From Podarcis pityusensis (taxonomy: Eukaryota): 64,000 nucleotides of DNA. The stretch is from the NCBI GenBank assembly GCA_964106645.2, contig OZ067047.1. One strand, 5' to 3'. The notes beneath the pieces were generated by a model, which saw only the letters and a list, made by a program, of their open reading frames with translations, had not been told where the DNA came from and did no database searches. Positions 1 through 64,000 of the stretch are shown one piece after another. Numbering within the stretch: position 1 is the first letter of the stretch; each line of letters opens with the position of its first letter. The position numbers and the translations under genes are program-made.

Positions 1-1535
1 TTTCTCTTCCATACTACTCACCATCTTTGGTGCCCTCCCTTGTTTCCATTAGATTCATTCTATCTCCCTAAACCCTCAGTTCCTAGTCCCACCTTCCTTT
101 CAAAACAGTCACTGCATTTGTCTGGCTAGCCCAACCAACTATCCTCCCCACATCACAGCAACTTCACTGACAATCTACTCTACAGCTAACCCTTTTCCAT
201 CACCAGCTAAATGTTTGTGAAGGTCACATGAAGTTTGGGTATAGAGATGCATAGCCTATGTCACATAGGCTTGATGTGGGCACCCTGAACCAAAAAAGGG
301 CAATAAAATTTCATCACAGCAACATATCCAATAATCAGTGAGCAGGAATTCATAAATAACAGGTAGCAGGCATGCAGCCTCTCTTATTAAATATTTTATC
401 TTGGAAGCAAGCTGTGTAACCAGCTCCAAACCTGCAAGTTCTCAATTGCTAAGGATTGTCATTTAATTATATCATCACTCAGATATAATTAATCTGCTGC
501 TTTAAATATAGCCGCAGGGATTAACCATGACTCAAATTAATGGCTGTTCTTGTATCTTATGAGACCGACTGGACATTCCTGCTAACTCCCCAGAATGAGA
601 GTTCCTTGAGGACTGTTTAGATTACCCTACTCGCTCGCCTCTCAAAAGATCTTAGCTGCAAAGATTATAAAAAGCTTTGCAAAACTCTCCCCTTAGGATA
701 CGTCGCGGGGACAGTCTGTGCAGAGTGAATCAATGCCATAGGCCAAGCAGTGTTTGTATATGCTTCAATGTATCCAGGCAAAGTCTTTTTAACTTTCCAT
801 CCTACGGACGGAGCTGTACTTTCCTGAACGTCAGCCAGGAAAAAATTTGTACATTTGGCAGCTGGACTGTGGGAAGCCTGGTTTAAGACCAACCCAACTC
901 CTGCAGCACAGACCCCCTCCCCTTTAAAAAATAAAATAAAAGGACAGAGGATTCAAACACCTTCCTTTGTTTCACTCTAAAAAGGAGCAGAAACGGAGCC
1001 CCAAGATCCTAATCAGCTTCCATTGTATAAGCTCCAGGCCTTTCCATGAGTGCATTGCATTTCTTGGCAGGCCGGCTCCTTATTATTTTTTCAGATGTAA
1101 AACCAATTAGAATGGATTCATTTTTATCAGGGTGTTAATGCTCCAGTGCTCAGGCATTCTGCTGGCGTTCAGCCACCATAGGGGTTGTTGGGGGCTGTTG
1201 TTGTTGTTTTTCAGTTCCCTGGGGCAATGCCTGACAAATTAAGATAAAGTCACGACTTAAATGCTCCCCTCTGAAGTGAAAAAAAAACAAAAACAGCTTC
1301 CTTGTCTCATTAATTGGATGAAGTCAATTTCCATGTTGGTTTTCTTTTCTCAAACATAGCACTCCCCATGCAGCCTGGTGGTTCCTCTTGATGGAATGCG
1401 AGGGAGAGAAGAACCTGGCTGTCAGGTTTCACCTAAGCTGTTCAGGCTCTTGGAAACATCCTAGTAACAAACAGAGTCGCTTGCCAAGCCTGTGGTGTTT
1501 CTCTTCAAGGAACTCCCTCTGAAGAGCTGGAATTT

Positions 1536-1563
1536 GGAGGAGGAGGAGGAGGAGGAGGAGGAG
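1536..1563. repeat. (GGA)n microsatellite
   Basis: Run of about 9 GGA units read directly. Confidence 0.95.
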
Positions 1564-1607
1564 AAAGGGTGGAAAAATGTCAATGTTAGGGCAGCACTTT
1601 GACTTAC

Positions 1608-1922
1608 CTTAAAGAAACACCCTAAACATTCCAGCCATTACATCTGTATTAGTCAGCACCATCGAATAGGTGTTGGCCTTTGCAACTTCAGTGGAAAGTG
1701 CACGATGTTTCCCCGTTTTGTTTTCCAAGGGGCAGGACACTCAAGTTCAAGCAGCCGTGGGTTATATCGATGCATATTTTCCTTGCCGATCCTTCAAGCA
1801 CGAAGTGGCACTGGTATGTGGGATTCCCCCACCACCACCACTCCCAGGCCTTATAAAAAAATATCTTGTAACAAACAACATTTGCCATGGCAATGCAATG
1901 CCACCAGGAAAGGGAATGCAAG
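1608..1922 (-). other. Candidate non-coding/5'UTR exon of an unidentified minus-strand gene
   Basis: Perfect minus-strand donor AAG|GTAAGT at 1608/1607. Pyrimidine-rich acceptor ctctcctctttactcactccacAG| at 1923/1922. All three frames contain a stop within the exon. Confidence 0.35.
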
Positions 1923-3220
1923 CTGTGGAGTGAGTAAAGAGGAGAGGCAAAACTCACAGCATGGGGAATGCCTGCAAGACATAGCTGAAGGTCCAGAGGA
2001 GAAGAAAAGATAGCAACCATATTTGCCGTAGGAGGATAACTGATAAAACATGGGACTTGTGGCTGCTGGTGCCGGGAATATACATTCCTGCTTTCTTCTG
2101 TGCCATAAAATGAAGTTCCAGTTTCCCAAGCAAAACTGACTTCATTAAAAGGGCAGATAGTGAACATGCCTCTTCCAAATATATTATTTTCCCCACCATC
2201 GGCTAGCTGTTTAGAGGGGAGCTTGCTATAGGAAGCAGGTCATATTCCAAAGACTGTTGAACTTCATGCATTGCATACATTTCGTTTTGCTACAGCGCTG
2301 TAGTTGTGAACTCTCTCACAAGCTGGGCCAGTTCAAGACATTTTGCTGCCTGAGGCAAAGGGCACACCCCAGCTCCACGAACAGAAAATGATCCAACTAG
2401 CAGCTGAATCTTGCTTTAACACTGGCAACAAGATAGCTTCCTCTGGTGCTCCTGAGGGTGCAGGCTTGATTAAGGGGTTCGTGGCAGGGATACATAGATC
2501 CGATCCTCCAACAGTGGGTGTGGCTGGAGGACTCCAGAGGACTGGGTGGAGGTATTGCCACTGCTGTCCCACAGCATCTGTTGCCTGAAGCAATTGCCTA
2601 CTCTGCCTAATGGCAGAGCCGTTTCCAAATTCCTAAAGGCCCACAGAAGATACCACACACACATACATTTGTTGCTAACATGTACCAACTCGCTTCCATT
2701 TGGGAGTCCCTGCAATCAGAACCTTGGCTCAAAAGCCTCCATTGTGTCTGGAAACGTTAGCTGGCAAGGTCTAGTAAGCTAGAACAAAACGTATTTGCAG
2801 CTCCAGGCTGACTCTATTGAAATGGAAAATGGAGTGTCCCACCCACTACGCATTGGCCTAAGACCACTTGGAACCATTACTGTCTAATCTACTTCCACTT
2901 CCTAATTCAATCAAGACAACATTGTAACACTTATCAGAGGGCTATGGAAAACCCTAAATTCTCATCTCAAGTGACTTCTCAAGTTGTATTGTAATACACC
3001 CACCAAGCAGCTAGAATCACTCTCTGATTCTTTTGATTAAAAAGGATAGTTATTCATCCTTCACTTTGTTCACCTGGAAATATAAGATTTCAGGACTGGC
3101 ATATCCATTTCATACACAGTCAACCCAAGCTGAGCATGAGACTCTCGGTCTCAAGGTTGTGGCTTTGAGCCCCATATTTTATGATGTTTTTAGTCGAATT
3201 GCTCCTTCTTGCCAACTCTA

Positions 3221-3593
3221 GTTAAAGGACCCCATGGCAGTTACATCCAGTCAAAGGCGATTATGGGGTGCGACGCTCATCTTGCTTCAGGCCAAGGGAG
3301 CCAGTGTTTGTCCACAGAAAGCTTTCTGGGTCATGTGGCTAGCATGACTAAACCGCTTCTGGCACAACGGAACACCGTGACAGAAACCAGAGCACACAGA
3401 AACACCGTTTACCTTCCCGCTGCAGTGGTACCTATTTATCTACTTGCACTGGTGTGCTTTCGAACTGCTAGGGTGGCAGAAGCTGGGACAGAGCAACGGG
3501 AGCTCACTCTGTCATGCGGATTCAAACCGCTGACCTTCTGATCAGCAAGCCCAAGAGGCTCAGTGGTTTAGACGAAAGCACCACCCGCTCCCC
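3221..3593 (-). mobile_element. Sauria SINE (Squam1), older near-full-length copy
   Basis: Contains family hallmarks GGTACCTATTTATCTACTTGCACT and GGGAGCTCAC, with a tRNA-like head at the right end. Homologous to six other copies in the window. Confidence 0.9.
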
Positions 3594-3669
3594 TTGTCAA
3601 CGTGATATAGAAGCCTTCTTTGAATATCCCCAGAGTATCTGCAAGATAGTCTGTAGTCCTGGGCATCTT

Positions 3670-3805
3670 ATAGAATCATAGAATCAGAATCGTAGAGTTG
3701 GAAAGGACCATGACGGTCATTTAGCCCAACTCCCTGCAATGCAGGAATTTTTCGCCCAATGTGGGGCTGAGTTTAAAAGTCCCAGTGCTCTACCAACCAA
3801 GCTAT
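3670..3805 (-). mobile_element. tRNA-headed SINE with CR1-type 3' tail
   Basis: (ATAGAATC)n tail plus gagttggaaaggacc...ccctgcaatgcagg CR1 3' end, followed by a degenerate tRNA-like head. Confidence 0.65.
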
Positions 3806-4602
3806 GATAACACCCACAAAACAGCTGATTTTGAGGTAAGTGAATGGCGGAGACACTGTTGTCAATTCAGTACAGCTCTAGACTTTGTACTTTTAAAAAT
3901 GGTTGCAGCTTCTACCTGCCTTCATTCTGCAAGGCAGCATGACCTCAATCCATTTCCTCTGGAGTAGTTGCATTGAAACCAGTGGTACTAAAGAACTCTA
4001 TAATGAGGTTAACTTGGAGACTACTGTTTAGCTTTTATTTGACCAAAAGCTTGATTTTCCATTTGTGAACCTATAATGGAAGCTGAATAAATCCCTTGAC
4101 TTAATGTTACAGTTCACAGGGGTGTGGTGTACCAAAGAACAGAAACTGTGTCTTATTTTTTCAATCCAAAAAGCCTTTGCCGCCCTACGGGCATACTCTG
4201 CAGCATGGCTCTCACATGTTCTCTTGGGTTTGGATCAGATGCTCAAATGACTCACCCCCTTCTGAACATCTGCCAAAGATAAGGCCGTAATGAGAGAGTC
4301 TAGCATGCCTGTCCAAGGAAACCTCTAAACTCCTTGTGGGTAGGGGATTTTACATATGGAATGGAGGGGCATAATTCTAAATTACATTATAGCAATGTTC
4401 AGGCATTGTTCCTGAACAGAGAACTGCAACCTGAGTAGGGTTTTGTGGGCTGTGTGCACCAGCCCACATTGTCTCCCTGACTGCCAGCTGGGTCTACTCC
4501 ATCCCTCAGCCTTCCTGTGGTGAGTGGGAAGGTCTGAAGGAGATTTCAAAGCATGCTCAGTTGAACACACTTAGAAGCCTCTGCACAGCCAAGAACCTGA
4601 AA

Positions 4603-4829
4603 CAGTGTGTGGTGTAATGGTTAGAGTACTGGGCGAGGAGACCAGGGTTTGAATCCTCACTTAGCCATGAAGCTCACTGGGTGACCTTGGGCCAGTCACC
4701 CTCTCTCAGTCTAAACTACCTCAAAGGGTTATTGTGAGGGTGAAATGGGGAAGAAGAACTCCTTGAACTATGAACACCACCTTGAACTCCTTGGAAGAAA
4801 AGATGGCGTAGAAATGGAATAATTAAATA
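4603..4829 (+). mobile_element. MIR/CORE-type SINE (Squam3-like)
   Basis: A-box-like TGGTGTAATGG, B-box-like GGTTTGAATCC, CORE motif GGGTGACCTTGGGCCAGTCA and an A-rich tail. Paralogous to 47108-47333. Confidence 0.8.
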
Positions 4830-6414
4830 CCCTATTTGTTTAAACTCTGATCTACCCCAATCATATACAACACTAGGGTTAAGGGTTCCTTTAAGAACAA
4901 TGGATGGAAGAAGCTGATCTTTCCTTACTCCCCACCACTAAATTCTCAATACCCTCTCCCTCCTGCCCCAAATAATTTTCTCCCAGTCAAGCTAATTTCC
5001 AGTATTTCAGACCACTGTAAAATCAGAGTTCTAGGGTTAACAGACTGCTGGAAGTTTTCTGTCCCTCACACACACATCTGTGTGATTGTTTTCGTCCCCC
5101 ACTTTGTTCTTCTCTGGAGCAGTCTTGAGTTTAAACAAGTGAGTATGCTACTGTTATAGATAGTTTGGCTCCAAATTAGCTAGGTGGTTTAAGATGCTGA
5201 ACTCAAGGGAGAGAAAAGTTATATCTTAAGAAAAGCAGAAAAAGGACAAAAATAATAGTTGATTTGACTTGATGTATTAACAGCAGCTTTATTCTATTTA
5301 ATAGATCAACAGAAAAAGAATACCACAGTGAAAGAAAGAAACGTAAAGACTGTCAAAGTCATTTTCTAAAGTTATTTTATTGCAGTCTTGATTCCCTCAA
5401 AGGGTGCAAATAAACGGTTTTCCACAGCTGCAAACACAGAAAATTAACCACACGGATTAAAGCTTCAAGTGCATATCAAAACACTGAATCATTTCCAGTT
5501 GGACTGGCACACTGAATTTTTACTGTTTCTCTAGATATATTGTGTTTGCACGTACTCGGAAAGTTGCCCTGGTATCCAAACAATCTGTCAGTCAGCAATG
5601 CAAGAATGCTGCACACTGAGCACAGCAAGCGTAAGGCTGAAATCCTGCACACCAAAAGTGAAGAAACCTTTCACTGTGAGGCTCGTTCCCTTCTCAGCAA
5701 CCTTATGGCACATGCCATCAGTGGGCAGGGTCTAAGGCAAAAGTGGAAGGAACAATGAATGCAAGCTTTACTTCTGCACAGTAAGCTAGGCTGCACACAC
5801 ATGTACACCTCTGTTGTCCAATGAGGCAAGCAAGAGACATTATCAGGACACATTCCAGTTGGGCAAAAATGCTAAAGGGAGATGAAAAGTAGGACCAGTG
5901 AGAGGCATGGTCTGGGGAGATAGCATAAGGTGAGAGTTCTGAGGCCAGATACAGAGACTTGGAAGGCTGTATGTGTCCCCCAGGTTCTCCACCTCTGATG
6001 TACACACTAACTTGAACATGACGTGCCTTGCTTCTGAGTAAATACGTACAGGACTGCACTGCACAGATGTGTTTAATGGACACATGTGGCACATTCTCAT
6101 AATAAGAACTCTTGTTTTAAAAGTGACCATGAGGTTCACCATATATGGCCGAGCAAACTGAGTTTTTGGCTTTTATGTGGTCTAGTTGCATGCCTGTCAG
6201 TGAAAGAAATTTCAGTATTTGTTGTACTACAATGAATTGACCACTCACGCAGTGGCAAAAAAGAGGAAATGCATTACCAAAAAAAGGGAAGACAGTTGAC
6301 ATATTTGCATAAAACTGGCATATGGCAATTTCTATGCATACATGCAAATTTAGAAATACTTACTGTAATTTCAATGAGATATGTCTCGCCATAGTGGGGA
6401 AGACTGTGACTAGG

Positions 6415-6843
6415 CGACCTCTTCCAAAGCAACTACTCTATTCCCAACTCAAGACTGGAAAGTGAAATACCAGTGGACAACAAAAAAGGTTTAAAGACTC
6501 TCTCAAAGCAAATCTAAAAACTTGTAACAAGAGCACTGATAACTGGGAAACAATGGCCTGAGAGAGCTCCACTTGGAGAACAGCCTTTACCAAAGGCGTC
6601 ATGGACTTTGAAGAAGCATGAACTCAGGGAGAAAAGGAGAAACGAACTAAGAGGAAGACACATTTGGCAAACCCTCATCGTGATCAACTCCCACCCGGAA
6701 ACCTATGCCCCCACTGTGGAAGGACGTGTGGATCCAGAATTGGCCTCCACAGTCACTTATGGACTCACAGTTAACTTGTGAAAGTTATAGACCATGTTCA
6801 TGGAAGACAATCTTACACAGCTATGAATGATCACCAAAGAAGT
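6415..6843 (+). mobile_element. RTE-clade LINE 3' fragment (pseudogenised ORF C-terminus)
   Basis: Translates as LPKQLLYSQLK..GQQKRFKDSLK..W..A..W...CPHCGRTCGSRIGLHSHLWTH with internal stops. This is a typical RTE C-terminus with a terminal C2H2 finger. Confidence 0.85.
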
Positions 6844-7353
6844 GCCTGTCCTGGTGTCAACAGTTGATGGTCTCTTCTTATGGTTCTTTAGCTAAAAACC
6901 AGACTTTGGCAGGAAGGCCCTTCAAATACAGGGCTCATTCAAATAGAAAGCTATCCTCTGTAAAGTAGGACACATGGCCACCCCGATTACAACCCATCAG
7001 GCACATTCTATATGTATTTGCACTAGACCATCACCACAGTATCTTCTTGTTTCTATTTCTGCATCTGCAATGTGTCACCTTTTACAAAGCACAGACTATA
7101 TGTTCTGTAATGATTGTACATTATTTATATACAGTATTGCAATGGGAGAAGTGGGGGCATCAAGAGCAGGATACACATAATGAAAGGAAGGTGATTTGTT
7201 TATTTTATTTAATGATCAGCAGCCCTGGGGGGAGGGTTCCTCTTCTGCAGGCACTTATCCATAAGGCCAAAGGTCCTACATTCCCACTGCTGCCACCACT
7301 TTATACAATTGCATGCCAATTAATACTTGCAACAAGGGCCAAGACAAAACCTA

Positions 7354-7830
7354 CCGTATTTTTTGCTCTATAGGACGCACCTGACCATAGGACACACCTT
7401 GTTTCAGAGGGGGAGAAGAGAACAAGAAAAAAAAATCTCCCCCTCTCTGCTCAGCGCCCCTTCAGCGAAGCAGCAGGAGAAACGGAGCCCCTTCCATTTC
7501 TCCTCCCACTTGGCTGAAGGGGCGCTGCGCAGCTCTCCCTCTCTGCTGAAGCCAGGAGAGTCTTGCTGTGTTCCAGAGGCTTCAGGCAGCTATCCCTGAA
7601 GCCTGGAGAGCGAGAGGGGTCAGTGCGCACCAACCCCTCTCACTCTCCAGGCTTCAGCGAAAGCAACGCGAAGCCTCCAGAGCACGGAGGGAGCGCTCCC
7701 CCTGCACTTTGGAGGCTTCGCGTTGCTATCGCTGAAGCCAAGGAGCCTGCATTCGCTCCATAGGAAGCACACACATTTCCCCTTAATTTTGGGAGGGGGA
7801 AAAGTGCGTCCTATAGAGCGAAAAATACGG
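7354..7830. mobile_element. Tc1/mariner-superfamily (Tc2/pogo-like) MITE
   Basis: 27-bp TIR CCGTATTTTT(T/C)GCTCTATAGGACGCAC with 1 mismatch, TA on both sides, and a GC-rich palindromic interior. Confidence 0.9.
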
Positions 7831-8654
7831 TATGCAATTATTCATTTTCACTTCCTACGTACATACAAATAACTCATCCCTTGTCCTTCTTCCACTTGCT
7901 GACCTCCCAGACAGCACTCCAGTCCCAACCTGAACAGCACCTCCACTCTGCCGAAATCCATTCCCAGTTCAGCCATCAGAGCAGAGCAAATCAAGGCAGA
8001 GCTGGTGGGAGGTTAGCAAGTGGAGCAAGCAGGGGGCAGAGCCCTCTCGTCATAAAATGGAGACTCTTTCTCTTCCCAGAGACAGGGAAAGGATATTAAT
8101 GTAATAAATGTGATACAAGTCCAGTTCCAAATCACTTTTGACCTGTTGTGATAGATGGGGCTTGTCTCACTGAGAGTTTGGAATTCTCTAAAAGCACTCC
8201 ATATAAATGAGTAAAAAATATATCCATAAATAGTGAACAACTGGGGGCGACCACAGCCAACTATAGATGAGAAACAAGGAAGGAATTTTCCTGCAAACAA
8301 GGGCCTCTAGGGACCATTCCCTTATTTCCAACCTCTTCAAGCTGCAAAATGGTGATGAACCACAAGCGGTTTCCATGACCTAATGCCCTGGTGGATGCCC
8401 AGGCTGGGGGGAAGATTTGCATTGTGAGAGGGCTAAGTGAAACTACACTGTGTTTCATCTTTCCCCAGTTTGTAACAGTAGCCAATCTCCAAAGGAGTGT
8501 TTCTACTTGTTTTGCATCAAAGTAATTACAACAGTTTAAACATCAGGAGTCTGTATTACAAGGATTAGAACAGGGCAAGGACAAATTGCGCAGTTCCTGC
8601 AGGCTTCTCTATGCTTTCCTGGAGCTTCCAAACATGTGTAATTGTGGTAAAGTG

Positions 8655-8748
8655 GTAAAGGTATCTGAAGAAGTGTGCTTGCACACGAAAGCTCATACCA
8701 AGAACTAACTTAGTTGGTCTTAAAGGTGCTACTGGAAGGATTTTTTTT
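8655..8748 (+). mobile_element. Penelope-like element (PLE) terminal-repeat fragment
   Basis: Flanked by the 14-bp direct repeat ATTGTGGTAAAGTG (8641-8654, 8749-8762). Contains a hammerhead core followed by ttagttggtcttaaaggtgctactgga, which resembles recalled reptile PLE termini. Confidence 0.8.
8660..8699 (+). ncRNA. Minimal type I hammerhead ribozyme motif
   Basis: Stem I GGTAT(8660-64)/ATACC(8695-99). Core CTGAAGA(8665-71) plus an extra A. Stem II GTGTGC-tt-GCACAC(8673-86). GAAA(8687-90). Minimal palindromic stem III AGCT. Predicted cleavage after C8694. Confidence 0.75.
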
Positions 8749-10092
8749 ATTGTGGTAAAGTGAACAGTTACACAATTATTCGCATGTTGCAACCTTCATG
8801 GGTGTGGAGGGGAAGACATGAAAATGTCCCCAAAACTTGCAAACATCACAGGAACCAAATATGCGAGGACTTGATAAATTTACAAAAAAGGTAGGGGTGG
8901 GGGTGTATTAGAGATGTTCACAGAAGCAGCTGAGTATGAGCAAAAGTAGGCTGCCCTTGTGTAAGTGAATTAGGACCAAACTACTTGTGATATTTGCACT
9001 TCGAGGGCAGTAGCGTAGTGGCAAATTCAGAAATGCAGGGGGCCTTATAACAGCCACAGTCACACACCCTTCTAAGATTGTGCAATAATCTTATATAATA
9101 AGAAGAACAATAATAATTAGGGATGCTTTGCAGGGATCAATGCAAATCTCCATGTTTTGCCTTTTAGGTAGACCTATGCACATACATGGGCAATTTCCTT
9201 GGAGCACTCCAATATCTTCTTTCAGAGTGACATAGGTTGTGTTTCCCTTGAAGGGGGGCAAGGGGCAAAATGGGCAGGGCAGATTTAGGTTGTGCTGGGG
9301 GGGGAGTTTCCCACCTTAAGTTCACAGTGCATGTTCATCATCTGATGAATGCAACATCAAGTGATGACTTAAGAGATGTGAAACCACCATTCAGAATCAA
9401 GTGCCACAAACAGCTGTCATACCACATGTTAGCACCACATTCAGCTGTTACTACTGGGTGACACTAAGTCATTGAAGGCTATGAAGGGACGAAGATCCAT
9501 GTATAAACCAGCCCATGAGAATAGCCGCATTGGCTGCTAGAGCAATTCTGCCTTTAATCTCTTCTGGTTTCTGGCTGTTGTCCTTGGCTAACCTCTGTGA
9601 AATTGTCTAAAACACTCTAGAATTTGCATTTGTATTCAATTGAATATTGTGATGTCAAAATTCTGGGAACTGAAGAGGCAGGGCTTGGCCTAGTTCTCTT
9701 TGGCTGTCAATGTACGCCTTTCTCACTCACTGAAAATCTGTGTTTTTAATTATTATTTCCCCTCCAGATGTGTCAGCCTACATTTTTCCACACTGAATCC
9801 TGTTTTGTCATTTCCCGTGCGCATTTCTACTGTTTAAAAAAAGTTTTGTTGTTCTGCGAAATGGGAGAAAGAGGGGGAGAAACAAAAGGGGGTGAGATTT
9901 GAATAGGCATTATTAAAAAAATTAACCCCACTTGCTCATTTATGCTGTCCAAAAGGTGTCAACAATAAAAGGAAGCATAGTACAAAATTTCAATTTATGT
10001 TTCACACAGGGTGCAAGTAAGCATACTTGTGGTGAGCCCCAAATCAAGAGAGTCATGGCAGATTATGCTATGTGAATAGTGATTAGCAAATA

Positions 10093-10127
<35 letters not shown>
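10093..10127. repeat. (TTA)n microsatellite
   Basis: Read directly. Confidence 0.95.
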
Positions 10128-10128
<1 letters not shown>

Positions 10129-10599
10129 AATTAAATTAATTCATCGCTTTCAAATAGTTGATAGAATAAAAAAGCATCATCATGTTTAAATGCCCAGCGA
10201 CAAAGCAATGATCAACCACTCTAGTTTTTGTAATGATGATTATGTGAAAGAACTGATCATTGGCTGCTGCAAATCTCTAAATAACTTCTTCCACATTCTG
10301 GACATGTGTCCTTGTCATTGAGTGGTGAGTGCAACAGTCCACCTCTTGCTAGGAATTTGAACGGTGAGGCGAAAGGGTCATGATTCAATCCAATATACAA
10401 AAAAAAAAAAAAACCCTGCAAAAAGGGGTTCTAAACATTTTTAAAATCCATGAAATAGAATGACTGATTATATGAAAACTTTACATTGTGAATATAAACA
10501 AATTAACATTAACATAACCCTTCAGGGGCATTCTCAGGACTGCTTACAGTCTTATAAACATTTAAAATTTTCTCTTGCGTACACAGCGGGAGTGAAATA

Positions 10600-10840
10600 C
10601 AGTGGTATCTCGGGTTACATACGCTTCAGGTTACATACGCCTCAGGTTACAGACTCCACTAAGCCAGAAATAGTGCTTCAGTTCAGAACTTTGCTTCAGG
10701 ATAAGAACAGAAATCAGGTTCCGGCAGCGCGGCGACAGCAGGAGGCCCCATTAGCTAAAGTGGTGCTTCAGGTTAAGAACAGTTTCAGGTTAAGAACAGA
10801 CCTCCGGAACGAATTAAGTACTTAACCCGAGGTACCACTG
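10600..10840 (+). mobile_element. Tigger/pogo-like Tc1/mariner MITE, copy 1
   Basis: TIR CAGTGGTA(T/C)CTCGGGTTA with TA TSD. Homologous to 30899-31123 and 40062-40272. Confidence 0.9.
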
Positions 10841-11711
10841 TAGTAACAAGGGCGGATTTTACCATCCTCTGAATGTATTTTGAAGTGTTAAAGCATGATT
10901 CTAGATATCTAAGTGGGCTTTCAGGAGATTTAATTATTACTTCATTGTTAATGCAAAATACCAGGTTGGGAATCTGCATCTAGACCCTATAACCCAAAGC
11001 AATGTCAACTCAAACACTGAGGTGTTTGTTGTACTTATCTTCCAGCATTTTATCTGCTTCAAGTTAACTGTGGCAGGGATCCCAAAAGGCCTCATATCAT
11101 AAAGGTTGGTGAACCTATTCTAGCACAAATAGGTTCACGAATTAGCCTAAGAATGATGAGTGGAGCTACTTGCCTTCTCAAGCTTGCCTGTGAATGCTCC
11201 TTTTCCTGGTACCCACCAAGACCTGCAGGTCTCCTTCACTCTCTGGAATGCTGTCCTGCACTGAAATTTATGAACTCAACAGCCTAAGAAAAATGGAAAA
11301 TCCCTGTTGTGCCTTGGGAATCGGAGCAACAGTTTTATCAAGCTATTCTTTCCCCCAAATAATCTAAAATAAGACTTGGCATAAGACACTTGCCAGCTGT
11401 TGCACATCTACCAATCCAGCCACATTTTTTTCATGTCGGAGAAGTTTCATAAAGGGCTACTCTTGGCCTTATTTGGATTAAACTTTGCATCATGTTGTAC
11501 AAGATTTTTTTATTATTGTTATTTGCAAGTTTATATGCTGCGAGCACTTCATTTTATTGGACCCAGATGTCAGCGCTGTTCTAGGCTCCCTTAATTACCA
11601 TAAATGCTAAATGCTAGGAGAAATGGAAAGGGAGTCTCTTTTGTGACAGTTTATATCAGATTCATGCAACACAGGGTATCACCATGACTTAAATTGCATT
11701 GTTTCAACTGT

Positions 11712-11903
11712 TAGGAACACAGTAAGCTGCCTTTTACCAAATCAAACCATTGGTCTGTCTAGCTCAATATTGTCCACCCTGATGAGCAAAGGCTATCCCA
11801 GGTTTCAAATGAGATGTTCTCAATCCTACCTAGAGATGCTGGGAATTCAACCTTAGACGTTCTGCATTCAAAAGAGATGCTCGTCTACTGAGCTATTCCC
11901 TCC
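11712..11903 (-). mobile_element. tRNA-derived SINE (Squam2/Anolis SINE2-like)
   Basis: Minus strand reads tagctcagtag..gcat..tgcagaa..ggttgaattcccagcatctc (tRNA-like head) and ends in ggcagcttac. Paralogous to 43591-44106. Confidence 0.7.
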
Positions 11904-12605
11904 TGCTCTGTTATCTGCCCTAAACTTTCAGAGTAGGACAGACTCTTCTTTTTCAACGTTCAAATTCTTAAAAAATAGAGTTACATTAACTAACATCAAA
12001 AATTATTTCATTGAGCAATTTTGAATTCTGTTGCTTTTCCATCAGGCTAAAGCAAGTACAGTAGAATGATTCAGCAGCCTTTGGTGGAAATTCAGTTTCC
12101 TACCTAACAAATGTTGCCATGTGATTGCATGCTGTGCTCATTAACCCGACATGCATTCTTAAATTATCACTGGCAAAAAGCACCAGATTGACATCACTGG
12201 AAAACAAGTTTCTTTGTCCCTCGAAGAACAGGGAGCAGCTAAGCCTCCCTCCTTATGCCATCTTCAAGGAATTTCTGTGCCCATTTTCTGGCGTAGTCGC
12301 TGCTGACTATTCTGACAAGGGTGCCAATTACTACCAATTAGAATGGCATTTTGTTTTATGTGGGCATGGACTCACTAGCAGCTGGACCAAAGAACTGTGA
12401 TTTCACAGATTTTTTTAAAGGCATGCAGGATTACGTCTTTGCGCTATATAATGCGATTTGTTTTTTCTGGCACCATGTTGCATTCTGTTTAAGCACACAG
12501 TCTCGCTCCACTCTGCTCATGAGGATGTGTTGCTGATCCTCATGTCTCGTGGAGAAGAAAATTAAATATCAAAAAACCTACATCTGTGATTAAAACACAG
12601 TTAGG

Positions 12606-12737
12606 CCAACTGTCCCCAATCTGTTGCCCTCCAGATATTGCTAGACTGCAGCTCCCATCATCCCTGATCATTGGCCATATTGGCTTATACTGATGGAGTC
12701 CAAAAATATCTGGAGACCACCAGGTTGGGAAAGGCTG
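12606..12737. mobile_element. Palindromic hAT/Charlie-type MITE, degenerate
   Basis: ccagat..gact.cagctcccatcatccc...atctggagaccaccaggttgggaaaggctg; same family as 43842-43979. Confidence 0.7.
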
Positions 12738-13520
12738 AATTCGGATATAAGGAGGCATCTCTATGTCCTGTGAATCTCTCTTTATGCTTTATCCTTGGTT
12801 ATCATATACAATAACTTCTACCACCTTAAGGAAGAAGATGCAATTGGTTTGACTTGAAAGCTTATGTTTCTTCCTCCTTCTCACTAATCTTAATGCTCCT
12901 CCCTTTGGACCCCTGGCCAGGAATTCCCCTCACACAGCATCCACTCACTTAGGGTCACTTAAGACATGGTGATTATTGTGTTAGTTTTCTTGATTATAAT
13001 GCTAGCGCTTCTATTCCGGATTTGAATATTCCTTTCAAAATACATTGGCTGTTGCATTGTAGAACGGTGGCTTTTTGGTGGATACACTGTCATATTGCAC
13101 TAAATTTTAAAAGGCAGGAAAGAAAAGTATGCTGGAATACGACCCCAAATTTCTTCATATGAAATTACAATGCAAAACTCCCACAGTCTCCTGGGTTAAC
13201 GGAGTTGCAAATAGATATTATTATTTTTTCTGGAACCAATTAACATGGAAACTTCCACTAGATTATGCTAATTCTCCGGAAGTGGCTTAATGTGAAAAAT
13301 CGTGTAAAATGTGGAAATTTATGGAAGAAGTGCTGTCTGAATGCAGCTTTAGGCCCCAATCACATCAACAGAGTGATTGCCGTTAAAACACATCTCACAA
13401 TAGTAGGGAATAACTGTGACCAAGAAACCTGTGTGCTTACTCTGATTGCTGCTGTCCAGCTGCTATCAATGGGTAATGTAACTTTAAAGAACTTATCTCC
13501 TCCCTTCTTAGTGTTCTCTA

Positions 13521-13992
13521 ACTACTACTTCTTCTTCTTCTTCTTCATTTATACCCCGCTCATCTGGCTGGGTTTCCCCAGCCACTCTGGGTGGCTCCCA
13601 ACAGAATATTAAAAACACAATAAAGCACTGAACCCATTTGGTGCCACTAAAGAGAAGGCCCTCTGTCTGGCTCCCTGTAACCTCACTTCTCGCAGTGAGG
13701 GAACCGCCAGAAGGCCCTCAGAGGACCTCAGCTGGACCTCATTGTCCAGGCTGAATGATGAGGGTGGGGATGCTCCTTCAGAGCCAAGATGGGCCGAGTC
13801 TGTTAAGGGTTTTAAAGGTCAGCACCAACACTTTTAATTGTGCTCAGAAACATACTGGGAGCCAATGTAGGTCTTTCAGGACCTGTGTTATATTGTCTCA
13901 GCAGTCACCAGTCTAGCTGCCGCATTCTGGATTAGTTGGTATTTCCGGGTCACCTTCCGTAGCCCCACGTAGAGCGCATTGCAGTAGTCCAA
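13521..13992 (-). mobile_element. L2 LINE 3' fragment
   Basis: Minus strand encodes LDYCNALYVGL (L2 RT C-terminal motif). 3' UTR cccagagtggctggg..cagatg..ggggtataaat is followed by a simple-repeat tail. Confidence 0.85.
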
Positions 13993-15485
13993 AACTGTAC
14001 TTGAACTGTACTTGACCCGGATAGCCCTTCAAAAAGAGGATATTCCTCTGGCAGCTTTACAGATAGAGAACTATTCCCTGTAAAGTAGGACATATGGCCA
14101 ACCTAATACTCAAACATGCACAGCCTATGCAACAGCTCGAACTATACCGCCCCAACATGTCTGCACTGTGGAAAGGAAAACATTGTTCATGTTGTTACAG
14201 TCCAAATTATTTCTGAGGCCACACTTCAGCTTGCTTACACATAACCCTTGATCCCATAAACAAGTGATGGCCAATTCCACTCCAATAGCTCGGTAATATG
14301 AAGTGCACCTACTCCTTCCGGGGAAACATTTGAAACTTTTTATCCCTCCTACTGCAAAAGCATTTCTCAACATTATTTTTAGGTTTTGGATTCTTTTTCA
14401 GAGCTCTGCCTGGTCTCTTATTTATTTTCAGTTTCCATTTTGTGAGAGAGGCACTGACCCTGCTTGGAAGAACATCTAGTTATTTAAACATAACTGCCAT
14501 TGTGGACCTGTTTCTTGGCTTTAAAAAAAAATGTCGTTTGTTTTGCTAAATGCCAGAGTTCCATGAATAATTCCAAAGACGCATTTAATAAACATTTGGC
14601 TTACTAAATGGAGACTTTAGGAGTCGAGGCTGTGCCAAACAGAAACAACCTGGGCAAATTTACATTCTGCAGGAGGGTGTGTCTCTGTACAATCTATCCA
14701 AATGGATTAAGATGGCTCAAGACCTTTTGCTGCCTGAGGTGGAACAAGGAATATTGTCTTCCCACAACCAATAATGATCCATCGTGCCAAAAGTTGGCCA
14801 AGTTGTTTTGGCACTTGAGGTAGAAAATCCCACAAGCATATTTCCCTGGGAGTATAGCTCCACGAAAAATGAAAATGAAATAACTAACCATTTGCCACCC
14901 TATCATGACACCCAAAATTAGCTTCCCCTGGTCACAAGGGCCTTCAAAGAAGATCTCTTATGATACATACATGACCCATGACTAAATATCTGCTACAATG
15001 GCATTATTTCCTCAGAGAGAAAGCATGTCCGCAACATTACAGGCCAAGATTTGTTATCGTTTCTTGCCATCTGATCTTTCTTTTATTAAGATCCCTGGGT
15101 TGTATGTAAATCGCAAGGCATATTGAAATTTCCACAGAGTTGGTAAGGCGTACTGGTGTTGAGAAATTGATTTCACAAACAAACATGTTTCTTCCAGATA
15201 AGCTGATAGGTATTTTGAAACAGTCATCACATATAAAATGCAATAGACTCAGAGCCAAAACTGGCATGTGGAAACACCTTAAAGGTGTCAATTCTTTGTT
15301 ATGTACATAGCAAGTATGGGGAAGCCTGAGAAGATTGTGACCATGGAGGATAATGAGCAACTAACAATAATAAATAATAAATTGTCTAATAAATAATAAT
15401 TGTAATGTGTGCCCAACCTTTAAATGCTTAATATGAAGGTTTGATGGTGGTTTGTCAGGACCTTTGCCCAAACAACTGAGAACCC

Positions 15486-15739
15486 TAGGGTTGCCATATT
15501 CCCAGAAATGAAAATTCGGACAAAGTTTTGGCGAAGTTGTTGAGCTTTTATAAAAAAAAAGTTTGGGGACTTCTGGGGTTTTTTTAAAGTTTTTTTATAA
15601 TTAAAAAAAAATTGCCCTACTTGCCTTACATCCAGGTTTACCTGGACATTCTACCAGTTCAGCAGAAGTCATCCCAGACACCATTTTGCCGACCGATTCG
15701 TAGATGTGTACAGGAAAACCTGGACCTATGGCAGCCCTA
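15486..15739. mobile_element. hAT (Tip100-like) MITE
   Basis: TIR TAGGG(T/C)TGCCATA with a perfect 8-bp TSD GAGAACCC at 15478-15485 and 15740-15747. Confidence 0.9.
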
Positions 15740-17699
15740 GAGAACCCTGATCAGGATTTTTCCTCATGTGTCCAGTCTGAAGAGGATTTATGAGTTGCTG
15801 ATATGGAGCATTTGGGAGCGGTTCTTGCTTTGGTAAATCTCTGACGCCGCTTCTGGAATATGTTGTGCTTTGCTTTCCCTTGGGAGTGTTTATTTCTTCT
15901 CCATGTGTGGCTTACGTGGGCGTGAGAGATTGTGGTGTGAGGCACCTTGGGAAGGCTTTAATAATCTTCCTCAGATGAAGTGGGAATATCTGGAAGGCAT
16001 GTTGAGAAAACAAGCTCTGTGATTGATCCAGGATGATGATGGAGAAGCAAATGGTTTATTAAACTGGCTCACATGATACAGCTTCTGTTACACGATGGAG
16101 GAAAATTTTAGGGAAGGAAGTGTTCTGAAAATATTATGGAGACTTAGGGAAAGACAGAATTCAGAGTGCCAATTTGTACTCTGGTTGGCACAAATTCCAA
16201 CCTTAGATCCAGAAGCTGAGTTTGAGACTAGGAGAACATAAGAGAAATTGTTTCATTTTGAGATGAAGGACTGTATATCCACCAGGTCCACATAACTGTA
16301 AAAGGTTCCTAAATAAAATGCTTACAATACAAGAAAATGCTGTACTGACAAGCAAACTTGCATTATTCAAGTATCTAGCTCTTAGGGTCCCTGAGTTCTT
16401 GCTTTCTCTAGCCCTTGTGGGTTGTGTGTGTGTGTGTGTTTTGTTTTTTACACTGAGCAAGCAATACAGAACAATTGCCATGAAAATATGTATTACATTA
16501 TTATTGAACTAAATGCACTCTTCCCTTTGTGAAAACAATGTATTGGTTTGTTCACTTGCTTTATTATTTCCTATAACAGCTGAATTTAGAGTAGGCGACA
16601 TATTGCAAAGAACAGCTAATGCAGTAAAACCAACAGCATAAAACCACAATCAACAATAAAATTAAATACTAGGTAGATTTCACTCCAAGCTAGATGAAAA
16701 ATAAATTAAACCAGCTAGGAACTTTCCTCAATGAAAGTTGTAGCTTTGCCAGAATACAGGGTTTACTCCTTTTGGACTGGCTCTCAAATGATAATTCAAT
16801 CTACAATAGTTAGCAGGTAGTAATATTTATCTGCATGCCATGTAAAAAGGTTCACTTTCTAATTCCTGCAAACTAGACTGCTGCTAAACACAAAAGGTCT
16901 AGTTTTATTTTTCTGCCCGGTTGGAAACCCCATGCAACGTCCATGCATTCAAATCCTGTTTCCTCTGAGTCAGCTTCCTTATAAACACCACTCCTTTTCA
17001 TATAATCCCAGAGCTATCGCTTCATTTCGGGGATTGTATTTAATACAACTGAACCGATGAGTTGCTACAAGCAAAAAGCCCTTGGAGCTAAGGAACCAAC
17101 ACCCTGTTCTTGGGCTTCTGAGCCAATGGGCACTTGTAAAGCAAGAAAATGCACTCCCAGTCCAAAAAAAGGGGCATGCAGAGGGAGCCTGCTAGTGCAC
17201 GATGATTAATTTTACTTTGTGCTATAATATTGTTGTGCCTCATTTTACTGGGCTTTGTAACTTTGGCAAACTCCGGTCATTTTATTGGTTGGCAGAACTC
17301 TTGCTTAGTTGTTCTTTGGCTTATTTGTGGAGATGCTAAGCAAGAACAGAATGTCTCACTTAAGAACCCATGAACTGAGCAGTGCTTAAGTTTTCTTGCA
17401 CTAGGCCCTGCCTCAAAGCCTCCCACAAACAGTGGGCAGGTGACAGTTAGAGACACAGTGCTGGTTTAGATAAACCACTACTGGACTGATCCAGCAAGAC
17501 TTTTTAATGAAATGAGCCCCGGGTTGCCTGGAACTCTAGAGAAGCAAGGAAGGACACTGAAGATGGAGAAACATACATGCAAATTTCAAAACAACTGCAA
17601 AATAAATTATTTTTTGAGACAAGGATCAGACTGGCATAAGAAATATAATGAAAGCTGGAATGTCCAGTTTTTTTGTTTTGTTTTTTCCTCCACAGTCGT

Positions 17700-17940
17700 T
17701 AAAGGTAAAGGTAAAGGGACCCCTGACCATTAGGTCCAGTCGTGACCGACTCTGGGGTTGCGGTGCTCATCTCGCTTTACCGGCCAAGGGAGCCGGCGTA
17801 CAGCTTCCAGGTCATGTGGCCAGCATGAGTAAGCTGCTTCTGGCAAACCAGAGCAGCGCACAGAAACACCGTATACCTTCCTGCCGGAGCAGTACCTATT
17901 TATCTACTTGCACTTTGACGTGCTTTCGAGTGGTTAGGCT
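17700..17940 (-). mobile_element. Sauria SINE, 5'-truncated
   Basis: (AAAGGT)n tail, GGGACCCCTGACCATTAGGTCCAGTCG and body motifs are present; the head is missing. Confidence 0.9.
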
Positions 17941-18877
17941 GGGCTTTATTATGGGATGAATAAGGGCAACCACAACACGCATGTAGGTCAGCTTCCTGTT
18001 GAGTCTTCAAAGATCCCATCTGATCCCAAGGCCTTTTCCCCACATACCCTCCAACTGTCACAATTTTCCAGGGACAGTCCTGGAATTATACAAGCCACCC
18101 CAGCTTCTGATTTGATCCCAGAATGTTCCAATTTCCCCCACCTGTGCTGCCGCTGCCAAGCTCAGAGAGGAAGATGAGCCAATGCTTGTCCCGAGTGTGG
18201 CAAGAGAGCATCCTGTTCCAAGGTTTGACTTAGCTTCCTAAGTTAAACGATGACTTTTATTTCGTGCAGCATAGAAAATAATGATGAACCTGTGCCCTTA
18301 TTAGATTTTTGTTTACCCCACCCTGCCTAATTTCTGAGAGGAAAGTGGGGGAAAATTCTGATCTACACCATCTGTGTACCGCCTGCATTCTGATCTCAGT
18401 CGAACAGAGGGCTAAGCACAGTCCAGCAATAAAATTCACAAAGGAATCCATGCGAATCAGATGAAGATGGTCTCTTCTTTCTCTTTTTTTAAAAGATATT
18501 TGATCTGCTCACCCACCACCCCTCACCGTGTCACCTATAAATTCCGAGCAAACTGTTTGCGTCTGCTGTGGAGCTCAGAGAAAATTCAACACAAAGAGAG
18601 CTTTCAGTTAATTATGCCTTAAACTGGCAGCTAGCTATGGTGGAATCCTTGAGTCACTCAGAGCTGGTACAGTAAACTCAATCTTCCATTTGCATTCATT
18701 TCAACTGGCGGCTTATATTTTTAACCTTCTCTTCAGGACACATACACACAAAACACGTACAGACACACACACAAACCCCAGCAAGTCGTCATAATATGCA
18801 TGTCGTATCAAAAGCAACTTCCCTCCTTTTCAGAATCTGTGTTGGCAGTATGTGATGCTTCAGGAAGGAAAGCCAAC

Positions 18878-18880
<3 letters not shown>

Positions 18881-18920
<40 letters not shown>

Positions 18921-18926
18921 TGTGTG
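18881..18926. repeat. (TG)n microsatellite
   Basis: Read directly. Confidence 0.95.
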
Positions 18927-20009
18927 ATGTCATTCTGAGGCATTCAGCCCTCGGATCTTTCTTGAAACATTTTGTAGGGCAGATGGTGACAGATGTCCAA
19001 CGTTCCTCCAGTTAATGACCTAAAGACGGATCAAGGACGAGGAGTTTTGGTTTTGATTTCAGATGGGGAGGGGGGAAGAAATCTGCTTGTGAGAAAGCAA
19101 TGTGAGCATTTTTATCAGAAACAGAGAAAGAGAACACACACAAAATATATTATAGACCACTCCGGGACATCCTCTGTGGTATAGGCTCTGTGAATGCAGA
19201 AGCCTGTCAGAATTGGAGCACAGGACGAAAGGGCTCCACTCCAAGCCACAGTGGCTTCCTTGAGTCAGAGACACCCAGACCCTGCCAGGAGTGCATATAA
19301 CTGACATATTAGCCAATGAGCGCTCTCAAGGGTGGACTATTTCATTACTGTTAATCATTCAGGCAAACAAAATTAATGCAGCTATCCATGGCTGTCCTCC
19401 CCAAACCGCTTACTGTTAAAGAATCCAGGAACTGAAAGGAAGTAATCCAGGTCTGTTGCCACTGTCTTCCATTCCATTCCTCCACCCGCCCATCCCCCCC
19501 ATTTTTTGAAATCTGCCTTTTCTGTGAAATCTTTGATAACAGTTGCTTTAAAATTAACACTGTACATTAATGCAATGTGCAATGTGGAATATATAGCACA
19601 TATAATAAAAACGGAACCTTGCAAAACCAAGGGTGGACAACACAGCTAGCCAATAAACATTTTTTCTGCCTCTCCCAAATTTTAATCATGGGCTGTTAAA
19701 ATGTGTTCTGAAAAAGCTGAAAGAGGAAGTCCATGTTTGTCATGTGTGTCTCTCTGTGATTCTTTTGTAACACCTTAACTCATGGGTAGCTCACAAAATG
19801 GCCTCCATATAATAGTTTCTATCATTATTAACTATTGGCCATACAACACCATCTGGAAGCCACCATCTTGTTTATCCTTGCCCAAGCTAAATGTATGTTT
19901 ACTCAGTAGTGAGCACCACTAGGATTTATTCCCGGGTACTAAGTGTGCATACATCTGCAACCTCAGAAATTTTGCCAGAACTGAACTGAACCTCTAATAG
20001 GTCTATTAG

Positions 20010-20130
20010 AGCAGCAACCTCTTACCTTGTGCTCTGCAGATGTTTTGGAGCACAACTCCCGTCATTCCAGGCCATGCTGGCTGGAGCTGATGAGACTAGC
20101 ACCTGAAGGGAACCATGTTAGGGAAGGCTC
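20010..20130. mobile_element. Degenerate palindromic hAT MITE
   Basis: cagatgttttgga.cacaactccc...gctgatg...ggaaccatgttagggaaggct; same family as 43842-43979. Confidence 0.55.
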
Positions 20131-20143
20131 TATTACGTGACCA

Positions 20144-20281
20144 AGGGAGCAGATGGCACTGTGGTCTAAACACTGAGCCTTTTGCGCTTGCCGATCAGAA
20201 GGTTGGAGGTTCAAATCTGTGTGAAGGGGTGAGCTCCCGTTGCTCTGTCCCAGCTTCTGCCAACCTAGCAGTTCAAAAGCA
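20144..20281 (+). mobile_element. Sauria SINE 5' half
   Basis: ggcactgtggtctaaac..gatcagaaggttggaggttcaaat..ggggtgagctcccgttgctc..ccaacctagcagttc. Confidence 0.85.
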
Positions 20282-20483
20282 TACCACCCCTGCCATTGCA
20301 ACATGCTAGCCATTTCCCTGTGATCCGCTCCCATGCTACTTTGGCATCTTCCATAGAGAGAGGAACCATGTTGCTGGTGAGTTGTATGGCTCCTTGGTAT
20401 ACGAACCTTACCAGCTACAAATCTGATTAAGTGTAAATATGGATGACTAGGACTGAAGCAGGCCAAAGTGTTGCATCCTTCTT

Positions 20484-20877
20484 GTACGTTTCCGAGCACA
20501 ATTCAAAGTGTTAGTGTTGACCTTTAAAGCCCTAAACGGCCTCGGCCCAGTATACCTGAAGGAGCGTCTCCACCCCCATCGTTCAGCCTGGACACTGAGG
20601 TCCAGCGCTGAGGGCCTTCTGTCAGTTCCCTCATTGCGAGAAGCAAAGCTACAGGGAACCAGGCAGCGGCCTTCTCAGTAGTGACGCCCACCCTGTGGAA
20701 CACCCTCCCACCAAATGTCAAAGAGATAAACAACTACTTGACATCCAGAAGAAATCTGAAGGCAGCCCTGTTCAGGGAAGTTTTTAATGCGTGACATTTT
20801 AGTGTATTGTTTGGTCTTTGTTGGAAGCCGCCCAGAGTGGCTGGGGAAACCCAGCCAGATGGGCGGGGTACAAATAA

Positions 20878-20909
<32 letters not shown>

Positions 20910-20929
20910 CATCATCATCATCATCATTA
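20484..20929 (+). mobile_element. L2 LINE 3' fragment with (ATT)n(ATC)n tail
   Basis: Encodes VRFRAQFKVLVLTFKALNGLGP (L2 C-terminus). Shares its 3' UTR family with 13521-13992. Confidence 0.9.
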
Positions 20930-22228
20930 TCCTGTTGAGCCCATGAAAAATACCCCTAGTCCCTCCCACTCCCCAAAGCTCACTAAAAAGCCAATATAAA
21001 CCAATTGAAAAGAATGGGACTTGCTCCTCCACAATTTGTTTAGCCTAAGGATGCTTGGGCTGGCTCATAAGGCTGTTCCGCTCAAGCTCCAAGCATTTTC
21101 CTTTGCTTTAATGTGGAATTAATTTGCACCACATTACTGCACTTGAGCTTTTTCATGTTCAATGCCATTATTTGAGAGAATCTCTTTATGAAATACAAAG
21201 AGCAGTAAAAAGATCATTAATCCTAAATCTCCCTGGGAGGAAGGAAATTTTTACACTCCCTGCTGCTTCCCGGGGAGTGTCCAAGTGAATACACAGTGTT
21301 CCTACCTCATCTCCTCAACCATGAACTCTGAATCATACCAGCCATGCAGCAGTTTAGGGGCTCGCCACATGAATGTACGCATCTTGTCTGGAATAAAGCA
21401 CTGTAACAAAAGGTGCATTTTTGGGCAGTTGCACAGGCTTTAGAAAATATTTTCCCCTAGTTACATCTTAAAGCTTCATTATCTTTTAATCGCAGGTGAA
21501 GAAAGCACGGCTGTACTTTCCATAGAAATATAAAGCATGAAGAAGTCTGCACTTGTAAAAGAAAAACATTTGCAGCGTTCTTTGAATCCAGCTGGCTCAG
21601 TCACAAGATGAAGATGGAACTCTGGGTGATAGTCAACACAGGCCTGCAGCTGAGGGTGGCAGATCTGCAGAGCTCCACTCTCCCTGCTCTCTCCCAGTAA
21701 AGTTTAGACAGAACGGCCCGTGGTATGATGACCTCGCATCATGTGTCTGCTAATCCCAATTATACATCACTGACTGCTCCTGGGAGGGATGGAGAAATGT
21801 GGCGAAACAACACAACTAAGTCTGCCTAAAGTTCTTTGAAACGAGTTTGCAGCTTCCAGCAGAAAACACTGGGATCAGAGGAGTGGGTTTGGGGGTTCAA
21901 ACACCAACTCTGCCTTGCATTCCTGTTCTTGGGCAAGTTGCTTGTCCTTTGCAACTAGCCATAGCCTCCTGTCAAGTTCTGTGAACTTGCCACCCCCCCT
22001 TTGGCCGTAGATAAGCAAGACAAAGCAAAAAGAGTCACTTACCATTGAAAGAGTCTTTAATGATCACAGCAAAAGAACAAAGCAGCCATTCTCAGAATGA
22101 AGGTGTTCCCAATTAAGGTTTCCACCCACTTCCCCCCCAGTCATTTCCGTGCTTTGCAACGTGATCTTGCAACTACTGTGCTTTTTGTGTAGCCACCTTA
22201 TCTGCTCTACGTGACCTTGGACAGATAG

Positions 22229-22454
22229 GCTGGACACTGTTAGCTCTCTCTCTTCCAGTTCTTCACTTTGCTGTTCACCCCCCAGTTCGCCCCAACTTTC
22301 ATCTTCAGAACTATGCCCCTCTGCAAACCACTGTTCCAATTCTATACTGTTCCACTGCTCCTGGGCAGCTTCAGGATCCTGGTCAGGAGCAGGAGGAAGG
22401 GGAGGCTCCCATCATTCCTCATCAGGGCAGTACTCCTCAGCCTGGTCTCTGACA
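22229..22454 (-). mobile_element. Probable degenerate LTR-type terminal fragment
   Basis: Minus strand starts TGTCAG and is purine/GAG-rich, similar to squamate LTR fragments as I recall them. No second terminus or TSD found. Confidence 0.35.
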
Positions 22455-23319
22455 CCTCTAGGCATTCACTATGCATAACACCACTTTCTCACATTTCCAA
22501 ATGCACCCATGAGCCCGGAAAGGGTTGATGACTCCTGTGCCATAAGTGTTGCAGGGAGGTGGGGAAAACAGAGGGGCCATTTTCCAGTGGCAACCACACA
22601 GTCTGTCAGCTACTCTGACAAAAAATAGTGAACTTCTGGGCTGTCCGGTTTCAAATGTTTATGCATTACTGCATTACCTGTTGTGTTATGGAACTGCGGC
22701 TTTTTGATTGATATGCTGCCATATAACATGAAGTTTCATTCACACACTGTTGGCCATGGAATTGCACAATTTCAGGTGTAACCAGACATGCCACCACCCT
22801 TTATGTGCATGACCATAGCAGGATACTTCCTATGAGTGTTGGGAGTGTGCATGCACACTCACACACAACATATCTTTGACGGGGCAGGTATGTGCATTTA
22901 GTCTCTAGTTTTCAACTTATGGTTATGAAATGCAAGGGCAGCACTTATTTTTAAGCTTAATGTAGTTTCCTCCCTCCCCTCTGAAAAACATTTTGGGCTG
23001 ATTTTCCCAACCTTCACTACCTTATGCCCCAACTTGAGGCAGTGCAAACAATCTGTTCTGCAGGGATATACTGCAGATATTTGTATGTGTAGTTCCATGC
23101 AGCCTGCTGCTAGGTGTAAAGATCTGTGGATTGGGATACTAATCTGTTCTGGTGGCAACAGAACAGGGTATATCCTACTCACATAGAAAAGCACTTCCTC
23201 TTCTTCTTCTTCTTCTTCTTCTTCTTATTATTATTAAAATTTGTATACTGGCCTATGTCCGCAGGTCTCAGGGCGCTTTGATTACAACAAAACACCATTT
23301 CCTCCTGAGCTTTGCCCCA

Positions 23320-23520
23320 CCTGCACTTTGCATTTAAATCAGTACCATACCACTTTAAACCATCATGGCGTCCCCCAGAGAATCATGGGAGCTGTGGTTT
23401 GTGAAGGGTGCTGGGAGTTGTTAGGAGGCCTGACTCACCTCCAGTTCCCATAGTGGTTTAACAGTCAACCCCTCTTCCCAATAAACTCTGAAAATTGCAG
23501 CCCTCTGAAGGGGCAGAGAT
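23320..23520. mobile_element. PIF/Harbinger (Chompy-like) MITE fragment
   Basis: agaatcatgggagctgtggtttgtgaagggtgctggga motif shared with 33655-33813 and 60497-60689. Confidence 0.5.
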
Positions 23521-24372
23521 TTCCTATTCTTATTAGTTGGGGAGAGAAGGACCGGGAGTATAATCACCCTCACAAATCCAAAATGGATAGTAATCTACAG
23601 AGGCAGATTTAGGGCAGCACGACTGGTTCCACTGCACTGGGCACCGAGCCTAGGGGGCGCTGAAGGGTGTTGCAGCTACGATGTATTGAATGGAGCAGAA
23701 CAGAAGGTGAGAGGCAGGGGGAGCCAGATTTTGCCCTCGCACAGGGCACTGCTGAAATTTCGAAGACCAACATCTGTCCTCTAATCTAACACTAGAGTCA
23801 GGAACTGCCATGTGAAGTCTCCAGCTCATATCCTTCCCTGGACTTTTCAGGTGACTTCATAAAGACAAGTTAAAAGTATCTTATTACTACAGCCGGGGAA
23901 AGTACTGAAGGAAAAAGCTATGTGCAACAAGCTGGACTGTGGCTGTGATGATTAGGTTTTCTAGAAAGCGTGGGTCAAGCCGAAAACCACTCGGACCCGT
24001 GCTTTCTAAGCCATGGGACAGGTGGACGTGTGGATGAGCTCTATGCCTCAGAAGCCCTGGTAGAACTAGTAACAGGCATAATGATTGCCTCAACAGCTTA
24101 GTAGAGTCAGGTGCTATGGCTAAGTTCCCAGAAGACTTCCCCCCCCCCTTCATGTGCTTCATTGAAAACAGTTTTCCTGGCCATGACTGCTATGGAAAGA
24201 CGGACAAAAGCCAAACTGGATGCCAACAAACAGACAGATTTTGAAACTAGACTCCTCTGTGGACTTTGTAGAAGAGTATTGCAAAGTTTGAGTAATGCAC
24301 AAGAGAAAGTAAAGATGGAGAGGGCTTCTCTGAAATGTGCTTAATCTTTGGTTCCTGTGACTGAATATCTCC

Positions 24373-24702
24373 TGTTATGTACTGAGTTGAATAGGATCCA
24401 AACTGTAGCAGTCTGATTGGTCCTAGAACAATAGGATTCAGAATGCAGCAGTCTGATTGGTCCTAGAACAATGCAGCAGTATGATTGGTTGGCAGGAACC
24501 ACCCAATCCTGCTCCAGATAGAAGTGAATCCACAACCTGATTGGCTTACAGTAGAATTCCAGAATTAGCCAATCATGTGCAGCCCATTGTGTAAATAATG
24601 TATATAAAGCAGATACTGTGAGGGGACATTTATTCATTCCTCCTCACCACTATGAGCTGAATAAAGAGCATGAAATCACTTTGCGACTCTGAGTATATTT
24701 CA
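24373..24702 (+). repeat. 5' LTR (330 bp)
   Basis: TGTTATGT...TATTTCA; six CCAAT/ATTGG boxes, TATATAAA 24601-08, AATAAA 24660-65. Identical by eye to 28963-29292. Confidence 0.98.
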
Positions 24703-24703
24703 C

Positions 24704-24721
24704 TGGCGACGAGGATGGGAT
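24704..24721 (+). promoter_or_regulatory. Primer-binding site complementary to the tRNA-Ser(GCU) 3' end
   Basis: TGGCGACGAGGATGGGAT is the reverse complement of ATCCCATCCTCGTCGCCA, the 3' 18 nt of vertebrate tRNA-Ser(GCU). It starts 1 nt after the LTR. Confidence 0.9.
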
Positions 24722-24827
24722 CCCGCTGAGCTGACTGCCACACACAGCACCGCAGCACCGCCAACTGCCGCACCGCTGCCTCGCACCGTGTATCCAGGCT
24801 TCAGCTCCGGGGCACAAGGAACTCAGA

Positions 24828-27800
24828 ATGGCAGCCAACAGCAGCTTCTCGCCATTCAACCCAGCATCTGGAGACTGGGAAGCGTACGCCTCCCGTTTCA
24901 CCTTCCTCCTAGAAGCCAAAGGGGTCACCGACGAAGAAGACGCCAAGAAGAGGGCGATATTCTTCAGCGTCTGCGGAGAGGAGACGTTTGAAATCGCCCG
25001 GGCTCTCCTTGCGCCTGAAGACGTCGCTACTGTTCCATACAAAACAATAATGGAACAGCTGAAGGGGCACTTTTCGCCGCAGCCCTCAGTGGTGGCTCGT
25101 CGAAATGCCTTCTACGCAAAGCGGCAAGCCCCTGGGGAAACCATAACTGGGTTTGTGACCTCTCTCCGCCAAGCCGCCCGGTTCTGCAACTTCTCAGAGC
25201 TGGAGAACATGCTTCGTGACCGCCTCGTCGGTGGCCTGAAGGATGAGAAGCTGCAACGACGCCTCTACGCTAAGAAGGACCTAACGTTCCAGGTCGCTCT
25301 GGAGGAGGCCCTGGCAACAGAAGCTGCCGAGAGGTCGACCCAAGAGGCACGGCCGAGCCTGCCATCCCAACCGAGGGTCCACCATGAAGACCTCACCGAC
25401 GACTCAGGATCCGACAGGGAGGAGGTGCACCGAGTACAGCAGCGCACTCAAGCAGCGCACAGACCACAGCTGCCTCGACGAGAAGGAGGGAACTGCGCAA
25501 GCTGCGGGGAGAGTCACGAGAGGAGGACCTGCCGTTTCCGCAACGCAGAGTGCAGGCAGTGCAGAAAATCGGGACACATCGCCCGGGTGTGTCGGGCTCG
25601 GCCCACCCGACACCAGGCATCAGATGACCAATCCAAGAGCCCCAGGTCCCGGGGCCCAACGCACCAAGGCAACTCGACGGAGCTCACGGACTTCCAGGTA
25701 TACCAGTTGCCCCACCCCAACGTAGAGAAAATTTATGTAGAGGTACAGATAGAGGGGGCCCCATGCCGCATGGAGCTTGACACGGGTTCAACTCTATCCA
25801 TAATCTCGGCAAGGACCTTAAGGAAACTGTGTCCCACTGGGGGTCCCAAACTCAGGCCGGCCCCATTCACCCTCCGGGACTTCCAGAAACGTAAGGTCCC
25901 CACAATGGGGGTGGGGACCTTCAGGGTGCAATACCGAGGGCGGACGCGGCAACTGGACTTGCTTGTGGTCAAGGGCCCCTACATTAGCTTACTGGGATTG
26001 GCATGGTTTGGACCACTGGGGCTAGCTGTCACCGGGGTGAACCACACTAGCTTACAAGTGGACGTGGACGCCATATGCAAGGAATTTCCAGGGGTTTTCG
26101 ATGGGAAATTGGGACAGTATACGGGCCCCCCCATTGCGCTACAGCTTGACCCCGCAGTACGACCGGTCAGGCTCAAGGCCCGCCGGGTCCCGTTCGCCTT
26201 GAAACCCCGTATAGACGAGGAATTGGACCGACTCGTAGAGCAAGGAGTGCTGGAGCCGGTGCCTAATGCTCCCTGGGAAACCCCAATCGTCACACCCGTC
26301 AAGCCTAATGGTTCGGTCCGCATCTGCGCAGACTACAAATGTACCATAAACAAGGCCCTCACGGCCCACGCATACCCAGTGCCAGTGGTCAGCCATGTCC
26401 TTGCCACCCTGGCTGGGTCGAAAATTTTTGGCAAGCTGGACTTGGCCCAAGCATATCAACAGCTGCCAGTAGATGAGGCCACAGCAGAGGCACAGACGAT
26501 TGTGACGCACAGAGGAGCGTTCAGGGTAAAGCGGCTGCAATTCGGTGTCAGCGTGGCACCAGGCATATTCCAGAATATAATGGACTCTCTCCTTAAAGGG
26601 ATTCCTGGCGTCACCCCCTTCTTCGATGATGTGTTGATTGCCGGCCCCACACCAGAGGAGTTTGAGGACCGCCTCCGCACCGTTCTGCACCGTTTCCAGA
26701 CGGCGGGTCTCAAGGTGAAGCGGGAAAAATGTCTACTAGGAGTGCCTCAGGTGGACTTTCTGGGATTTATGGTGGACGCAGAAGGGGTCCACCCGACTGG
26801 GGACAAGGTACGGGCCATTTGTGATGCCCCAGCGCCCAAGAGCAAGACTGAACTTCAGGCCTTCTTGGGACTATTGAACTTTTACCATTCCTTCCTTCCC
26901 CACAAGGCGGCGGTAGCGGAGCCCCTACACAGACTCCTGGACAAGCGGGCCCCTTGGGTGTGGGGCCAGCGCCAGGAGGCCGCATTCCAGGCAGTCAAGG
27001 ACTTGCTTGTCTCAAACTCGGTCTTGGCACACTTCGACGAGAGGCTGCCGGTGGTGCTAGCATGCGACGCCTCACCCTATGGCATTGGAGCTGTCCTGGG
27101 GCACCAACTCCCGGATGGAAGAGAGGTACCGGTGGCGTACTTTTCCCAGACACTCAACACCAGACACTTTCCCAGACCGGTGGCGTACTTTTCCCAGACA
27201 CTCAACACAACCGAGCGGAACTACTCGCAAATCGACAAGGAGGGTCTGGCAATCGTAAAGGGAGTAAAAAAATTCCATGATTTCTTGTACGGGCGGCCCT
27301 TCACCGTGGTGACTGACCACAAGCCGTTGCTTGGCTTGTTTGCCCCCGAAAAGCAGACCCCCCAAGTGCTGTCTCCTCGCGTCCTCAGGTGGTCAATTTT
27401 CCTTGCCAGCTACCAGTATGCACTGATTCACCGACCTGGGAAGGCGATGGGCCATGCGGACGCCCTCAGCAGGCTACCACTACCGGAAACAGGCCCTGAC
27501 CCAGCACCTGCACAAGAGGTTATGAGCCTGGAGCTGCTTCCCGACCGCCCCATTCAGGCACAAGAAGTTGCACACCATTCCAAGAAAGATAGGGTCATCT
27601 CCCGGGTCCTGGACTGGGTGTGGAGGGGATGGCCCAGCAGCAGCCCCGGGCCAGAATTCGCCGGCTACACAACCCGCAAACATGAACTGTCGGCCCACAA
27701 GGGGTGCCTGTTATGGGGAAGCAGAGTCGTTGTTCCCCAGCCCCTCTGCAAAAGGGTCCTCACAGCCCTACACGAGACACATCCAGGGGTAGTAAGAATG

Positions 27801-28952
27801 AAGGCCCTTGCCAGGAGTTATGTGTGGTGGCCGGGGATCGATGGAGAGATAGAGGCCTGGGTCAAACACTGCCAGGCCTGCCAAGAATCCCGCCCAGATC
27901 CCCCAAGGGCCCCAGTCCAGTCCTGGGAGTCCGCCCGAGCACCATGGTCACGCCTGCATGTGGATTTCGCTGGCCCCTTTCAGGGGAAAACATTCTTCAT
28001 AGTGGTGGACTCCTACACCAAATGGCTGGAAGTCGCACTGGTACCGTCCACTTCCACGTCCGCAGCCATCCGGGTACTACGCAGGCTGTTTGCAACCCAC
28101 GGGCTCCCTGACACTCTCGTCTCAGACAACGGGACTGCATTTACGTCAGGAGAATTCCAAACCTTCACAGCGCAGAACGCCATCCGCCACATCCGTTCGG
28201 CGCCGTTCCACCCTGCCACCAATGGCCAAGCAGAACGCATGGTGCGGACCACCAAGGACACCCTTCGCCGCATGACGCAAGGGGACTGGGAGTACCGCCT
28301 TGCCACATTCCTTCTAGCACAGCACAGCACCCCCAGCTCAACGACTGGCCGGAGCCCCGCTGAACTACTAATGGGTCGGCGCCTTGCAATCAGATTGGAC
28401 CGCCTTCACCCCGATAGAGCTCAGGATGAGGTAGTGGTGGGGGAAGGCAGGAACCCCCGGACCTTCGAGGCCCAGGACCCAGTGTACGCAAAGAATTTTG
28501 GGGCAGGCCCAGCATGGGTACCCGCCACAATCACCAGGGTCACTGGCCCCGTGTCGTACGAGGTGCTAACGGATGGGGGGCAATGCTGGCGCCGCCACTG
28601 CGACCAGATACGGCGACGATTCCCGGGAGAAAACCAGGAGGAGGACAGGTCAGAGGAGTCCCAAGGGAACAGCGGGGCAGTGAGGCCCATAGAGCAGGAG
28701 GGGCCAGCAGGAGAGGCAGAATCAGTAAATACAGAGAGGACCCGTGAGGCCGAAAGGACACCGGAACCAGAACCACGACTGAGCGAGCCGGTTGCACCAG
28801 ACCAAACAGCCGCATCACAGCCAGCATCCTTGGAACACGAGCCAGAACCCGGAGCCCGGACCAGGGAACACCCCAGGCCACAACGCACACGTAGGCCGCC
28901 GGCATACCTTGAGGACTATGAATGCGACCTCCCGGGCAGGACTGGAACTTAG
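24828..28952 (+). CDS. Gag-Pol polyprotein, 1374 aa (K02A2.6-like)
   Basis: Two zinc knuckles (CASCGESHERRTC, CRQCRKSGHIARVC), protease LDTGS, RT LDLAQAY..FFDD, RNase H DAS..DKEGLA..TDH..DALSR, integrase HETH..CQAC with D(FAG)/D(NG)/E(RMV), and a GPVSY motif. No env or chromodomain. Confidence 0.97.
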   Translation: MAANSSFSPFNPASGDWEAYASRFTFLLEAKGVTDEEDAKKRAIFFSVCGEETFEIARALLAPEDVATVPYKTIMEQLKGHFSPQPSVVARRNAFYAKRQAPGETITGFVTSLRQAARFCNFSELENMLRDRLVGGLKDEKLQRRLYAKKDLTFQVALEEALATEAAERSTQEARPSLPSQPRVHHEDLTDDSGSDREEVHRVQQRTQAAHRPQLPRREGGNCASCGESHERRTCRFRNAECRQCRKSGHIARVCRARPTRHQASDDQSKSPRSRGPTHQGNSTELTDFQVYQLPHPNVEKIYVEVQIEGAPCRMELDTGSTLSIISARTLRKLCPTGGPKLRPAPFTLRDFQKRKVPTMGVGTFRVQYRGRTRQLDLLVVKGPYISLLGLAWFGPLGLAVTGVNHTSLQVDVDAICKEFPGVFDGKLGQYTGPPIALQLDPAVRPVRLKARRVPFALKPRIDEELDRLVEQGVLEPVPNAPWETPIVTPVKPNGSVRICADYKCTINKALTAHAYPVPVVSHVLATLAGSKIFGKLDLAQAYQQLPVDEATAEAQTIVTHRGAFRVKRLQFGVSVAPGIFQNIMDSLLKGIPGVTPFFDDVLIAGPTPEEFEDRLRTVLHRFQTAGLKVKREKCLLGVPQVDFLGFMVDAEGVHPTGDKVRAICDAPAPKSKTELQAFLGLLNFYHSFLPHKAAVAEPLHRLLDKRAPWVWGQRQEAAFQAVKDLLVSNSVLAHFDERLPVVLACDASPYGIGAVLGHQLPDGREVPVAYFSQTLNTRHFPRPVAYFSQTLNTTERNYSQIDKEGLAIVKGVKKFHDFLYGRPFTVVTDHKPLLGLFAPEKQTPQVLSPRVLRWSIFLASYQYALIHRPGKAMGHADALSRLPLPETGPDPAPAQEVMSLELLPDRPIQAQEVAHHSKKDRVISRVLDWVWRGWPSSSPGPEFAGYTTRKHELSAHKGCLLWGSRVVVPQPLCKRVLTALHETHPGVVRMKALARSYVWWPGIDGEIEAWVKHCQACQESRPDPPRAPVQSWESARAPWSRLHVDFAGPFQGKTFFIVVDSYTKWLEVALVPSTSTSAAIRVLRRLFATHGLPDTLVSDNGTAFTSGEFQTFTAQNAIRHIRSAPFHPATNGQAERMVRTTKDTLRRMTQGDWEYRLATFLLAQHSTPSSTTGRSPAELLMGRRLAIRLDRLHPDRAQDEVVVGEGRNPRTFEAQDPVYAKNFGAGPAWVPATITRVTGPVSYEVLTDGGQCWRRHCDQIRRRFPGENQEEDRSEESQGNSGAVRPIEQEGPAGEAESVNTERTREAERTPEPEPRLSEPVAPDQTAASQPASLEHEPEPGARTREHPRPQRTRRPPAYLEDYECDLPGRTGT

Positions 28953-28962
28953 AGGGGAGGGG
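28951..28962 (+). promoter_or_regulatory. Polypurine tract
   Basis: AGAGGGGAGGGG abuts the 3' LTR and overlaps the pol stop codon. Confidence 0.92.
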
Positions 28963-29292
28963 TGTTATGTACTGAGTTGAATAGGATCCAAACTGTAGCA
29001 GTCTGATTGGTCCTAGAACAATAGGATTCAGAATGCAGCAGTCTGATTGGTCCTAGAACAATGCAGCAGTATGATTGGTTGGCAGGAACCACCCAATCCT
29101 GCTCCAGATAGAAGTGAATCCACAACCTGATTGGCTTACAGTAGAATTCCAGAATTAGCCAATCATGTGCAGCCCATTGTGTAAATAATGTATATAAAGC
29201 AGATACTGTGAGGGGACATTTATTCATTCCTCCTCACCACTATGAGCTGAATAAAGAGCATGAAATCACTTTGCGACTCTGAGTATATTTCA
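28963..29292 (+). repeat. 3' LTR (330 bp)
   Basis: Identical to the 5' LTR and followed by TSD TCTCC. Confidence 0.98.
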
Positions 29293-30898
29293 TCTCCCAT
29301 CTTACAAAATGGTGGAGATTCAGCTTGGTTCATCATTAATTAAAGAAGAGTAAGAAAATCTGCAGTCAGATTTTTCAAAATCTAATCATTATTATGCCTA
29401 TTGACGCCTGCCTTTAAATAGAAAATATTTCTTCATCTCCTAGGACTCCTCTTTCTGTTTCAATGGTTTCATAAGAGCTGTTTTCTACTTCATGATTTTT
29501 ACTGACATGATCGATCCCATTGGTGATGCCTAGAAGCAACATAAAATGTGGAAAATATATATCAAGTTATGGGTCAGTCCTGAAATCTGGGCTCATCTGG
29601 ATATACTCTGGTAAAATGCAGAAGTGACCAAAAAACAGGACAAATATTTGAGAGGATGCCTCCTTGGAAAGACTGGACTTGATATTTTTAAAGTCCCCAG
29701 TGGGCACATTATTTTCCAAAAGCAACCCAGAAATAGATTCCTATTTCCATTTATTGAATCAAGCAAATAGAGTGGACCTTTAAAAAAGAAAACAAACCAA
29801 CAACCTGATGTGTCCACATTTCAGGACAAGTCTTTGAAACATACTTATTCACATTCAGAAAGAAACGTAAGAAAATAAGAAAATCCTTCCTGGATCAGAC
29901 CAATGTCATAATGTTTAAATGAGTGAGGTTGTCCCCTGTGCACCACTGAATTTGCAAACACTTCCCCAAGGACCTCCATGCTTCCCCCTAACAATACCCT
30001 TCCAAAATAATGCATGGCTGGTGACTCATCCACCCCTTGATTTTAGTCTTCCCTGGGCTCCCTGGTTCTGGAGAGCTGTACAGGAAGATGAGTTTAGCAA
30101 ACAGCTTCTCTTCCACATCCAGCTCCACCCGCCTCTCTTGCCAAGAGGGTTATAACCTTGTCATTATAGATGAACAGCTCCATATTCTTGCTGCATCTAT
30201 TACCCAAACAGCCAAGCTGTTTAATGACCTACCATTTGGGAACAAGGCGTAAAGACCCCTTGGCAGGCAGCTTCTGCAATTTTATGCTTATATATGGTTA
30301 GGTTATATTGCACCTATGCCCTTCTGCTTATAAACCTCTATCATGTAAATATACAACATAGGTAACAGTTACCAGGTTGTCCCCAGGAGATGTACACTGC
30401 ACCTTTCAAACTGTCACCTCACTTAAATTCATTCCTTTTGTCTGATTCACTTCCCCCCGCAGCTGTGCAACACATCCAGAATCTTGCTCACTGCCATTGT
30501 TTCGAATCTGCAGCATGAATTTCAGGGATGCAACCTGGGAGCCCAAACGCCCTGACTCAAAAGCAAGGTCTTCTCACTTTGTGATAAAAATTATAATGGA
30601 GATTTAAATAAGAACAAATTCCATGGAATTTTATGCACAGGGATTGATATTCCTGTGTTCAGTTGCATCTGCACACTAAATCCCACTTATATCAGTCAGA
30701 CCAATGCATGCCAATTCTTTCAAACTATGTGGCTGTCCATGTTTCCTTATTTATTTATTTTAATTTAGCTCAGAAGAATTATATACTGTTTGATTGTTAA
30801 ACCAATAACCTCAAAGTGATTTACAAAAAGATAATATCACAAAATCGGGGGGCGGGGGCGGGATTACAATACCTTAAAACATACAAGAAGTTCAAATA

Positions 30899-31123
30899 CA
30901 GTGGTACCTCTGGTTATGTACTTAATTCATTCCAGAGGTCCGTTCTTAACCTGAAACTGTTCTTCACCTGAAGTGCCACTTTAGTTAATGGGGCCTCCGT
31001 TACTGCCGTGCCGCCGCCGCACGATTTCTGTTCTCATCCTGAAGCAAAGTTCTTAACCTGAGGTACTATTTCTGGGTTAGTGGAGTCTGTAACCTGAAGC
31101 GTATGTAATCCGAGGTACCACTG
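30899..31123 (-). mobile_element. Tigger/pogo-like MITE, copy 2
   Basis: TA-CAGTGGTACCTC...GAGGTACCACTG-TA; reverse orientation relative to 10600-10840. Confidence 0.9.
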
Positions 31124-33077
31124 TACTAAACAAATTAAAATTCACATGCTTCACATGGATGTAGTCATATATAATGGCAAGCAGGCTTTAAAAAAAGAAA
31201 AAGCATTAAATCCAGGTTTGTCATGAAATGGGATGCAGATACATCCTTTTGCCTAGCCCTCCTTTCTATTCGCTGGTCAACAGGAAGCTGCATTGTTGTC
31301 TAACAATATGGAGCCAAAACCTCTGCCAAATTGCCGGCTTTGAACCCAGTAGAACAGGCTCCTCTGAAGACCATGCATCCCATTTATTGGTATTAATGTG
31401 CGCAGATGGCTTTTTCAAAGCAACATATTTTTATGATATAAACATTCATCCATTAAATGCTGCTACTGAGACTATAGCTGATTATTTTGCACTGGTTTCC
31501 TTTGGGAAGTCCAAATCATTCTCCTGCTGTTGAGAACCCGGAGAACATTTTTATTGCAAGTGACACAGCTGCTAAAAATATATTTGAAATAAAAGTTAAA
31601 TACAGGCCGGCCTCTGGATTCCAGAGGACATCTCACTCATCCCCAAAACAAACTTAGAACATAGGCTCCCTCCCAAAGATGAAGCTTAACGAAATAAATA
31701 TTCCAAACTGTCAGAGGCGGACTGCATGCATCACTTTTCAACCTCTGAGGTTTCATTTCTGAATGATCCCATTAAACTTATCACCCACCCACCCCAAGTA
31801 TTTCCAGTCAATAGCAGCAAGCTGGCTTAAGGACATGCTGCTTTGAGGGTGATCAGCCCTCTGAACCGTAGGGTTCAGTAGGAAGTACTGCTTCTTTGAG
31901 CCACTTCCTGTTATGCTTCTTGTTCTCACTTCGCCACTGCTTGGATCACCATCTGGAAGACTTCAGTTTATGCTAAGCAGAGAGGAGGGCACTGCCAACG
32001 AACAGGAAAAACAAGAGGGTGTGGAAGTCTCTGGGAGCTGAAGAAAGCAAGGAGGAAAGGGCTACGTAACCTCAATATTATTTCAGGGGGGAAACCCTCT
32101 GCTTCAAGAGCAGCTATGAAACCTCTCTTATAAATATAAGTCAATAAATATAGTTACATCTTATAATGAATCCATTGCCTTGCACCCATATTCCAAAATT
32201 AAATATCCCACATATTCAACAGTTTGTGTCAAGTTCCAGCTTTCTGGAAACAACTTGCAGGTTCCCCCACCAGCCCTACAAGAGTGAAATAGTATAGGTA
32301 TATCATGGAAAGTTAGCTACAGATAGTTGCAATGACTGTGTACCTGTCCAATGTTTTCAATGAAACACCCACTAACCATTTAATTACTTCTATTTTGAAA
32401 GCAAAGCGCTATTGATTCCATTTTTGCTTAACAAGGCGTAGAGTAATAGTATGCCATGATTATCCACACTTACTGTACCTTTCCTCTGCTCTGTCCAGAC
32501 ACAGAAATAAATAGTTCATGTGTGCTATAATAGTCCTTCAACTGTAAATATGATGGCAGTTGAAAATATGTTAAAGTTGGATGTCCAATGATTTCTGTGT
32601 CCTCTCATTAAAATATGTTTATCTCCACATCAGAGCAAAGATCGGTTTATTCAATTTGTAGGAAGGGCTTGTAAAAATAGCCTGATTTTAGATAAGAATT
32701 GAACACTTTTGAACCAGCCCTATTTACTTTTCAAGGTCAAGCTAACTTTGCAATGGGCCTCTCAAGCCAAGTTATTTGTCTGCGCTGCCTGCTACCTGAA
32801 TGGTTCTGGACAAAATATAATTTAGTTTAACGTCTTACGATTACTTGAGTAACTACAGAATTGCTTAAACAGGAAGAAATTTTAAAATGGTGTTTGTTTC
32901 AGCTAAGAAATGCTAATAGCAGAAGATGCATTTTTATCAGAGAGTAACCAGTGCACATATGGATGGTAGAATGTACACCATCAAATTCCAAGACCAGTTT
33001 ACAGCCTATAGCTGTGAGATTGAAGTTATTTTAAATCACACTGCAGCTTTAGTGTATGGTGAACTGCTAACAGAGTA

Positions 33078-33433
33078 AAAGGTAAAGTAAAGGGACCCCT
33101 GACCATTAGGTCCAGTCGTAACCAACTCTGGGGTTGCGGTGCTCATCTCGCTTTATTGGCCGAGGGAGCCGGCGTACAGCTTCCGGGTCATGTGGCCAGC
33201 ATGACTGAGCCGCTTCTGGTGAATCAGAGCAGCGCACGGAAACACCATTTACCTTACCGCCAGAGCGGTACCTATTTATCTACTTGCACTTTGACGTGCT
33301 TTCAAACTACTAGGTTGGCAGGAGCAGGGACCGAGCAATGGGAGCTCACCCCGTCGCGGGGAGTCGAACCGCCGACCTTCTGATTGGCAAGTCCTAGGCT
33401 CTGTGGTTTAACCCACAGCACCACCCACATCCC
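33078..33433 (-). mobile_element. Sauria SINE, full length
   Basis: Complete from head to tail; 12-bp TSD GCTAACAGAGTA at 33066-77 and 33434-45. Confidence 0.95.
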
Positions 33434-33654
33434 GCTAACAGAGTACATCACCACATAGATGTGGCCATTCCAAAATGCAGTGCTCATATTATTGCGAAAA
33501 AGCTAGCTCTACCCCCTGATTTCCCTCACTTTAGCCAAACGATCCCCCCTTCTGTAGCCTTCTAAAAGAAAGTAGCTGGGCAGAAGAGGTCATAATCTGT
33601 AAGGAGGGTGCACAGATAGCAAATTACTATTTACACTGTAACTGGGACATATGG

Positions 33655-33813
33655 GACATATCCACACCATTCAATTAAAGCACCCCCTACAAGAATCCTG
33701 GGAACAGCAGTTTGCCCCTAATAGAGCTACAGTTCTCAGCACCCTTAACAAATTACAGTTCCCAGGATTCCTTGGGGAAACCATCTGATTTAAATTTGCT
33801 TTACATGTATGTT
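33655..33813. mobile_element. PIF/Harbinger (Chompy-like) palindromic MITE
   Basis: Inverted arms agaatcctgggaac...gttcccaggattc; same family as 60497-60689. Confidence 0.6.
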
Positions 33814-34787
33814 GTGGAGTTGACCTTGAAGTAGTCCCCACATGACAGCCATAGAGTGTAAACTGGCTTCTCTCTTTGACTAACTAGACAAATAGGAAAA
33901 GCTGTTATGACTGCGCTGAGGTAGGAAGGTGCTGCCAGTTTTGTGCCCTGCTGGCTACCAGGGCATGTGGACAGCCAATGCCCTCCTAGACAGTGAGACA
34001 CACCCCACAGAGGAGGCCACTCATTGGCCAGTTTGAACTGCAGCAGCTGCCAGGAACTTGAGCCATCTGCCCAGGAGGCCAAGGGGAATTCCCTCAATGG
34101 CCACCCAGCCATGTGTGCTCTGTTTTCTTTTACTGCCCTGGGATGGTGACTGAGCTCAAGGAGCCACAACAGCCACCCACCCAGGAAAAGGGGTAAGCGT
34201 CCATTCTAGTTACTCTGAGCTACTCCTGAGCTATTTCTCTGAGCTGCTCTAAGAAACAGAATTCTAATTTACATAATTTGTTGCATAGTTTGTACAGGGA
34301 GCAGACTTTGGCTTTTCTTGGAGCACGATTTTGATATCCTTGGCACATTTTGGTTTCCGAATGCTGCTCCTAGTTATTCAAAGTGGGTGAAGCTAGCAAT
34401 GGGTAGCTGTGAACCCAGCAGAAACTCCTGGGTTTTCTTCTGCACTCACCTCTCTAGGATCTGTCACACTCCATCTCAGATAACCAGGCACAAGGGAGGT
34501 TGGGGAACTACAGGGAATTTACAGCTTATACGCATTTAACTTGCATGCATTCAGGTTTACTCTCTTGGCAAAAAAGGAGGCAGAACAGGGGCAGGTGTTT
34601 GGGGAAAAAGACACTGACAATCCCACCTGCTATTGAACCTAATATGTTATGACAATATATGACTATATATGATTTTGGCTTCACGTGCTATCTCCAGAAT
34701 GTAACCCTCGTGTCCACTTGTATTTCCTGCTTCCTTATATTGATCTGGTTCTGAAATGGTTTGAAGTTCAGGAAAATGCAATTGACT

Positions 34788-35307
34788 CAGAGCTTAGAAG
34801 GTTCATGTTTTAAAAAGAAATAGGTATAGTTCTAGTTCATCATGTCCAAAAAGGAACTGATTCCTTTTTGATGTTCATCCCTTTGCAAAATGAACTGCTG
34901 CAGTTCACAATCAGCTCGAAGTTCAGTTCACAGTTCATCCACATGATCCTTGGCATTTCCCCCCCTCAGCATTCATAAAGTTTCAAGCTACTGTACTGAA
35001 CTATAAAATATACATGTGCAGACTCAGTAAACATAAAAATAAAACACACACAGTGGAGTGTTAATTGTTTACATTGTGTTTCCCAACAATTTAAGCTTAA
35101 CAGCCCAAGGAGTAAAGAGTTATAAAAAATGGATGTAAGAATGAATTTGAAGATGAACTAGAAGTTGTTCAAAGTTCTACCAAAAAATGAACTTCATTCA
35201 TGTTCCATTCACTGGCAGTTATGGGAACTACTTTCTGGTATAGTTCAGAGATGTTTGAACTAATTCAGTTAACTCAATTAAATCTAACGGATTCATTCCA
35301 AGCACAC
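34788..35307. mobile_element. Old non-autonomous hAT-like element with GTTCA/GAACT subterminal motifs
   Basis: Termini CAGAGCTTAGAA and TTCCAAGCACAC. Flanking near-TSD aattgact/cattgact. Many gttca motifs on the left and gaact motifs on the right. Confidence 0.5.
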
Positions 35308-35892
35308 CATTGACTCAAACATTCCCACCTCCTCCCCAACTTCTCTTATGAATTTCTCTTGATGAATTGCATCTAGAAGAGCATTAGTAATCATTATCAT
35401 TTCATGGACTTGAATTTTGTGAATTCTTTCAAAGCCTGAGAGTTGTGATTGGGTATCCTATTTTTAACCGTAATGAGCTTTACAGAGGTTCAAGATAGCA
35501 TCTGCCTTTTGGAAAACTGGGCTTTGCTTCAAGTTCAAAGCCAGGCAAGTTTCAACTATGCATGCTGAAGTATTTATTCCTTATTTGGCTCAAACTCTTT
35601 TCCATAGCATTGTTCATCCCAACAATCCTTGGACTATATATAATAGATGCAAAGGTTGGTATGAGAAGAAGCATTTAGCATTCATCCAGTCTTGTTCTCA
35701 TGCATATATATCTGATTTTATTTGTACACTGCCTTTCCACAGTCCAAGCCATGCTCAAGGCGGCTTATGACATGGAAAACCAAAAAAAAAAAGCATTGCT
35801 GCAAGATAACAAAAGTAGTCGTGAAATAAGACATTAAAAAGTATACGACCAAACTCAACAATTTCCACTTCAATCACAAGATTAAGATCTTG

Positions 35893-35992
35893 TGGGCTGG
35901 CATGTTGTTTGGGAGGGGTTATTGCTGTGGTTTTTTTAAGAAGATACAAAAAAACCACAGCAACAACCCCTCCCAAACAACACACCAGCCCA
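35893..35992. repeat. Long inverted repeat (45-bp arms, 10-nt loop)
   Basis: 35893-35937 is the reverse complement of 35948-35992 with 3 mismatches. Confidence 0.9.
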
Positions 35993-37540
35993 AGTCTGTT
36001 CAGCAGCCTCAGCTTTTACAGCTGGAGTCAGTCAGGTCCCCACCCTCATTCCTTCGTTCTCACCCACTCTTGTAGCCACCCATGCTACCCCAAGTCTCTC
36101 TTGAGGTTCAGGAGGCCATCCTGAGATGGAGTCAGTGCACTGCTGGGGAGGAAGGATTCCAGCTTCAGGAGGTACTCCACCCAATTAGGGATGATTCCAT
36201 TCCCAGCAGACCCTTGTGTCTCTCATCCCACATATTCAGAAGGGCCTCATTACCACCCAGAGAGGCCTGGGGTAATGCAGGGGGCTGGGGTGGTGGCAAG
36301 GGGAGAAATTTTCCTATCATGTACATCCTTCCATTCACTTATCTGAGGTTTGGAGTCATAAAGTTTAAAGGTGAAATACTACGACTAATTCTTATTATTG
36401 AAACTTTATATAGCTGGAAAGGAAAGGAGGCAGTAGAAAACTTTCCTTCCATCAACTTCCTTAAGAAAGTCTATGGTTTTTCCAAGTTGAACAAATAAAT
36501 CTGTTTATGATGAAACTTGGGTAAAGAAAGAAAAAGAAATGCTTTCAACCCATAGATGAACAATGCTAATGTGATTATTACACAAAAGAGTTCACTGTTC
36601 TGTGACTCTTTATGCTAAACACCCAATGATGCTGACTTTTTGCTTCAGAACATTTCTCTGTGTTGCAGGAAAAGCAGGATTTGTTGATTCCACTTCCCTT
36701 GGTTGGAAAGCTGAGCAGCAGGGCTGAAAGCAAACATGTCCATGGATTTTTTGACTATTATTTTTTTAAAGCTTTTTAAATGGGGATATTTTCTTACTAA
36801 GCTTTCAATTTAGACTGAGTCATACTAGCTGTTACAGGAGGGATTCCTCTCTGGATTCCATACAAGGCACACATTATCTATTTACATTTGGATCAGTTGC
36901 AGGAAGAGATTATCAAATTCATTTCATTAACTTTAAACCACTCTGGTCCTCCCAAACTCCAAATTAGTGCCGATTTACAAGTAACGTTCTGGGCTCTGTA
37001 CAGAAGAATAATAAGGCTATTATTCCTGGAGGGAAAATGATCTGTTGATTTAGCACACGATATTCTTATTAAAGGAAAACCCAGAAATAAAACTGAGCTT
37101 GTGCTGACATGAAATGGGTCAAATACTTTCAAAGTTCTGGGTGTGTTCCTTTTTTGTGCTATAGCAATACACAGAAACAAATATGGAGTCAACAAAAAAT
37201 GCCTGTAACAGGGCTTGGCTTCCCATCTAGAAAAGTTACATGTAAAACTATGAACTATTAACCTAGGATAATCACAGTCTGCTAATCTGCAATGGACCAG
37301 AGAGTACTGAGTAAACAGAATACTAACTGCTTTTGCAGAGGTTACAGTGCAAAGATTGTGAATATAGGAAGCCAACAGCAGACGTGAAGTTCACAGTATT
37401 TCACAAGAGGTGCCTATAAAGAGAGGAGGTATCTGGAATGGGTGTAAGAGACATCAGGGCTTAAAGACTCTTGTCTGAATGAACTTTCAGCTCTAAGTTT
37501 CAGAGGGCTGTGTTTACTCCTTCTGGACCTTCTGGAACTG

Positions 37541-37771
37541 GACTAAGCCACTTCTGGTGAGCTACAGCAGCACACGAGAACGCAGTTTACCTTCCCGCTG
37601 CAGCGGTACCTATTTATCTACTTGCACTTTGACGTGCTTTCGAACTGCTAGGTTGGCAGAAGCAGGGACCGAGCAACAGGAGCTCACCCCGTCACGGGGA
37701 TTCAAACCGCCGATCTTCTGATCAGTAAGTCCTAGGCTCTGTGGTTTAACCCACAGCGCCACCCGCGTCCC
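37541..37771 (-). mobile_element. Sauria SINE, 3'-truncated
   Basis: Head and body are intact up to gactaagccacttctgg; the tail is absent. Confidence 0.9.
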
Positions 37772-39030
37772 GTTCACTAGGTACTCCTCTGTTAATACAT
37801 AGGATCTCTCTCCACCAACAACGTACCCCATCACTCATAATAACTGGCATTTTGCTAGCAAATTAAATAAAAGACACTACTGTGCCAGGAGGGATTATGA
37901 GAGAGCCAAGAAATTTTGTACCCAGAAAGGGAGCGGAGGGAGTGAATCTTCCCAAACAAATGTGTTTGAAAGGACTCCAAGTCACACATTCCAGGGGCAT
38001 AAGGAAGCTTCCTTTAATTATGATGGATTTATGCATTTCAGGAGATCAACATATGATGTCACATGCTCAATTCCTTTTTGATTCTGCAGCTCTGCTTTTA
38101 GGTTTCAATATGTATCTTCCATGTGGTAAGTCCATTATATATAGGGTCTACAACCAAGACACTGTGCTAGTTGTCAGCAAGAATTTTACATTTCCCCAGC
38201 TGCGAGTGTGTTATGTTTGCCTGAAGCTCAGAGGATGTTCCAATCACTCTGAACCACTCCAGCCTCCTTGGCTGGCTATAGAAGCACCTTATCTGCAGAA
38301 TTAAAAAGTCCTACTTCTTGCATGGCTTTTGTTACCACCTGCATCTCTAAGCTGCCTGCTTCAGCTACCAGCTTATACTTTCTTTTTGTTCTTTTATTTG
38401 GGGGGGAGGGAGATCAATTGCCAAAATGACTAGATTTGACAAATCCAATATTTACAAAAGAGGCTGCAGCTTATGAAAGATGTACATGATTGTTATCATG
38501 TGTTATGCCCAGTCCTGATGCAGAGCATGTTTCCAATTCCTTGGGTGACAAACCAGACCCGCCACTGATCAAAGAAATGAGGGAGCAGGTGGGGTCTTCT
38601 TGGTGCTAGCCCCAAAGGCTCAGAGATTCTGCAAGAAACCTTCAGAGGAATCTCTTTAGGAGCCTTCAGGATCCGATCCAATACAATTGCCAGCAGAAGA
38701 GCCTCTGGTGGAGTCAGAGGGAGAGATTGGGCCACCCTCCATTCCTCAAGAGTGCAAGCATCTAAAGGTCCATGCCTGGGTCATGCCTGAAGATCTAAAA
38801 TTGGTGTGACTCTGGGGTAAAGAACTTCTTATGAATAAGGGGCTCTCCATGCAACCTCAAATATCCAACAGCTTAAGTCAATTCAACTTGCATCTTCAAA
38901 ATATTTGGAGGGGTGGGGGGGTGGGAGTTTTGGTTTCATCAGAAGGCTTTTGTGGTGGTGTAAAAAAATATGAAAACAATTCACTTTGAAAGATGTTGCA
39001 GTGGAGGATACAAATAAATATCATGTAGGG

Positions 39031-39380
39031 CAGGGGTGTCCAACAGCTCAATCGTGATCTACTGGTAGATCCCCGGGAGGTTTTGGTAGATCACGGTCGA
39101 TCACTGGCTCCCTTTCCATAGCGGTGGTAAAATAGAATCCGTCCCCGTCCCCTTGTTCTGTCCTCCATTGTTGCATGATCTCCAGAACAGAAGACGGAGT
39201 TTTCACAGTGAGGCTGACTGTTTGATAGCGGTTTTTTGGTGAGCGACTCTTCCCCTTTCCTCCCCCCCCCCAAAAAATTACTTAGTCCTGAAACCCCCCC
39301 CCCCAAAAAAAAGGGGTAGATCACTGCCAGTTTTTTATTGTATGAGTAGATTGCAGTCTCTTAGGAGCTGGCCGTCCCTG
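39031..39380. mobile_element. hAT/Charlie-type non-autonomous element
   Basis: Termini CAGGGGTGTCCAAC and GCTGGCCGTCCCTG, repeated GGTAGATC motifs, and a perfect 8-bp TSD ATGTAGGG (39023-30, 39381-88). Confidence 0.88.
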
Positions 39381-40061
39381 ATGTAGGGTGATGATAATTA
39401 TCATCATCATTAAGCTTTGAAGACCTGGTTTCCAAATCAGTATTTTACAAAATATGCAAATGACTAGACGTCCATGATGGTGCTGTGATTGCAACAAGGC
39501 CTTGAATTTCCTTGAATTCATTTCCCTCCACTGTGAATGGCTGAAGTGTCCATCATTTACCAGGTTAAAACAGAGCAACTTTACTGGCTCTGTCAGCAAC
39601 CTGCTTACAATAGGGGCTGTGCTACGTATACCAAACACATCATATACGGCTTATATTAATGCCACGTTAGGGTAACCTGACACTGAAACACACAGTAAAT
39701 AACATATCTATATTTTATAAATGCATGTTGAAGAAGATCAGTCACGCCTGCCTTGTCAAGACTCTGACTTCCAAAAATGCAGAATTTAAGTTTTGTCATG
39801 CATGGTATTTACTTTATTTTGCCAAATGTTTAAACTTATCCAATCTCAAAGGCAATGACATTACACATTACATGCATATACATGTAGTTGTAATGTTCTG
39901 CTGTCTACCCTCAAACTTCCCCAGCCTAGTACCCAATTTACTTTGTGAGAAGAAGTAGGGAGGGTGGAGAACAGGCCTGTATGTATGAAGACCATGCATT
40001 GGAATCTCCATTGGGCAGTTTCTCCCATTTAGAACTTTGGGAATACCTACATGTGTGATTA

Positions 40062-40272
40062 CAGTGGTACCTCTGGGTAAGAACTTACTTCGTTCTGGAG
40101 AACCTGAAACTGTTCTTGACCTGAGGTACCACTTTAGCTAATGGGGCCTCCCACGGCCGCCGCCACAGCACAATTTCTGTTCTCATCCTGAAGCAAAGTT
40201 CTTAACCTGAGGTACTATTTCTGGGTTAGCGGAGTCTGTAACCTGAAGCGTCTGTAACCCGAGGTACCACTG
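40062..40272 (-). mobile_element. Tigger/pogo-like MITE, copy 3
   Basis: TA-CAGTGGTACCTC...GAGGTACCACTG-TA. Confidence 0.9.
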
Positions 40273-43200
40273 TAGATAGTTACTGTGCTAGCAACTACCA
40301 TACCTGTTGGGCAGGGTTGAGCAAGAAATCTTTCTTTTGCGCTCTGCAGAACTGCCTGCCTATTCATCCTGATTTCAAGCTTGCCTCACTTCTACGGCAC
40401 ATTATTTTTGTAAAGATCTGGGATAGTCTTTTAAAGAACTCATAATTTCAGCCACTTGCATGGTCTCCTTGCTATTCTCTTGCTTGCTAGGTTCCCTGAT
40501 GTTTCAGTGAGGGCTTAATATCAATACTTCCTCTTGACTCGTACTGAGAAAAAGAGAGAATGGAGCAAAAGTAAGAGCAGCAGAATATGTCTGGCACAAT
40601 ATAGGGAATAGAAGAATTAGATTTATAAAGCCTTTATCATGCTAGAACTTGTTAATGCAAATACTGAATGGCCCAAATTGTAAGCCAGCTTTTGTTCACT
40701 TTATGTCTTTTCCGCAATGTAACATTCAAAAAGCTTTCTTTATGTCCGTCCATCCAACATAAAAGTACAGAATACATTCAATCTGTTTATGGTTTGGAGA
40801 GGAAAGGTATGTTCAAGGTTTATGAGGATAGGACCTTTAGCTTCTAGTTCTCATCCCTGCCCTACTGATTTACTCAAGCTTTTATATTAAGGCTGCCTTT
40901 AACTTGAAGTATGAATTTTTCTGCAGATTTATGTCAGACAATGTACAGCAATATATAGTAACTTGCAGTGTGAAATGATCAGCACTGCAAATATGCCCTG
41001 TTCTTCCATCAGCTGAACATTCTAGCCAGTGTCATACAGTTGCTTTAGTGCCAACTACATGTTACATTAAGCACTTTAAGAAACGAAAGTATGCTTAACC
41101 CTGGGCACTTTTATTGAAAGGAAAAGCAGACTCTATATAGGTTTTTGGACTATACAGGTGTTTGGTCTGATCCAACAGGGCTTAAGTTCTTTTATACGCA
41201 GCTACTCTCTGCCTCCAGGGGTTCTGTTTATCGTGCAAATAATTATCTCTCCATCCATTACCTAATCAGCTCACAGGTTGTGAGTTAAACTGCTCAGGCT
41301 AGCTTATTGCAAAACTATAGTTAGTCCCAAGTAAGTTGGTATGAAATCTTAGGCGATTGCTTTTCATCACTAAAGTATTGGGACCTGCTCAAAAAGGAGT
41401 GCACTGGGGATGCTGTGCTTATTCATCTAACTTAAGGAGTGGCCTATATCCTTAGGTGCCCCTTTTGTCTCTCCTGAAACTAGGCTGAAATGATCTGTAT
41501 GATGGTCAGATTATACAATAACGTTGACATCTCCTTGGTGCAGCTTTTAGTGTTATGAAGCACATGTGCATGGATAACATGAGGCCATTGCCCTCACCGC
41601 TCTCTCAAAATTCAAACTGTGGCCCTTGGTCCAAAAAGGTTGGTGAGCCCTGTTAACAGCTGAGTGCAAATATACAAGTCCTTACAGAACACACATTGGA
41701 GTATGGCAACAATTCTAGAACTGACTTGCAGTATGGTAAAACAATTCACTGAACTCTGAACCGATGCGTGATGTTTTATTTGTTCCATTATTACACAAGA
41801 AATTTAAAAAAGAAAGGGAATTGCAATCTTCCTTGCTCGAGCATTTCAATTCATACATTCAAGTATAAATGAAGTTACTCTGGGGGGAAAGGGGGTTTAT
41901 GACCATATAAAAGCACCTAAACAATTTCCACTGGTTTCCCCTCCTGCACTAGAAACTGAAGATTGGCAGGTTTCATACCAAGCAAGCTGTTAGCTATCTA
42001 GTGCACTAATGCTAACACTGACTCATGCTTGTAGCTGTTTTCCCCGCACATAATAAAACATGCCTGTATGTGTTCAGGCAGGAAGGCATTTCCAAGAAAA
42101 TGTATTGAATGCCAAGGATTTGACCATCTGCCACTTAAGCCATTAGGAGTTTTGCCTCTGATTTATTGAGGACAAGCTGGACCCAGGCAGTGAAAGTGTG
42201 AGCAAACATCATTTTAAAGCCAGGAAGCTCTTGATAAGATTTTTGTTGCTGTTCCTTGGCATAGCTTGCTGATTCATTTCTTTGCAAGTGTATCACAACC
42301 TATCCATCTGTGTTAAGGCAGATTGCAGCACTGGGTATATGTGACCAGTGCAACTGCAAAAAGTTCCCTGCCACACATGCATTTCAAAACATGAAAGTAC
42401 AAATATATAAATAAGACCACCCCATGCTCCTCCAGCCATTAAATGGCTACCCAATGCTCAAACTTGTGCTCTGGCAGACCTTCACTAAATTGAATTTCAG
42501 AGTTAAGAAGAAACCCATTGAATGCCTCTGTATTCACCATAGTTTAATGCCTGCCCATTAAAAAAAAAAAAAAGTAGGCACGTTTTAAATTTTTGTGGCT
42601 GTGACAATATTCTTGAAAGTGCATGAGCGGTGCTACTTAAATCCTGTGGCTGAATGCAGGGCCTCAATGCTCAACACAATTCCCTGTCCTTCTGCATGCA
42701 TAGCTGAAGATTGTTCAGAATCTGGGGAATTGTGCAAAATTGTTGAGTTTGCATTGTCAATACGGGTCGCAGAATTTGTCTTTTTCTAGAATGTGTCTTA
42801 AGGGCTTTGCTGTTTTTAAAACTTAGAATACATGCAGCAAAGATGAGTATGCTGATCTGAGACCATGCAGGAGCCTGAACTCTTCATACATTTCATAACC
42901 TGCTTTAAAGTTCAGAATGCCCCAGATATAAAGTTCAAAAAATGTCTTCTGGGGCAACGTTCTATATCTGTGCTTGGAAAGGATTGCTGTTTCTACAGCT
43001 ATTACCTGAACAATACTAACAACAATAGATGAGGGAGCTATTTATTTCCTTGGACGCAAAGACTACCAAAGTGAAAATTTCCTGTTTTTGAATGCTTCTG
43101 AAAAGTGGAGAATGTTGATTACTATGACAGCCGTAAGGAATATGCAGATGTTGCTGGAGATGTGTCATTTGCACAATAATCTAATAAACAATTGGTGTTT

Positions 43201-43633
43201 TGAAGCCTATTGTTTACCATTAAGCAAGTCTTGCCTGAATGGGAGTATCAAGGACGTTCTGTCCTGAACCTAACATACTAACTGAATTTTTGCTCATTTA
43301 AAGATGTTTAATAAGCAAATTTATTATATAGAAAACAGAAAACTACAGAATTATAGAGCTTGGCTGTAACATACAAGCAACAAGGCATATTCAACAACAG
43401 AAACATTCTGGTCCTAAATTATCAATAGGAAACTCATTCTCTGGTTGCCTATCCTTACGTAGCCCAAAGAGTACCATCATTTCAATCGATAAGAAGAAGG
43501 TAGCAGATTGGAGTGAACCCTAATGTTTGCAGTTAAGAAAAAAGAGGGAACCCTAAGGGAGACCCCCCCCCAAAAAACCCAGCCCATTATAAACATAGAA
43601 ATCTGTCTTATACCGAATCAGACTACTGGTATA

Positions 43634-43817
43634 CAGGCAACAATCAATTTGTATGGGGCTTAGATTCCTGATCCCCTTATGCATTGGTGGTGCATGCATA
43701 AGCTTCACTCCGCCCCATTCCGCTCCATTCCGTCTCCCATTCTGCCCCCTTTTCCAGCCACTTCCGGGTCACCACGATGTGCATGTGTGTGGTCATGCAT
43801 GAATCAGTCGTTGCCTG
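43634..43817. mobile_element. Tc1/mariner-type MITE nested in a SINE
   Basis: TA-CAGGCAAC...GTTGCCTG-TA with extended imperfect TIRs. Confidence 0.8.
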
Positions 43818-43841
43818 TATCTAGTACAGCATTGTCTACAC

Positions 43842-43979
43842 CAGCCTTTCTCAACCTGTGGGTTCCCAGATGTTGTTGAACTACAACTCCCATTACCCCT
43901 AGCTAGCAAGGCCAGAGCTCAGGGATGATGGGACTTGTAGTCCAACAACATCTGGGGACCCACAGGTTGAGAACTGCTG
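43842..43979. mobile_element. Palindromic hAT/Charlie MITE nested in a SINE
   Basis: TIR cagcctttctcaacctgtggg / cccacaggttgagaactgctg; perfect 8-bp TSD GTCTACAC (43834-41, 43980-87). Confidence 0.92.
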
Positions 43980-45196
43980 GTCTACACCAATTGGCTGTGG
44001 CTCTCCAGGGTTTCAGACTAGTGGCATTCTCATCTCTACCAGGAGATGCCAGGGGCTGAACCTTCTGCATGCCAAGCAGATGCTCTACAACTGAGTTAGC
44101 TCTTCCTCACTGATGACTGAGCATTCTCAGCAGGCATGGAATCCTAGAAATTAATACTGAATTTTTCAAAATGACACCAGATGGGATTTGAGTAAAAACA
44201 TTATCAATCTGAATAATGGTGAAAACTGTAATCCATCTTCATTTGACATTTCTTGTTTTATGGAAAAAAAATTAAAAAGTAGCCAACTGGTGACATAATA
44301 CTTAATTGCCCAGCAGGAATATAAAAGAAGATATAACACTTTTGATTTCATGAGGCCATATTTAAAATGTTATGTTCCTAGTACGTGTACCGGAATCACC
44401 ACACTCTGAGGGGGGGGAAACGCTTCCTGTTCTGCCACATCTGAAACATTAACCTACTAATGGAGAAAGGGTCAGAAGAATTTATTTACCACACTGTTGT
44501 TTCAAATACCTCATACGCTTATCAAAGGAAGTCTGTGGGCATGGTTCTAAGGGCATTATTCAGTATGTGACGTCCATTGTTAGCTTTTTCCAAGGCTTCC
44601 CAGAGTTAAGCCATGGAAACTATTACAGAAGTCAGGAACACAGGAAATATTCGTAAACTGGAGGCTCCCTCTGAGGACGTGGAGAGTACATTTCTCTTGC
44701 CACTAAGTAACTGAAGAATTTTCAGTCACAGGAATGATGATTATGATGATTAGCAAGAGTAGATAAGGCAGAAGCAAAATCTGGAAACGTAAAGCAAAAA
44801 GAGGCAAAAGACTGGATTAAGCTGAACCAGGGCCATTAGGAACCTTTAACTGCTGGTGCTGACTTTGTCCAAAGTGGCAGGGGAACCTCTCATCCTGCTC
44901 CCCACAAGAACTGAAGGGGTGATCTAGAATCTACTATGATATCCAGGAGGATTCTAGGAACTGTCCACATTGAAGCCGCAGGTCCTGTGTGGCTTCTCAT
45001 TAGGTGCAGTAGTGGCCAAAGTGGCAGGGCACAGAAACGGAGGTATTACCTATTCAGTTTTGGAAACTTGCTGTTTTCAACAGCAGCCTGCCTTTGATGC
45101 TGCACTGGGCTCGGCGGTTTGTCCTCCTCTTCCTCCTCAACGTTGGGGTTGTTGAGCCCCCTGCTAAGGAATATTGAGGGGGCTGACCCCAACAAC

Positions 45197-45635
45197 AGTC
45201 CCCTGCAATGTGGGAATCTCAACTAGATCATCCATGACAGATGGCCATCCAGACTCTGCTTAAAAGCCTCCAGGGAAGGAGAGTCCACCACCTCTTCTGA
45301 GAGTCTGTTGCACTGTTGAACAGCTCTTACTGTCAGAAAGTTCTTCTTGATGTTTAGTGGGAATCTCCTTTCTTGCAACTTGAATCCATTGGTTTGTGTC
45401 CTAGCCTCTGAATCAGGAGAAAACAAGCATGTTCCATCTTCCATGTGAAAGCCCTTTAGATATTTGAAGATGGCTATCATATCTCATCTCGGTCTTTACC
45501 AGGCTAAACATACCCAATTCCCTCAACTGTTCCTCACAAATCTTGGTTTCCAGACCTTTGGTCATCTTCGTCACCCTCCTCTGCATACATTCTGGCTTGT
45601 CAACATCCTTCTTAAATTGTAGTGGCCAGAACTGG

Positions 45636-45640
<5 letters not shown>
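45197..45640 (-). mobile_element. CR1 LINE 3' fragment
   Basis: Frameshifted peptides CVQFWPLQFKKDVDK..QRRVTKM..GLE..LRELGMFSL and MIAIFKYLKG..NFLTVRAV match the CR1 RT C-terminus. Confidence 0.92.

Positions 45641-45670
<30 letters not shown>
45636..45670. repeat. (CA)n microsatellite
   Basis: Read directly. Confidence 0.95.
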
Positions 45671-45672
<2 letters not shown>

Positions 45673-46092
45673 AAATGATTCAAACTTAAATTATCTGATA
45701 TGTCTGGATATAAGGATACAAATGTGCTCTGAATAAATGATGGAATTATACTTCTGACATTAGTAGAGGATCTCAAGCTGTGGCAGTATTCAGTTATCTT
45801 CATAGTGCAACATCTGGTGGGTTTCCTGCCATGCAAATCTCATGAAACCTCTGCATTAAATTTAGTTGTAAGTGCACACTAGACTGAGACCTCATTGTTG
45901 TGAAACAGAATGAGAAATCATGCAAATTCATTAAAAGCTGAGAAATCCAGTGAGAAAACGTCTGTGTTTCTATATGCCTCTTCCCTCTAATTCCCTACAT
46001 GTCCAGTTCCTTCTTCCACTCTACCTCAGAGTCCAATAAGAGATGCCCCCAAATTCTTCACAACCTCTACTAAGAACATGGATTAAATCCTT

Positions 46093-46224
46093 GCATGCAG
46101 AGTTTGCTTCATCTGCATGCCAATGGAAGGTTCCGGGTGTTATTGGTTCCAACATTCTAGAATGCTGAACTAAGAGCACTCAGAACCTTCCACTGACACG
46201 CACATCTAGCAAAACTCTGCATGC
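46093..46224. repeat. Degenerate ~130-bp palindrome centred on TTCTAGAA
   Basis: Outer arms gcatgcagagtttgct / agcaaaactctgcatgc, inner arms tggaaggttc / gaaccttcca, centre cattctagaatg. Confidence 0.8.
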
Positions 46225-47107
46225 GGCTTATAAGTAGTGGTCCTCAACATCAGTGATGGGGCAGGCCCAGTCCATATAGTATACAGGTATGGCTAGCAGA
46301 GGGCTACCAGCATAAACCAGTCACCTCATTGGCCCTTGTGGATTGCTAGAGGCCTCCGAATAGGCACTGCACTAGTCCTATGGAAACAAGTCCATCTCAC
46401 TTCCTTGCTCATCACACAGCAGTACATGACATGGCAGTAAGTCATGGGTGCAGAGAGAGAGAGACAACTGGAGTGCCTCAGGGTCCCAGAAGGCTAGGGG
46501 CCCTTTACAGTCATCTGATGCAGATGAAGGAAGCATTGTGACCTATGCTCAGTTAGTGTATCATACTTAGATGGGCATTTGGCTAATGGAGTACTGTGTC
46601 AAGCAGCTTTGGCTTTCTTCTTAAAATTAAAAAAGACTCAAAATTGTGGCACATAAAAAAGCACCTTGAACCAATTTACATGAAAGTTCTGGAAAATCTA
46701 TTTTGGCAAATGACATTACCAAAGAATGCTCAGTTGCATCCTCATGTTGCTTGCATTAGATGAGCGAGCGTACCTTTATTAAACTGAAACTGGTCAAGAA
46801 TGAGCTGGGCAGCTTTTTTTTTCTGTGCTAAATCCCAGGAAAATTCCAAGCCAGAATGGAATTAATGATGGGTGAAGCCAGAGTCAAATGTGATCAGAAC
46901 TTCCCCTTTTTTTCTCTCTTACATGGGCATGGCCCAACCCCAAGACATGGGGTCTTATCCCTGATCTCACACTGCATCTTTGAGACGGAGTCAATACAAA
47001 AAAGGAGCACTTCCCCCCATTGTCCTCCATCTAGGAGCCAAGAAGAAATGGCAAGCACAAGTTGGCTTTCGCTGCCTATGTTCCTGACAGTTGGTTGGAG
47101 CTCCGAG

Positions 47108-47333
47108 GCAAAGTGTGGCATAATGGTTAGTGTGTGTTGGACTATGACCTAGGAGGCCAGGGTTTGAATCCTCCTCACCCAGCCATGAAGCTCACTGGGT
47201 GACCATCTCTTAGCTTAACCTACCTCACAGGGTTGCTGTGGGGATGAAATGGGGAGGGGAGAACCATGTACACCAAATTGAGCTTCTTGGAAGAAAATGG
47301 TGCTATATAAACGTAATAAATAATAATAAATAA
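47108..47333 (+). mobile_element. MIR/CORE-type SINE (Squam3-like)
   Basis: A and B boxes, gccatgaagctcactgggtgacc, and an (AATAA)n tail. Confidence 0.8.
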
Positions 47334-48242
47334 GAGAAAGGCTGGGAGATGGGCAGCACATGCTCTTAGGCTCCTTCAAGCAGTGCTTCCCTATGATCTC
47401 ACCCCACCCAGCCAGTCATTACAAAGGGTAAGATTGGGGGAGCCAGGGCATGAGTGATATTCAGCCACCAGCTGAATATCCAACCAACAACCCAGTGTTT
47501 TCCCATTGAAGTGATAGGGCATAACCTAAGTTCTACTACAGGGCAAGAAAGCCTTAACCACCTTATTATGCTCTCAGCCAAAAGTGAGCTTGCTAGGCAA
47601 ATTTCTTTGACAATTTCAATAGGCTCATGAGAAATGAAAGCAAGGAAGGAGCCATTCAAGTTGGCCAACTGTGTAAGTATCAGGTGATTCTTTAAATGCT
47701 GTATTAAAGCAACATTTTGTTTGAATTGTGAGAATGTTTGATCGTTTCTGCTCTTCATTTTAGTGAGCATACCGTTTATAAATAATATGGTTATTTGTAA
47801 TTTCCTAAGGTTGTACAATATTCCTTTTTACATTTCAGTAAAGTAAGTTAGATAAAGCAGATTAAATTAACTAACAACCACGAGTGCCAGTTCACGAGAT
47901 AGACAAACCATTTGCCTACATAGCAAATTAAGCATTCGTGGTTATTAATAAATTTATAATAATCAAATACTACGTACTAAACTGTATAGTTATTATGCCA
48001 ATGTTCCATGTTACCCACTGGCAGCTGGGGGGGGCATGAGGACCCCAGGATGATGTTTTGCCCCACACCCCAGGTTACCCCTCTGCAGCCCTGCAATAGA
48101 GACCATGAACCCTCCTAACAAAAACAAGCACAACTGCACAGACATCGACTACCAGGGTCTCTACATTTTTGTAAGCCTCAGTTCAACTGATGATGAATAA
48201 AATGGACTCTCTCTCCCAAATTCTCACTTTAATAAAATGTCT

Positions 48243-48248
48243 TTTATT
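48243..48248 (-). terminator. Polyadenylation signal of the AKAP-like gene
   Basis: AATAAA on the minus strand about 160 nt after the stop codon, followed by T-rich sequence. No genomic poly(A) tract. Confidence 0.55.
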
Positions 48249-48409
48249 GACGATCTTGCCCAGCTATCATGTAGAATGATCAGATGAATTTGGTGCGTCA
48301 TTGCTTGCAGTCATGCTATGGTGGTACGTACATATCGGGTGCATTCGCAAAGTGTGGTTGTGGGTGCCTGTTGCTGGGACGAATTAATATGAGAGGGAAG
48401 AGGTGGCTC

Positions 48410-49423
48410 TTATAAGTTGGCAAGAAGCCAGCGGATCAGTCCACACTGAGGCCTTTTCCCCATCGCTTCCTCCATCTGCACTCTTTCGAGGTACCTCATT
48501 ACTCTCTGAAGGATATCTCCCACGCTGTAGCCCTTCTTGGTTGCCTTCTGAGCCAGCCGTGGAAGATCAGCCAGCTCTCCTTCTCTGTCATTTAAGAATG
48601 TCAGGTTGGGCACATTGAAGTGAGAAGCCACCATCCACTGGAGGACAGCCTGGAGCTCTTTGTTCAGTGAATCGCTTTCGCCATTCTGGTTAGTCACGAT
48701 CACCCCATTCGGACCCATTTGCCTCATATTAGCTCTTACTAGGGAAGCTCTCCTCGGCACTCCTAAATGTTGGGATGAACCACTGTATTGCTTATGTGAT
48801 GTGTCGCCACTGGCTAAGTTGGAGCCATTGCCCCCAGTCTCTAAGAGACACAACTTGGTCATAGACTTCACCAGTTGGTCAATATCCAGCATCTCCATAG
48901 GGTCCATGTTGCCATACATCTCCCATGGATTCGCATTTTGTTTTGCAACAGCCTTTATCCTCTGGGGCCTGCTTTCAGGAGGAGGGGCCTGTCGGTGGCC
49001 CCTGTTTGTGTTGCTGGAATTGTCTTCTGCATTGGAAACAGCTTCACGCATCACCTTCTGGATGGTTGACGAGAGGATACTTGTAAGATCTTCCTTTCTA
49101 GGTTCTTGGTGTTGAGGTTGGTGTTGAGGTTCCTGCCGCCCCCCTCGTCTCGAAGGGCTAAGGTTCGGGAACTTGGAGCCCATGCTTCCCGTTCCCCTCT
49201 CAAAATTAGTATCGGGGCGATTGAAGCCAAATGAAGAACTACTTGGCTTAGGAGCTCCACCATGCTTGCTTTTGTCCAATAGCTGCTTCTGTATCTTCGT
49301 TAATGCACTATCGATAATGTGTTTTGCACATTCATCCATTGAAATGAGCTTTTCTAGACATTTGCTTCCAGAGGGATGAGGCTCTGTCTGTCGGCTTCCC
49401 TTTTCCTTTCCATGGCTATACAT
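48410..49423 (-). CDS. AKAP3/AKAP4-like sperm fibrous-sheath A-kinase anchor family protein, C-terminal portion only (337 aa)
   Basis: Aligns with the recalled AKAP4/3 C-terminus: AKHIIDSALTKIQ ~ AKDLIVSALKLIQ; IDQLVKSMTKLCL ~ IDKLVESVMKLCL; LNKELQAVLQWMVASHFNVPNL ~ LQKQLQAVLQWIAASQFNVPML; KGYSVG; terminal WLLANL*. The ATG has A at -3. An in-frame TGA lies at 49469-71. Family assignment is confident; functional status and orthology are not. Confidence 0.8.
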   Translation of the reverse strand: MYSHGKEKGSRQTEPHPSGSKCLEKLISMDECAKHIIDSALTKIQKQLLDKSKHGGAPKPSSSSFGFNRPDTNFERGTGSMGSKFPNLSPSRRGGRQEPQHQPQHQEPRKEDLTSILSSTIQKVMREAVSNAEDNSSNTNRGHRQAPPPESRPQRIKAVAKQNANPWEMYGNMDPMEMLDIDQLVKSMTKLCLLETGGNGSNLASGDTSHKQYSGSSQHLGVPRRASLVRANMRQMGPNGVIVTNQNGESDSLNKELQAVLQWMVASHFNVPNLTFLNDREGELADLPRLAQKATKKGYSVGDILQRVMRYLERVQMEEAMGKRPQCGLIRWLLANL

Positions 49424-49893
49424 TTTGCTGTTCTGATTGCTGGAGCTGTTCCGATGACCTTGACAGACTCAAGATGTTGTCTCCTCTCTCAGCTTTCTGT
49501 GCTTTTCTGCAGGCCCCTGGTGAATACTCATGTGTGGACAATGCCGTTTCCATGGTGGCAATGACATCATAAAGCACCAGTGTATTAACCAGCAGCTTGT
49601 GATTTGCCAGCTATGCCTTGGCAAGATATTGCTTTGCAATGTTCAAGTTTAACTTGGTTCTCTATGTGTAGAGAACCTCAGGCCTTGGGTCTCCAAGCCT
49701 TGTCTGTCTGCTGCTTGGGACACTCCCCAAACCACACCTACTTTCCCCATGGCAATCTCCCCATGAACCCTGCTTCGCACTTTACTCAAGTATTTTTGCC
49801 TGGCTGGAATGTGTCTTTAAACTCTGATAATACTTTTTTGCTTTCCTGGATGGAAGATGGGAGGGTGGATGAGTTTGTGTAGAAACTAGTATA
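49424..49893 (-). pseudogene. Decayed upstream AKAP3/4-like coding relic, possibly now 5' UTR
   Basis: Weak AKAP-like blocks sit in other frames: ATMETAL..ACRKAQKAERGDNIL (~STMKAEM..PCKSLTSAEKVGEHIL) at about 49470-49560, and SFYTN..IQ (~SFYVN..IQ) at 49873-49887. They are separated by stops. Confidence 0.45.
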
Positions 49894-52174
49894 CTATACA
49901 AAGGTAATATTCACTTAATAATACCTTAGCCCACTTTTGCTTCTGAACCCATTAACCACAGGCATCTGGCCCCTAGGGGTTGTACGGAAGGGAATGAGGT
50001 CTTTGGTCTGAAAAAATGCTCCCCGACCCCTGCTGTATAGCCATGTTCAAGAATGTGAAAATGGAGCATTTCACTGTTGGGGAAATTTGGAGAGGTGGAT
50101 GATCTGCCATAGCAGAACTTACCACTACCAAAAATAAAAAAATAAAAAATTGGCAATGGGCATAAGCCTCCCACTGTGATTTAGGAATCAGTGTCTTATC
50201 CCCAGGAAACAGAATTGTGAAAAATGCAGCTGGTTATATGGAAGTTTGTGTAAGGAAGTCTGTGCCTTTGGAATCATGTGTTAATGAAATTGTCATGTCT
50301 GTTATTTTATTAACATACTTTTATTTCAAGTGAGTTGAATAAAATTTAGGCAATGGTAGTTTTTAACTGTATAAAATATAAATGTATGATTGTACCAATG
50401 GGTTTCACTGAAAATCAGTTGAAATGTTTTGTTAGTACTGTACTCAAATAAATATATAACTTGTACACAGCATAAAGCAGCTCAACAGCTAAAGATGCTC
50501 AGTTAATTAATTGTTTTAGTTATTGTTATGTATTTTATGCATTGTTATGAAACTGCAGTGGCATCACTCTGACTTGATGAAGGGTGGCCTGTAAATTATA
50601 GAACTAAATCAGTCAGTCTGATCTAAATCAAGGAGAAGGGAGGCCCACGCAGATGATATGGGGCAACCAACCCATTTTATCACATTGTGGCTTTTTGCAG
50701 GCCACATTCAGAGGTAAGCACTCCATTCAAGAGGTGGGCCAAACAAACATTTGATGGACTAAAAATTTTAAGGAATTCTGTAGATTGTTCTTTCTCTGTG
50801 TGTAGATAGATTAGATATACAGACAGACAGACAGATAGATAGATGATAGATAGATGTGTGTTTTTTTTAATATGTTGTTTTCTGTTAACCTTACAGATGT
50901 AAAATGTTAAACACTGAGATCTCAAGACAATAATAACGAAGTATAATGGGCCCACCCTATAGAACAAGCAGATAGGCTGGAGCAGGTCTACAAATCTTGC
51001 TCAGTCCCATGCCTCTCTGGATGGCTTCCTATGTTCTAATCAAGCAGGATATAAGGACATATTATCTTCTCCCATCACACACACACACAAATGCCTTTTA
51101 CGCAAATGTAAACACACAGAGGGCTCTTTCTCCATTGTGACAGATCCCGAGCAAGGGAATTCTAATTGCCATGCTGCACTGCCTATTAATAATTTTATTT
51201 TGCAGCAGGGATAGGGGCAAATGTCCCTGACAGTTGATCTTCTACCATCTACAGCCTCTATAAATATATTTTGGGCTGTGGGAAACCTTTAAAAAGCGCT
51301 AACAGCATTAGCACACTTTTCACTCCAAAGAGCTCTTTGAGAATGCTGCCAATTTCACTGGGATCCGAAGCTATAGCATAGTGGTTAACTTTGCTACGCA
51401 GAGCACTGAGAACTGTTATCAAGCAGCACTACTGCACACTGAACAAACTTGTTCTTAGCGAATATGCCTTTAGCAGCACAACATGTGGTTAAGGAAAGAT
51501 TTGCATTTTATTCCTATAGGGGCTGATTAAAAAAAGAGAGACACAACAGCAATTTTCTCAAGACTTGTTTGTGCGGTCCAGAGTATGGAAGGACTTAGCA
51601 TTTCTTTCCTATAAACGTGCTGTGCAGTGTACTTTCCAAGACACACATATCTGTACCAAAGGTGTTACGGATGCCCCAGCATGAAGCAACTCTGCTTCCT
51701 TCACTTAAGCAGAGACTAGCATCAGATATTTGCCAGGGGACAGAGAAGAGCCTGATGTTTCAAAGGGTATAAAGAATTTCAAAAGCCAACTCACTAGCAA
51801 AGAATTCATCATCAAAACAACAGGAATTGAAATAAGATGATGGTGATGTTTTAAAAACATTTTTACCCTGCTCTTCAAATGAAAGTGGGTCCCAGAAGGA
51901 CTTGCAGAATAATAATAAAAAACACGACAGTCGCTACTCTCAAGCCTACCATCTAAAAGACATGGCTCAAGGGGCGGAAAGGGGTCCGGAGGGATTATGG
52001 AGGGAAAGCAAATTCTGGCACCAGTTCTTACGATTACAAAGAAGAGTCGGCATAATAGATATTCTAAGAACCAGAAGTTTTAATTTCAAATGATGTAAAA
52101 TTCTTTCTGTTTTGATCCCTGTTGATTTTGAACTCTCCCCACCCTGGTCTCCATCCACGTATCCACCAACTCAC

Positions 52175-52223
52175 CCTGTATGAATATATCTGAGTAGAGT
52201 TAGCATAGTAGCTTTCCAGCTTT
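52175..52223 (-). other. Candidate 49-nt exon
   Basis: Acceptor ttgacttgtctgtgcAG| and donor AGG|GTGAGT, both close to consensus. Confidence 0.4.
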
Positions 52224-52635
52224 CTGCACAGACAAGTCAATGGGGAACCAAAAATGACTGAAGCACAAGTGCCATCGTGTTTATGGGGAACAGTTTCATT
52301 GAAATAACATATCTGATCAGGAAGATTGCCTTTGTAGTTGCACCTTTAGGGCTGGTCTACTAGTTTAGATGGGTTTCTTAAACTGAGTTTCTGATTAGCT
52401 GAAACACAAAGACCAATTATGACCTGACGGCTGCTGAAACCATCCTCTGATGAGTGGATTTGTCAAGATTTTCTATTGTTAGCAGAATGTAAAACTAACA
52501 AAACTGGTTGAATAAACAGGAATGTATGTTTACAGGGTGTTCTGGCTTGCTTCAGAGGATTCTTATATTTAGAACGTCCAAACCAGTTGTGTTTTCTGAA
52601 AGCCTTGCAAGAAAGTATATTACCTATGCTATACC

Positions 52636-52697
52636 CAGGGCTCTTTTTTTCTCTCCATGTGAGTTCTGGTGCCTCTTTTTCTAGAAGAATAGCACTG
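52636..52697. mobile_element. Very short (62 bp) hAT-type MITE
   Basis: CAGGGCT...AGCACTG termini; TSD GCTATACC/GCTATATC (7/8 match). Confidence 0.55.
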
Positions 52698-52773
52698 GCT
52701 ATATCCCAGGCCTAAAAAGCCCAACAAGGTGCCATACTAAAGTTCCAATTTTAAAACTGTGTACCTTTGTATT

Positions 52774-53135
52774 AGGGGATGCGGGTGGCACTGTGGTCAA
52801 CCACTGAGCCTAGGGCTTGCCACTCGGAAGGTTGGAGGTTCAAATCCCCACGACGGGGTGAGCTCCTGTTGCTCGGTCCCAGCTCCTGCCAACCTAGCAG
52901 TTTGAAAGCACGTCAAAGTGCAAGTAGATAAATAGGTACCGCTCCGGCGGGAAGGTAAACGGCGTTTCCATGCGCTGCTCTGGTTCACCAGAAGTGGCTT
53001 AGTCATACTGGCCACATGACCTGGAAAAACTGTCTGCGGACAAACGTCAGCTCCCTCGGCCAGTAAAGCGAGATGAGCGCCACAACCCCAGAGTCGTCTG
53101 CGACTGGACTTAACTGTCAGTGTTCCTTTACCTTT
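52774..53135 (+). mobile_element. Sauria SINE, full length
   Basis: Complete copy; 12-bp TSD TACCTTTGTATT at 52762-73 and 53136-47. Confidence 0.95.
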
Positions 53136-53449
53136 TACCTTTGTATTGGTGACTTTCATACATCCCAATATGTTCCTAAATCACTAGCTATTCTCTAGGT
53201 CAGTAACCAGTTGTCCTGAAATTGGTTTGGGTATCTAAATATTATTGACTCATGATTTTTAGAAAGGACAGATTGATATGTCTTGGGGGTGGGGAAGGAG
53301 AGAAGAATCAGTGCCAAAACAACCTATTGTTTGAGGGGGGAAAGTAGATATTTGCATTGCACTTTGCAGTTACACAAGGCAGCAAGAAAATGTTATATTA
53401 TACTGATGTATTTAGTACTGTGCACTGACTTCCTGTTAGCCACCATGCC

Positions 53450-53855
53450 TAATTCAAGGTATAAGACCCTACACAATCTGGGACCAAGTACTCTACCCAA
53501 TATCTCCCCATCTTTTAAGGTTTGTGGGTGCTCATAGTGCCACCAATGAGCAAGGCCTGTGAGGTAATGGCACAAGGAAGAGCCTCCCTATGGAACTCCC
53601 TCCCACCTGACCTTAGTTCACTTGAACACTGCTGACGTTTCAGCATCGCGTAAAGATATTTTTATTGTGCCAGGCATTTGGTGGTTAACTGTAGATCTCA
53701 AAAGAGTTTATTGTTTTCATGGATGTGTTTTTAAAAGTTGATGTTGATTGGTTGTAATTTTAATTATTGGTTTATGATATTTATGTTGGGTGGTTTTTAG
53801 GCACCTAAGGCTAACAGGAGACACAGTGGAGTATTAGTACAATCAATAAATAAAA
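53450..53855 (+). mobile_element. Old L2 LINE 3' fragment
   Basis: attcaagg..tataagaccctacacaatctgggacca..ggaactccctccc resembles the L2 3' end; aataaataaa tail. Confidence 0.55.
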
Positions 53856-53981
53856 TTAATGATTGTATGTCAACCAAATTCTGCAACAGAGCAACGCAAC
53901 ATGCCTTCACTTGTCAGTGACTTCTTCCTCCACATTTACAAGACCCGTTCAGCATCCCAGGTAAACTAACCTTGATGTGAT

Positions 53982-54102
53982 ATGCATTTGCATAATACCA
54001 GCTCATAAGCTTTGTGATGCACAGGGGACTGAAGCCAGTTGCCAAGCAACCTGAGCAGAGACCTAGGGTATCGCTCCATGGCAAGGTGACCTATTGACAT
54101 CA
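53982..54102 (-). promoter_or_regulatory. Candidate germ-cell promoter/enhancer (RFX X-box, CRE-like, octamer/MORE)
   Basis: GTTGCCAAGCAAC 54038-50 matches GTNRCC(N0-3)RGYAAC. A second X-box-like GCTCCATGGCAAG lies at 54073-85, TGACATCA at 54095-102 and ATGCATTTGCAT at 53982-93. Confidence 0.4.
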
Positions 54103-55822
54103 GCTTGTGCTTTATGATTGTCAAGCCACTGACAAAGAGTTATACTTTTTAGGTAAGGTCTTAGTCAGGCCTTTAAGAGACTTGCTATAATTGTGTTGAA
54201 AAACCTGTGATGTAGGCATTTTGCTGGCATTTTTTTTGTATATTCCAGTGAGGCACGATTTGAATGATGTGCAAACATTTACAAATTAATACTGAATTAA
54301 TCACGCTGCACTGTCTCCCTCCATCTATTTTTAAAGCCTATAAATTCTCAACTAATATAAATCACTGTAGCTCAACCAAAGTTAACAAGTCTGCTCAGAT
54401 TTACTCCAGCACAGGCTGGGTCCATAAAGTTTAGAACGGGAACAAACAAGGCTGTAGTGTGCTGGATATGCTTTGCCTTTTCTGGTCTTCACCCAGCCTG
54501 AAAAAAATTGGCCAAGATGTGCAGGGATTCCAAAGGCCAAGCAAATGATTGTTATGACAAGCATTCTTTGATAAGAAGTTGACAGAGATAGATTTTCATT
54601 CCGTTCCCCATAGGTGCTCAACAAATAAATGAACACACACAGCTTGCACCTGAATTACAGGATCCAAAAGACAATGAGCCTGCAGGAAGCCATGGCTTAA
54701 TTCTGCCTTCTCTCCATTGTTTGGGGTGTTTTTTTTCTGCACAGGAAGCAAATTATTCATATTACTGATGGAGACAAGTGAACATTCAGAGCTCTCAGAG
54801 GAGAGACAGGCAATGAGGAGCATTTTTGTAAAGACTCGAAAACATGGGAGGGGCTGTAATCAGGCTTACAGCACAGTCCGGCCAAGAAACTTCAAAGACT
54901 GGAGAGCAGTTCAAGGCTCACAGCTAGATTTGAACCTATGTGCTAGGAACACAGAGAGGTTAGGATTTGGAAGAAAGCTAGAACAGTCATCTTCGGGTGG
55001 GTGCTTATATGAAGAATTGCCGACAGCAGCACCTAGGTGGTGATGAAAAGAGTCGCCAGCCCAGTCACTGAGACAAGTGGAAGTGAGATAGAGAAACTAG
55101 TTCTGTTAATCCCTGCAAATGGATTGTGCTAATAAAAGTGGGGGAGCAGGGATGAACTAGCTTCACCTGTATATTTACTGGCAGAGAACTTGCACCTTTA
55201 CCATGAGTGGGCAAACAACTAAGTAGGGTTAATATGTGCTTTCCACAACAAGCACATGAACTGGGCTGGCTGTGTGCTTTGTGTTAGTGAAAAACCTACT
55301 TGTGCTATGCCAGCATCCCAAATGCTTTCTGAATGCAATAATTTTTCCTGGCATGGGCAATATCTGACTCCCAGATGACGTCCAATTTAAATGTTTTACA
55401 AGTGTGCTAGATATGCTGGCTATGTCATTCAAGACCCTGATAAACCTCTTAATTTTTTTTTGCTGCCCGCCTAGGACTACTAAACAAACAAACAAACAAA
55501 CAAACAGGGTCAGTCAAGCACCTGGAAGCCAGATTCAAATACATGCCTGATAGGCTACACCCAACTGAACAATAATAACTCTGAGGACCTATCTAGTTTA
55601 AAATGTATTATTGTGCAAGGCTGCCATCTTTGCTTACTGGGAAATAAATCCCAGGAGCTTACTTTTAAGAAGTGATGCATAAGCTGTAAGAGACTAACTG
55701 GATTCCTCTAGGAAGCCTACAAGCAGGCCATTAATTCAACACATTTTTCTGCTGTTTCCCAACAACTGGTATCCAGTGGCTGTACTGCCTCTGAACCCAG
55801 GGGTGCTAAACTACAAGTTGAA

Positions 55823-55968
55823 TGGGAATTGCTTGTGGGAAGAGTGCTGTTGCGTTCATGTGCAGCTTACAGGCTTCCCATAGGCATCTGTTTGGCCACT
55901 ATGAAGACAGGGTGCTGGACTAGATAAGTCTTTGGCATGATCTAGCAGGCTCTTCTTACATTATCATA
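55823..55968 (+). mobile_element. CR1 LINE 3' UTR fragment
   Basis: ggcttcccataggcatctg..ggccact..gctggactagat..tgatctagcaggctcttctta, typical of squamate CR1 3' ends. Confidence 0.65.
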
Positions 55969-56066
55969 TGGCCACCGAGACTAATAGTTTTAGCTGCTGC
56001 TGTCTTTTCTCCTGTATCTTGTGCATCTTCCCCTCTATTGTGTTAAGAAAACTCAATGCATCCAAG

Positions 56067-56208
56067 CAGTGCTTTTCCCCCTAGAAAAATAGGTGCCAGT
56101 ACTCACCATGAAGTCGTTACAGTAAGTGGCACACTTTTTAACAACAACATAAAGAGGTGCTGGTACTGCGTACCATGGAGTTCCCCCTGATAGACAGAAA
56201 AAGCACTG
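56067..56208. mobile_element. hAT MITE
   Basis: TIR CAGTGCTTTT / AAAAGCACTG; perfect 8-bp TSD CATCCAAG (56059-66, 56209-16). Confidence 0.9.
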
Positions 56209-56798
56209 CATCCAAGAAACATGCCACTTTATGTACAGAAACCACTGCTAGCATCTGCAGGTTGGGTGGAGTTTCTATGGCACCTTTCTTCAAAAGAGGG
56301 TTGCCTCAAGCAAGTATTTTGTTGTCAAAGTTTACATAAATGTTACTGGAAAGACAAGCTATGTCTTGTTTCTGAAATCTGTGGATGTACAAAACTAGCC
56401 CAGATACATACAGTCACCCCACACATACTCACAAGTTCCAGTCTCCAGAAAGGGCAAAATGCCCTTGAGGAACACAATATAGACACCTCTTACTGGGGTA
56501 GGGGACAACCTTTGAGTGTGCAAAAAGACAGCTGGAGGAGAAAGAACTTTCCTACTAGTCCTCTATTCAATACTGCAGTGTCCTGGTGTTGCTTTTGCTA
56601 AGGGCAATCCTAAACAAGACTTCTCAGAAATAAGTATCACTGAGTTCAATAAAGTTTATTCCTAGGTAAGAGCATCTAGAGTTGTAGCCTGCATACCATG
56701 ACTAGTTTGGTCTATCATCTTCTTGCCTTCCAACAGATGCTTATCAACTTATTCAGGGCTGCATGTGAAATACTGGAGCCATGTATGGATGCAGGCAA

Positions 56799-56801
<3 letters not shown>

Positions 56802-56830
<29 letters not shown>

Positions 56831-56839
56831 CACACCACA

Positions 56840-56873
<34 letters not shown>
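56802..56873. repeat. Compound (CA)n/(CACAC)n microsatellite
   Basis: Read directly. Confidence 0.95.
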
Positions 56874-56875
<2 letters not shown>

Positions 56876-57630
56876 TGCAGGAGACTTTGGTACATATGGG
56901 ACGGGACATCTATGCATCCTGTTTCCACATGGATCCCTCTTGCTAGGTTGCAAACTGATATTAGGAGAGATCAGGAAGTGGAGTATCTTACTGCTCTTAC
57001 TAGATAAAGCTTCTGCTTTGGGTTTACAAGCACTGAATTTGCATGTATGGATCTGCCCCACCCTTAATTTTAATGTGAAAATTGCCTAGTTGCTTTTTTT
57101 GTGGGGGTGATTTATAAATTCAATAAGAGATGAATAAATAATTGAACCAATGCTCCATCAAGCTAATAGATAGAATCTCTGGTAAATGTCTTTATTAGCT
57201 CCGTGATTATGTGTATTACAGTATTATTTATGGTCTCTTTGAAGGACTACCTTTATTTGAAAGGCTGCATTGGTCCAAGTATGGTTTAAAGGTGAAGAGA
57301 GGAGAGCAGAAGAGGCCTCAAAGTTGCCCATTAGCAATAAGCACTTTTGCGTGAAAAAGAAAATGAAACAATGAGACATGGATTTGGGGAATGAAGACAA
57401 TGTTTATATAAAGTGATTTTGTTGGAGTGGATTAAGTGACTATTGTTTATATAAAGCGGACAGATAAAAAATCAGAATGTCTTTAACTTATATGTTTTAT
57501 CTTTTCTATTCTCTCTTTTGTTTTCTATCTCTTTCTTATCATTTTCTCTCATTTTCTCTTCTTTTCCTTTCTCCTCCCTACCTTTTCCTTTTCCTTTTTT
57601 CCTCTATGTTTTTATTTTATATAGATTAAT

Positions 57631-57634
<4 letters not shown>

Positions 57635-57667
<33 letters not shown>
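57635..57667. repeat. (TA)n microsatellite in a pyrimidine/AT-rich low-complexity tract
   Basis: Read directly. Confidence 0.95.
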
Positions 57668-57669
<2 letters not shown>

Positions 57670-58320
57670 TATTATGTTTTATATCTCTCTTTATAAACTC
57701 TAATAAAATTAGATAATAATAAGCACCTGGACAGCAGAATAACCAAGCATGAAGCTCACCTGGTCATAGGTTTCTCAACTACGGTGAGATGTATTGTATT
57801 TCTGTTTATATCATAAATAATATATTATTACTTTTACATTATATTTAATTGTTTCTACATTTCTACAGCTTGGAAGACAAAACTCTGTTTTCAACAGAAA
57901 ATAAAAGAAAGAAAAATTACAACCCTTGTTTGCAAAATGAGAGCATTCTGGAAATCTGATTTTGTTCCAGGAATGTACTTTGAAAACAAACAACTTGAAA
58001 ATTCCTGAGCCCTACCCATTGGCTTATTACCCTGGTTCTCCATCTGCTCAGGCAGACCTGAAGACCCTTTGCTGACATTTAACATCAAACCTTCCTAATC
58101 CCAATTTAATGAGTTAAGTCCATTGCTAACTGACAGGTATCGTGAAGAGGAGGCCACACAAAGGATGCATGAGCAAGAACTTCAGTAAAAATGGTTCATG
58201 GAGGGAAAGCCATGTGGCAGGCTGCTGCTAGGAATATATAATTGAAGCTAAAAGCACAGTGCCCGAAAGCTGTCAGCAGAGTCACAACACTACACTACAC
58301 TCCTAGAGGGTTACTAGCAC

Positions 58321-58471
58321 CAGTGCTTGGGGGGGCGGACGCAGGGGTACACATACCCCTAAACATTTTGTGAATCTAAGTTTGGCCTCATGGAGGAACA
58401 GTATTTCAATATGTGTAAGAAAATGAGAATACCCCTAAATATATATTTTTTTGGGGGGAGGAGGAGCACTG
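58321..58471. mobile_element. hAT MITE
   Basis: TIR CAGTGCT / AGCACTG; perfect 8-bp TSD ACTAGCAC (58313-20, 58472-79). Confidence 0.85.
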
Positions 58472-58785
58472 ACTAGCACTGTACTTCAGGAAGTCAAGTG
58501 GCAAATTTTCAATTTTGGATTTGTTTTGGCTATAGCACATACAAACACTGTCTTCTAAATAATATCGTTTTCTTAATTTAATATATATGTAAGCCATGCA
58601 TGCCTTCCCTGCGTTGCATATTTGCAAAAGGCACATTTGGTTTTCCAGATTTTTCTGCATTTCATACTCGGGAAATACTAGTAATGATGTGTGTGAGAGA
58701 GAGAGGTGGGTGGAGACTGTGCATGTGTAGTGTTCTGGAATCTCTACAGTGCATCAGACACATTATCTCAATAATGCCCTGTGAG

Positions 58786-59138
58786 GTAGAGGTAAAGGGA
58801 CCCCTGACCTTTAGGTCCAGTCACGAACGACTCTGAGGTTGCGGCGCTCATCTCGCTTTACTGGCTGAGGAAGCCAGCGTACAGCTTCCAGGTCATGTGG
58901 CCAGCATGACTAAGTCGCTTCTGGCGAACCAGAGCAGCGCATGGAAATGCCATTTACCTTCCCGCCGGAGCAGTACCTATTTATCTACTTGCACTTTGAC
59001 GTGCTTTCGAACTGCTAGGTTGGCAGGAACAGGGACCGAACAACGGGAGCTCACCCCATTGCAAGAATTCGAACCGCTGACCTTCCGATCAGTAAGCCCT
59101 AGGCTCTGTTGTTTAGACCACAGCACCACCCACGTCCC
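58786..59138 (-). mobile_element. Sauria SINE, full length, inserted in an older MIR-like relic
   Basis: 12-bp TSD ATGCCCTGTGAG (58774-85, 59139-50). The flanks rejoin as ccctgtgag-ataggtcagcattattat..gaggctgag, a MIR-like minus strand. Confidence 0.93.
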
Positions 59139-60496
59139 ATGCCCTGTGAGATAGGTCAGCATTATTATTTGCATATTGCTGCCTGGAGGCTGAGCCAGTG
59201 ACATTCCAAAATCAATATAATAGCATGTTCACAGCTGAGGCAAAAATTGAACTGGGGACATGGTACTGTTGTAAGTTGTCATCTGAACAAGTAAAAAAAA
59301 AAAATGAAGCATAAATGGAGTTTTGCCAGTATAGAATATGTCCATTTTGAAGCACTGACATCAGTAAACTTTGCCAGGTTTAGGGCTAATTTACATTACT
59401 ATTGTTGTTATTAAAAATTATAAATTGCTTGCTCAAGAAATTATCCAAGAGATGTACAGAAGTAGGTGTGTTGGCTGCATTCTCCATCCATATTCCCTGC
59501 AACTGACTGCCAGCCTCTGGGATGACTTTGCTGCATGTTTTGAGATCTGCATCTCCTTCCTCTTTGCCCCGCAGGGAACAGTTGCGTAAAACAGCAGCAA
59601 ATGTTCTTGCTACTATGAAGTGTGGAGCAACCCTTAGGTAGTTTTTGCACCTGAAGCAGAAAGTCAAAATGATACCTCCATTGTTAATGGCAAGCTGAGT
59701 CAGAGGCAAGAGACTGGAAAATGTCTGGAATCTGTGTAGTTTACAACCCTCTCTCTTATACGCAAAATCCACACGCCAAGCATGACCACCCTGAATGTTG
59801 GGAATGTTTAGAGGCAACTATAGATTTTGAAATCACTTATCTCAGGAGCGCTGTTTTGTTTTGTGATACCTGTCTCATCTCGTCTTACCACACCCAATTA
59901 ATTGCCTGTGGAGGTAAATAAATGCTTTCCACCCTCTTTCACCATTGTGTTGGTCAATTCTATGCAGTTTTTAAAAGATTTATATTACACGGCACCTTGT
60001 CATTCCCACTCTACCACCATCCCAGGCAGTGCAGAATAAGAAAAAGAAATGCAATTAACAAGTATTGGATTAATAGTCACAGCGTTAGCCAAAGGTTTTG
60101 GTTTTCACATTGCTCTGCTGGTTCTCTTTCAGACTCCAGCAGGGAGCTTGAGGGGCTTAAAGTACACAGTAATTTCATTAATCTATCAAGTAACCAGCGG
60201 AAACATACACACCACCACACAATTAGTGCACACAAACACACACCCCACTATGTGCATGTTCAGCACATGCCAGAAGTGGCTCTACATGCATTCTGAAATA
60301 TGCATATATAGCTCCTGCACAAGAGAGTGGGACCTTGGCTAGTCAGGTATGAGCACTACACAGGTATAGCAGTATACATTCAGATCCCCTTCTGACACAC
60401 ACTAAATGCACAGGCAGCAGGGAGCCAGGGCTAACTCAAGCGTCCTCACAACCTCCCCCAAGGAACCCCCTTCTTCCTTTGACATCATGAGATCTT

Positions 60497-60689
60497 GGCT
60501 GTGTACATGCCATATCTTTAAAGCTTCATCGAAACACATTCATTCCCTCCAAGAATTCTGGGCACTGTAGTTTGCCCCTCACAGAGTTAAAACTCCCAGC
60601 AACCCCTAACAAACTACAGTGCCCAGAATTCTTTGAAGGAATGAATGTGCTTCAAATGTGCTTTGAAGGTATAGTGTGTTTACTCACCC
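60497..60689. mobile_element. PIF/Harbinger (Chompy-like) palindromic MITE
   Basis: Arms cacattcattcc..aagaattctgggcactgtagtttg / caaactacagtgcccagaattct..ggaatgaatgtg. Confidence 0.7.
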
Positions 60690-61203
60690 TATTTCTGTCC
60701 ACATTTCTGTAAGGATCACAGCTACTGGGTCATGTTTCTAGGGTAGGAGTTAGGCCACAAACTTGAATATGCTTATAGCAGAATATGCTTACTTATACAA
60801 ACAATTTTTTGTTGGCCTTGTGGTTGAGAAAGCTCAAAGTATGGCTTTCCCATAGTCTATGGATATGTGTACACAATCAATTTTGTTGTGAGAATTATCT
60901 AAGAGATTGAGGTTTTCTGTGCTGAATCTCCACTGAGATGGACTGGAGTAAATCCCGTAATCTAGGTCCAGAATTGCAAAACATCTCCTTGCCTTTATCT
61001 GCTGATTGTAAAAGCTGCAGCTTTCTGCAGCCTTGTTTCACTCACCTTCTTCATCAGTTGGAAAGAAGTTGTGTGACAATAGGATGTGGTGCAGCCAAGT
61101 TTTACATATTGATTAACATTAACTAACCAGCTCCTTGGGTTTAGGTTTCTGGTGAATTTTACATAAGGTGTCAGTTGATGTAAAAATGTACATTCCACAT
61201 AAA

Positions 61204-61561
61204 CCAGGGGTGACCAATATGCTAAGATGTTGTTGGGTCCCATCAGTCCCAACCAACATGACCAGTCATAGAACTGTCCAGTTGGAAGGAACTCCAAGAA
61301 TCAAGAAGTCTAGCTCCCTGCAATTCAGGAATCTCAATTAAAGCATCCATGACAGATGGCTATCCAAGCTCTGCTTTAAAAGGAAAGCCCACAACCTCCC
61401 TAGGGAGCCCATTCTTACTGCCAGAAAGTTCACCCCGATGTTTAGTTATAATTTGCTTTCTTGTAACTTGAATCCATTGGTTTTAGTCCTACCCTCTGGA
61501 GCAGGAGAACACAAGCTTGTAGTCCAGCAACATCTGAATGGCACCATGTTGGCTACACCTG
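61204..61561. mobile_element. hAT MITE interrupted by a minus-strand CR1 3' fragment (~61265-61516)
   Basis: MITE halves caggggtgaccaa..agatgttgttgg and ttgtagtccagcaacatct..ttggctacacctg flank sequence homologous to the CR1 at 45197-45430. Confidence 0.7.
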
Positions 61562-63902
61562 ACCTGAAGTACATATATTGCACCTTCCTTCAGAAAAAAA
61601 GTTAGCAAGTATTTTTAAAGTTTGGAGAAATGCAAACCTAGCAGATGGCTGTGGAACTGGCTTATAACCAGCCTTCTCTTGGAGAGGAGCCTTCCTAATA
61701 AAAACAAATGTAATCCTAAACCTTTCAACCAGCTGAGCAGTATGTAGAATCCTTTTTATGTTCAGGGAAGATAGCTGCTTTTTGTATATAAAATACAACA
61801 ACAGCCTGTGGCTTGCAGATTAAACAGGAACATCCTCTACTTACGGATCAAAGGATAAACGAACTTGACCATTTTTCAATGTGGTTGTGCATTGTTTGGC
61901 AACTGACTGGCTCTGACTTGCCCATTTTTCACCAGTTAGGAATTCAGAAATACGACATACAGGTCAAGTAAGGGGAATTGGAGGTTGTGAATTCCTGTGT
62001 TTTTGTCCCTTAACTTGCCCCACTGGTAAATTAAAGAAGTCGAGATCAAGTGCCAACATACCACTACTGGTTTTAATTGGTCTTCACCACAGAAAGAAAG
62101 CAAGCAGCATGAAGCAGCCCCACCCCCTCAAATTTCCAAAGCAAATTGCATTAGGATGTAAATTCAGAATTTTGCCTTTAGGTGTGGTTATTCCTCATGC
62201 TCCAGAAAAGATCATAGGTGAGATCAGAAGTTGTTATAATTATGAAAATGACAACAAATCTGCTACTGATGCTTGCATTATGTTTCTGCATGAGCTCATA
62301 CAGAGAAACAAACTCCTTTTTAGTGACTGAACAGGTATTTTACATTGAGAGATTTGCACTCCACACATGCTCAGAATCAGTATGTCATATTGTATAGGGT
62401 TGAGGACTACAACTACTATTACCGCTAAATCGAGGGCTAGACACTTTACAGGTCAGAAACATTTATTTCTGCTTAATAAATGCACTTTTAAGTCCTTAGC
62501 ACTCTTTACAGTAGTTCACACTGAGAGAGGACTTTAGTTGAGGACATAAACTTTGTAACTGTTGCAGAAGATTTAATAGGAAAATAATCAGACTTGCTTG
62601 TTTAGGGGCTGTTTGAATTTGACTGAACATGGGGTCTGGTAGATTTCCTCTGAACCAGGAGACAGGGCTAAAATAGCATGCATGTCTGTAGTAAGTTTAG
62701 TAAAGTTTAGGTCTACAGACAACTCAGGTAACTGTCAAGCAATCCTATACATGTCTACTCAGAAGTCCCATTGAGCTCAACAAGGTGTACTCCCAGAAAA
62801 GTGAGTACAATATTACAACCTGAATGGAATCAAGTAAGACAAAACTCCCAAATACATAACTGGGTGATACCTAGAACCAAAATGTTAGTTGGCAAACTCT
62901 GGTTGACATCCTAGGGGCCAGGATCCCCATACTTTAGTGTGTGTAGCCACAGAGACTACCAGTGGCAAGGCTAGACCACACAGCCCCACAACCCTTGCCC
63001 CCCGCCATCAGTAACAGGGTGCAAATTCTTTTTTAAAAGGGTACACAACCATACTCCTGCAGTGCTCGTTCATTTAAATATAATAGAAGTTCAGTCCTCT
63101 ACATTCTTCTGTCTTCCTAAGAGAATGTCCCCTACAATGCTTCTGTCCTCTACAATGTCCTCTACAATGCTTCTGTCTGCCTCAGAGAATGTACAGTAAA
63201 AGAGAGCCTAGAAAATGTTTCTGTCCTTTGTTTTTATACTTGTAGGCTGCTTCGAAACCTATTTTGGCATTGGGCGGTATATAAATTAATAAATAATAAT
63301 AAAGGGTGGGGGTGACAATACTGAACATGGTTCTCTGGGTATGCGGAGGGACAAGATTATGAAATCCTATTCATAAATGTGCGCAGACAGCGCAAAAAGT
63401 AAGTCAGACCCTCTTAAGCAATTCTTAGAGAAGCACTAGCAGATTTTAGTTATTTTTTATGAACACAGAGCCAGATAAGTGAAAAACAGGGTCCTATCTC
63501 AGAAGGCTAACAGTTCTCAGAAGGAAGATAAGGAAGAGATAGGTGCGAAGCCAGAATCGATACAAAAGTCATGTTGATGAAGCAGCGGAGGGTAAGCTGA
63601 GGTGAGGTTAAGGGAAAACATTGCTGCTGAAGATAGAAGTTTTAAGGAAAGACTTGAAAGGGAAGCCCTAGCAATAGAAATGGGATCGGGGCCTAATCCC
63701 CATGCATCTTCACGAGGCTGCTTTTATTTCCATCTGCATCACCTTCTTAACTTCCATCTGCTTCAGGCACGTCAAGAAAAAAATTAAGCAGCTGCACAAA
63801 CCGAGGCCATGAAGACAGAAGAGTAATGCACTTCTAAAGACATTTACTTCTTAAAAGTAAATTCATACAAAGATTTGTTGCCACTCACTTTCAAGTAGGT
63901 GC

Positions 63903-64000
63903 CAGTGGCGTAGGAAGGGGGGTGTGGTGGGTGCGGGTCGGCCCAGGTGTCATCGCTGAGGGGGGGTGACAAAATGGCAAAAATATGTGTTTTTAAAATA
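63903..64000 (+). mobile_element. Probable hAT/Tip100-like element, left end truncated by the window edge
   Basis: CAGTGGCGTAGG terminus followed by a G-rich subterminal region. Confidence 0.45.

Follow-up and report, generated by a model that had tools for sequence, protein, structure and literature searches.

The hammerhead-bearing insertion at positions 8641 to 8762 of the 64,000-nucleotide stretch of Podarcis pityusensis DNA analyzed here (contig OZ067047.1; the window) is probably a recent, dead-on-arrival stub of a Penelope-like element (PLE), likely of the Neptune type, that has an intact open reading frame (ORF). The stub is most readily read as a full cDNA of the first ~90 nt of a capped, uncleaved RNA. 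Direct observations are the identity of the parent element, the empty site, the copy number, the distributions of copy ends, the pairing of one short with one long arm, and the fit to a 12-nt stagger.

A recent insertion with a duplicated target

The 14-bp sequence ATTGTGGTAAAGTG was found by direct sequence check at 8641-8654 and again at 8749-8762 (both plus strand), flanking 94 bp. In contigs of three of the four public runs (X2, X3, and X5), 8640 is followed directly by 8749; 108 bp are absent, and 14 letters at the joint could belong to either side. Run X2 has the same species label as the best-matching run, X1, and runs X3 and X5 have other species labels; no joint at the insertion was listed for the contigs of X1. 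The run search listed no RNA run, a result that carries no weight for or against expression. Since contigs from relatives and from a same-label sample have the empty site, the insertion is real, recent, and likely polymorphic. The initial annotation had described an exact target duplication around a 94-bp insert and had proposed a search for an orthologous empty site; the sequence itself and the three runs with the empty site, one of them under the same species label, bear out the duplication.

Two parts of that description required adjustment. Sequence of the PLE pseudo-LTR (pLTR), corresponding to element positions +1 to +91, occupies 8661-8751 (plus strand), with its last 3 nt shared with the right duplicate, and is 100% identical to an autonomous unit at another locus. 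The remaining 6 of the 94 bp between the duplicates (GTAAAG, 8655-8660, plus strand) repeat the target rather than the PLE, as comparison of sequence and element reveals, and consist of target-derived filler plus an untemplated G. This G8660, which lacks an element origin, is likely cap-derived or due to microhomology. Similarly, the duplication is 14 bp in appearance, but the true nick stagger at this site was probably 12 nt, in which case the left copy would be confined to 8643-8654; a duplication of 14 allows staggers of 11 to 14, so 12 fits.

No gene enclosing the insertion was found, and the proposal that it lies antisense to a host gene, sparing the pre-mRNA, could not be upheld. The sole host coding exon found, a terminal exon of the AKAP_110 family (48410-49468, minus strand; E = 2e-24), closes with a stop codon at a distance of 40 kb; a PDB sequence search with it returned no relative. 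Pfam was run on 25 and a further 136 frames, which took in the 150 longest among the 182 frames of at least 52 aa that are free of stops in 1-24,000; not one of these 150 reached the cut-off, and the only hit in that interval was a sub-cut-off bacterial match. Motifs of kinases and chloride channels gave nothing credible in the window or in the 50 kb upstream, and a crude exon scorer gave nothing recognizable; short exons could be missed in such host-gene scans. Other repeats were also encountered in the window. An uninterrupted 1,405-codon LTR retrotransposon frame (24735-28952, plus strand) encodes protease, reverse transcriptase (RT), RNase H, and integrase, and looks young, with a short peptide stretch duplicated in the RNase H region. 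Strong GC-rich hairpins at 7586-7812, with many weak miRNA-model matches below gathering scores, probably represent an inverted-repeat mobile element, and a further repeat lies at 9008-9153, where contigs of all four runs skip ~70 to 76 bp at 9032-9109.

The hammerhead motif of the window copy

The motif reads, 5' to 3', GUAU-CUGAAGA-A-GUGUGC(UU)GCACAC-GAAA-GC-UC-AUAC, and occurs once in the window against 0.00 expected by chance. From the sequence, its folds, and the published motif description (PMC4209133, in the text available), it was assigned as a minimal type-I hammerhead at 8661-8698 on the plus strand. It comprises the 5' strand of stem I (GUAU, 8661-8664), the core CUGAAGA (8665-8671), an extra A (8672), stem II (8673-8686), the stretch GAAA-GC-UC (8687-8694, with GAAA at 8687-8690), in which the palindrome AGCU spans 8690-8693, and the 3' strand of stem I (AUAC, 8695-8698), with cleavage predicted by motif position after C8694. 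The CUGANGA/GAAA/NUH core, the G10.1-C11.1 pair, the extra nucleotide after A9, and the palindromic 15.2-16.2 positions all fit that description, and the extra A, initially annotated as a natural variant, is indeed a published feature of PLE minimal hammerheads (PMC4209133). The core, stem I, stem II, and AGCU palindrome are as first described. The fifth stem-I pair (G8660-C8699), on the other hand, is not encoded by the element, which has T before +1 in 49 of 49 contexts with upstream sequence; its G comes from the junction. As the window copy belongs to a class of copies that begin at +1 and are preceded by G (see below), this pair is a junction product.

An Rfam covariance-model scan of the motif region, which had been suggested as a check, yielded 16 matches at E ≤ 10 with no hammerhead among them, and the 122-mer folded no better than shuffled sequences (z = 0.72). 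A motif that lacks helix III, the "minimal" type described in PMC4209133, is expected to give both outcomes. The predicted probability of stem I was 0.53 for +1 to +45 and 0.11 for +1 to +91; it was at most 0.03 in all eight upstream-extended folds, compared with 0.02 to 0.70 for folds starting from -2 or +1. Cofolding predicted a dimer joined by intermolecular stems I and II (-35.7 versus -23.6 kcal/mol), with the AGCU helix left unformed. Across 30 loci, all six stem II pairs were kept in 28 and all four stem I pairs in 26; changes fell in the loop or yielded G-U pairs, with no double-sided change seen.

The upstream pLTR can pair with the catalytic core through 10 bp and a 3-nt bulge (element -12 to +10; 7375-7354, minus strand, in locus L061), and in read-through RNA this predicted pairing might possibly act as an off-switch. 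The anti-core hairpin depends on the folding window, with probabilities of 0.75 to 0.99 in some and below 0.05 in others, and is only a lead. Copies differ with age: in older ones (L183 to L211) stem II is perfectly palindromic, the loop is AU, and U is often found at the cut position, and in copies of the young burst the loop is UU and the cut position is C. Judged from its structure, the lone motif of the stub, without stem III, would cleave poorly, and the parental ribozyme would depend on a partner copy or on the ORF protein. A single Schistosoma mansoni motif did not cleave, and dimers cleaved at a low level, according to the text available of PMC4209133.

The parent element and its family

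Sequence trailing some of the copies was traced to locus L061, where 3,010-bp units, each with a 910-aa ORF, lie in tandem. The ATG lies at +98, with the ribozyme ~60 nt before it. The ORF product has an RVT_1 domain above the cut-off (residues 438-586; E = 4e-12) plus a GIY-YIG match at the C terminus (residues 808-856; E = 2e-4) that scored 22.0 against a Pfam cut-off of 22.6, 0.6 bit short. Between them lies a CNKPRCQLC (CX4CxxC) linker; a PDB sequence search with the 910-aa ORF returned no relative. A CX2-5CxxC linker between RT and endonuclease (EN) marks the Neptune and Nematis clades according to PMC8557442, and the PLEs found in vertebrates are Neptune and Poseidon only, as stated in the text available of bioRxiv 10.64898/2026.07.22.740005. 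The parent is likely a Neptune-type PLE, a clade assignment made from the linker motif. It also has traits of EN+ PLEs, namely tandem or partial-tandem pLTRs, inverted copies, and a 30- to 40-bp tail.

A first genome search gave at least 67 matches, with the best 40 of 592 candidates scored. The exact ribozyme 30-mer occurs in 4,600 genome copies, compared with 0 for the reversed control, the exact downstream 33-mer in 4,729 (control, 0), and a loose core pattern in 9,672 matches (control, 4). The insert is in this way shown to be repeated genome-wide, and its reading as a PLE terminal repeat with a minimal hammerhead is supported, 8661-8751 being the front of an autonomous PLE of the same genome. 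From the complete identity to the front of the parent and the thousands of copies it follows that the insert is a PLE stub and not a separate retrozyme. The alternative first offered, a tiny retrozyme-like nonautonomous family, does not agree with copies that vary at both ends and grade into ORF-containing pieces. Short tandem arrays with units of ~170 to 190 bp were also identified (L014, 1500-1970; L005, 1504-1775; and L010), in which different ORF positions rejoin +1 or -1; L014 holds three ribozyme copies at 190-bp spacing. These arrays are natural ribozyme dimers and trimers and possible seeds of retrozymes.

5' ends and the ribozyme cut site

To locate 5' ends, 97 anchors were taken in order on chromosome C1 from the first 100 listed, with one duplicated locus counted twice; as the anchor motif is downstream of the cut site, there was no selection for an intact ribozyme. 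Thirty-five ends were at -2 to +5, 39 lay upstream, scattered to -1388, and 23 were at +6 to +40. Genome-wide, 788 ends were at -1, 187 at 0, and 667 at +1. The motif TATATAG starts 30 nt upstream of the A (-2) of TCAGT and is retained in older copies. In the +1 class, G precedes in 59 of 100 listed copies where the element has T (P = 2e-9 against 0.30), and in the -1 class, the preceding base is T in 87 of the 100 listed copies, against A in the element; a -2 class makes up, by rough estimate, ~5 of 100 listed, 4 of them with G. No constant sequence was found further upstream at 30 loci of the -1 class, and among 28 such loci inspected ~4 may result from re-jumps into stem II, and in ~4 there is microhomology to the opposite arm. 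An origin of the T at -2 in a subfamily variant was ruled out, since all 49 contexts have AGT there.

Reverse transcription through a cap adds C opposite the cap, giving an extra G. The extra G before +1, the class to which the window copy belongs, fits such read-through as far as junction sequences can tell. We infer that RNAs starting at the initiator A were mostly miscopied or stopped at that base, for which m6Am at the A is a guess at the cause. The start site, the cap, and any cleavage would thereby be read from DNA junctions, and several points count against a start site. Element positions -5 to -1 are complementary to +5 to +9, and the hairpin predicted with the core could favor junctions at -1 and +1 without a start site; TTTCAG directly before position 0 is also splice-acceptor-like; and Drosophila virilis Penelope has a TATA-less internal promoter, according to the text available of PMC2377424.

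One rival reading is an ordinary random 5' truncation of long read-through cDNA, with the pile-up at -1 and +1 marking an RT pause, fold-back, or microhomology rather than an RNA end. The complementarity just described, the 39 of 97 sampled arms that run upstream to scattered ends, the templated sequence above the initiator in ~95 of the 100 that were listed from 2,419 matches, and the junctions that are palindromic overlaps all speak for it. However, truncation leaves unexplained the untemplated G before +1 and the T before -1 (59 and 87 of 100 listed, respectively), the 30-nt TATA spacing, and the tandem units in which varied ORF positions are joined back to a common +1 or -1 edge, and we consider it unlikely. 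The "truncated end of a PLE" of the initial annotation is probably the wrong picture for the window copy, as its 5' edge falls where ends pile up genome-wide, at the likely start of transcription.

Ends at the predicted ribozyme cut site (+35) formed no peak genome-wide, with 15 at this position compared with 11 at the control position +37 (P = 0.56). The complementary class adds 5 ends, for a total of 20 of ~4,700 copies, and two of the +35 matches are palindromic overlaps through stem I. From the missing peak it follows that inserted ends are not set by ribozyme cleavage, in agreement with core mutants that had no effect on insertion in PMC11167929. At L144 (1359-1540), 35- to 36-bp units restart five times at exactly +35, the clearest hint that a cleaved template was used, and L251 is a pair with both arms at +35; these two loci hint, by sequence, that cleaved RNA may occasionally be copied.

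The absence of a +35 peak also weighs against a self-propagating nonautonomous retrozyme or SINE of ~90 to 190 nt that moves via cleaved circular RNA. Short tandem arrays such as L014 and L005 do exist, and animal retrozymes have been proposed as PLE derivatives, as stated in the text available of bioRxiv 10.64898/2026.07.22.740005, but the window copy is a monomer, unit junctions vary between arrays and lie at +1 or -1 rather than at the cut site, and ends and fillers differ per locus, so that this explanation is largely refuted for the window copy and very improbable. Least probable is an origin of the stubs by splicing, with a splice acceptor (TTTCAG|TGTATC) at the 5' edge, as suggested by the pyrimidine tract and CAG directly upstream and by the D. 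virilis Penelope intron that ends at helix I (PMC4209133, text available), since an exon would begin at position 0, which has only 187 ends compared with 667 and 788 at its neighbors, and no constant upstream exon was found in 30 loci with -1 ends.

3' ends, head-to-head pairs, and the stagger

The 3' ends of the 97 C1 arms were bimodal, with 52 at +88 to +97 and 45 at +119 to +138 (a few were later reclassified). The window copy is of the short, tail-less class, ending in a U-tract (8741-8751, plus strand; class +88 to +97) that is the putative first RT start site. Of 65 clusters in the C1 sample, 34 were head-to-head, and 33 of these 34 combined one short with one long arm, the lone exception being a mis-grouped three-arm cluster. 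For all fetched loci, a duplication of at least 10 bp was found in 67 of 85 candidate pairings, 66 of which were long plus short (P = 9e-19), with one arm ending near +92 and the other near +128; in the exception, L043, one arm runs from +1167 back to +5. The 18 pairings dropped for lack of a duplication comprised 14 long plus short, 3 long plus long, and 1 short plus short, and many were inner arms or mis-grouped clusters. No verified pair had a duplication of less than 12 bp, and 12 was within the allowed range in 65 of 67. Among 33 single-arm copies, the modal duplication was 12 (8 copies), 22 had 11 to 17, and target fillers were common.

With the anole PLE PAc in vitro, both strands were cleaved and extended, two internal RT starts bounded the tail, and uncleaved RNA was used, according to the main text of PMC11167929. 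We infer as the simplest model that both overhangs prime on the front of the RNA at different fixed sites, and that the window copy would be a one-armed outcome of this two-site priming.

Discussion

The events that may have produced the window copy can be ordered as follows. A TATA/initiator promoter in the pLTR would direct RNA synthesis from A(-2) or G(+1), so that the hammerhead forms the first 38 nt of the RNA. The GIY-YIG domain would nick both target strands 12 nt apart, and RT would begin internally at one of two sites, ~+92 or ~+128. Where both target ends prime, each would use a different site, giving a head-to-head palindrome with one "tail"; in the window copy, only the product from the +92 site would be left. 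On reaching the 5' end of the RNA, RT would add C opposite the cap or find G microhomology and then jump to the target overhang, copying GTAAAG, and repair would leave the duplication. As it has neither the TATA box nor the ORF, the stub would not move on its own.

A more speculative reading, which we put forward tentatively and consider doubtful, is an asymmetric dimer of the RT-endonuclease that sets the fixed 12-nt stagger and assigns one start site to each DNA end while using one capped, uncut RNA. The extra G of G-start RNAs would then come from read-through of the cap, and the T found for the initiator A (87 of 100 listed) would be a footprint of cap-adjacent m6Am. The hammerhead would be switched off by the upstream pLTR in read-through RNA and free only at a capped 5' end.

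Hammerheads within the pLTRs of PLEs have been published before, as have single motifs at dispersed sites, inversions, and tails. The pLTR minimal hammerheads of metazoan PLEs (Cervera and De la Pena 2014, PMC4209133) are likewise, in the text available, of type I with a long helix II and a helix I of 4 to 5 bp, have a nucleotide between 9 and 10.1, a G10.1-C11.1 pair, and palindromic 15.2-16.2 positions, and occur as thousands of single dispersed motifs, reptiles included. Unlike those motifs, the family of the window copy, known here by its sequence, is unusually homogeneous, with 4,600 identical 30-mers. The architecture of EN+ PLEs in PMC8557442 and PMC3846280 includes the same partial tandems, inverted 5'-truncated copy, and 30- to 40-bp tail, and for Adineta Pen2a TATA and Inr-like motifs in the pLTR and 8- to 10-bp duplications were noted. 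In these texts the tail is optional or "often at one end" and ascribed to EN resolution, and inversions are ascribed to self-priming on an antisense template; here exactly one arm carries the tail in 66 of 67 pairs, and a stagger of 12 nt agrees with 65 of them.

PAc (Poseidon of Anolis, PMC11167929) has, in its main text, the same two start sites bounding a tail, with both strands cut and extended, and its use of uncleaved RNA and its predicted dimer are further likenesses. It differs in belonging to the Poseidon clade and in a ribozyme that overlaps the ORF start, in contrast to a position ~60 nt before the ATG of an ORF with a Zn-finger-like linker here, and that main text reports no strand difference or strand-by-site rule. 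The non-LTR retrozymes of bioRxiv 10.64898/2026.07.22.740005 are, as described in the text available, also pLTR-derived with a type-I hammerhead, and the reptile consensus averages 176 bp, near the 190-bp arrays found here, which look like template-jump products of the PLE; retrozymes are tandem units each with a ribozyme, whereas the window copy is single. In twin or dual priming of L1 (PMC2837659, text available), both target nicks also prime RT and leave inverted pieces inside a duplication, but this is rare and uses a variable internal site, whereas here it accounts for 34 of 65 clusters, about half of the events, at two fixed sites. The open-access main texts searched contained no one-site-per-strand rule, 12-nt stagger, or cap, initiator, or m6Am footprints for PLEs, and PMC9719517 has no passage that bears on the subject.

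Taken singly, the insertion is unremarkable and probably neutral, and could serve at most as a presence/absence marker. PLE integration is poorly understood, and the thousands of near-identical young copies and the intact ORFs of this genome yield sharp values open to test, namely a pair of RT start sites used one per strand, a stagger of 12 nt, starts of the RNA at -2 and +1, and a ribozyme left uncut. If confirmed, these would account for the long-noted "tail" of PLEs and their head-to-head inversions with no need for an antisense template, and would show that inserted ends are not defined by ribozyme cleavage. Should the asymmetric-dimer reading also be true, the family would be a fossil 5'-RACE of a telomerase-related RT in the germline.
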